Shown here piece by piece: positions 1 to 64,000 of a stretch of 64,000 nt of DNA (positions are counted from its first letter, which is position 1; each line of letters starts with the position of its first letter). Under the pieces are notes generated by a model. It saw nothing but the letters and a program-made list of their open reading frames with translations, was not told the origin of the DNA and made no database searches. This DNA comes from Geosiphon pyriformis uo1 (Eukaryota > Fungi > Glomeromycota), in the NCBI GenBank assembly GCA_016748015.1, contig JAAOMT010000468.1:248001-312000 (forward strand), read 5' to 3'. The translations under genes and the position numbers were made by a program.

Positions 1-3000
1 ACTGTGGCAGAAGGTGATTATTGAATTTGAGGAGTGGAATCAAGCAGATCTTTTAGTGGCTAGGTGGTCCATCCTAATTGGGAAAGATACAGTGTGTATT
101 GCCAGATCAGATTTGAACAAAATAACATGGGATATGAAAGATCATTATAGGGTGCTGCTTTATACTCTTTTGGTGGGAACAAATGCTTATGACATATAAG
201 ACTACATTGGTTCTGTGGGTGGGAAAACATGTATGATTGATTGCTATCCAGTTACATATGCCCGGGCCAGATGTACCATTGTTTGTTTTGAGTCAGCTGA
301 ATCATTAGATACCATCATAGGAACCACACCTGTGTTAAAAGATGTTCATCTTTGTTGGTCTTATCTTGGTTCTGCTGTATATGCAAAGTGTGGAAAACTG
401 GGTCATTCCTCTTTGGGCTGTGTTTCAGGTGGGAAATCTTCCTCTGGTGGCTTGCCATATCATGTTCTTTCAGATGCAGATAAAAGCAGGCTGGCAGCTA
501 TTTATGCTAAGTGTTTGGCACCTATTGCTCATCCTGTTTCTTTTGGTGATGTCTTATGGACTGAGATTATTGGTGGATCCTCCTTTTCTTCTCCTTTTGT
601 TCAAAATGTTTTGTTGAATGATGGCTTCTTTTCGGAGATGAAGCCTACTCTGCAGGTGTCTTTGGTGTTAAATGACAGATTTGCCACTCTTGAGCACAGT
701 CTCACCAGCCTTGTAGAGCATGTGGATAAGCTGACTAAGAAGTTGGATGCACCTGGGCCAATGGTTTCCCAGCTTAGCCTTGGATTTTAATTGTTGGTGA
801 CCCCTTCATCACAGAATCAAGGGGCAGATACAGTGATAAGTAAGAGTTTGGGTGTGGACACTAATGGTGGAACTGTTGCAGAAATGACAGTTTTTGATTC
901 TTTGGTTGTCTTGAAAATAAAGGAAACATTGAAAAATTTTTCAATTACAGTTATGAGTCTTTTGGCTAAAATGGACAATGCTAGTTTGATTCCTGCTTCT
1001 CATTTTTCTCAATAACAAATCTAGTTTGGAAAATTGTGATGTGCAATGTTCAAAGTATCAATGTTTCTGCTAAGCAAGAAGACATTGTTCATTGACATAA
1101 GGAATCAGACAATTTGGTCTCGATTGTTACAGAAACAAAATTATGGTCCAGCATTAAGCCATGAATTGCTGATAAGTTTGAGGATGTGTGGGTCTTTACA
1201 TCTGGCTTGGACAAGGGTTTTCTTGGTGCTGGAGTAGCAATAATTATGAACATTTGTTTGGTCTATTATGTATCTAAGATTGAAGAAGTTCTTAGTTGGA
1301 TGGTTTTAGTGTATCTTTTGTTCAAGAGCAAGCTTTTGGTTACATTTCTGGGCTTGTACGCTAGTGCTTCTGCTGATGCTAGGTTTGGTCAGACTCTGGA
1401 GGTGAACTTATTAATTGCTAAGACTGTCAACTTTAGCACTTTTGTTGTCTTGGGTGGTGACTTCAATGAAAATGGGTCTGAGAAGAGTGTGAGTTTCAAG
1501 TTCTGTTTGGATTTGGGTTTGGTCAACTCATTTGCTGGCCATCATTTGGTTAAGACTCCTACTTGGAGCAACTCGAAGAGAGTTGAAAAGACTATTGATT
1601 ATATTTTTTTTAGTGAGAGCTTGTCTTCTACTGTTGCTAGTCATGGAATTGGTTCTGTTTCTGGCTTTTTTGATACTGATCACAAGGCTGTTACTGTGTC
1701 CATTGGTTTAGGTGGATTTTTGGATATTTGTTTAAATAGTTTACACAAGCAGACCAATAAGAATTGTTGGAAGTTTAGAATTAAAGATGCCAACAGTGCA
1801 AAGTGGTCTTGTTTTAAGGAACACTCTTCCACTAAGCTTTTAGGGATTGGAGAGAAATTGCAGAATGCTGGAGCTCTTTTGGATTTGGATCTAATGTAGT
1901 CATTGTTGGAAAAAATGATGGTAGAATTAGCTGACGAAGTGTTTTCTAGGCATTGGTTCAGTGAATTTCAGTGTTCTAGAAATAAGCAGTTTTCTAGGTT
2001 TTTTGGGCTGGAAATGTTGGTTGCAAAGATTGTTAGGGTGTTGGGCTCAGGTAATATTTCTAGTCTTGGTTGTCTCTTAAGGAAATAGTTAGTTTTGGAT
2101 GCTAGCAAGGCTTCCATTGTGTTGGCCCTAATTCAGGATAGTGAAAAACTTTCTGTTATTCTTAAACATTTGTCTCTGATCAGAAAAGAATATTGGAAAT
2201 CTAAGATGTATGAGTCATGGTTAGCTGAGGAAGCTTCTATTAGGGAGGCTATTGTAAAACAAATAGACAAGTTTTGTTTGGATAAAGGTGGCATGATCAG
2301 GAGTGTTTTGCACTGTTCCTTTCACAAGGTGGTTCTGAATCATTTGATTGTAGATGATGGTTTAGTTTTGGAACCTGAGAAGGTAAAAGTCAGCGTTGAT
2401 AATATCATGGAGAGTTGGACAAGGAAGTGAATGGTGCCTATGGTGGTGCCTGACCTCTGGACTTGCCAATATGTGCCTTTGGACTATGTGCGAAATGATT
2501 CTTTTTCTGGGGTAATGCACAAAATTGGCTTGGATGAACTGTTTTCAGTCATTAAAGACTTGTCTGATGGCAAAACTGCTGGTTTGTCTGGTATCTCTAA
2601 TGAGTTATGGAAACATAATAGTAATGAGGTATTGGGTTGCCTTTTGGAGCTGTTAAATACATGTTTAGTTGTTGGTGGGGTGCTTACTTTGTGGAAGAGG
2701 GCATGAGTTTCAATAATTCCAAAACCATATAACTGGGATGGGGTCCTCATAAATACTCAACCCATAGCCTTGATTGAGACTGCCTGGAAGATTTTTTCTA
2801 AGATCTTGTCTGATCATATTTTGCAGGCATGTAGTAAATTTGGAGTTCTCTGTAGAGACAACTTTTCGGTTCTAAAAAGCACTTCCACACAGTCTCTGGT
2901 GTTTGCTGTTGGGTCAGTAGTTGAAGATGCAATTGAAAAGAATAGGGAAATATAACTGGTTCTACAAAATATGAGAAAAACTTATGATTCTGTTGAGTGG

Positions 3001-5838
3001 TTTTACTTAAGGGCTAGCCTGCAACATATCAAAATGTGTGATAAATTCATTCAATTTTTTGGTAGTATACAAAAGGATAGGATTAATTATGTGATAACTG
3101 ATTTTGGCTTAACTAAAGACTACAAGGTGCATGATGGATTGGATCAGAATGAGGTTTTTTCACCTCTTCTCTGGAGAATCTTCTACAATTCGCTCCTGTG
3201 TGAGGTTAAGCAACATAAGCAATTGTGTGGTTACTATATTGATACTAAGTTTGTTTTGAGAACTGGCAAAATTAAAAGTTGTGATGGTTTAACATCTTAT
3301 TTTGCTGCAGGGGCATTTGTTGATGATACTATTTGGATTGGGAATTGCCAGATCTCTACTCAATTTGCTCTGAACATTGCCAGTGAATTTTTTGAGATTA
3401 ATGACATTTCTATCAACAGTAATAAGACAGTGGCTATTCCAATTAATCAGAGTGTCAAAGTTGCTTCTTTGTTTATTTGCGGTCAGCCAATCTCTGTTGT
3501 CAGGAAAGATGAAGCTTATCATTATTTAGATATCTTTTTGTCTACTAAGGGTCTGTCTAAACTGAGTGTTGCCAAGGCTTATTCTAATGTTCAATTCTTT
3601 GTTAATGTTGTGCTTAGAAAAGCTATTACAGACAAACAATTCTCCTATTTGATGTCAGCTGTCTTGCAGTCTATTGTTAATTACAGAATTCAGTTCAGTT
3701 TTGTCTTATCAGGTGTTTGTTACAAGTGGGATGTTATGATTCGAAAAGGTCTTAAGGTGAAGGCTAAGCTGTCCCAAGATTTTCCTGATACAGTATTGCA
3801 TCATCCCTCTTTGTATGGTTTGAAAACTTTTAAACAGATTCAGTTTGAAGCAAAAGTTGCAGCTTTGGTTTTCTTTTCCAATGCTTCTGGTATTCTTGGG
3901 CATTTGTTTAATCACAGGTTCTTGGATTTACAGGTTTTGAGTTGGGCTTCTTTAAATCCCTTGCAGTTTCCAGTCAAGTTACATGTTAGTCCAGTGAACA
4001 ATTTTTTGGCTGGCTTGGTTAGGATTTTGTTGGACAATGAGCTTTCTTTGGCAAACAATTTTCCAAATGCTTTTCATGACTCTGGTCAGCTTCTTTTGTC
4101 TTCAATTCTTGGGAAGTTTCTGTACTTCGATTCTGTGCATTCTTTAAAGCACTTTGGTGTTGCTTTTGGGGATAGACTTTTTGATAAGAAGGGTAGTGTG
4201 TTGGATTGAAAAACTTTTCATGAGTAAAAGAGACTGAATTTTTGTGGTCCTGTCCCTCATTGGTTTGTAATTGCTTCTAATCATTTGCTGAACCCAGTTA
4301 TATCTTCATCAAGCTCTGCCAAGTCTGTTCATTCTGGCTTTGTAGATATTATGGAATCTAGTAAGTTTTCTGGTGTGAAAGATGATTTGCATGAAATATG
4401 ATCTGGTTTGTTTGAGATATATACAGATGGGTCCTTAAAAAACACAGGCTCTAGTAGTGTTGCTAGTGGGGCTGCTGCCTATTTTCCCGCATTAGATCAT
4501 AGTGTTAGTGTTTTTGTTGTTGGTCTACTGTCTTCTACTATGACCAAATTGCAAGCCATTGCATTGTCCTTGGAGTGTGTTCTGTCTTCAAGTAATGTGA
4601 TTTTGTATCTTGACAGCCAAGCTGCTATTGATGCTTATGTTTCTGAGCTGTCTTCTACTGTGCCTGATTTCTGTAACCAATACTGGATTAAGAGGCATCA
4701 CATTTTTAATTTGGTTAGAGAAAAAGATCTTAGTGTGAATTGGGTGAAGGTCAAGGACCATTCTAGAATTCATGGTAATATTGAGGCTGATTTGGTAGCT
4801 GGTAAGGCTACATAGTCTTCTTTTAGATTGATGGCTGGAGTGCAGAAGCAGTTTTTGGTTGCTAAAAACACTGCTGTATTGGGTAATGTCTGCCATTTTG
4901 TCAGAGATATGTTTCGATTCATTTGCTATGCTTGTTGGGAGGCTGGTCCTGATTTTGATGTGGTTTCTGAAAATTTGATAAAGTGTGTGAACTGGGTTGC
5001 TACTGTGAAGGTGTGACATCTTGACTCCCATATGCTTGCTGGTTTTACTGATCTTATATCTTCCAATCTGTGCACATACATCATGAAGGCAATACATAGA
5101 CAGTTGCTGGTGGCTGTTCAAAAGAGATTATATGATAAAAAATACCCTGGCATGTTGTGCTTGATGTATAGGGAGGTGGAATTTTCAGATTACATTTTTA
5201 CTTGTGTTGGTAACATTGGTATTTGTAACAATATTCTGGCAAAGGCTTTTGCACGTTGGTCTGCTCTAGTTGGTGCTCACCTTTCATCATCTTCTGCCAT
5301 TTTGCAGGTGTTATTACAGTGTTTCTCAGATCTGGGATTATATACTGTGGTGTATAAAAGGTTTGTCTTGGGTGAATGAAGTGAGAAGACCTATAGGACT
5401 TTTGAGGATAAAAAGGAAGCAGATGTTCAGATAGTTGGGTTTGTGAAATTTATTGTGGAGTTGCATCATGTGAAGACTTGGTTGGTAAGGTCTGGGCACA
5501 GGATTATCATAGAAAGAGCAGGTTTGGTTTATGATGATGGTGTAGTTTCTAGTTTGTTTCGCATTATCCCCTTTTTTTTGTCAGATGGAGTGGTTAGATT
5601 ACTTGGTTTGTGTGAGTCATTTGCTGTTGACTTCAGCCATTGTAAGTTATGTGATTTTTTTTCTGGTCTGAGTGGTAGTGTTAGGGTTTAAGTAAGTGTG
5701 TAGTGTTGCCTTGACTGGTCCAAGTGGCTAGCCACATGTAGAGAGTGTGTGAATTGCATTTAGTTTAAGCCACTTAGTTTGGTTCTTTGTACTAAATAGT
5801 GGTTGGGCTTCACTCATTAAATTGCAATAAAAAAAAAA
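1..5838 (+). mobile_element. LINE (non-LTR retrotransposon) copy 1, inactive, 5' end beyond window
   Basis: ORF1 remnant (14-1015) with degenerate CCHC knuckle (KCGKLGHSSLGC). ORF2 remnant with APE, RT and RNase H. 3' UTR with AATAAA and A-run at 5829-5838. Homologous to copy 2 throughout. Confidence 0.95.
1012..5703 (+). pseudogene. LINE ORF2 (APE endonuclease - reverse transcriptase - RNase H - C-terminal Cys region) with many in-frame stops
   Basis: Motifs GGDFN, IDYIF, DTDH (APE); KTYDSV, EVFSPLLW, AFVDD (RT); IYTDGS, DSQAAI, WVKVKDH (RNase H). ORF-track fragments 1186 to 5443 all share one frame. Start ATG mutated to ATA at 1012. Confidence 0.92.
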
Positions 5839-6964
5839 TTATATTAATTAAATTATATAAAAAATAAATTAAATAATATTATGTATTTTTAGAATTATTT
5901 TTTTATAATTAAGTCTATTATAAATTAAATTTTACAAGATTTAAAAATATTATTATTATTATAACCCAAGTAATTCAAAATAATCTTTATAAAAAGTTGT
6001 TTTAAACTATTTTTAATACCAATTATTTCAAGATTAATAAGACATTTAAGAATGTTTTTATAATTATTAAATTAATTATACAATTAAATATTGTTTATTT
6101 TTTTAAAGTTTTTATGATTAAAATTATTAATTTTAAAGAATTTAATAAAATTTGTTATACATAATTTTATTTTGTAAAAATAAAAAAATTTTTTAAACCA
6201 AAATTGTCTAAAATGTACTTTTGTAAAACAAAAAACAACAAAAACACAATATTATATTTATATTTAAATTACTATTAAGTTTGATATTTTAAATTAAGAA
6301 ATTAACTTAAAAATAAATTCAAGTAAAATTATTAAATTTATAATAAATTACTTTATTTACTTTAAACAAATTGAATTTTTATTTGTTTTTATTAGTTTAT
6401 TTATGTTTTTAATTTAATTAACAATTAATAAAACTTTTTAAGCCAATATTAATTAAAACAAATTTATAATTTGTGTTAAAAAATTTATATATACTATTTA
6501 TTAAACCATTTATAAAAATACTTATAAATAAGTTATTAATAAAAATATAGTTTAAAGTTTTATAAATATTATAAAAGTTACTTTAAGTTTAATTTTAAGC
6601 AAAATTTATATTATATAAATAGTTAATCAAATTTAAATTTTTAAACTTAATTAAATTAGTACTTTATTTTAAAACATTTTTATTTAAATTATTTTTTATT
6701 ATAATAAATTAATACTTATTTATAGTTTTAATAATTATATTATTAATATTCTTAAATTGAAAAAAAAACAGTTTTTTGCAAATACAACAGTATAAATATT
6801 AATAATAACTAAGTAAATTTTGTTTTTAAAAAATAATTTTAAAATTAAACATCTATTATTAATATTAAAAATCTTTTTAATATGTTTAATTAATTTATTG
6901 TTTACAATAATAACTATATTAAAACTTATATTATTTAAAAATTTATTAAAGTAAAATTTTAATT
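5839..6964 (-). mobile_element. Highly eroded older LINE, endonuclease region
   Basis: Minus-strand translation IVIIVNNKLIKHIKKIFNINNRCLILKLFFKNKIYLVIINIY aligns to copy-2 VVIVMNFSLAKHVYKVSEMPGRLLSIRLLFKNKLSVSVLGLY. FIIIKNNLNKNVLK*S (~6661-6710) aligns to FIILGGDFNKNSLKRS. Confidence 0.75.
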
Positions 6965-7107
6965 TACAGTAAACTCTCTTTATAATCACATTTTTTGTTC
7001 AGTATATTTGTGGTGACTATAGAGAAATGGGACTATAAAAAATGATTAATATCTTATCACATGATCTATATATTACATGCATAATATAATAACCAATTAT
7101 ATATATT

Positions 7108-8667
7108 TTATTTAAAAAAGCTATCTATTTGCAATTGTTTTTTCTCTTCTTGAACTTTGAGAACAGTATTATGAATTAATGTTCTCAAAGTTTTAAAAAA
7201 GTTTGAATCAACTTTTTTATTATACTGCTCTTCACAATAGCACAATGTATCTTCAAGTGCAGTTTTACCTTGATCTGTAGATAGCAAAGGCAAAGGTTTA
7301 TCTTCATTTTCACTTCCTAAATCTTTATTTGCATTAGAATTTCCACTATACTTGTTGTTAATAAGATCCACAATTTTATCCTCTGAGACATAAGTAAATA
7401 ATAGTTCAAACTTGTCAATATTAATGAAGTTTATTGCCAATAGCTTGTCAATATCAACATGCTCAATAAAAACTTGTACTTCTTGTAGGAGTTCTTGTTT
7501 AATATCTAATGGATGGACTAACATTTGACTATTATTCAGAATTCCCATATGATGTTAACAGTTTTGGATTGTAGTTGTTGTTATTACTGACTACACATCA
7601 ATTAGAAAATCAACTGCATCCTTTAATGTTACTGTTGATATTAAAATCTTTTCATCATACTGATTAATAAGATGAAAAAGAAACAACTTTCAGTATTGTG
7701 CCTTAAAAAATGCAATAATTTCTACATCTAATAGTTGCAAATGGAATGTTGTATTGGATGATAGGTATCTAATTATAATATTAGATAATACAGAAGATTC
7801 TCTATTATGGAAACCAACATTATCAAACAATAGCAAAATCTTTTTTTTCTTGTGATGTATTTCTTCATTTAATAAATTAAGCCATTCACTAAAAATATTA
7901 GTTTGCATCCATGCTTTTGTATTATAACAATAAGTGATTGGAAGTGCATTCATATTAATATTGCGAAAATATCATGGCTTTACAGCTTTGTCAATAATTA
8001 AAGACTGCAACTTGATGCTGTCTGTTGTATTACAAACAAGAAGTATGGTAATTTGACTTTTATTACACTTGGTGCCAAAGGTAGATTTTGTTGCCAAAGT
8101 TGCATTTGGTGGTATTTTAAAGAATAATGCTGTCTTATTGGTATTGTAAACATTATTTAGATCATATTCGCTGATAATTTCATGCAGTTTCTCTCATTCC
8201 TCTGGTAAAATTTCCAAGGAGGCACTGTTTGCTTCACTATGTATCTTAATGTGGTGCAAATTATGATGTTTCTTGAACTTTTTTAACCAACTATCTGATG
8301 CTTTAAAGTTATTTTCTTTCAGAAACTTTTCAGCAAACTTGAGGGCTTTTGTTTGTAAAATTTTTCTAGTAAGAATGTAGTTAGTAGCTAATGCTTCAAA
8401 CATTCATTCTCCCAGTGCATTATTTATTTTTAGAAACATTTCTTTTCTGTTCTTTGTTAATTGACCAGAGTTGCCAGATACATTCTTTTCAATCCATTAG
8501 TCTGATTTCACGAGTATTTTTGTTACAGTGGAGCAGTCAATCTTTAGATTAAATATTTTGATAAGTCTATTTACTAAGTAGTCAGGATGCTTTAGTTTGT
8601 ACTGGCAGAGAGCCTTTTTAGTCTCGAAGGAGATTGCTGCTTGCTTTTGGTTCACATTTTTTGGCAT
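7108..8667 (-). pseudogene. CENP-B HTH / DDE_1 transposase (~519 codons) with in-frame stops
   Basis: FKASDSWLKKFKKHH..H.EANS (HTH_Tnp_Tc5-like), KAWMQTNIF..W, LLLFDN..H, NTT..LQ.LD motifs. ATG at 8667 and fragments 8403/7953/7548 are in one frame. Confidence 0.9.
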
Positions 8668-9049
8668 GTTAATAAGAACACACTTTTTATTGCATTTTGT
8701 TTTTATAATGTATTGATGTATCTGTTATGTCTTAAATATTATTTTGCCTTATATTTAATCAAACATGTGAGATGTCTTATGTCATATGAGGTGCCTCAGA
8801 TTATAAAAAGTGGCCAAATTATAAAAATAAAGGTTTAAATCCAACTGTAGAATTCTAAGTGCAAATAACAGATTCTTGGTAAAAAGAAACCTAATTTCAA
8901 TAATACATCTGCGACATTTTTTGTTTCTTACCCCCAACTGATAATCAATAATAAAAACTGTCAATTTGATTCTCTGCATACTTGTATAATCACATAGAAG
9001 ATAGCACAATGTTATGTTGTCAAGCTCCCTAAACACAGCAATACCTATA

Positions 9050-10030
9050 TTAATTGAAATATTGATATAAAATACTTTGTACAATGTTAGGTATATCAGA
9101 GTAAAAGTCAACTGCAGTTTTTTAAAAAATGTTCTGATCATTATAAGTCATGGGATTTGATATTTAATATATATAGGCATGCAATAGCTTCTAAATTAAT
9201 GTGGCCATATGTTGTTTCTAAGGAAAATCTATCTGTTGAAGATTACTTAGAATGAGCCCAAAATGAAACAGATTCTATGTTCAGGTTAAAATATGAACAA
9301 GTCTTTTTTTATTTACAAGCAATTATTAACTTTTGCACTGGAGTTTGTTTCAATAGGTCTTCATTAAGACTCGTGGCTAGACAAATGTTTACATCAATTT
9401 AGTCTGTTCAGCACCATCCTATTTACCAATTAGTTGAAATTGCTGATAAAGAACAATGGCTATGATTGAAGCCTGAAGTTTGCAAGCTGATTTAAGAAAG
9501 AATTGTAATTTCTTGATCTAAACTTTTAAATCAACATCAAGGCCATAATGCAATACTTGAAGAAATTAACAAAATGCTCAAATTGTTGATTTTTTCTACA
9601 CTTTCACAACAGCATTGGGAAATTACAATGCATAACTGTATCAAATTTGAGAGATTGCATACTAACTTTTTTAATGTCATCAGATATTCTAAAAGTAAAA
9701 TATACAGATTTTGTACACATCCTAGCTTTATTGCTGAATCAAATTGATTTTGAGTTCAGATAAAAAAGACATAGTTTGTAAATCCAAATGTCTCTAATTG
9801 TGTTTTTTATGATATTGGCCATAAATGGATATTAAGTAAAGAAATGAAAAAATTCAGTGAAATTGCATGGATGAAAAGAATAAATTTTCTTAAAGCAAGG
9901 TGAATTAAGAAAACATTATTAGGTACTTGGAAACCAATTCCAGTAACAAGTAAAGAAGCAGATCATTAAAAAATATAAATCTGTTAATAAAATCACAACT
10001 ATTATCTATTATTAACTCTCTAATACCTCT
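9050..10030 (+). pseudogene. Degenerate ORF inside the pogo element, probably a second (DUF6589-like) transposase fragment
   Basis: One frame reads QLQFFKKCSDHYKSWD...LKYEQVFFYLQAIINF...HHPIYQLVE...QHQGHNAILEEINKMLK, interrupted only by stops. Family assignment is from motif resemblance only. Confidence 0.5.
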
Positions 10031-11236
10031 TTTAAGTAATTATGTTTTCGAAGCTTATCAAATTAATTATGTAACAGCTTAATAAATATTCTTTAAGAAA
10101 TTAGAAATATATTGTATTGTGTATAGTTTTGTTTACATTGGGTTGGGTGTATTATCATTTATAATTAGCATTTTTAAAACATGATATGTTGAGTCTAGGT
10201 CTGAATCTCCATTCTGCATGATTATGTTTGGATTATAAAAAGCATTCAACATGGATTTATTTGCCCCAAAAAAGTTGATTTTTAATACATTTTTAAAACT
10301 ATCAGTCAAATTTTCACTTATTAATACTAAATATTGGTTGAATAATAAATATAATTGCTAATATGGAGTCTTTTTTTAATTGCAGATGCCAAAGTTGATG
10401 TAAAAATGTATTTATTGGGTATATATTGGAATTTTCATGCTCTGAGTTTTATTACTGGTCACATTTTTCTTCCTAAAGAAAGGTAAATTCAAACTCTGTT
10501 CTTAGTTAATTTGCTCAAACAATGTCCCATTAACAAATTTGTTCCTGGAGGATCTTATTAGGCCATTATTCTCACTTGTAGATCTGTTAATTTCTTCTTC
10601 CAATATGGAGAAAAAGTAATCTTATTAACCAAAGTTTGATCCAGAGTAACTTCATCAATATCTGCAGTAACAGTTTCCAAAGCATTACCAGTCTCTAAAG
10701 CACTACCAGTCTCCAAAGCACCAAGAGCAGCAGTACTATACCATATGTTAACTATTATTAAAACTCTCATAATATCCACAAACAACAAGCCAAATATAAT
10801 AGTTCTGTTATTGTTTTCTGATGGCAGTGATGGCTTATAAAAAAAAGGAGTAATTGAATGTTGTAATATTTCAGAAATTTTGTTTAATGTTCTACAATCA
10901 TTTTCAGAAACTTCTCTAATTTTTTTTACTACCATAAAAAAAATGATTTTCATTAACAAATCAGGAAATTTTTCTGATTGTACATGTCCGATTAAATATG
11001 AGATAACATTTGATGTTTATATCTAATATCATATAATTATAGTGTGATTATAAAGAGTGAAAATTACTTATATTCTGCTATTATATTTGTGAGGATAAAG
11101 ATTATAAGGAGATATATATAGTAAAAGTGACTATAAGGAGATAATATTATATATAAATGGTTTTGGTTTTTAAAAAAATGTGATTAAAAGAAGATAATGA
11201 CTATAACTAGAAGGACTATAAAGAGAGTTTACTGTA

Positions 11237-11820
11237 TATACTATTAGTTAATATAAACTTAGTTTCTATAATAATCAAAATAATATAATTATTTTTTATA
11301 TCAATAAACAATATTTTTTGTTTTATAGAAATATTTATATCTTTAATATTACAAATAAATTTTTTATTAAAAAAAATTATTAATTATGTTTAACTATGTT
11401 AAAATATTTATAATTAATTTTAAAAAACTTTTAATATTAGTTTTAAGTTTTTTAAATTACATAAAATTTTGTATTATTATAATTTTTTTTTATTGTTATA
11501 TTATTTACTAAATTCTGTAAAAAAAGCCATCAATAATTTATATTCAGAATAAAACCAAAAAATTATATTCTAAATTAACAAATTTTAATTTAATAGTATT
11601 AAACATTAACAAAAAAAGTATAATATTTAAAAATAAATTAATACTTAATAAAACATCAAAAAAATAAATAAAACACTATTAAAAACTTAAATTTAAGTTT
11701 ATTATTAAAAGAAATCAAATAAAAAATAAAAATTTGTTTTTTAATATATATATATATATATTAATTATTATTTATTAAATAATATATTTTTTTTAATATA
11801 GTTATTAAAATTTTTACCAG
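11237..11820 (-). mobile_element. Eroded older LINE continued (ORF2 N-terminus / ORF1 end)
   Basis: Minus strand 11353-11255 reads CNIKDINISIKQ...IIIETKF, matching the ORF2 start CNVQNINVLAKQ...IFTETKL. It resumes directly across the pogo insertion. Confidence 0.7.
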
Positions 11821-11967
11821 AATTATATATTAGCAAATTAATAAAGAAATTTCTTTCTTTCTTACTTCCAAAAAACTCCAAAAAGCATTTTTTCGAAAAA
11901 AAAGTTTTTATTTTTTTTTTTCTTGTTATCTCTTGCAAACATTTTTCAATCAAATAATCTTTTTGTG

Positions 11968-13848
11968 ATGAACCTGGCTGCTGCTTCAGATAGTAATATG
12001 TCTAAAAAGAAGGCATCTATAGAGGTTCTTTATGGTTTTGTTGGGGATTCTTTCTTTTAGAAGAAAAAAGTTTCTGTTGGTAATGTCAAGCATTCTAGAG
12101 ATGAAAAAAATATCTCTTTGGTCAAATCTGATCCTAGTTATGGAATGTATTCGGATATGAACAGTGTATCTGGTAATAGTGAGGATGATAATATTTTTCT
12201 TGGTGTTGACAATAGTTCTTTTTTTGGTTCAGCAACAAACACCTCTAAAGCTAAAAGAGTAATTACCAATCTGGTCTGTGGCTTTTTTCTTGGCTCAATC
12301 AATTATGGCATGGATGAAGATGATGTGCCTCTCCTTCCCTCTTTTAAAATCTCTCTTGAAAAAAAATGGGTTGACCTAAAAATTGTCAAATCTTAAGTTG
12401 AAGTATCTGTTATAAAGTCTTTTGCTCTTGACATCAATCTTAATACTGTGGAAGGGAAATCAGTGACAGCAAAGACTCAATTCATCAGAAAAATTTTTTC
12501 ATCAGTCAATAGTTTTGGGGGGACTATTACCCTTTCAAAATTTGAAGGGATTATCTGATCAATGTTTACTTTAGAAAAAAGCATGGAAATGGCCACATTA
12601 TTGGCCAGAGAAAAAGAGATTAATGTAAACAGCAATCTTAAGAGACAAAAAATAAAGTCAGATTGAGCTGTGGTGATTAAGAAAATTCCCATGAACACAC
12701 CTAAAGATATGATCATCACTACAGTATCTGAATTTGGGAAAATTAAGTTGATCAAAATTCAACTAATTGGAATATAGCAAAAGGCTGTAATAGAGTTTGC
12801 TGAATTAGGCCAAGCTAATTTGTTAGCTTTTAAGTAGTCATTTCTGATTGGTAAGGATTCTGTGCACATAGCAAAAACAGTAGAGGATCATGAAACTTGG
12901 GTGTTAAAGAATCAGTTCAAAGCACTTTTGTTTATCTTGTCAGTAAGAATGACAACACATAATCTTGGAACTTTTCTGAAAAGGGCTGGTGGGAAAACTT
13001 GTGTTATAAACAGATCTATAGAAACTGGTAATAGGATTTACTGTGCTGTAGTTGGTTTTAAATCTGATGATGATCTGAAATCTGTTTTTTGCATGGAGTT
13101 AATTCTTGGCAGTATTAAACTTTTTTGGGCAAGGATAGATCTGGTTTGATGTGAGAAATGTAAGAAGTTTGGTCATTCTGCTCTGGAATGTAATGCACCT
13201 GTTGTGTTCCCCTTTAAGCCTTTAAGAACATTTAAAAGAGTTGCATCTAATAAACATTGTCTTCAGTTGGCTAAGTTGTATAAGAAAAAAAGTGTTCCAA
13301 TATCCTGCCCTGCTGCCTTTGGTAGTAAATTTTGGGCTTAGGTGGTTTTACTTGCTGGTTCTTCTGATGGTCTTTGCTTTGCTTCTGGTTCTGGTTTTCC
13401 TTTTTTTGACATCTCAAGTTTAAATAATGGTTTCTCTCCTGTCTTGATTGACAATTCGTTTTTGGATGCTTGTTTGGCCTTTTTGGAGTGATCTTTAGAG
13501 CTGCTAACAGACCAAGTTTCTGACATTGTGCACAAACTCAGCAACATAAAATTGGTGCTGCAAGCTTCAGCTTCTCTCCTTAAAGTCTTAGCTACTTTGA
13601 TTGCCACCAAGAAGGATTTGGTTTTAGATATGGTCATAGATGATTCTGAGTTGGTACTTTTACCCTCCTTTTCTGCTTTTCTTAGTGTCTCAACATTGGG
13701 TCTGAATAGTTCAAAAGTCTTAACAACCAAGATTGGCAGTTTGGAATCTAAGTTGGTGGCTTTTAAGGCTTTTGTTAGTTCAGTTTTGGCAAAATTAGAT
13801 CATTTGAGTGCTGGTTTGGGTCCCTTATTATCCTTTTTATCTCAATGA
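11968..13848 (+). pseudogene. LINE ORF1 (gag-like, CCHC zinc knuckle), in-frame stops
   Basis: ATG 11968. Fragments 12118, 12862 and 13528 in the same frame. CEKCKKFGHSALEC knuckle at ~13150. Confidence 0.88.
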
Positions 13849-16800
13849 GTGGTTTGATCTGGAAGATAGCTATGTGTAATGTTCAGAACATCAATGTTCT
13901 TGCCAAGCAAGAGAATGTTATTTGTTGGCATAAGAATATGGGCAACTTGATTTCGATCTTTACTGAGACTAAATTAAAGGATAAGATTTATCTGTGGATT
14001 GCTGGCAAATTTGAAGATGTCTGTATGTTCACTTCTGGTTTGAATTCTGGGTATTTGAGTGCTGGTGTTGTGATTGTCATGAACTTTTCTTTGGCAAAAC
14101 ATGTGTACAAGGTTTCTGAGATGCCTGGTCGGCTTCTATCCATTAGATTGCTTTTCAAAAATAAACTTTCTGTGTCTGTTTTAGGACTGTATGCTGGTGC
14201 TTTATCTGTGGCTTGGTTTTCACAGACTGGAAAAATCAACTTTTTTATTACAAAAGCTGCTAACAAATTTTCTTTCATTATCCTTGGTGGTGACTTCAAT
14301 AAGAATAGTTTGAAAAGAAGTGCTGGTTTTAAGAAGTGTGTCAGTTTGGGATTGGTCAATTTTTTGATAAGTAGTTTGATTATGAAGAGTTCCACATAGA
14401 GAAATTCAAGGAGTGTAGAAAAAACAATTGATTTTGTATTGGTTTTGTCAAATTTGGTCAGTGCAATAGTTGATCATGATGTTATGAACATTAGTGATTA
14501 CTTTGACACTGATCATTAAGCTGTTTCTGTATCTGTGAGTCTGGGCAGTTTGCTGGATACTTAGTTGAACTTTTTTTGCAGACAAGCAAATAAAGATCAC
14601 TGGAAGTTTGATTTTAAAGATGCTGATGATGCAAAGTGGAGTGAGTTTAAAGAAGCTATGGCAGCCAATGCTGCCATGTTCTCTGATAGTTTTATTACTT
14701 CTGCATGATTCTTGAACTTGAACATGATGTGGAACACAATTTGCAAAATTATGACACTGTCAGCTAATGAAATATTCAGAAAGAAATAGTCTAAGAGTTA
14801 TGATGGTATTTTTACCAAAAAATCTTCTAAGTTTTATAAACTGGAGCTTTTGGTCTCAAAGATTGCTAAGGCCTCTCATGAAAAAGATGTTGATAGGTTT
14901 GCTCTTCTTATGGAATGCTGAAATTCTTTGGACAATGTTAAGGCTTCAATTGTGCAGGAAATTGTGAACTCTGATGCAGATTTTGATCATGTGTGCTCAG
15001 CTCTTTTCAGTATGTGAAAGATATATCATGCCTCCAAATTTGCTAAGTCTTTGTGGGCTAAAGAGTCAAGAATAAAGTCAGCTGTTAATAGTTGAATAGA
15101 GAATTTTGCAATCAACAAAGGTAACACAATTAGGAGCATGCTGAAGTGCTCTTTTCAAAAGGTGGTTTTGGACTATCTGGTGGTTAAAGATAAACTGATT
15201 CTGGAACCAGACCTAGTTAAGACCAAGGTTGATGCGATTATGGAAGGCTGGACCAGAAAGCATAATATGGTGGGGAATTTTTCCAATAATTGGTTGCATC
15301 AATATCAGCTTTTGGAGTACATTTTTGATGATGTTTTTTCAAATATGATGTGTTTGATTAATTTTAATAAACTACTTGGAGTGGTTTTTAATCTGTCTGA
15401 TGGCAAAGCTGTTGGTCTTTCTGGAGTGTTAAATGAGCTTTGGAAGCATTGTGACAAATCAGTCTTGGATGTGCTTTTGGTGCTTTTAAACTTCTGTTTG
15501 TCTTGTGAGTCAGTGCCTAGTGCTTGGAAAGAGACTTGAATCTTGATGATTCCTAAACCATATGAGTGGAAGAGAGTTCTTATGAACACCCAATCTATTG
15601 TTTTAATCGAGACTGCCCACAAAATCCTTTCCAAGATTCTCTCGGACAGGATTTTTTCGGCATACAGCTCTTTTGATGTTTTATGTGGAGACAATTTCTC
15701 GGTTCTTAAGAGTACAACAATGCAATCTCCTATTTTTGCTGTTGGTTTTGTTATTGAAGATGCTTTGGAAAAGAATCATGAACTTTGGTTGGTCTTATAG
15801 GACATGCGAAAGGCCTACAACTCTGTTGGGTGAAAGCATCTTAGGAACAGTTTGGTCAGAATAAAGATGTGCAACAAGTTTATTAAATTTTTTGGTGGTA
15901 TTCACAATGGTCATGTTAATAAAGTGATGACAGATTTTGGTTTGACAGATGGATATCAAGTACATAATGGTTTGGATCAGGGGGAAGTGTTTTCACTACT
16001 TCTTTGGCGTATATTTTATGATCCTCTTTTGTGTAAAGTCAAAAGACAGAAAAGCATATATAGATATAGGATGAACTCTTATTTTGTTGTCAGGACTGGT
16101 CATTTGGAATCTTAGGCTGGATTAATGTCTTTTCTTGCTGTTGGTGCTTTTGTTGATGACACAATCTAAATTGGTAGTAGCCAAACTGCAACCCAACATA
16201 TTTTTAATGTTACTAGTGAATTTTTTCAAATCAATGACATTTCTATTAACAATAACAAGACAGTGGCAATTCCTATTAATTGCAAAGTAGTATGTCTTAA
16301 TTTGCTTATCAGTGGTTCATCTATTTCTATTGCCAAGAAAGGAGAGTCTCATTGTTACCTGAAAATTTTTTTGTCGACTAAGAGTTTGTTGAGGCCTAGT
16401 CTGGCTAAGACAGATGCTAATGTCAGATTTTTTGCCAATCTGGTTCTAAAGAAGGCCATTTCTAATAAGCAGTTTTTATATCTTGTGTCAGCAGTTCTCC
16501 ACCTCATTGTCAACTACAGGATGTAGTTCAGTTTTGTTTCTATCAGTATGTGTAATAAGTGGAATTCTTTGATTTACAGGGGCTTAAAGCTAAAGTCTAG
16601 TCTATCTCTCAATTTTCTTAATGACATGCTTTATTATTCCTCATTGTATGGCTTAAAAACTTTTGAGCAAGTCCAAGCTAAAAGCAAAGTTGCTTCTGTT
16701 GTGTGCTTTGCAAACTCTGTTGGAATTTTGAGTCATTTGTTTTTATACAAGTCTCATGACTTGCAGGTTCTGTCTTGGAGCCCACTCTATTCTTTGGCAT

Positions 16801-18533
16801 TCCCAGTTCATATTAAAATCAGTGCTTCTAATAATTTTTTGGCAGATATGGTTCATATTTTTCTTGGGTACAGTCTGTCTCTAAGTAGTCAAGTAAATAA
16901 TTCTTTCCATTTTCATGGTGGTATTCCCATGTTATCTGTTTTTGACAGGTCTAATTACTTTGGATTTCTTCCATCCCTTTAGAGATATGGTATTGCTTTT
17001 GTTGAACAGCTTCACTGTAAGAATGGAGCTGTTTTTGATTAGAAAACATTCAAGTATTGGAAAAAACTGGACCTATGTGGCCCTGTTCCTAAATGGTTTA
17101 GGCTTTTTATTGACTTTCTTGATAGTGTAGTTTTTTTCCCTGCTCATTTTTTGCCTGTAGTTGGTACTGAGCATTTGGATATTTTGGAATTTAGTGAGTT
17201 TGGACTGATTTATAATTGGTTACTGGATTTCGAGACTGACAGTCTTTCCATTTATATGGATGGATCTCTGAAGGGATTGGAGAGTGTTAACATGAGAGCT
17301 GGTGCTGCAGTTTTTTTTGAAGATATAAGCTTGGATTTGGGGGTCAGAGTTTCTGGTTTAATGTCTTTTACTTTGGCTGAATTGCAGGCCATTGCATTGG
17401 CTTTTAAGTGTGTCCTTCCTAATAGTTCAGTTGGTGTCTATTTAGACAGTCAGGCTGTTTTGGATGTTTGCAAATCAGAATTAGGTATAGTTTATCTGGA
17501 TTTTAGGAATTGCTGTTGGGTTGAGCATTGGCACATTGTGAACATTATTAGAAAAAAAGACTTGAGTGTTAGCTGGCACAAGATGCAGGGCCATTTGGGT
17601 GTTATGAACAATAAACATACTGATGCACTTGTTAACACAGTGTTTTTTTCTCCCTGGTGTCTTGTTTTACATGTGAAAAAACATTATATTTTAGCTGATG
17701 GGAATGTTGTTTCTGGTAATTCTAGACATTTTGTTTGTGGGGTCTTTTAGTCTATTCATTGTGTATACTGAGAGGTCAGTTTAGGTTCTAAGGTTTTAGA
17801 TAGTAGTCTGCATTCAGACGTTGATTGGTTTAGCTTATCATTGGTATGGCATCCAGACTTGCACATAGCTGCTGGCTTCATTAGTAAATCCACAGCTAAT
17901 GTTCACACATATTTTATAAAAGCCCTATACTATTGGCTGCTGGTCGCTGTTTAGAAGCATTTGTATAACAGATACTATTTCAATGTGCTGTGGTTGTATT
18001 GTAGTGAAGTTGAGGTTTCTGACCATGTCTTTTCTTGTATGGTAGATGATTCTGCTCATTGTCATTTATTGGATGCTTATGTTGCTACTTGGGGCCTTCT
18101 TTCTGGTCTTTCTGTCTTCTTTTCAAGTGTTTCTTAATTTTTATCTTCTTATGCTTCAAATGTCACAGTTTGTATAGCTTTTTGCAAAAGCTTTGTTTTT
18201 AAGAATTGGCTTCAGAAAGCTGTGTTTGTTTTTGGAAATGCCAAAATAGCTGGTTAGAAGGTTGTGGAATTTGTGCGTAACTTGTGTTTTGTCTTTAGGG
18301 ACAAGATTTGGTTGGTCCATGTTAAGTATTGTGCCTGCATAGAAAAAAATAAGATAATACCTAGTGACAGTTTGGCTTTAGTTTCAGTTTCAAGGCTGTC
18401 TGCATTGCTTTTTGCAGGTGTTGTTAAGTTGCTGGGTATTGCTGAAGCAATTGGTGTTGGTTTTGGTTTTTGTAAGTCTTGTTTGTTTTTCTCAGGTATT
18501 GGAGACTTAGTTTTGGTACATATAAGTGTTTAA
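13845..18533 (+). pseudogene. LINE ORF2 (APE-RT-RNase H), in-frame stops
   Basis: CNV, ETK, GGDFN, DTDH; DMRKAY, DQGEVFS, AFVDD; IYMDGS, AELQAI, DSQA. All ORF-track fragments are in one frame (1563 codons). Confidence 0.93.
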
Positions 18534-18676
18534 TGTAATCTTAATTGGCCCAAGTGGCTGGTCATGTGTAGAAAATACATGATTCATGCCTAGTTTAGAT
18601 TAGTCAATTGATGTATTGTACTAGGTAGTGTTTGGACCTCACTTGTAAAATATAATAAAAAAAAAATTATATATTA

Positions 18677-19800
18677 AAAATATATAATTAAACTGTTTAT
18701 AAACTATATAAAACAGCAAAAACAAATTAGTTTAACACAATTTAATATTTTTAAAATCTAAAATTGAATAAAAAACATTTTTTTTGAATTTTTAGTTTTA
18801 AAATAAACAGTAATATATCTAATATAAACATAAAAAACTAAATTAACAATAATATAAGTTTTTTTATATAAATCAAAAAATCAAAAAAATTATAAGTGGT
18901 AATATTCATTAAAAAAAACATAAAAGTATTTAATAATAATTTTTAAATATTTATATTTATTTATTAATATTTGTTTTAATTATATAAATTAATTTTTTTT
19001 ATAAAAACAAATTATTTAAAAATTAATAACTTAGCAATTACTTTATTTTTAAAGTTTTTTGTTATAAACCAATAAGTTATATTTTAATAAACACAATTTT
19101 ATTAAATTTAGCAAGAATTAATTTTAAAATTAATATGAAAAAATTAACTAAATTTTTTTGTTTATTACTTCTTAATTAGTACAAATATTAAATTTTTTCA
19201 AATTAATATTTATTAAAATTTTTTTATTAATTATCAAATTTTTTGCTTAATTTAAACTTAATTTAGAAATAAATATTATTAAAATAATATTAAAATTTTT
19301 TAAAAAAGAAACCTTTTTAAAGTTATCTACTTAATAAAAAAGTTTTTTAATAAATTTCAGTTTATTATTCAAATTTTTTTTATTGATAACTAAAATATTA
19401 ATGTTTAACACAAAATTTAACTGAATTAAAACATTTTTTTTTAAATTAATATAATTATTAAAAGCTTTAACATATTAAACTTATACAAAAAAGGTTTTAA
19501 AACTTTATTATTGTTTATATTATTAAAATAAAGTAGCAATAACAGTTTTATGAAATTAAAAAACCAAATATAAAATTGTTTTATTTATAATTTCAAAATT
19601 GTTTAATATATTTAAATTAAAATAATGAGTTTTTTCTATAACAAAATTTTTTAAGTTTTTAATATTTGATATATTATTAATATTAGTCTTATTGTTTAAT
19701 TTATTATTTTATAATTTAAAGATTATAATATTATTAAAGTTTAAAACATTTATGGCCAAAAAATTAGCAGATAAATCAATAATTTTAGCTTTAAAAATAA
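18677..19800 (-). mobile_element. Eroded older LINE, ORF1 region (distal boundary uncertain)
   Basis: 19118-19053 reads ILAKFNKIVFIKI*LIGL*QKT versus copy-2 ORF1 TVSEFGKIKLIKIQLIGI*QKA. Confidence 0.6.
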
Positions 19801-20548
19801 GTTTTTTAGTCTTTTTATTAGTATTTTTATAAATATATGTATGTGTTTTTCTTTTTTTCTTGGTATTAAAACAAGTTTTTACTTTAGTTTTGTTTATATT
19901 TAAATATTAACATAAAAGTCTATTAGATCTATTGTTACAAACAAAAATATATTAAAAAAAATAGTTTTTATGAAAAAAAAACAAATAAAATATTTTTTTA
20001 ACTTCTTTTGACTCTTATTATGATTAAAAAATTAATAAGAAAAAAAGTTTTAATATTGTCAAATAATTAATTATTAATTTTTACAATTTATTTTATTTTA
20101 AATGTACATATATTTATGTTTAATTATAATTCAAGTAAAATAGCTATTAAATAAGAAAAAAATAATATAGGTTAATTTATTACTCTTTTTATATACATAT
20201 AACAAGCTTTAAAATAAACATCATATTATTTATAAAAGGAATAAAAATAAACATTATAAGTTAGTTTATGATTTAATATTACTATATATGACGTGCTATT
20301 TTATGTCTTTTATTATTAAAAATGAGTCAGTTTAAGCCTACTCTCTTACAGGAGTTGTATTTTACTTAATTTAGACTTACTTAATAATGTAAAAATATAT
20401 AATAATAACAATATGGCTAAAAATTCTAAAACTTTCCCAGTAAAACAGCTGTCATGCTAAATTTTAGCTTTGTTAAAAATACATCTTTAATAAAGTAACC
20501 AATTGCAAACAAAGTCTTGCCGAATCAAAATATCAGCTAAAATCTATG

Positions 20549-21385
20549 CTATATCTTGGCCTCAAAACTGATTCCGCACCTTTCAATTGAAAATATTATT
20601 GAATAAAGGCATTTTTAAACAGAAATCACATATTAAAAATAATTATTTAATAGCTCACCCGCAGCCAGATGCCGCTTGCGGGTTCTCGATGACCTTGAAT
20701 TGTGAGCCGATTAACTCTTCGGAGAAATCGATTTTGGAGCCTTTGATCAACCCAAGTGATATGGTATCAACAACCACTTTGGCTTGATTATTTTCAAATA
20801 ATCTAATTAAGATCATCTATTATTTTTGAGAATTGTTCATAAAAATTCCGAGAAATCACCAATTGTGAAGGATACTTACACATCTTCTTCTTTTAATGAA
20901 CTTATTGGTGTCAGGTCATAGAAATATTGAAATCCATGACAACCACCTGAATCAACTGTAATCCGCAATACCATATTTACGTCTTGGTCATTGGATGTAA
21001 TAGATAAAAGTTTCTATTAATTATATATACAATTAATTAAAGAAATAGAGATGCAATAAGAGTGAAACTTGGTGTCCTTCGAGCGAGAAATCACAAAAAA
21101 CTAGCAGGGTTTCCAACCTCATAAAAAGTAGCATACATTAACGGCTCTTTCAGTGATTTCAATCTTCATTTCGTTCCCTTGGTCGTCTTTTTGTGGATTA
21201 TTCTTTACAATCGTGGCAAAAAGCCTCTTTAGATCTGAAACATTTTGTGTGGATAAAACTGAAAGTTTATTAAGGGTGAATTCTTTACGAACGTTAGTGA
21301 TTCGAGAGAAGTGAAAATTTGATTTATGAGATCGTGTCAAATTCTTTGAATTTTGAAAAAGACAGCGCAGTCTTAATGAAAGCAT
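20549..21385 (-). CDS. ISA2: Mitochondrial A-type Fe-S cluster assembly protein (IscA/HesB), 4 exons
   Basis: Exons 21385-21137, 21013-20880, 20802-20659, 20579-20549 with GT-AG introns. LRITVDSGGCHGFQY and NPQAASGCGCGISF motifs. Arg/Ser/Leu-rich presequence. Confidence 0.9.
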
Positions 21386-21552
21386 TGTGTATATCTTAAA
21401 ATTAGAATGAAAGCGAGAAATTGAAATATACTCAAAATCGTGATAATCATTGATAAAATCAGTTGATGCATGTATGTAAAATAAATTTTTATGTTTCAGC
21501 TGAAATTCCCTTTGTGGCACAGTACTCTCAATAAAAAGTTGGGTCCTTGAGA

Positions 21553-23896
21553 ATGGAACAAAAGAACACAAGTAAAACTAAAGTTTTGACTGCCTCTGAA
21601 GCAGATTTGGCAGACGGGAGGCATCCAAAGACCAAAAATCACGCTAAATATCCCAAAATATTTCCCAAAAAACGACGAGTTGAAAAGGATAAAGTTGAAA
21701 GAGATTTAGAAGCTTTAGTCTTTGGTGGTGATGTTGAAGACCTAGCTCAAGAAGTTTATCATAGAATAGAACAGAACACAGATGAAAGCTATGATCCGGA
21801 AATTGAGGAGGAGGAAGAGAAACAAAAATCAATACCAGATCTGAACCAAAAGCCGAACAAAATCAAGAACGGTGAAGAGGAGGAAACTTCGGACAAGCCG
21901 GTATTGCTGGATATCTCTGTTGCTGATTTAGAATATGCTCATTGGAGGCTAAAAAGCTATAGTTCCAGTTATTTGTAATAGATACCAAGGGAAGTCGCGT
22001 ATCTCATAATAAACTCAAGCTCCCTCAAAATATATCGGGAAGTTCAAAAAGCACAGATAGTGCAAAAGAACAATATGAAGATGATGACGATGACGATGAA
22101 GATGAGAAAGAGGAAAAAGATTCTGAATCAATATTAACTGAAGGTATTCGATAACTGACTTTTCCTCATTTTTCAATTGACCTAATTAAGACTACTAAAT
22201 ATTACACAATCTAACCCCTCTAAAGTCGAGGGAGATAAAGATGAAAAACGAGCTTGGGTTGATCCGGACGACAAGGAAGTCTCAATATCATTGGCAAAAA
22301 GGAATATGCTTCGAAAATTAAGAAAAACGGAAGATGAAGATACCATATCAGGTGATAAATTTGAAATACGTTTAAGAAAACAGTATGTATCATTTAAAAT
22401 TTTTCAAAATTTTCCCTTTGCTAAAGTCATTTATCTATTTTAGACATGCAAAACTACATCCAACGCCAGGTTGGGCCGTATTACCATCCGAATTAAAGAA
22501 ACAAAAAAAGCGGAAAAAAAGGGCTCGTTCTTCTGAAAGCGAATCTTCTGATGCCAGTGAGCAACAATACTCTGATGAAGATATTGAATTGTTGAGGCAA
22601 TCCCACGGCTTCTTACAAAAAGAAAAACCGAAATTCTTACCGCCTGAAGATCTTGAGGTTGTTCGAATGAGGGATGCAAATCAAAAGGCTTATTCGCAAG
22701 TTCGAATCATTTCCTAAAAATTTTGAAAAAAAAAGTAAATTTTTATACCTGGCACCATCAAACTTACCCACTATTTTGATCTTAAAGTCTGTCATACAAT
22801 CGATCTCTTTCCACCCTAATGCCCAAGTTCTGATGACAGCGGGTTTAGACAAAACATTAAGATTGTTTCAGGTAAAATTCAAATTTTGATTAAGCGTGGA
22901 TTAAATTTCTTGGTCTAATTACTTCGAATTCTTCAATCCAGATTGACGGTAAATACAATTCCAAAATTCAATCAATATTTTTAGAAGATCTTCCAATCCG
23001 GAAAGCATCCTTTAATCCTAGTGGCACCGAGATTATTGCCACTGGTCGACGCCCATATTTTTATTCCTATAATGTGGAAGCTGGTCGTATTGAAAAAATC
23101 CCCAAAATCCATGGACGTCAAGAAAAATCATATGAAGATTTTTCCATATCTCCATGCGGGGGTTATATTGTTTTTGCTGGGAGGGATGGGTATCTAATAT
23201 TGATTAATTCTCAAACAAAACAATGGATCGCAAATATGAAGATTAACGATTCAATCAAAGGGTTTGATTGGTCGGGTGATGGAAAATATTTATTTTGTAT
23301 TGGCGGGGATGCAGATATCTATCAATGGGATGTAGGGGCAAGGAGATGTGTTCATCGATTTCAAGATGACGGTGGATTTAAACCCACCTCTATCGCTTTA
23401 TCCAACAATGACGAGTATATCGCTATCGGGTTAGTCTTCATGCCATGAAAAGATTCTTTATATTAATAATGTATTTAACCTCTTGATTTTCAGTTCTCGT
23501 TCAGGGATAGTCAACATTTACGATAAATCATGCCTACTGAGCATCAAACCTAAACCACTTAAAGCTATTTCAAATTTGACAACGGCAGTCCATAAATTGG
23601 AATTCAATCATGACTCGCAAATTTTGGGAATGTCCAGTCATTCTAAAAAAGGACAATTAAAGATGGTAATCGAGAAAGTTTTCCTTAAAACTCTATCCGT
23701 TACTCTATTAATCACTTTGATTTACTTAAAGGTCCATTTACCATCTTTGACCGTTTTCAAAAATTGGCCGACGTCTGGGACACCACTTGACTACGTGGAA
23801 TCCTTTGACTTCTCGCCTAACAGTGGTTATATTGCTATAGGCAATTCCAAGGGTAAAGTTCCCTTGTATAGACTCAGGCATTTTGCTACGGCTTAA
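21553..23896 (+). CDS. UTP18: U3 snoRNP / SSU processome WD40 protein, 8 exons
   Basis: ERDLEALVFG, AWVDPDD, RMRDAN, FHPNAQVLMTAGLDKTLRLFQIDG, HLPSLTVFKNWP, FSPNSGYIAIGN. Introns checked in frame. Confidence 0.92.
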
Positions 23897-24634
23897 CAGT
23901 CCGAAAGAACTATTCTAGTTCATACATATGAAACAGTGGCAATCCGAGTTTTTGAAAGGTGAATGTCAATTAAAATTGAATTTAATGGTCCTTGAAAATG
24001 AATATTTGCTCTTCAAATACAGAACGAGTAAAACTATCATTATTAAAAATAGACATTTAAAGAATTCTGGAATTCGAACATTCAGAATGAGTGAATTATT
24101 AATTGAGTCAGTTTCTCGATTTGACGCTGGAGAAATTGATTGAAAGTCAATGCTATCTGAGTATAACTATACACGAGATCTTGTTGGTGGTTCTTTAAAT
24201 TGAACATTTTTGTCCCCAATTAAAAAATTTATTTCGAAGTTTAGCGTTATTGATTTGATTTGATTAATAATGTTGAGTATCGCAAATTTCAAACTTCTTG
24301 GAAGATGGGAAAACCCTCAATTTATTTGTATGTATATTTTATGTTCATCCGGACAAAAATTTACGAGTATAATGGCAAGCCGAAAAAAATAATGTCGAAA
24401 TTGTATTGTGAAATATAATATTCTAAATTTCTCCTTTACCGTGAACAGATATAATGGATATAAGGAAATCTGGTTTTGATTAATGATGCCTCAAATTTCT
24501 TTTACTAAACCCACCAATCACATCCCAAACTCAAACTTTTGATTTTCCCCCAAAGAAAATATTCATCACCCGCCCTTATCCTCACTAATAATGTTACAAA
24601 ATTCAAAACTAAATATGTATGAATACTTACCTTC

Positions 24635-26541
24635 CTAAATTTTTGGCAACGCAAATTCATACGCGTTCACAAAATACCATATAATTGGAGCTAAAGGAAT
24701 AATAAAATACCAAATCTGACCCAATTCGAAAACACTATTAAGACGAGCTGGCACAATTTTTGGTTTTCCGTAGATGGAAGTAAAGCGTCCATTAACATAG
24801 AATTCCGTCATTAACATATCTTTTTCGTTCCATCGTGCTCGTAGCCATTCGGTAAATTTGTTTTCATCACTTGGTAAATCACTAGTTCTGAATCGACGTA
24901 TGTGAACGTGAATATTCGGGGGATATCGTCCCTCGAAATAGATTCTACGTAATGTATAAATGTCCTCTGGGTATTCACCCGGTTTCACACCCTCCAATCC
25001 GATGGTCAAATCATACATCCATTCAACGGACTTTTGCAATTTCTCGGTACAAAAGTGAAGTCCCGTCGACCGAGGTAGCAATAAATGTTTTTGGTCAACC
25101 TAAAAGTTTAGATATGTAGACTTGATTTCAGATAATCTAAGATATTAAAAAATATAAAAGAAGTTCATTCAAGAGGTACCAAATTATTTTTATCTGCATA
25201 GATTTTTGATATTTTACGCGTGCATTCAGAAACCAAAGTTCCTTCGGGAAATATTAGCAGCCATAAAGGATCTTTTGAGTTGGCGAGATTACCCAATGTT
25301 CGGTCCATATTTTCCTGATCACTTGCCCAATTTCGTTTGAGAAAGATAAATTGAAAAAATTGCATTCCCTGTATGAAATAAAAGATGTAAGAAATGAGTT
25401 TTGAGATAGAATAGATGATGATATTGTAGAAATAATCCAGAATGATAATATAAAATATTAATGGGTGCTGCTGTTAGCGAGTTGAAATAACAGATTCTGG
25501 CTGATATTGTCGAAAGGTGAAGTAGCAGATGTAGAGGGTTGGAAGCGATATTGCCGATCTAAAGAGAATGTTGACCAATCGAAAATATCGGGCAACAAAA
25601 GCTCGTAACATTAAATCCTCTTGAAAATTGATATCAAAGAATTTTCCGTGCGACAAATAAATTTCACTTTTTCAATGGAACAATTTACTGCTTACCCTAA
25701 AAAATATGATAAAGATTTTTAATCGAGTTCTGTTTCAAAGAGAGGTAGATCAATTCTTACCATCCGAATAATGGCATCCATTTTAATGAATCCTTCAAGA
25801 TAATCTTGATTGCTCCATGTGCATTAGCTAAATACGCAAAACACCTTTAGACAGGGTAAAATATGATTGAATGATTAATTCAAATGAAAAAAAGATTCTC
25901 AAGCTCGATATTATATGTTTTCTCAACATACCAGATGTATAACCAATCCGCATAAATCTTTTTGGGACCAAGATGAAAAGTTGAGAATATTTTTCGTTGA
26001 AGCAGTTGAACAAAAGAGTCTATTTTCATACCTGATGATTAGCAATTAAAACGATCCGTTCGGGAATATTCAATTCAACTTTTGCGCCGTTCCATGTTTG
26101 TTTTATCACATCTTTAGCGGAATCGTCTGTAGTAATTACGAAATTACTGGGTGCAAAAAATTGATTGATAGCCATCAATAACACACCAAAAGATTTTTGG
26201 GTTTGAAGAATGTAATATTGGTAGTAAGCCTTGGAGAAAGGCCACAGAAGAAGACCGAGGAACTGGGAAAAATTTATCACAACTGACTGTCCAGCTAATT
26301 TTTATTGATAATTGGGTAGTTAAAAAATTAAGGACAAGTAATTTTATCAAGTTACAGAGGTGTGCAAAGTCAAGGTCAAGTTTGAATGACAGATGAAAAC
26401 TAGCAAACTCAGTTCTTTGTGGAGTTTACTTTTGACTCGAATAAAAAGCATACCATAAAATGCACAAAAGGCGGCCGTTCTCACCAGCCAATTCACTAGG
26501 TTAGGTGCCGTGTCGCGCGGTGACTCTCTCGTGATGGCCAT
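24635..26541 (-). CDS. PlsC-family lysophospholipid acyltransferase (LCLAT1/Cst26-like) with a 26-nt exon and a probable 1-nt exon
   Basis: NHQ-IYAD (HxxxxD split by an intron), LKDSLKW, FIFLKRNW, IFPEGT, LLPR and a C-terminal acyltransferase domain. Confidence 0.9.
25696..25696 (-). other. Putative single-nucleotide exon (G)
   Basis: TTTTTTAG|G|GTAAGC inside the intron supplies the one base needed to read GGA TG+G+GGA ATG (GWGM). Confidence 0.75.
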
Positions 26542-27454
26542 AATACAGGCAAAGATAAATAGTAATATTTACGATATATATTTATATATATATATATATA
26601 TACAAAGTTCAAAGACTTGAAAAATTCTAAATTAGGCAATGAGCTATAAACTGCAAAAAGACGAAAGGTCGAGTCGGGTTAACACTTTAAAGAAGAGTAA
26701 CAACCAAAAAACTGTGATACTACGTTTCTCTTATTTTGAAACGAACCAGATAGACCGGGATAGTTGCGTCGATAATAATAGGCAAAAAGTGATGTAGCAG
26801 CCAGAAGCAAAAGTGAGCCAAGTGCAGAAGTGACCACGACTATTACTACCACTGCTAGAAATTCATACCAAACTTTTACTTATGACCCATAATTTTATGG
26901 TACCGATTTTACAGGCTTAACCCCTTTTAAAGTTTAGATACATGGCGCTAATCAGTATTGTTTGTCGCTCTATTTTTTTTTATTGATAGACGAATTCCAG
27001 ATCACTCAACAAAGCTCAAATATTTCCTGAATATTGCTAAAAAGAGTATTAAACTGAGTGTCATGAGTTCGCTGATTAAGTCATACAAAGTCGGGAATAA
27101 ATTTAGCCTTGAAGAAATTTCCCAGATTTTCGGCATTGTGATTATTTTATTTTGAGGGATATTTGTTTGTAAAAAAAAAAGAAAAAAAAAAAAAGAAAAT
27201 CACTGAAGGGATACTTGTTTTTTTTCAAAGCATACAAATTTGGTATCTAAAATGGGGATTTTTTTTTTAATAATTATAAGGTAAAAGAGGGTATTTTAGC
27301 GAATTACATTACTTTTGTAAAGTTGCCAAAATAAAATTCGCGTTGGAGAATAAGACGCGTCAAAAGTATACCATTTTCTCATTTGAACAAATGGGATCTT
27401 TTAAAATTTATTAGCCGAGTCATAATATTAATCATTATAGATTGAAAATGATAT

Positions 27455-27473
27455 AATTATTATAATTATTATA

Positions 27474-27512
<39 letters not shown>
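27455..27512. repeat. (ATT)n microsatellite
   Basis: Seen directly. Confidence 0.85.
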
Positions 27513-28251
27513 TCTCATGAAAATTAAGATTAATGTTAATTTGTACAAAATATAAATTAAAAACCATTTTTTTAAATATTGAAATATTTTTTGCACAAAT
27601 CTATTATTTTTAAGTTATTAATTAATCAATTACATTAATTAATTGTTTAATAATAATAATAATAATTATAATTATAATGAAATATCATGTTAAACCAATA
27701 TTTTTAACAGTCTTACTATTCTTGATTACTGAATGAGATGTTATATGTTAATTAAGTAATTCATTAAGTTAAACAATTACAAGTATTGTATTTATTATTA
27801 TTTTGATTAGATTATAAATTAGTATTTATGAAAAAAATGAAATCCAAAAAAAAAAAAAAAAAATTTTTGCACCAATTATTTTTTGTTCTTGTGGCGGTTT
27901 TTTTCTCAACTTGATAAGGTAAAAGAGTTGGACGTTACTCGAATAGAATTTAAATTATTGTAAAAAAAATATATATATTTTTTATACCTTAACCTCGTTT
28001 CCATAACCAAAAAAAAACCCTTTGTTGAAACTTTTTCAAAATTAATTACTGATTCGAGCGTGAAAGAGATTTAAAGACAATAATTAATTTGAATTTTATT
28101 TCTTTATTTCTTTATTTTTTTGTTTCTTTAGAATTGAAACAATTAACTTATAGAAAAAAATTTCGATGATCAAAAAGCTTGAAAATAAATCCATATAAAA
28201 AGATCTTAATAAATTTTAGACTTGTTCCCAAACCCATTTCCAAATTCAACT

Positions 28252-28285
<34 letters not shown>

Positions 28286-28304
28286 ACTCTCATGAAGGTT
28301 ATCA

Positions 28305-28340
28305 AATATCAATATCAATATCAATATCAATATCAATATC
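28305..28340. repeat. (AATATC)n hexanucleotide repeat
   Basis: Six tandem units seen directly. Confidence 0.85.
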
Positions 28341-28790
28341 ATAACTATCTTTTATATTGATCAATATTTAATCTATTATTTATTTCACTTACGATGGACC
28401 ACCCTATTCCAAAATAAAATTGTAACCCATCCAAATTATCTTTTGTTTAACAAGTTTTTTCTCCTAAATTCAATGTTAAAGTTTAAATTGATTTACACAG
28501 ACCAGACCAGACCAAACCAAATCAAACCAGATAAAACCATTCACTTATCAATCCAGATAGATTTCTTTCAGTGTAATCTGATATACTTTATTTAACAAAA
28601 GATTTTTATTTCAAAGGAAATTTACTCAAAGATAAAAGATTGCAAGACCCAGCTAAAATACCTGAAATATATTATACTGGTTATCAACAGATGATCATTC
28701 CTAATTATCAAAAATTTTATCATTATCGTGCGTACATGTTCAACGATCGTGTTCCTGCACAATCATCCAACTTACCAACTCGGCGAGAAA

Positions 28791-30227
28791 ATGTTACAAG
28801 AAAATGAACATTCTACATCAGCTTTCCCCTCTATTTCTTCAGATATTCAGGAAACTCCCATTCGTATAACCTGGAACGTTTTCGGTGACTTAACTGAGAC
28901 CCTTTTCTGGCCAGCGACAAATATAACCGAGGAGAAGATAGTTCTTTTTATGATCCCTGGTAATCCGGGAGCAATAGATTATTATATACCTTTTTTATCA
29001 ACTATTTATAAAGAGTATCAAAAGAGAATTGAAATCATTGGAGGTTTGCTTTGTTAATTTTGATTAATTTCCCACCTTTATGAAGATTCAAATTTGATAA
29101 TCATGTTTTCTAAATAATTAAATATCATCAAATCGATTTCTTTTGGTTTCTCCTCTAGTATCACACCTTGGTCATACCCATGGACCACATAATAACTCTT
29201 TAAAAAGATTATGGTCACTTCAGGATCAAATCGAACACAAGATCAAATGTTTTGACTTGATACGTGAAAAATTTCTGGTCCAAGATGGTGCTGATGGTGG
29301 TGGTGGTGGTGGTGATGGTGGCCTACCAAAATTTATCTTATGCGGTCATTCGATGGGAGCCTATATTTGTTCTCGGGTTGATTTTCACATATTTATTTCT
29401 CCCGTTATAATTCAATGTTTGCAGTTTTTCTAGAAAGATTAGAGTTAAAACTTTCTAATCTTATTAGTTGTTGAAGGCACGTCCGAATCATGGTATAGAT
29501 CGCACGTATTTTTTGTTTCCTACATTGCAACATATCGCGAAAACTCCTAATGGTACCATGCTAACGGTATTCAATTTTTATTTTACACTTTTCACCTCTC
29601 AATCATCCTCTCCAAAACTATCTTGTTTATCATTGAATTATTTATCCCGCCAACTAACCTATAATTCTGGTGATCTTTTTTAACCTACCCCGTCTCTTAG
29701 TGGCTATTCTACGAACGTCCACGAAACTTATTAAGCACTCTCATCCACTCCCTTCGTACACTCCTAGGTCCAACCGGATTCAAAACCTTAATTCGCTTCG
29801 TGACATATCAACAAGAACCTCATCTATCAATAACAGCTGACAGATTATTACATTGGCACGTTGTGCAGAATACCCTTTACATGTCTGATACAGAAATGAA
29901 AGACATTCACGAATTGGACGAGGACTTTTTTCGACAACATATTCAAACATGTGTATTTTATTTTGGGAAAACTGATAATTGGGCCCCAATTGAGCACTAT
30001 CGTGATATGGTGGCACGATTTCCAGATGGAAAAATTCATCTTTGTGAAATTGGAATGGCGCATGCTTTTGTACTAGGTAAAGATCAACGAGGGTAGAAGT
30101 TTGTAAATTAAAAGAATATGAAGAAATTCTATTCTTTACCTCTCTTATTTTTAATTTTTTTTAATTTACAGAGCACAGCGAAATTATGGGCAGAAAAATG
30201 TTTCAATGGATCAAAGAGTCTTTGTGA
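28791..30227 (+). CDS. Lipid droplet-associated alpha/beta hydrolase (LDAH/DUF2305-like), 5 exons
   Basis: FMIPGNPG..YY.PFL, SHLGH, SLQDQIEHK, GHSMG nucleophile elbow, LFPT, TPNG, DNWAP, HAFVL. Confidence 0.88.
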
Positions 30228-30632
30228 TAGTTTTATTCGACAGAAAACGGAAATCAGTTAAATCCAACTACCGATTTATGGAGAGTATTGAGAGATAAAA
30301 TATAAATTATCGCGTTATTTATGAAATTTTCTGCGCCTTCTCAATTTATTATGACGAATTTCAACTTCATCGTTAACTCCCATTCCATATGTGAGTCCTT
30401 GAAAAATTTTTTCGGAAGAACAGGTTTTCTTCAAATTTTAATTTTCTACAAATAAATAAATTGGCAAACAAACAAACAAACAAACAAATAAATAAATAAA
30501 TTCTTAGAAGTGATTCTAAAAGTAGCATAATTAAAAGTCCTCGTGAATTTCAAACCAATTTCAAATGAATATTTGGGAGTTTGCAATTATGAACTTTTCA
30601 AAATAACCTTTGAAATCACAAGTTAGGATTTG

Positions 30633-30665
<33 letters not shown>

Positions 30666-33600
30666 TGTTTAAATGTTGATTTTTAAAGGATTCTTTATTT
30701 GTTTTTTATGTTAAGAATTTTCTCATTTTTTAAAATTTTTTAATAATAACAAAAACAATAAATTAAAACCAGCTTTTTTGTTAAATATTAACATTAAAAA
30801 ATTTGCTCTTTTTAACAATATTTAAAGATTATTTTATTAATTACACAATTAAAAATTATATATCATATTAATTTTATATTTGTTTCTTTTTATGTAAAAA
30901 ATATTTTTTTTTGATTTTTATTTAATTTTTATTTAATTTTTAATAATTATTATATAATAACAATTTGTATTATTATAAAAATATTTTATAATTTTTTATT
31001 ATTTAAAATTTGTTTGTTTTTAACAAAAATATATGTTAAAAAAACTTTTTACTTTTAAAAATTTGTTCTGTTTTAATATTTTTTATTTTGGTTTTATAAA
31101 TTAAAATACAAAAATAAATAATATTAAATCAAAAAAATCTTTTTATATTTTTATAATTATAATTAAAGCAAAAAATAAAAAAATTACAACTTTTTTATTT
31201 TTTAAAATATTTATAATTATTAAAACTACTTCATAAAAACATTTTTCTTAAATAAAGTAATAATAAATCAGTCTTTTATTAATTTCAAAATACTATTTTT
31301 CTCTTTAATTAAAAGTTTTTTTCTTTTATTATTGTTTAAATAACGAAAAATACTAAAAGATTTTTTTGGTATTTTTAATGTTGGTTTTAATGTTTTAAAG
31401 CCAGTTTTGTTTTTTCTATTTTTTTTTGGTTTTTTTATTAACCTTGTATTATTAATATTAATTATATTGTTTAGTTTTATTATGGCTATAAATAAATAAA
31501 AATTTTTTATTCTAAACAATAATAATAATAAAAAAACATATTAACCAATTTTGATTTAAATTAATCTTTAATTTTATTGTTTAATATATTAGTTTTCAAT
31601 TAATTATTACTAATTTTAAAAGCAAAACAATTTATATTTCTGTATATAATTCTGTTTAATTAATTTATTGAATTACTTAATTTTAAAAATTAAACCAACC
31701 AAATAAAAATTAAAAAATTTTCATTTTTTTTGTTTTTTAATAGTACTATTTTTAATAATACTTGAAAAATAATTATTTATTGTTAAAAATTTTTTAAATA
31801 AATAATATTTATTTTAATGTTGAATATCTTTTTTTAAAATTAAATTGGTTTATATTAAGATTGTTTTTTAATTTGTATATAATTTTATTAATATAAAATC
31901 TGTTTTTAAAAATAATATTAAGCTGTTTTATATAAAATTTGTATTTTAAATTTTTTAAATATTGTTATTACAATTTAGTTTATTGATTTTCTATTTTTTA
32001 TTACTTTAAAAATTGTCAAATTTTCGGTAATATCTGTTGTTATTTCTAATTTTGCTATTGTTGCTTTATATAATATTTTTTCTAAAACTATTATAAATAA
32101 AATTAAAAATACTTTAAAATTAATTTAAAATTTGTTAGTTAATATAATATATTATTGTATATTTTAAAAAATTTGTGCTAACTATAATTGTTTTTGTTGA
32201 TTAATTAGGTTTAATAATAAAGAACAATATTAAATTTTTTATAATATGTTAAAAACTAAATTAATTGATTTTTTTTGGTTATACTGTTTTTAAAATTATT
32301 AATTTGGTTTAAGATTTTAATATTTAATTTAATTCAGTTTAAATTTAATTAAATTATTAAATCAAACTAAATTTAAACAAAAATTTTCACTAAATTTCAA
32401 ACCTAAATTTAAATTAAACTTAAAATTATTAAACTTAAACCAAATTTAAATCAAAATAATAAGTTTAGTTCAAGTTTAGTTTAAAATTTATAAATATATT
32501 TAAATTCAATTATTAAAAACTTTAAACCTCTAATTCTTAATAATAATATTTTAATTGTAATTATGTAAAAAATAATTGTTTTAAGTAAATTTGCTTTTAT
32601 AATTTCAATATAAAATAATTACAAAAAATTAAATTTATAACTTAAAATTAAACTAATTAAAAGTTTAAAATTTATAGTAATATTTATATTTTGAACTTTT
32701 TATTATATATAGTTTTTTTAAAGTACTAAATTTAATAATTATAATATTAAAAATAATTTAAAATTTAAAAATAATAAAAGTTGAAATTAAAAATAAAATA
32801 AATTTAATTTTAAATTTAATTAATTATATTTTTTATTTTATAAACTATATAACCAAAATTTTTTTTTATTAATTGAATTTTAAAGTGTTTTTTAAAATAA
32901 TAATTTTTATATAATAATTAATTCATAATTCAAAGCCAAATTAATAAAAGCCAAATTTTTAAAATAAACAAAAATATATTATTATAAACTAAAAAGTTTT
33001 AATATTAATAAAAAATATATTATAAAAATTATGTTAAAATACAAAAATAACAAAAAACAATTTTAATTACAATAAAAAAAATTTAACACAAAAATTTTAA
33101 TATTGTTTTTAAAAACAAATTTAAAATTAAAAAAGTAAAACAGTAATTAAAAAACAATTTTTATATAATTTAATTTAATATTTAAAAAACATTAAACATT
33201 AAAATAAATTATTTTCAATAATTAATAATAATTTTAAAAAATACTGTTGTTTATAACTAGATCAAAAATAATTTTTTTGTAAAAATTAATAAAACATTTA
33301 AAAATAAGCATAAAAATCAAAGTTTTATTTTTTAAAAAAAAACTTTTAAAATTTGTTATTTTATTTTTTTAAATATTTAAAAAATAAAAACAAAAATTAT
33401 TATTATTACAAGTTTTCAAGATTTTTGGTAATAATAAAAACAAAACAAATTATTTTTTAAAAAACTTTAATTAAACAAAATTTTTTAATTAAAAATTTTT
33501 TTTTTGCTTTTGTTGTAATCATAAAATTTTACAATAAATCGAAATTTATGTATTAAATAGCATAATTTAAAATTTATTTATTTTAAAGTTGAAAAACATT

Positions 33601-33911
33601 TACAATATTAAGAAATTCATAATAATCAAAATATTGAAACACAATAATATTTTTGTAAATTTTTAATTATTTTTAATAATGGCAAATATTTTAAAACAAA
33701 GATTTAAAATAAAAAACAAAGTATTAAAATCTAGTTTTTTTATCACAGATTTATCGATTTGTTCAACTTCAATAGGATTCGATTGATTTATTGTATTTTC
33801 TGCCTTTGTCGTAGGCGTTTGCTTTAAACAGAGGCAACCTTGAAGGATAACCAACAAGCTCGAAAAATAGCAAATAATGCCATGATCTTAATGAGAAAGT
33901 TAAATCAAAAT

Positions 33912-36626
<2,715 letters not shown>

Positions 36627-37104
36627 TATTACTCTAACTTTCAAATTGCAAAGTGAGACCTTTGAAAAATAATAGTATTTTGTCTTTCCTTTTGCTGAAG
36701 GGCATAGATAATCAATGAGGTCAGACTTCTTTAAACTAACCAAATTGGCAATGGTTTTTTATCATCAGTCTAAATTTAATGATCCTAAATGAATTTGAAT
36801 TAGGGCTCCAATTATGATAGGGCCAAAATTTAAGTTATGGCAGAATCCTCAGATTCAAGTGATGTAATAAAATTTTATTCAGATTTGAAAATTGAAGCTC
36901 TCCAGCGGATGCTAATGGTCCAATAGTTATGAACAAGAAAGACATTTACATTCTTGCAAAAGATCAGGTAAATCGACAAGATCAAGCGATCATGGAGCAA
37001 TAAACAGGACTCACCTGCTAAAATCATACCTGAATTTTCTACATGACTTTTTCTCTGTAACTCCTCTTTTCCTCAAAGAACTCGAATAAAATTTATACTT
37101 CTCC

Positions 37105-37619
37105 TCAAGTTTGATGAAACATTAGTTGCGCTTTCTAGAAAATGAAATTATTTAGAAAACTTTAACGAGCTAATTTTCAAATTTTAAGTCGCTTAATTGT
37201 GATAAATTACCAATTGAATTATATTGTTACGTTGGTCAGGTGGTAACGAATCTATTTGCTGTGGTGTCAGCTGAAACACTTGAATGAGTAAAGCCTATAA
37301 TAAAATATCGATTAGTTACAAATATAAAATCGAGGATCCCGAAAATGAAAATTAATGGATCACTGACCTTTTGTTGCTCTTGTAATTGTATATCATCTAT
37401 ATTGAAAATTTTTGTGAGCGATGAGAAAATTTAACCAAAAATTATTTTAATTTGGACTCACTCATGGAAGGATTTACTCCTGTAGCTATCGCAGCCGGTA
37501 GAGTAGGAATAGAATTAGGGGGAGCAAGTCCAACGGTTCCCATCATAGGCATCATTCCTGCTGACAGATTAGGTATTCCTAATACTTGATTTTGCATTTG
37601 AGATTGTATTGGTTGTTGT

Positions 37620-37654
<35 letters not shown>

Positions 37655-39030
37655 CTGCTGCTGTTGCTGCTGTATAGGCGGTTGCATCGGTTGTTGTAAT
37701 GGTGGCTGCATCGGTTGTTGTAATGGTGGCTGCATCGATTGTGGTAGGGGCTGTTGAATTTGTTGCTGTAAAGGTTGTTGCATCTGTGGTTGCATCATTT
37801 GAGGTTGTTGTTGTGGCATATTAGGATATAGGCTGGGTGGTTGTTGCACATTGACCGGATTAGGGATACCAGGCGTAGGATAGCCAGCATTAGGTGGAGG
37901 AGTTGAATTTTGGGGGGGAGGTGGTGGTTGTTGCTGTTGCAAAGGTTGTTGAGGAGTTTGGTTTGGTTGAAGAACGCGCTAGCAGAAGCAAAAATCAGAA
38001 TAAGGAGAAATATAAATTCAAAAGTAGATGCAACAAAATAAAAATTTACTTGAAGAACACTTGGTTCAATTAAGTTAACCGAAAGCATTGCTTGGAAGAG
38101 AGCATATGAAAGCTGAGGATTCTGAGTTAGAAGTGCACGAGCCTGTTCTATATTACTTTGAACAAGTAACTTTTATTAAGATTTTAGCTTTTTTAATAAA
38201 GTTTGGATATATTTTCTTGGTAAATCTCAAATTAATTAAAAATATAAAGTCAAAAATTCAAACATACCCTAAACTGTGATAAAACTTCGAAAAGCTGATT
38301 TGCGTTCATTGCGGCAAGCGTCTTGGATATAGAGTCTATTGCAGGTGGTTGTGCCGGGGGGACCGGGGTAAAGGAAGTTTGAGGGGCCTGAGGTGTTGAA
38401 GGTGCTTGCTGTTGAGGTTGCTGTGGATGAATTGATTGCACTGTCTGCGGTGGAGGTGGAGCAGGCATTCTTGTTTCAAGTAATGATCTGTCGTGGGGTA
38501 CTAGAGATGATATTGTAGATGGATCACCATCTGCGTAGTCAACCCTCAAAGGCCGACCTCCAACATCCACGTTGTTAAGGTTTCTCACTGCACTAGCCGC
38601 GGTCTCAGCGTCTTTTATTGATTATCGGTTAAAATATATCTCAAAATGAAATTAACTTCATATGGAATGGGTTGAAAAACGAACCATGATATTCGCAAAA
38701 ACCATAGCCTCGCGGCCTTGAACTTTCCCTGTCGAACACTAAACTGAATAGAAACAAAAAAGAAAATTCAGTAAGTTCCTTTAGATTAAAAATACTTCTT
38801 AGTTGAAAACCTTAATTCATTTTTATATGACAAACCGAAAGGAAACTACAGGGCCCACCTCCTGGAAAACTTCGGTTAACTGTTCCTCGGTTAACTCGTA
38901 GGGAATATTTCCAACTGAAAAAACAAGGTTAATTTTAGGATTTGAATTCTCTTACAAAGTCCCTTTCTAAAAACTCACCGAATACAACATGTGAGCCTCG
39001 AGGCCCGTTAGGATTTAAGCTCTTTCTCAT
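37105..39030 (-). CDS. CSTF2: Cleavage stimulation factor 64 kDa subunit (Rna15 ortholog)
   Basis: N-terminal RRM ([23 protein letters not shown]), hinge ([19 protein letters not shown]), P/Q-rich linker, C-terminal [15 protein letters not shown]. Confidence 0.92.
37612..37735 (-). repeat. Coding CAG/CAA polyglutamine tract plus 24-bp MQPPLQQP repeats
   Basis: About 21 consecutive Q in the ORF track. GCATCGGTTGTTGTAATGGTGGCT is repeated in tandem. Confidence 0.9.
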
Positions 39031-39390
39031 CGTTTAATGAAAAAAGAAATAACCAGAAAAGTGAAAAATGGTTAATCATGAGACGCTAACTTGAAAAAGT
39101 TTCCTTGACAAGTTCAAGAGCTCCTAGAACTTGGAAACGGTAATGAATTACCTCGTATTGATTATAGAAACTCATATCGTGACTAATAATCTATACTGAA
39201 ACAAACTCGGACCTTATTTAAAGAAAAAATATCCACTACCCAATCTTTTTATCCTAGACTGTTTCTAACAGTATACCAAAGCCATTTAATCTACCTGTAT
39301 TCGACTGTATAATTTTAGGTGTTTGAAAAGTCAAGCTACTGTTGTGAACGATTGACCATTTTGTTTGGGATTTTAACTTTTGTTTTCCTA

Positions 39391-40348
39391 ATGTCTTCTA
39401 ACCCTCCCAGTTCTAACTATGCACAAACAAAGTATGATGCGGCTGGCTATAGTACAACTGGAACAGGGCGCGAACCTTCATCTTCCTCGGGATACTATAA
39501 CATAGACTACCCTTTTCCTGCACCAAACCCTGCTAATACTACGACTTATTATGCTGCTCCCAACATAACCACATCAAACACTGGTTATGAAAGCTACGAC
39601 TACGCCCCTTACACAACTAGTTATTATTATCAATATCCGACAACAACAGGAACTTCAACAACCTCAACTCCGACTGTTTTGGAGGCACCACCTACACTAA
39701 CTACTTCTATACATTCATCTCTTACTCACTTGAAAACTGTCAATCCACCTATTTCGGTGCCAAACCACTCGAATAAAGATCTGACACACACATTGAATTA
39801 TAATGATTTGGGGAAGCAAACTGGAGCTGCTCAGAAAAAAAAGCAAAAAACCATTGTCCGAGCCGCGGGAGGTGAAGTTTGGGAAGATCCAACTTTATTA
39901 GAATGGGATACAAGTAAGATACAATGATTTATGGATGAATAAATATTTTAGTATAAATTATTAATGCATATATCACCTCCCAGACGATTTTCGTTTATTT
40001 TGTGGCGATCTCGGAAATGAGGTTACAGATGATGTCTTATACAAAGCTTTCGGTAAATACCCTTCACTACAAAAAGCTAAAGTAGTACGCGACAAGCGCA
40101 CTGGAAAATCTAAAGGATATGGATTTGTTAGCTTTAAAGATGCTGATGAATTTGTCAAGGCTTGGAAGGAAATGAATGGTGAGAAGAGATTTATTTCGGT
40201 CTGTATAAATAAATAATATCAATAATATGAGTACGGCTTTTTATTTATAGGAAAGTATGTTGGAAATCGACCAATAAAGTTGCGCAAAAGTACATGGAAG
40301 GATCGCAATATCGAAGTTAAAAACAAGAAGCACCATCCCTATAAATAA
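39391..40348 (+). CDS. RBM42: RNA-binding protein 42-like (RRM), 3 coding exons
   Basis: IVRAAGGEVWEDPTLLEWD..DFRLFCGDLGNEVTDD..KAKVVRDKRTGKSKGYGFVSF..GKYVGNRPIKLRKS. Confidence 0.9.
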
Positions 40349-40596
40349 ACCCTCGCCTTTTAATGTCTTTTGTGAGGCACGAATTTTCCATTTATGGGTA
40401 ATTATTGGTAATTATTACTGCTTAGCTTCTCATATTATAGCAAAATCTCTTTTATTGCTTTTGATCTAGAATGACTTTTATTAAAATCTAGCAAATCCAT
40501 AAAGATTTTTAGCTGATCTAACACGAATAAAAATTTGAACAAAAAGGACAAAAATACAAAATAAAACCATCCTTGTTTGGGCCTGAGCTTCAAAAT

Positions 40597-43501
40597 TCAA
40601 GATGATGATGATGATGATGATGATGGTGATGAAGCATCATCGAAATTGGCTTCCAAAGCTTCCCTTTGTGAATTAGAGTCATCTTCGTCACTACTTTCCT
40701 CAGATGGCAAGTAATCTTCGTCATCTGAATCTTCCTCAATACTCATAGCCTTAATAATACACAAAAGAAATTGAGTATATGCCCTCTTTTAAAAAAGTCG
40801 AATCAACTAACCTCTGCGAAATCCCCCTCTTGCTCATCTGCATATTCAACATCATCCATTCTTTGATCGCTTCCCCTTTCTTCCTCACTGTCTACATAAA
40901 CAGTGACAGGGATGTTTGTTGTTTCATCATTGGAGAACCTTTGGTTAGCATATTCTTGACGCATCGAGATTTGTTGCATAACCATCTCGAGGCGCCCGTG
41001 AAAGCTAAGCAGCTTGTCAAATCCTTGCAAACGAGCGTTCAAAAGTTGGTAAAAGTTGGAAAGCTTGTGAATTAGGTCTGGTACCTAGGAATTAAAACAA
41101 TGTAAATTTTATCAGATAATGATTAATTTATGGGGAACAAAAACACCCAAGCTAACCGTCATTAAATAAGCCGTGTGAACCAATAAAATTTGTTTAATCC
41201 ATTCCAGAAGTAAGGGGTTGTTGCACCCTGTTTTGCTCTGAAAGAATATTACTATTTTCTCTAACAACCTAATCACATATTCAGGAGGCATTTTTCGGAC
41301 TGTATTTTTAATAACATCATGTTTGGTTTCTAAGAATAATTTATTGAGCACTCCAGTGTCGTCCGAATGTAAGGCTTGTATAAGGACATTTTGTAATGAC
41401 TTTGCATCAATTTTTGTGAACTTGGATTGGAATGAAGTTTCCAAAGTGATTTTCTTGTCCTTATCATGTGATATCGATAATTCAAGAATTTTGTCTTTAT
41501 CCAATTTCTAATTTAGAAAGAAAAATAATCAAATAATGAAAACCATTTACGAAAAGTAAATTCCAAACAAAATAATACCGAATTTATTCCTAATTCCTTA
41601 TTCTCAGCAAGGGATAATTTGGGCAATCCGATATTGGTGCTTCCCAATATATTCACTTGTGATTCATCATATTCTTTATGAGTAGCTTTCTTTTGTTAAG
41701 ATTATTGAACAAAGGTAATTAGTAAGTGAGGAGTTTTTATTTTGCGATAAATGAAAGAATCTCACCAAATTTGCGGAAGCCAATTCTGATTCGTCTATTA
41801 AAAAGCCAGTGTGCGGTTGCCTTATAAGTCTCACCTCAGTAAGCAAAGTATGGTTTTCTCCATTCATGTATTGCTGAGATACCAAAGAATATTATGCAGG
41901 TGTTTGGATATTCAAACAAACAATAGTACACTTACCACTTTTTCGAAATCAGGCTTTACAGTATTCCCTCTAGCGGTTACAACAAAGCCATTATCCTTCT
42001 TTTCCGAATCTTCAACGATATAAGCAGCGATGATGGGTATTAGGTTTTCTTCATCCCCCTCTCTTGCACTCAAAAATTTAATAACGCTATCAGGAGAACG
42101 AGTAGTATACCGCTTTTTTTTCTTAGTGCGCGGTGTTGATGAATTCTCTAGAGGAGATAGGAAATTATGAAAGAGACTTAAGGTACCCTCCTCCGATATT
42201 GCTAATACAGTGTTTGAACTAGATATTGAAATTCTTGTGGTGTTTGTATCCAGTGTCAAAGCTGTCAGTCAAAGAAAAAGGGTTAAAAAACCGCGATGAT
42301 CATCAAAAACAGAAATCAAAACTTAAATATTGTCACGTTAATTACGGAGGGAACAAAGAAAAGCGTCCACCAACTTTACCTGTTATGTTTCCATTACTAT
42401 CACTGTCTTTTCGACAGTCCCATACATTAATAAATCGATCATGCTCCGCAGTTGAGATGCAGATATTATCATTCGATCCAAACAATATTTTAGTAATGAG
42501 GCTAGCGTGACCAGTAAGTTTTTTTATTAATTGTTTGGATTCTAAATCCCATAATATGATGGTATGACCCGCAGAGGCGAGTATTCTTTCGTCATGTGAA
42601 AGGGCAAGGCTTCTAGTGCACACTGAATCCGCTTTCCATTTGCTATTTTAAATATCAATATTTGTGAGCATATAAAATTATTGGTAAAGCAAATCAACAC
42701 AAAAGAGCATTTTAACCCAAAACGTCTCCTTATGAGATTGTATCATTACCTTATTACATGTCCACCATTAATATCCCACTCAACAATCATAAGATCTTCG
42801 GAGCATGAAAACCCTTTTTCCCCATTTTTTGTAAAAACAAAATCATTCACAGATAATGTATGTGCACCACCCAAGGTAATATATATATTTCCATGTAAGA
42901 GGGAATAGATAGCGATGGATCCGTTTTGTAAGCCCAATGCAAGAACTTGAAACATATTAGAAGGAGCCAAATATTTTTTTTTCTTTTTTGGCGAAGGTAC
43001 TGTCTGTACGATATTCAGACATATACAAATAAATGATAAGCTCCAATTATGGTCAGCGATTTACGACTAAATTAGATTCTTTCAAATGAAAAAAAATTCA
43101 AACTTGACAGAAATTCACTGAAAAGGTTCACCGAGTGGGAAAAACTATACAGGAAATAAAACCACGTAAGACTACCTAAAAAAAACTCTGAATCTATATG
43201 GAGTAGAACTCTTTTTGTGAATTGAACTTATAGAGGCCCTTTTTACCTCAATGCCAGAGCTGATTTCTCCCCATCTTAAGCATGTGTATTTATCCTCTTT
43301 TTCTGAAAAGAACTCCTCCATGACAACCCCAGAAAGGCGATCGAAAATACGTAAGCGGTGACGGTCTACACTCTGAGTGACGAGCGCAAAACGAGTACCC
43401 ATGAAAGGGTCAAATTCCCCAAGAAGCCTTTCGAGTATTATTGACCCACTTAGAGGAAGACTTGCGCCCCCATTGCCTCGTAAACCACTGTTTTTTTTCA
43501 T
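40597..43501 (-). CDS. UTP5: WD40 + Utp12/Dip2-domain SSU processome protein (UTP5/WDR43)
   Basis: N-terminal WD repeats (LALGLQNGSI, LTGHAS), SLQNVLIQALHSDD, WIKQILLVHTAYLMT, LLSFHGRLEMV and an acidic tail. Confidence 0.88.
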
Positions 43502-45983
43502 TTTTTAGGTTACAAAAACAATCCAGCTCAAAGGTCTCGGATGAATTAGAGGCAAAAAATACTTTGAATTGAAGCTAACACTGATAATCCTGATAAAAGA
43601 TCTGGCCTATCAGATGGCCATCAGCACTATGACTAATAGGAATCAATTTATTTATACAATATATATTAAAAATAAAAAAAAAGCAAATTTTATTTTAAAA
43701 TAAATTTCTATAACAATCTTAAATGAAAACAAATTTTATTAGACTGTTTTTAAACTTTAGTTTTTGATTAAATAAGATGTTTTATACCACATATTTCAAA
43801 ACTTAAATATTAATACACTTTGTAAAAATTAAATTCTAAGTTTTAATATATTCAATTTGTTCTTTTAAATGAATTTTATTAATTGTTTTATAATTTATTA
43901 AATTGGTTTTATCTATTTATTAAAATTTAAGATAAAAAATTATATTAAACTGATTGTTAAAAGCCATTACTAATATTTATTCTTATTTTTGTACTTTTTC
44001 TGATTATTTGCAATCTTAAAAGTAGATTATGCAAAAAAAAATTTATTGAAATTATTAATTACTAAACAAAATATAATTTAACTTTAAGTTGTTATTTAAA
44101 TTAAAATAATAATTAAACAATAACAAATATAGTTAACATAAAGTGTATAGATTGTTTATTAGATAAGTTTTTGTTAAAGTATAGTTTGTTAACTTATTAT
44201 TATATTCTAAAATATATTATTATAAAATAAAATTTTTGTTAAAGTTTTTCTACTTTTATATTAAATAAAATGTAAATTGGCTTTTTTTGGTTTCAAGTAA
44301 AATATAAAATCAAAATATTAAATAACTTTTACATTCTCTTATTAATAAATAATATATTTAATTTCGATATTAATCTTGTATTAAAGTTAGAGAATACACA
44401 ATTTTTAAAGAATAATTAGATTGTAAATATAAATTAAGAGTTTTAATTAAATAAATATTCACTTTATTTACAATTCCACATTTTAAACAAAGATAAATAG
44501 TTGTAAAAAACAAAAAAACTCTTAATTTTACCAGTATTTTTAATAAACAAAAGTTTTTTAGATATTTTTTTTATTATAGTTTTAAAAAATTTTAAATAAT
44601 AATAATAATAATAATAATTTGTAAACCAAAATTTAAAACCATTTATATTTTAATTTAATATAAATTTTTTACTTTAATTTTAATGAATTAAATAATCAAA
44701 TTTTAAAAAATAAATATATTTATAATTTTATTTTTAATGAATTCAAATTTTTTTGGCATTTTTTAATAAAATGTATTAATTTTATTAGCATGAAAATAAT
44801 ATAAAACATAATTATAAAAAATAATATTCATAATTAAAGGTTTGTGATTCTTTGAAATTTAAAATTTAAATCATTTTTAATAAATAATAAAAATTATATA
44901 AATAAATAAATTTATATTATTGTAAAAAAATTTTGGGTACTCTGACAACGCGTAGTTTGTTGCACGATCCACATCTAACGTACGATAATTGCATTTTACG
45001 AAAATAGTTGGTGGTTGGATTACAAATAATACAATAATATATTTATTAAATTACACACACATAGAATACTTTGGTTAAAATTGTAATTTTAAAATAAATT
45101 TTTTAAATTAATAATATAAAATTTTTTTACAAATTATTTTTATATATATTTTTATACAAATATTCACTATTAAAAAAGATTAATATATAACAACAGAAAT
45201 TTTAAAAAGTAGAAAAAAATTGTTAAAAGTAAAAAAATTTTTTATTAAACATCAAACATTATTAAGGAATCAGAAAAAAAAGATTAAACAGATTAATATC
45301 AGTTCAATTAATATGCTTATCATTTGTTTTTGGTTATTCTAAAAAAAAGCTTTTCTATATTCTAAAAGTAAGAAATTAAAGAAGCTAAATGACTTTTAAA
45401 CATTACAATGTGCAATTATTAGTGCTTCTTTACTATGAATTTACTTTGAAAATTAAAATAAAATAAAATTTTTTTTTATGTGTGCATTTTATCTTCAAAG
45501 ATAAATATTGAAAAAAATTGGGGAAATTTTAATATAAATGTTTCTAATCGTTTAATTAGATAATAATTTTATATCCTCATCGTAATAAAAAAAAATCGTT
45601 TTTTTTCTGATATCTTTAAACGTTAGTTTCTCATAAAAGTTTCTCTGCATCGATTGTTCTAAAAAGATATTTTTTGAATGAATCTATAAAACCAATTTTA
45701 TACAGCCAACTTTAATATTTCTCATGCTACCCAAAATATGGGGACTATTGGTTTTAATTTATTTTGAAAATAGAAATAAGACAATGAGCCCTTTTTAAGC
45801 ATTGTCAATAAGGCAATATAGGCTTTATGAAGTAGGCGTCTATTTTAGAACTTTTCATTCATATTTTCGCCAATGTGATTTAGGTTGATTTTTTTATTTA
45901 TTAAGAAGTAAATTCTTAAAAAAATGCCTTCTTTCCTCATACAAAATCTTTACGTTTATTAATTTCTTTATTGTTTGAAAATC

Positions 45984-48281
45984 ATGTCTTCAACTTCACC
46001 TTCCGACTGGCTTGAAGGAGCATTTATTGTCATTGAAAAAGGCTTGGGTATTTTTCTCGATCATGATTATTCAAAAGTTGCTGACTTGGTAAAAAAATAT
46101 CTTGAACATAATCAAAAAACACCTAAAGAATTTTTCGATTGCTTAAATAATAAAACTACAAAGCGTTCGGTAGACTATGTTTTGCTTGGCTTTTCTTTAG
46201 AACATGGGATTGGAACTATTCCCAATTTAGGACAAGCATTTTTAAAATTTCAAAAAGCAGCAAATACAGAAAATTCTTTTGGAAAATATTTCTTAGGCTA
46301 TTGTTATTTTAATGGAATTGGTACTTTACAAGATAAAGGAAAAGAATTTGAACTCTATTCAGAAGCAGCAGAGGAGGGAAATTCAAATGCACAATACAAA
46401 CTTGGATGCTGTTATCAATATGATTGGGAACAACGAAAAATCAGGAAGAGGCATTTGAAGTCTTTTCAAAAGCAGCAGAGGCGGGACGTTTATATGCACA
46501 ATACGAACTCTTTTCAAAAGCAGCGGAGGCGGGAAATTTAAATGCAAAATATGAACTTGGACGCTGTTATCAATATGGGATTGGGAACAACGAAAAATCT
46601 AAAAAAAGCATTTAAACTCTTTTCAAAAGCGGTAAAGACGGGACGTTTATATGCACAATACGAACTTGGATGCGGTTATCAATATGGATTGGGCCAAGAA
46701 GAGCATTTAAACACTTTTTAAAAGCAGCAGAGACGGGAAATTTAAATGCAAAATATGAACTTGGATGCTGTTATCACTATGGATGGGGAACAACAAAAAA
46801 TCAGGCAAAAGCATTTGACCTCTATTCAAAATTAGCAAAAAATTCAGTATGGCGAAGTGAACACCTGAAACGTTTCAATTTAAAATTCCAAAATCGAAGT
46901 TTTAATTCCATTGAACAATTTCTTTTTGAAATTATCTTAGACCAGCTTACAGATGAATTCAAGTGTCTTAAATGTGGCAACTCGACCATAATGTTTCCTA
47001 GTTCCACTATTTGTCTATTTTGTGACGCTAATAATATCCTTAATGCCGACTTGCCTAAATGTCCAGAATGCTGCTGCTCATTAAAAAATCCATTTTGGTG
47101 TGCATCTTGTGAATTATCCCGATTTTCAAAGACTTGGGGAACATGGACTAGTGGAAATTCAAAAGTTGATCAGTACATAGAATACACACAGCGAATTTCT
47201 GAAAGCCGCAGGGGCTACCTGGAATGGATTTCTCTCAATGAGATTATATCTTCGAAGGTTATAGGAAAGGGAGGATTTAGTGTTGGTAAAGAGGGTACAT
47301 CGGAGAGAGGTAAAATCCTTTTTTGGGATAAGAAAAACCAAAAACACAAACGAAGTGGGATTACGAAAGTTGCTTTGAAATGTCTTGAAAATAGCCAAGA
47401 CATGGAATATATCAGTCCAAGTGAGGTATTTCCTTTTAAGAAATTTCCATGATTATATAATTCTTTTTCTTTTTCTAATAGTAGAAAATGACTTGAAATA
47501 GTTTGTCGCGCTTCTTAACTGTGCCTCTTGCAGATATAACCTTGAATGCTATGGAATCACAAAAGATATTACAACCAATGAATTTGTTATGGTTTTACCA
47601 TTTGCAGAACACGGCGACCTCAAAGCTTTTCTCAAGGTGAATGAAAACACTCTTAGTTGGGGCATGTTTCTTGATATTCTTTTCCAAATCGTTGGTGGTC
47701 TAAGGTTTATACATGACTCAAAACTGGTGCATGGGGACTTGCATCCTGGAAATATCCTGGTTTTAAAATTAAACCCCTTAAACGTTGTCCTTTCTGATCT
47801 TGGACTCTGTTGTTCTGCCAATTATTCTCCAGTCTGGCAAAATTTATGGTGTTATTCAATACCTAGCGCCCGAGATTTGCAACGGGGCTCCTCATTCTAA
47901 GGATAGCGATATTTACAGTTTTGCCATCATTTCCTGGGAAATTATTTCAGGGGAAAGACCTTGGAATGATTATCCAGAAGCTTGCCATGTGCACTTAGAT
48001 GTAACTTGTGGAAAGCGTCTCACAATAAAAAAAATATACTTCAATGTATTCAGGAAATGATTGAAAAAAATTGGGATCATAAGCCGTATTTGCGTGACAC
48101 TGCAAAACAACTTCAACAAAGGGTTATTGCTGCTCGCGATAAATGTAACTTAAATGAACCCGTTCGCGAAAAAAGACTTAATTTCGAAGAGATACAAGAT
48201 GCTACCCAAGATGCGACAAGATTTAGAAGCCGATCAATCTCAAAACCTGGATCTTCTACTGATAAGCCTTTCATTTATTAA
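45984..48281 (+). pseudogene. SEL1-repeat + TKL-type protein kinase, frameshifted
   Basis: SEL1 repeats (AQYKLGCCY..G.GT..AF..KAA), Cys-rich WCASC..WTSGN linker, GKGGF, VALK, HGDLHPGN, DLG, YLAPE. Frameshifts near 46421, 46577, 46700, 47825 and 48030. Confidence 0.85.
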
Positions 48282-49583
48282 ATTCAATATTTAAAAAACT
48301 TTTTGGTTTAACAATGATGATGAATTCAAGTTCTAATTAAATCAACAAAATCAGTAATTACTTTTAATCATGATATTAATTATTTTATTGATATTTAACT
48401 GTGTAAAATAGCTTGAAACAGATAAAGAATTAACTTTCAATTTTAATAGAAGTTTGAATTTGTGTTTTAATATTTAAAATCCTAAATTACTAAATATTAA
48501 TCTAATTAAAAATTTAACTTTGGATTAAAGTTAAAAACAACTGTATATATATTTGATTTATGGTTATACAAATTAATAAAATTTTGTGTAATTGTATATA
48601 ATTAATTACATATAAATTTATATTATTTTTAACTTATTTAATGATTTAATTAATAATTAATTAATGCTAATTTCTGTTAAATAACAATATACATATATGT
48701 GTATAATCTAAAAAACACAATATTTTTAAATAGAGTTTAAAAATTTAATAAAAAATTAATTTAATTGTTTTAATTACTTAATTATTTTATTTATGATTAA
48801 AATATCAATTTTTTTAACAAATAATAAAGTTTTCAAAAAGATTATAATTAAGAAATAATAATAATAATAATAATAATACAGCACAATAATAATTAAATTG
48901 GAATATTTACTTTTTCAATTTTACTAATTAACCAATTTACTATTTGTATTAATCAAAAAATATATAATTCAATATCGAATAAGAATTTTTTTCATAATAT
49001 ATAATGAACTTGGTAAATAATAAAATTCATTAAATTATAAATTTAACGTGATTTAAAAAAACCCATTTTTACTAAAACTTATTGCAATTTAAAATTACGC
49101 AAATCAATTAATTAAAAATACCATTTTTGAAGTTTCAAAATTTTAATCAATTACAAAAATTTTTTGCCTTTAATAATAATAAAAAATTACATCTCTTGTA
49201 TTTCTTTTTCATTATATCTCTCACCTCCTACATCCTGTGCAATATAGTCCATTGGATATGATCATCTCACTTGTTGTTTCGCTTGGCCATGGCTCGAACC
49301 AGAAAAGGAAGGACAGTAACGTCAAAATCGCGGATAACGAACAGAGTAAATTTACGCGTATTTATTATCACTGGCTCCAATACTAAGCCACAAGTCCAAT
49401 GACGCGACCCAAGCCACTGGTACATCAATGTTTACTTTGCTAAAAGAAATAGACATGGCAGTATGTCAGTGGATGAAGTCCCTGATACAACGATTAAAAA
49501 ATTTATTATTCTTTATGGCTTTAATATACATATTAATAAGAGCGCACGCTTTTTTCCAATTAAATATATTCAGGAAATAAAGG

Positions 49584-51615
49584 TCAGATTGGTGTCAATT
49601 TGTTATTTTTTATACTCTCTGGCATTCGAAGTTGATAATCTGAAAATTAAAAATAAAGCATCAGGTATTTTTTCAAAAAAACCTGATTAATTATCAGATA
49701 GATGCTCACCTCCATTCTGTGTAATGTAACGCACCCAGGGTAAGGCTTGATATCCACTTTTCTCGACAATCTTCAAGTACCGGACCTGGATACCAGATGT
49801 CGTAAAGTAAGGTATTTCAAATTTCACTCCAATCGGTGGCTTTTTATCGGGATCTTCGACTATATGTAATTGGGTGGAAAGAAAAAAAAAGAGTAGTAAA
49901 ATCATTGCAGGAATTATGAAAAACACCTTTTATTATGGTGAAAAGTTTGGAAGTAACCCATCTAACATTAATATTCAGAAAAAATTTGATGAGAAAAAGT
50001 CACAACTTACTATTCTTTACAGATGGTAGTCCAAAATGTGCTCGCATCAAAAATTCTTTACCACCCTGGAATTGTTTAATCTTCCAAACAATGCATGATC
50101 TTTCAGGGGCATACTGTACCGAACCAATACTGCTCTGTTCCCAAGAAATGAAAATTAATTGAAACGACGCGCCTTTAAAAATGGTTTCAATTAAATTCAA
50201 AAATAAACAGCTTGATATCTACCCGAAATTTCGGCGTATCTGCATCCTCAGGGACTGGAATGTATATTTCAACATTATTTGCTGTTGATCTTCGTTTAAA
50301 CTGAGCTTTTGCCTTAATCATATATTCAATCCTTGATCCAGTGTGGTTTTCGATTGAAGCTTCTACCCATATCAATGGTTTTACCTATCAATATAATTGA
50401 ATCTAAGTGAATAGCTCTAAATAAAGGACATTATAAAATCTCTTTGAAAAAATGAAATAATCGAAAACCTGAGTATTCAATCGATAACTCATCAGCTCGA
50501 ATTCACCATCAGGCGGGATAAATGAAATAGTACGATCATTCTCGAAACGAGACAAACGGACGCATTGATGGAATTTAACATCTTCCATCTCGATAGCTTT
50601 GCCTCTTGTAGGAGATCGACCAGTACTCTCAAACATGACTTTATCATTTAGGCCAAGTCTCAATTCAGGCATACCAGTCAGATAACACTTCATCTTAATA
50701 ACCCCCAGAATTTCACTTCGCAACACATTCCCATTAGCATTTACTAGTAAATTCACAGACTCAATTACATCTAAGAATACTTCGTTCTTTCGATATTTGA
50801 TATTTTCTGATCGCCATGATACGGCATTTGTAACTGCCATTGGAGGCCTAACTTGAATTTCTAGTTTATGAGATTCCTGTGTTATGTATCTTGATAAATT
50901 CATTGAAAGTATTAGGTTATTAAATGTTTAGACCGAAAAGGAAAAAATTGAGTGTGTCTTGACTCTTACTCTTGTAAAATTTTAGTTTCTGTTGTTTGAG
51001 GATATCCAAAATCCATCATTTCATCCAGCAGTTCATAAATAATTACGAAGTTATCGCGAATGGATTCTTCCTCGAGTTCTTTGAAATACTCTGTGAAAAC
51101 CTTAGCATATGGGATGATGTTTAGGAAAGATGCTCGCTCAACCATATCATCTCATATTTTCATTTAGTCACCTCTGTTAACTTATGAAGAAACAAAAGAA
51201 TCGTGGTAGCATTTGAATTCTTTTTTGTCAAGGCAAGCACTTTGAAAAAAAAAAGGAATTCGATAAGATCGAAATGTTCAGGATAGAATCGATTTTTTGA
51301 GATTAACTCATTGAAGAGTTCGAAAGCTACGGACATTGTGGGCAATGATTCTCCTTATTCACCCTCTTAGTGTAAATGAGTTTGATTCAAAACCAGGAAA
51401 ACTCAAAAGAGGATACAAAATAAGTTGTTATGACGTATATACAAATAGCTGATGCCTTCATGGGTAAAGCATGGTGTAGGTGCTTGTTGCTCTTCCTCAG
51501 CCTCCAATACAAGAGGCATAAATCTCTCGACAGCAGACAAGGGTATGTCTCCTCGGTAATTACGTGAGATGAGAACCTTGCCTTTCAAATCTAATACAAA
51601 AATTGCTGAGGCCAT
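49584..51615 (-). CDS. APM1: AP-1 clathrin adaptor medium (mu1) subunit
   Basis: [85 protein letters not shown]. Confidence 0.95.
51240..51416 (-). other. Probable U12-type (minor) GT-AG intron
   Basis: 5' splice site GTATCCTCTTT. Branch-like TATCCTGAAC ~35 nt upstream of the AG, followed by a T tract. Confidence 0.7.
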
Positions 51616-53543
51616 TGTGAAACGAATAGACTAAGTTTCGTTTGACTTTGAATCTTGAATTGGAGATGATTTCAAAAAACATCAAAAAACGACTCGATTC
51701 TTTAGAATTTCAAGGAAATGTGACATGAGCATTGATTGGATGTTGATACCAATAATGTTTTATTTTTTTCATTAATAATAATAATAATAATAGTTGTATA
51801 TCTGAGATACTTATATATATATATTTTTAAAAACTTCTATACTTTTTAATAATAGTTTTTCATAAAATTGGGTTTTTAATAATATATTAAATTTTAAAAT
51901 TACATTTTAAATATTAAATGCTTAAGTTTTTGTTTAAAATTAAAATTATATATTTTTAAAAATAACAAAATCTTAATGTGATATATATAATAATTAATTT
52001 TTATATATGTATGTTATAATTAATTATATTTTTTTAATTTGAATTTTTATAATCAATTAATTAAAATTATTTTAATGGCTATTTTTTATAAATTTTAAAT
52101 TTTAAATTTTATTAATTATTAAATCATTATTTATTTTTATTTAACTAGTGTTCTAAACGTGGCTCATACGCTTTCTACACGTGACCAGTCATTATTTGAA
52201 TTAATAATTATTAAATTTTTTATTCATAAAAAATGGTTAAATCAAAAATATGAAAAGTCATTAATTTTTAATAAATAAATTAATTTACTTTAATTTAATA
52301 TTTAAAAATAATTATATTATTTATTGTCTCATATTATCGATTTAATAAACGCATAGTTTTTTATCATTAAAAACATATCCACATTTAATTGCATAATATA
52401 AAAATTAAAATAAAAAAATTATTATCAATAATTCAAAAATTATTTTTTTAAATGTAAATTTTTAGTTAAATTATATTAATAACGTTTAATTACAATCATT
52501 AATTATTTGTATTAAAAGTCTACATAAAACAAGTTTTCAACTAATACTTGTATTTTTGAGAAAAAATTTCTGCATTTTCGTTATACGAAAAAGTAATATA
52601 ACTCGGCTACCTATTCAAAATCATTTTGAAAAGCTAGAAAAATATTTGGGTTTATTGTTTAATTTTAGATAAAGGGTAATTAATCGGTCTAAATTTCTCT
52701 TTTTCTAGTTGTGTAAATTTAATCCGTTCTCAAATAAAAAAAGTTTGGTATCTAATATTTGAAATTCAAAAAAAAGAAACACCCAAATTAGCCACACAAA
52801 GAACTTGACCATCACCCTTGCAAGACCTTTTGATAAAATTTTCGACAGTGAACAAAAATCTGAATGTAAAATATGAGAGACTTTTCAATTCCTGAAAAGC
52901 ACAGAGAAGCAATGAAACTCGAATTTGACCCAAAAAAAGCTGATCTAAAATTTTGCAAACGATGCTTTATTGATTAGAAAGACAAATTATTTACAAGTTC
53001 ATCTTAAATTTTTTTTCGCGGATTGGGTTGGCCTCAATCCTCAAGTTCTTGAGGCCGGGGTGGATTTACCCTTGAAATCGATAATGATATTATCAGGGAT
53101 TATAGAAATTTAAAGCTTCAACAAAATCACCCATAAGCTTTACCTTCGCTTCCAACGAAAAATGCCCTCCTTTCTTTCATGATCAACATTGATTCTCGTG
53201 GTTGGTCTATGCGACAACCCTTGGTCGAGATTTAACGAAGAGCTATGTAGTTGTGTAGTTTAAGATAATCGAACATACATAAGTCTAAGATTGCTTTTAG
53301 CATTTTATCAATTAAGTTACTATTAGAGAAAATATCATGGCATCTGACTTACCATGAACTTCATCTATTTTTTTCTCGAGGGGGAAAGAACAATTCTGAA
53401 TAAGTTTAGATTTAATTTAATAAGACGGATCGATGGCATTTAGTCATCTCAAATAAAGATTACATCGATTTTGCTTTAAACCATTTCTACCACAAATCAA
53501 AACTACTTACGTTCTTTCCGCTTTTAATGAACACCGACACCCC

Positions 53544-55668
53544 TTAGGAACTATTAGGTTTTTGCAACCCAGGAGGCATCCTTTCAGCGAATTGATAACA
53601 AAGATTGCTAATATCAATTCGATCAGCAACATCATCCTGGTGGCTAATAATATTCTCTCGATAATTGCCATTTAGTTCTGCATCCCCTGAAGAGAACCCG
53701 AAATTGTTTAAAGATTCTTCATAGCCGTCCGCCACCTTTTCTTTTTCTTCCCAATAACAACCGTGACAAATCGACGCATCTACATCATAACGGCCAGGTC
53801 TGTAGCGTCGAAAATATTGTGGAAAGTTTGTGGTGTTATTTCGTATCTCCTGAACTAATGGGGCCGCAAAGTCCTGGATAATGCCATTTTCCGGCCACCA
53901 AAAAGGAGAGACGTTGATCCCACATCTCTTGCATCTTTGTCGTACAGTGTAATATGGCATTTCAGGAGAGAGAAAAGTGGGAGGAATTGGCAAGTTGTAA
54001 TCAGGTTGGTCTTTCACGGTCTTATCGGGCAAATTTTCTGTTGCTTCAAATTCTTTAAGGATCGGAAAATTGAAGGTAAAACGTTCCGGCTCATAGGGTT
54101 TATAATGTTTATGAAGTGTAGGTAAAATGGCATCTCTGTAACGATAGCGGCGTCTTCTATCGACATCACCCCAGCTGAACTGCTTATAGTCTCGGATGTA
54201 TGTATAGATAGCCGACTAAATAATTAATGTAAAATTGATAGCCAGCAATTAAATATCTGCATGGAACTGAAGAAAAACTTCCATAAATAATTACATAGCC
54301 ATCCATTCCACGTGTCCCCAATCTAACATGAGGTACAGAAGGAGAATGGTCTCCACACCATATTCTTGGAGTCATATCACCTTCTAGTCCATCACCAAAG
54401 TTGACACTCTCTCGCTTAATTTTGGATTTTTTCATCGGCGTAATTTCAAATCCAACTATGGATGAAGATTTTTGGGCGCATGGTAAATGAAATGCTTGCT
54501 TGCATTCGAGGTCAGCGCATTTCATCGTGGCGCCACGCTTAATGTTACAATGGGAACATTCCTTTGAAAGAGAAATTTTATTATTCCTTTGATTAATGAA
54601 ATTTCAATGCATCAATTAAAATTAATCCATAATAAAATCATGTGTACTTGTTGTAGTGCCGTTCCGTTCCTGATATCTATAACATCTTCAATCATCGTCA
54701 TTGTTTCAGCGTCCCGGAATGATACTTCGGGAAAATAGGCAACACAAATTATATGACCCCAATTGTAGTTAGCGGTCCTTTTCATTGAGCTGTTTCCACT
54801 AGCAGTTTGATGACAGAGACTACATTTGTGTTTCTGATGTTGACAAGAAAAGATCAAATTAGCTAAAATCAAACTTTGCAATCGAAAAAATATATTAATT
54901 TAAAATAAAAAGTACTCTTGAAACTCTTTTAGTTTTTTCATTATACCAAGGATCAGCCCGCCAGATACTTTCATTTTTACAAGGGTCACAATGCCAAACA
55001 AGTGGGGCTTCTTTATAGCCGACTAAGCCATAACAATCTACAGAAAAGAATAGAATAATAATATATTTATTATTATTATTATTATTGTTGTTGTTGTTGT
55101 TGTTGTTGTTGTTAACATGAAGGGAAAAATCTTTATTGAATAAAAATACTGAGAATTTTTTCATACCGGCATGCATACACTGATGGCAATCCCGACATGT
55201 GAGTAGCAATCTTATTGGTGACAGAGCGTTACAAACCTGGCATGGCCTTTTAGGTATTGGTAATGAAGGACATACACGGCGTCCTTTGTTGAAAAAGTCG
55301 TTTTTTGGTCGCCAACGAGGGCGTTGCTTCAATGGAGGTTCTCTTTTTTCGAGCTTAGCTTTCATCTTCTGAACCGCATCAAGGTCCATTTCTTCGTAGT
55401 AAGCGTTAGAGCTATCTGTTTCATAGTCATTGTATTCCTCAATGTGCTTCCTTTTAAGTTCAGATTTTTGTATATAAGAGACTTTTACACCATTCGAATC
55501 CTTCCGGATTAAGTTGTTTTTTTTAGTGCTAAGATTTCCTCCTTTTTTCGTTTCTTTTTCAGATCTTTGATCGCGTTCTATATAAAAATCACTTTCTTCG
55601 TCTGACCAACTTTGGTTGTTTAGATCAGTTAAATCGCTTTCTTCGTCAGACAAGAAATGTTCTGCCAT
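53544..55668 (-). CDS. PHD + extended PHD + GATA-like zinc finger chromatin protein (resembles the C-terminal half of Snt2), 5 exons
   Basis: CQVC..CRDC..HADC..WHCDPC; CSLC..WGHIIC..CSHC..CADLEC..FHLPC..C.DH; CKRCG..SPFWW..CHGC. Confidence 0.8.
55066..55114. repeat. Intronic compound microsatellite (TTA)n(TTG)n
   Basis: Seen directly, in intron 1 of the PHD gene. Confidence 0.9.
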
Positions 55669-58174
55669 TTTGTTGTATAATAGTTATTAGGATGTTGAAA
55701 ATTGGTATATAAGAGAACTGAATGGGTATTGATTGAATAGTTCACCGATTCTTAAAACTTTTTATCTACTTTTTGGAAATCTACAGCTACTTTTGGTTAG
55801 CTTTTTTTCTACAATTTCGACGCGAGAAAATTTTCTGCGCTAATCACGCCACGCCACAATTAATGCGATGCAAAAAAGTTTTTTTCCTAGGTATTAATTA
55901 TCCTTTAAGGCTATCCGCTGCAACACTACACAGATCTCTGACCTTATTTGTTTAAATCATATCCCTTGACCAAAAGCATTAAACCAGGGTTTTACTGAAT
56001 TAAATTAAAAATAAGCTTCTAATATTATGTTAGCAAGTTAAATATATATAATAATAAAATATTATTAAAATAATAATTAATTATTATAAAAGCTAGAATA
56101 TTAAAAAATTTTATTATTATTTTTATTAAATATACATATATAAAAATTATTTTGTTTTCAAATAATTTTATTTATTAATTATACTGTATGTATTTTTTGA
56201 TTTATTTGAAAATTTTAGAATTTTAATATTAATTATAAAAATTTTTAAATTTAAGTTTTAAAATAAAATGAATTATTTTAAAATATATTTAATAATAATA
56301 AAAATTAATTAAACTATTAAAAAAATTACAATTAATAAAAAACTTAATTAAACTAAAAGTGGATGATCACGTGCAGTTTCGCATAATCTACGTCTATGTT
56401 TATATTTTTAATACAATACATTTAATTTTTATATTTTATATTTTATATTTTAAATATTACATTTTTAATTCTAAGAAATATTTTTTATTATACAAAAGAA
56501 TAAAAATAAAAAAATTTATTTATTTATGTATTTATTTATTTTTAATTTATATAATTAAATTGTTATATATATAATTGTAATTTTAAATTACATAAAAATA
56601 ACTAATTAATTTTTTTTTACATATGTATAAGAATTATTAACTTTTAATTTAAATATTATTAATATAATTGTTATTTTTATTAGAATTAATTGGTAAAAAC
56701 TTTTATTTATATTAATATGCATGATTTTTTATTAACAAATCTTTTTAATTCAGTTAATATTATTTATCATTTTTTAATTTGTTTTTAATCAAAATTCAAA
56801 CATTAAAAAAAATAAAAATTAATTATTATATAAATTAACTTTTAAATATTTTATTTATTTATTAATAATAATCTAAAAACGGTATTTTTTTAATAATTTA
56901 AACAAAATAAATATTGTAATTATTTTTATTTTATTAATATAATACTTTAGATTTTTAAAAAAAAATTTTTAAATTGATTTTTTTTTATGTTTTAAGAATG
57001 AAATTTAATTACAATTTTCCAAGATAAAACATATAAAAAAATATATACAAACTTAAAATAAATACAAATAATATATTGTTTATATGTAACTAATTACTTT
57101 AATTAAATTAACAAAATCAAATATGTTAAATATTTTTATCTTATTAAAATAGTTTATAAACACATTTTTATTTTTAATTAATATATATTTAAATATATAT
57201 ATTTTTTATAAAACTTTACTTTATTTTTTGGGGTAGATTTTATATATAATATAATTTTTACAACTAATTTCAATTGATTTAAAATAATTTATAAAAAAAT
57301 ACAAAATTAATAAAAAATTTTTGTTTATTTTTAAACCAAAAAAAATTTAAATCAGATTAATAATTAAATTAAAAAAACAAATTATGTTTTAATATTTTTA
57401 TTAAAATTACTTTAATAATTATATTAAAAAACAAAATCTATTAAATATTAAGTTTTATTACTACGAATTTTACTAAATTAAACAAATTTTACAACTTGAA
57501 TTTTAAAAAAATTAATCTAAATTTATATATTATATTAATTAAATTAATAAGTAAAATAATTTTATACAATTTTAAAATAATAATAGCTTTAATATAAGAT
57601 ATTAATTTAGTTAATTAATTAATAAAAATTTAAATACAATAAAAAATAACAATAATAACAACAACAATAACAATCTTAATATTTAAAAAAATTTTATCAA
57701 ATATATTTTTTATATAAAATACCAATTTTAATAATTGTTTTATTAAAACTTTTTTTAAACTTAAAAATAACAATAATTAACATTAAAAATTAAAAAAATA
57801 TATGTTTATTTATTAATTTAAAAAACCAAATTACTAATTTTAAAAGACTATACAATTAGAAAAAAATTAATTAATTAAATTTTAAATATATTTTGAAAAA
57901 CAATATTTTTTTTTAATTAACAAAACTAATTAACAAATTAAAACAGCTTTAATAACTTTAAAAAACTTAAAATATATAATAATATATTATTATAAATCAT
58001 AAATTTTAGCTTAATATTAAAATTTTTATTAAAAATATTTAAAAATTTATTATATAAAATTAATTAAAATTTAATATATTAAACAACATAACTATTTTTT
58101 AATTAAAACCAGTTTTAATAAATATATTATAATTATTTAAATTTAAATTTAAAAAAAAACAACCAAATTAAAAT

Positions 58175-58504
58175 TTTTTATTATTATTAATATTTAATAA
58201 GTAAGATCTAAACACTACTTAGTATAATATATTATATAAATAATTTAAACTAGATGTGAATCATGCATTTTTTACATGTAACTAGTTACTCAAGCTGACC
58301 AGAACAATACTAAGCATCTATATAAACCGAAACTGGATCTTCAATGCCTAAAAAAAATAAATAAAACTTATATAAGCCAAAACTAATACCAAATGCATTA
58401 GTAATGCTGAATAATTTAACTATATCAATAGACAACACCAAAGACATCTCAGATACTAGAACTAGAACTAAACCATCAAATAATATTAGCTCATTTTTTT
58501 CCAA
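58175..58504 (-). mobile_element. 5'-truncated LINE 3' end
   Basis: ORF 58310-58504 matches the ORF2 C-terminus of copy 2. The downstream sequence aligns with the 3' UTRs of copies 1 and 2. Confidence 0.85.
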
Positions 58505-59014
58505 ATTAAAATTGAATATTATAATTAATAAAGTTATAATAAAACTATAAAAATATCAAAAAAACTAAAAAATTAATAGTTGTTTTTTATAAAAAAAAAT
58601 ATAAACTTTAATTAAAATATTACTTTAAAAATACTAAGAAACAAATTTATTTGACATTTTAAAAAGATTATTTTTTTGTTTTTTGGCTTTTTGGTTATTA
58701 AACAATAATAAAAAAATTATTAAAGAAAAAAATTGCTTTATTATTTGTTTAAAACTTTTAATTAATTATTTGAAAAAAATTTTAAATAAACAAAAACTTT
58801 TATTTAAATATTAAAAAAATGTTTTTTTAATTATTAAAAATTATTTTATGTTTTTATTATTTAAAAAAAAACACTTTAAAAAAATATTGTTTAATTGTTT
58901 TAACTTTTAAAAAACTTTTTAAATATTAAAACTAGTAAAAATAATAAAAAAACAAAAACAAAAATTTTTTTTTAATCTTTTAATATGATAAATCCAAACT
59001 TTTTTTGCTTAATT

Positions 59015-60524
59015 ATGAAATTATTATTGGTTTTAATATTGTTGTTATAAAAAAATTTATCAAAAATTCTGGCTTTGGCAGTGATAACAAACAAGTTCTC
59101 TTTAAGAAAAAAAAAATAGTGTATTAAAAGATAGTATTAAAGACAAGATAATTTTTGTTAAGACATTGAATAATCATTTTTAAGGCTCTAAAATTAGTAA
59201 TACTACTGAATTTGATAGTATTAATATGAAAAAAAAATATTTAATAAAGAAAACTAGTATTGATTATGGTAAAACTAATGCTTTTTATAGAAAAAGTTTA
59301 ATTGAACACTAAAAGATCTATGAGTTAAAACTAAGAAAATATTAAGAATGTCTTTGAAAAAAATTAACTTTTTAAGTAATAAAAATGATAATATTCTATT
59401 AAATGTTTTATTAGATCTTCTTTTTCCTTTTAAAAATCTAGTCAATGTTTTTGTTAAAAAGTTGTTTATTCTGGATATTAATTTGGACAATATTATTGGA
59501 AAATTTTCTTAAAACAAGCTTTTAGCAATTAAAAAGTTATTTTCAAAAATTAATGGTTTTGAAGAAAGCATTTATCTTCTCAAAATTTGCTAAGATTATT
59601 AAAGTAATGTTTATTTCTGAATTTAGCTTGGCACAAACAACTGAATTGACAAAAACTAGAAATATTATTGTAAACACCAATCTTAAAAAATCAACAATGT
59701 GTTTAGATTAAACTGTGATAATAAAAGAGATTCCAATTAGAACATTAGCTAATATTGTGTATTTTGCATTATCTAAATTTGAAGAGATCAAATTAATCAA
59801 GATATAATTGGTGGGGCTGTAACAAAAAACTGTAGTTAAGTTTGATCATTCAGATTATATTAATCTAATTACAGCAATATGGTCTGTCTTAATTGAAAAA
59901 ATACAGTATACATAATCAGAGCTAATATCAACAAGGAATCTTGAAATGCAAAAGACAAAAATAGGATACTGTTTTACACATTGTTAGTAAGAGCAAATGC
60001 TTATAATATTTGGAATTTTATTGGTTTTGTGGGTGGAAAAACATGTATTATAAATTATTATTTAGTTACATATATTCAAATTAAATATACAGTAGTCTGT
60101 TTTAATTCTGTTAAATTATTAAAAGCTGTCATAAAAACCATGTCAGTAATAAAAAGCACCAATTTGCATTAGTTTTACTTAGATTTGGCTAAGTATATAA
60201 AGTATAAAAATTTAAATTATATATTATTAAACTGCACTATAGATAGAAAAATGTTTTCTGGTGGTTTAATTTATAAAAACTTATCAAAAACAAATAAAAA
60301 CAAACTGGCAACCATCTATGTTAAACATTTAATACTTATTATTTAATCTGTTTTTTTTGGTAATATTTTTTGGGCTAAAATAGTTGGATCTTTTTTCTTC
60401 TCTTTTTTTGTGCAAAGTAGTTCTGTAAATTTTGGCTTTTTTTTAAAAGTAAAGCTTATTATGCTTATGTTTAATAAATAGAATATTAGATTTACTGCTT
60501 TTAAACACAGTTCCACTAGTCTTA
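59015..60524 (+). mobile_element. Degenerate LINE ORF1 fragment, truncated by an LTR element
   Basis: KLFILDINLD..KKLFSKINGF, NAYNIWNFIGFVGGKTCII and RFTAFKHSSTSL match ORF1 of copies 1 and 2. Confidence 0.85.
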
Positions 60525-60527
60525 TAA

Positions 60528-62579
60528 TATTATAGGTAATTATTTAGAGTATTAAAACAAATAACAAATCTGTAACTTAGTGCTTAATAGCTAGAAATAT
60601 TGGTAATTTTTAAAGATTTTAGAGTCTAAAAATTTTGGTTGAGTCTTTTGTATAATAGACAAAGATTTAATTAATAGTTTTTTCTATAAATTTCTTTTTT
60701 TAGCATAATGACTGGTTTATTCTGACAGTTATATCTTTCTGGTAAGCTATTCTTAAATTTTTTACTCTTGTTTTCAAGTTTTTTATTAGACTATTCTTGA
60801 TATTAAATACTTAGTACTTAATTTCTTTAATCAATTTAGTAAACAACAAAAAAATAAAACAAAAAAAAATAAAAAAAATAAAAAATTAATATTTTGTTAA
60901 TAGTTATAATTAAGAACTATTGATTCAATGTAATTAAATATTGAATTTTATTAACATAAGTTGTTAATAGTAGAAAAGTAATTAATATTTTTAATCAAGC
61001 AACAATAACATGAATTGGATAATAATTAAATATTTTATTAATATTAATATGATTTCACTTTAAGTTATAGAAAACTATTTTTAAAGAGAAAGATATTGTT
61101 GTTCTAAACTAAATTGAATACTTTTTCTGCTTTTAATACTTTTACTATATATACATAATTTGTGTTATATAAAATTTCTTGAAATTTTTTAATTCTTTAA
61201 AAAGAATTCTAAAATTCTGAAATTTTAAAATCCTGCAATTTTTTAAGAAAAATTCTGGAATTCCTTTTTTTACTATGTCTATTTCTAATTGACTATTTTA
61301 TCTATTATTATAATTTCTAATTTCTATGAGCAGGTTTTTTCTAAGTAGACAGTTGTATTTTCTTTAATATTTCTGTTAATGTTTATAATTTTTTTTTGTC
61401 TGCAAAAATAATAAAAAAATTTTATTGGGTGTACTTTTTAATTTATTTGTTTATTTTTGTGATTAATAGTGCAAACAGATAGTTTGGTAGAAGTGTAGTG
61501 CTTTGTAAAAGTTTACTGTAGAAATTTCTGAAAGCAGCTTCTGAATTTTTTTGGTTTTTCAAGTAAGATTTAATTTTTTATTGACACAAAAGTTGAAAAC
61601 TGATTCTGTTGGCCAATAGTTACTTGTCAGTTTAAAATGAGTTTAATAATATTAAAATAAGAATTTTACAAATTTTAAATGATTTTTTCTTATAATTTTT
61701 TGGTCTGCCACTCTTTCAAATAGTTGATATTAGTTCTGGTTTTCTGTTAAATTATATCTTACAAAAAGTACTAAATATTACAAGAAGTATTAAATATTAC
61801 AAGTAATTATTTGGAATATTAAAACAAATAACAAATCTGTAACTTAGTGTTCAATAGCTAGAAATGTTGATAACTTCTAAAGATTTTTATGATCTGAAAA
61901 TTTTAGTTGAGTTCTTTGTATAATAAACAAAGATTTAATTGATGGTTTTTTCTGTGAATTTCTTTTTTCAGTATGATGATTAGTTTATTCTGACAGTTGT
62001 GTTTTTTTGGTAAACTATTTTTAAATTTTTATCTTTGTTCTAAGGTTTTTTACCAGATTATTTTTGACATCAAATACTTAGTGTTTAATTTTTTAATTAA
62101 TTAGTAAACAACAAAGAAACAAAATAAAAAAAAATAAAAAAAATAAAAAAAAATAAAAAAAGAAAATAAGAAATTAGTATTCCATTAATAACTGTAATCA
62201 AAAACTATTGGTCTAGTGTAGTTAAGTATTAAATTCTATCAATATAGAGTGTTAATAGTATAGAAGTAATTAATATTCTTAATCAAGTAATAATAATATG
62301 GGTTAAATAATAATTAAATATTTTATTAATATTAATATAATTCTATTTCAATTTATAAAAAACTATCTTTTGAAGAAAAAAGTATTGTTGTTTTAAACTA
62401 AATTGAATATTTTTTCTGTTTTTAATATTCTTATTATATATACATAATTTATGTTATATAAAATTTCTTGAAATTTTTTAATTTTTTTAAAAAAAATTCT
62501 GGAATTTTTTTTTTTACTATGTTTATTTTTGATTGGCTATTTTATCTATTATTATAATTCTTAATTTTTATGAATAACA
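60528..62579 (-). mobile_element. Internally deleted LTR retrotransposon relic (LTRs ~60528-61330 and 61795-62579)
   Basis: ~800-bp direct repeats. Termini TATTAC/TATTAT...ATAACA fit eroded TGTTAC...GTAACA. PBS-like TTTAGTACTT (eroded TTTGGTACTT) follows the 5' LTR on the minus strand. ~450 bp of coding-like internal remnant. Confidence 0.7.
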
Positions 62580-62580
62580 A

Positions 62581-63197
62581 CATAATGGCCAGTTTATTTT
62601 GACAGTCGTGTTTTTTTAATAAGCTATCTTTAAATTTTTTATCCTTGTTCTTAGGTTTTTTATCAGACTATTTTTGATATCAAATACTCAATGCTTAATC
62701 TCTTTAATTAATTTAGTAAACAACAAAAAAATAAAACAAAAGAAAATAAGAAATTAGTATTTTATTAATAGTTATAATTAAGAGTTATTGGTTTAGTGTA
62801 ATTAAGTATTGGATTTTATCAACATAAGTTATTAATAATAAAAAACTGATTAATATTTTTAATCAAGCAATAATAATATAAATTGGATGATAATTAAATA
62901 TTTTATTAATATTAATGTAATTTCACTTTAAGTCATAAAAAACTATTTTTTAAAAAGAAAGATATTGTTATTTTAAATTAAATTGAATACTTTTTTTGTT
63001 TTTAATACTTTTGTTATATATATATAATTTATGTTATATGAAATTCCTTAAAATTTTTTAATTCTTTTAAAAAAAATTCTGGAATTCTGGAATCTTGCAA
63101 TTTCTTAAAAAAAATTCTAGAAATTCTCTTTTTACTATACTTATTTTTAATTGGCTATTTTACTTATTATTATAATTCCTAATTTTTATAAGTAACA
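62581..63197 (-). repeat. Third, partial LTR copy in tandem
   Basis: Aligns to the last ~610 bp of the other two copies and ends in intact GTAACA at 63197. Confidence 0.8.
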
Positions 63198-64000
63198 ATG
63201 ACTAGTTATATAACATTAATGGCTAATACATATGATAACTAATAAAAATTATGGATTTTAACCATAATAATATCAAACTTAGAAACAAGTTTTTTAGAAA
63301 ATTTGGTAAAGCTTTTTAAATTATAAACATAAATATCTTGATTTTTTTTAGTGCTAAAATAATTTTTTATTCTACTTTTTTTAATATTTATGTTTATAAT
63401 TAAATTATCAATCAGTTTTATTGTAATAAATAGATTTGTGTTAAAAAAAATAGTTAAAAATATATATTAAAAAAATAAAAAAAACTTTATACTATTTAAA
63501 TTATAATAGTTTTATTACGAAAATTAACAAAACAAAGAGTTTTTTTTCTTTTTTTCAAATAATTTAAATTTTAATATTTAAAACAATATTAATATTTAGA
63601 TATTTTTTATTAAATATGACTTTTTTTTAAATATTAATCCTAATAATAATAATATTTAATTAGCTTAAAAATTAAAAATAATAATAATAATATATCTTAA
63701 TTATGAAAAAAAACCAAAAAACCAAAAAATAAAGTAAATGTAATTACAAATTAAAAAATCAACTTACTAATCTTAAAAATAATTTAACCAAAAAAAATTT
63801 ATTAATTTAATTTTAATTATATTAAAAAAATACTTAAAAAAATAATATATAAAATTATAATTAACAAAAACAAAAACAAAAACAAAATAAAAATAAAAAT
63901 CACAAAAGATTTTATAATTTTAAAAGTAATAAAAAAACAATTAATAAATTCAATATTGTTTTAACATTATTTCTATATTAATAAAATTATGTAAAAAGTA

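Follow-up and report, generated by a model that had tools for sequence, protein, structure and literature searches.

A one-nucleotide exon in an acyltransferase gene of Geosiphon pyriformis, conserved at the same codon in Mucoromycota and in Basidiobolus

A single G on the minus strand of the Geosiphon pyriformis genome, at position 25696 of the 64,000-nucleotide stretch analysed here (the window), was found to form an exon of one nucleotide in an acyltransferase gene. We put at about 0.93 the probability that this base is a genuine one-nucleotide exon and functionally obligatory, that it was present in the ancestor of Mucoromycota at the latest and that Basidiobolus shares it. The base stands between a canonical AG acceptor and a canonical GT donor of two workable introns, and it is both needed for the reading frame and kept in the orthologs, in 12 of 12 genes. 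It is also present in spliced RNA, namely in an alternative isoform of Geosiphon (run X3) and in an in-frame transcript of Paraglomus. One-nucleotide exons as a class are already known; what is new is the depth of conservation, the retention of G at degenerate codon positions and the mis-annotation of the site in many public gene models.

The acyltransferase gene consists of seven exons on the minus strand (Table 1), and its open reading frame comprises 371 codons when the G is included. One of the other exons, exon 3, is itself a micro-exon of 26 nt that holds part of catalytic motif 1. Beyond the coding region, a strong donor-like sequence, GAAG/GTAAGT (slashes mark exon-intron boundaries), was observed at 24630-24625 on the minus strand, 4 nt past the stop codon. 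The RNA contig of run X3 crosses this sequence unspliced and continues to 24514; a 3' UTR intron in another isoform of the acyltransferase is possible there.

Table 1 Features of the acyltransferase gene in the window.
Feature	Position	Strand	Length and content	Evidence or remark
Exon 1	26454..26541	-	88 nt, from ATG	Splice signals; tblastn match to homologue N-termini; outside the RNA contig
Exon 2	26032..26294	-	263 nt	Ends with NHQ of AGPAT motif 1; X3 covers 26032-26234 and joins exon 3
Exon 3	25932..25957	-	26 nt, IYADWLYI, remainder of motif 1	X3 joints skipping 74 and 87 nt
Exon 4	25761..25844	-	84 nt	Final bases TG are the first two of the Trp codon
Intron 4	25697..25760	-	64 nt, GTAAGA...TTTTTTAG	Phase 2; position common to 11 other genomes
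One-nucleotide exon G	25696..25696	-	Base 3 of the Trp codon in P-x-x-G-W-G-M	Frame, RNA, orthologs
Intron 5	25369..25695	-	327 nt, GTAAGC...CATACAG	Phase 0, before Gly-Met
Alternative exon extension	25369..25558	-	190 nt, behind acceptor TTTAG ending at 25559	X3, depth about 23
Exon 6	25180..25368	-	189 nt, GMQFF...FLKR and FPEGT, AGPAT motifs 2 and 3	Partial PF01553
Exon 7	24635..25099	-	465 nt with stop; motif 4 LLPR; Acyltransf_C	PF16076; X3 reaches 24514

The encoded enzyme is most likely a CST26/LCLAT1-like lysophospholipid acyltransferase, a prediction drawn from its domains and from the names given to homologues in their sources, one of which is called 'related to CST26'. In homology searches, which used single exons or public proteins rather than the joined spliced model, exon 7 matched PF16076 (Acyltransf_C) with 57.7 bits, above the cut-off of 26.5, and exon 6 gave a partial match to PF01553 with an E value of 7e-4, which as a piece is below the curated cut-off. 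According to the published definitions of the AGPAT motifs, in which motif 1 reads xHxxxxD (PMC8753187), motif 1 is present as NHQ/IYAD across exons 2 and 3, and motifs 3 and 4 are present as FPEGT at 25251 and LLPR at 25081. In motif 2, GxxFxxR, the sequence QFIFLKR has the F and the R, with Q replacing a G that certain fungal homologues have. G-W-G is by far the commonest triplet ahead of the M-x-F-F segment among 150 homologues. The combination of PF01553 with PF16076, together with the AGPAT motifs, is shared with the AGPAT lysophospholipid acyltransferases that carry Acyltransf_C, both fungal (CST26-like) and animal (LPLAT6/LCLAT1); this likeness to yeast Cst26 and human LCLAT1 is one of architecture and motifs. 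Against solved structures, a weak PlsC match alone was obtained (E 0.073). Exon 6 has one match in the entire Geosiphon genome, so the gene is single-copy and there is no second copy to stand in for it.

Around the one-nucleotide exon, exon 4 ends in GGA TG at 25761 and is followed by the donor GTAAGA from 25760, the acceptor TTTTTTAG ends at 25697, the donor GTAAGC begins at 25695 directly after the G, and the acceptor CATACAG ends at 25369, after which exon 6 opens at a codon boundary with GGA ATG at 25368. The coordinates and letters that a first-pass annotation of the window had given for this site, all on the minus strand, were correct. The 392 nt between exons 4 and 6 hold one well-formed acceptor-base-donor site, TTTTTTAG/G/GTAAGC, and both introns flanking it are canonical GT-AG introns. 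The G completes the Trp codon and preserves the frame of motifs 2-4; its omission leads to a stop at codon 192 (25256-25254). The original proposal that the base is needed both for the frame and for the GWGM motif is supported. The G at 25696 is, moreover, the sole path to the conserved G-W-G-M motif that uses a single exon and canonical sites. Other single internal exons that restore the frame were rejected, as they contained stops or combined weak donors with the insertion of 23-58 foreign residues; routes by shifted splice sites fell away too, through stops, weak donors or large inserts, and retention of either intron 4 or intron 5 likewise yields stops.

The AG/G/GT motif alone is weak evidence, being common and not diagnostic. 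When the 392-nt interval was Markov-shuffled, about 1.5% of the copies contained a chance site of the form HAG-G-GTR. Genome-wide, WWWWYAGGGTAAG occurs 68 times, compared with 244 occurrences of its reversed form and 182 of a permuted form used as controls, so that no enrichment was seen, although repeats weigh on all of these counts. A homology-free screen of 58 of the 68 WWWWYAGGGTAAG sites did not separate real one-nucleotide exons from ordinary exon ends, and inspection of eight WWWWYAGGGTAAG sites by eye found no convincing one-nucleotide exon among them. The site at 25696 stands beyond chance because of its conservation in all 12 genes.

The conservation of AG-G-GT in orthologs, which the first-pass annotation had named as a check, was observed at the identical codon in every one of these genes, that is, in Geosiphon and in 11 other genes of Mucoromycota and Basidiobolus. 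The general arrangement is two codon bases/GT...AG/G/GT...AG/GGN ATG, with flanking introns of 45-674 nt across the genes; in Paraglomus occultum, the edge of the contig cuts off the donor of intron 4. The exon is present in Ambispora, Paraglomus, Rhizophagus, Diversispora, Gigaspora and Entrophospora of the Glomeromycotina, in Linnemannia of the Mortierellomycotina, in Bifiguratus, Rhizopus and Apophysomyces of the Mucoromycotina, and in Basidiobolus meristosporus (L010). The chance of finding the motif at any one locus ranges from 0.002 to 0.19, and the product over the 12 genes is near 1e-20, a value that overstates the significance since the genes are related, although drift has randomised the intron interiors. 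No alignment above the shuffled background was obtained between the interior of intron 5 and those of seven relatives. A quick gene tree follows the known fungal groups, and the recovery of these expected groups is consistent with a single ortholog group. All 12 genes have G as this base, even where it completes the codons CTG and TTG (Leu) or ACG (Thr), in which the protein would tolerate a different base. In addition, an intron-free sequence from a metagenome collection (L015) reads TTC GGA TGG GGA ATG across the site. It shares 97.7% amino-acid and 92-93% nucleotide identity with Paraglomus occultum, belongs to a different Paraglomus isolate or species, and is the in-frame product in a Glomeromycotina transcript.

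In Geosiphon itself, the sole RNA contig at the gene comes from run X3, a separate sample from the possible source of the assembly, and has a length of 1,279 nt and a depth of about 23. Introns 2, 3 and 6 are absent from it at their predicted lengths, and the contig is therefore a transcript. Its sequence passes from exon 4 through a single additional G to the segment that follows an acceptor at 25559. Had 25760 been spliced directly to 25559 by GT-AG, no such G would remain, whereas a one-base exon accounts for it. By retaining 190 nt of intron 5, this isoform is shifted in frame and reaches a stop at 25321-25319, ahead of motifs 2-4; the retained stretch 25369-25558 (minus strand) is itself stop-free in the frame read, and the stop falls in exon 6. 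The first-pass annotation had predicted an in-frame RNA junction with four Gs, and in its place the contig carries the junction to 25559. The in-frame joining of the G to 25368 was not seen in X3, which is no proof of its absence from the run, as contigs give one path and drop minor ones, and the assembler used, Minia3 (10.1101/2024.07.30.605881), prunes minor paths. The contig is unbroken along the unproductive path, which suggests that transcripts of this form were not rare in X3. At 24796, 25446 and 23948, RNA sample S2 departs from the assembly by single bases, probably through strain or allele differences.

The public gene models at this site are frequently wrong, as the first-pass annotation had expected of gene predictors. 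The NCBI model of the Geosiphon gene, G9A89_013418 (P0161), matches the exons in the window and is 68% identical to the Rhizophagus protein, and it carries 17 invented residues at the junction. Six of ten annotated ortholog proteins that were checked are mis-modelled and do not have the correct junction; the other four, from Rhizophagus, Gigaspora, Basidiobolus and Rhizopus, agree exactly with exon 4 + G + exon 6. Exons 3, 4 and 5 together sum to 111 nt, so that predictors are able to drop all three in frame, and this joint omission was found in P0004, P0006, P0007, P0158 and P0192. The affected public proteins either miss a third of the catalytic domain or contain invented inserts, and recognition of the exon puts right the gene models of this single-copy lipid acyltransferase across many mycorrhizal and mucoralean genomes.

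Three readings would remove the one-nucleotide exon altogether. If a G were missing from the assembly, or differed through a strain indel, exon 4 would end in TGG and be followed by one 392-nt intron, and the extra G of X3 would look identical, so that X3 by itself cannot tell an exon from a G missing at 25760/61, and no DNA contig was found across 25755-25765. It is the orthologs that settle this, since at the donor two codon bases precede GT in ten other complete loci, and the internal AG/G/GT is present in eleven other loci; furthermore, run X1, which may be the source of the assembly, contains the region's sampled 31-mers at a fraction of 1.00, and in X3 the first bases of exon 6 are free of indels, all of which makes an error of this kind very improbable. 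We attach just as little belief to G9A89_013418 being right, with exons 25696-25689 and 25619-25576 restoring the frame at the cost of the 17-residue insertion. Its path is open, in frame and bounded by GT-AG ends, but the 17 residues fall within GWGM and are lacking in correctly joined homologues, the weak donor GTCAAC is required, the interior of intron 5 is not conserved, and in X3 the donor at 25695 is used straight after the G. The G would be intronic if the two nested-looking introns with their adjoining splice sites were a stwintron, a structure that occurs in fungi (PMC5587772), or a zero-length recursive site. This is scarcely credible, as the reading frame requires the G in the mRNA and RNA sequences contain it; nor does the removal of intron 4 make use of the G to restore an outer intron's GT donor or AG acceptor. 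By the definition of stwintrons (PMC5587772), the site falls outside that class, both introns being complete alone and the G coding; nor is it a zero-length recursive site, its sequence being AG-G-GT with the G retained.

Two further readings accept the exon and concern its use. The first-pass annotation had proposed that skipping of the G acts as an on/off switch through nonsense-mediated decay (NMD), and such regulated skipping would be compatible with a real exon; the stop that it creates at 25256-25254 precedes the last junction by about 75 nt. We nevertheless regard a skipping switch as improbable. X3 holds no skipped product, and the unproductive form found there keeps the G and arises through an alternative 3' splice site; no conserved intronic element was found, the Rhizopus region of 48+1+45 nt leaves scant room for regulatory elements, and the one-nucleotide exon of plant APC11 is constitutive (PMC4674806). 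The single-G exon of the acyltransferase reads as constitutive as well. If unproductive splicing regulates the gene, a matter that one contig cannot show, the pointer is the acceptor at 25559 and not skipping. It is possible, though we hold it to be the lesser chance, that this acceptor controls or partly cripples the Geosiphon gene and that the unproductive form makes up a large share of transcripts in at least one condition. X3, at a depth of about 23, runs unbroken through both branch points along the unproductive path, and the pruning by Minia3 suggests that in run X3 the in-frame junction was at most a minor one. Against this, the observation comes from one contig of one run without read counts, the region of acceptor 25559 is not conserved in relatives, and the gene is not decaying, with its open reading frame intact, a single copy and 68% identity of its public model to the Rhizophagus protein.

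A splicing pathway for the one-nucleotide exon can be proposed from the layout of its splice sites. The footprint of U1 pairing spans positions -3/-2 of a donor. The acceptor AG of intron 4 occupies positions -3/-2 of the donor of intron 5 and lies inside this footprint, so that both sites would not be engaged at once and the introns would be removed in turn, one after the other, by intron definition. Intron 4 is 48-98 nt long in 10 of the 12 genes, and in Geosiphon it has a weak branch-point candidate about 24 nt from its 3' end. Intron 4 is short, precedes intron 5 in transcription and suits intron definition; it would probably go first, and its removal would leave TGG/GTAAG, a normal exon end that could be re-used as a donor. 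This re-use would resemble recursive splicing except that one base stays; the likeness to recursive splicing raised in the first-pass annotation is accordingly retained as a working model, but the base is kept and the site is no zero-length recursive site. The reverse order of removal would produce the identical mRNA. Skipping would be disfavoured, as it requires the donor of intron 4 to bypass a nearby acceptor in favour of another at a distance of 392 nt. For APC11, the same two-step model has been put forward (PMC4674806).

Conservation of G at this site is probably due to its double role, G being preferred both at position +1 of an acceptor and at position -1 of a donor, and the three degenerate codons are suggestive of such a splice-site role. 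In Rhizopus, where the whole unit spans just 48+1+45 nt, the base occupies a fourfold degenerate codon position, and any substitution there would leave the protein unaltered. The order of splicing and the need for G are therefore directly testable in a laboratory mould, in which the unit offers a natural test bed for the spliceosome.

One-nucleotide exons have been described in plant APC11 and VPS55 (PMC4674806, PMC8831610), in Fusarium CYP621A, where the core is AGGGT (PMC12940212), and in Coprinopsis cinerea, in which long reads identified 13 of them in 13 genes (PMC12230235); with 13 in this one species, the first-pass statement that such exons are very rare was overstated. The CYP621A exon is also fungal, has an AG/G/GT core, lies inside a conserved motif, is required for the frame, is hidden in an over-long intron, is missed by annotation and is supported by RNA. 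It belongs to another gene family, however, and its base is the middle base of a Gly codon, in contrast to the third base of Trp, Leu or Thr codons here; it was reported from one genus, whereas the acyltransferase exon spans three subphyla and Basidiobolus. With APC11 and VPS55 the acyltransferase exon shares an internal exon of one nucleotide between canonical introns, conservation in a deep clade with loss in some lineages, a proposed sequential splicing and absence from annotations. The base in APC11 is A and has been validated by mutation, whereas the acyltransferase G is known from sequence and RNA. The Coprinopsis exons demonstrate that one-nucleotide exons recur in intron-rich fungi, but are counts in one genome. 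As in recursive splicing at zero-length AG/GT sites, an acceptor abuts a donor, and the introns are likely to be removed stepwise, with the newly formed exon end serving again; the acyltransferase differs in retaining one coding base and in its short introns. In the literature we found no report of the single-G exon of the acyltransferase, nor of any one-nucleotide exon as old, and it is a very deeply conserved addition to the short list of such exons.

The APC11 and VPS55 exons go back to mosses and liverworts, and the acyltransferase exon goes back to crown Mucoromycota at least. Crown Mucoromycota are dated to 1,213-678 Ma, compared with 612-431 Ma for land plants (PMC12592215), and the exon is thus probably older than about 670 million years. 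The position of Basidiobolus is contested, and the genus has been placed in the literature in Zoopagomycota or beside Mucoromycota; its possession of the exon means either a greater age or support for a placement next to Mucoromycota. In a basidiomycete-like ortholog (L086, 1130-1200), the downstream phase-0 intron alone is present and there is no one-nucleotide exon at the site. One of the two introns, which lie one base apart, may have been lost in this lineage, or the upstream intron may have been gained later. Several other hits read G-W-V...Q-G-M, a pattern like that of L086. Neither intron is found in the chytrid Synchytrium (L014) or in the ascomycete-like loci that were classified. The upstream intron was thus observed to be common to Basidiobolus and Mucoromycota and to be absent in one chytrid and in the Dikarya-like loci seen, and the two intron positions one base apart are a possible character for the disputed placement of Basidiobolus. 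A wider reading would make this one of the oldest one-nucleotide exons on record and not just a frozen accident, treat the exon and intron 5 as a splicing checkpoint by which Geosiphon, in some conditions, switches off a single-copy enzyme of membrane-lipid remodelling through acceptor 25559, and let the upstream intron possibly unite Basidiobolus with Mucoromycota. As a whole this reading is rather unlikely; its age part is well supported, and its regulatory and phylogenetic parts are speculative.

Several other features were noted in the window. Fragments of non-LTR retroelements, with matches to endonuclease, reverse transcriptase and RNase H and a strong GC skew, lie at 215-4209 and 17151-17750 on the plus strand. 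An RRM-type gene, presumably RBM42-like, occupies 39319-40330 (plus strand). A candidate exon of 4 nt at 40251 on the same strand, in which the acceptor at 40250 is followed by GAAAGTATG, was rejected, as it is really an ordinary exon start of this RRM-type gene. The convergent neighbour of the acyltransferase at 21547-23896 (plus strand) has the look of a WD40 ribosome-biogenesis gene and is UTP18-like by the appearance of its open reading frames alone; its 3' end is covered as far as 24248 by an X3 contig, which leaves about 270 nt to the end of the acyltransferase transcript. About 2 kb upstream of the acyltransferase, at 28728-30096 on the plus strand, lies a divergent multi-exon gene of alpha/beta-hydrolase-like sequence with a GHSMG motif, which we take to resemble lipid-droplet hydrolases.
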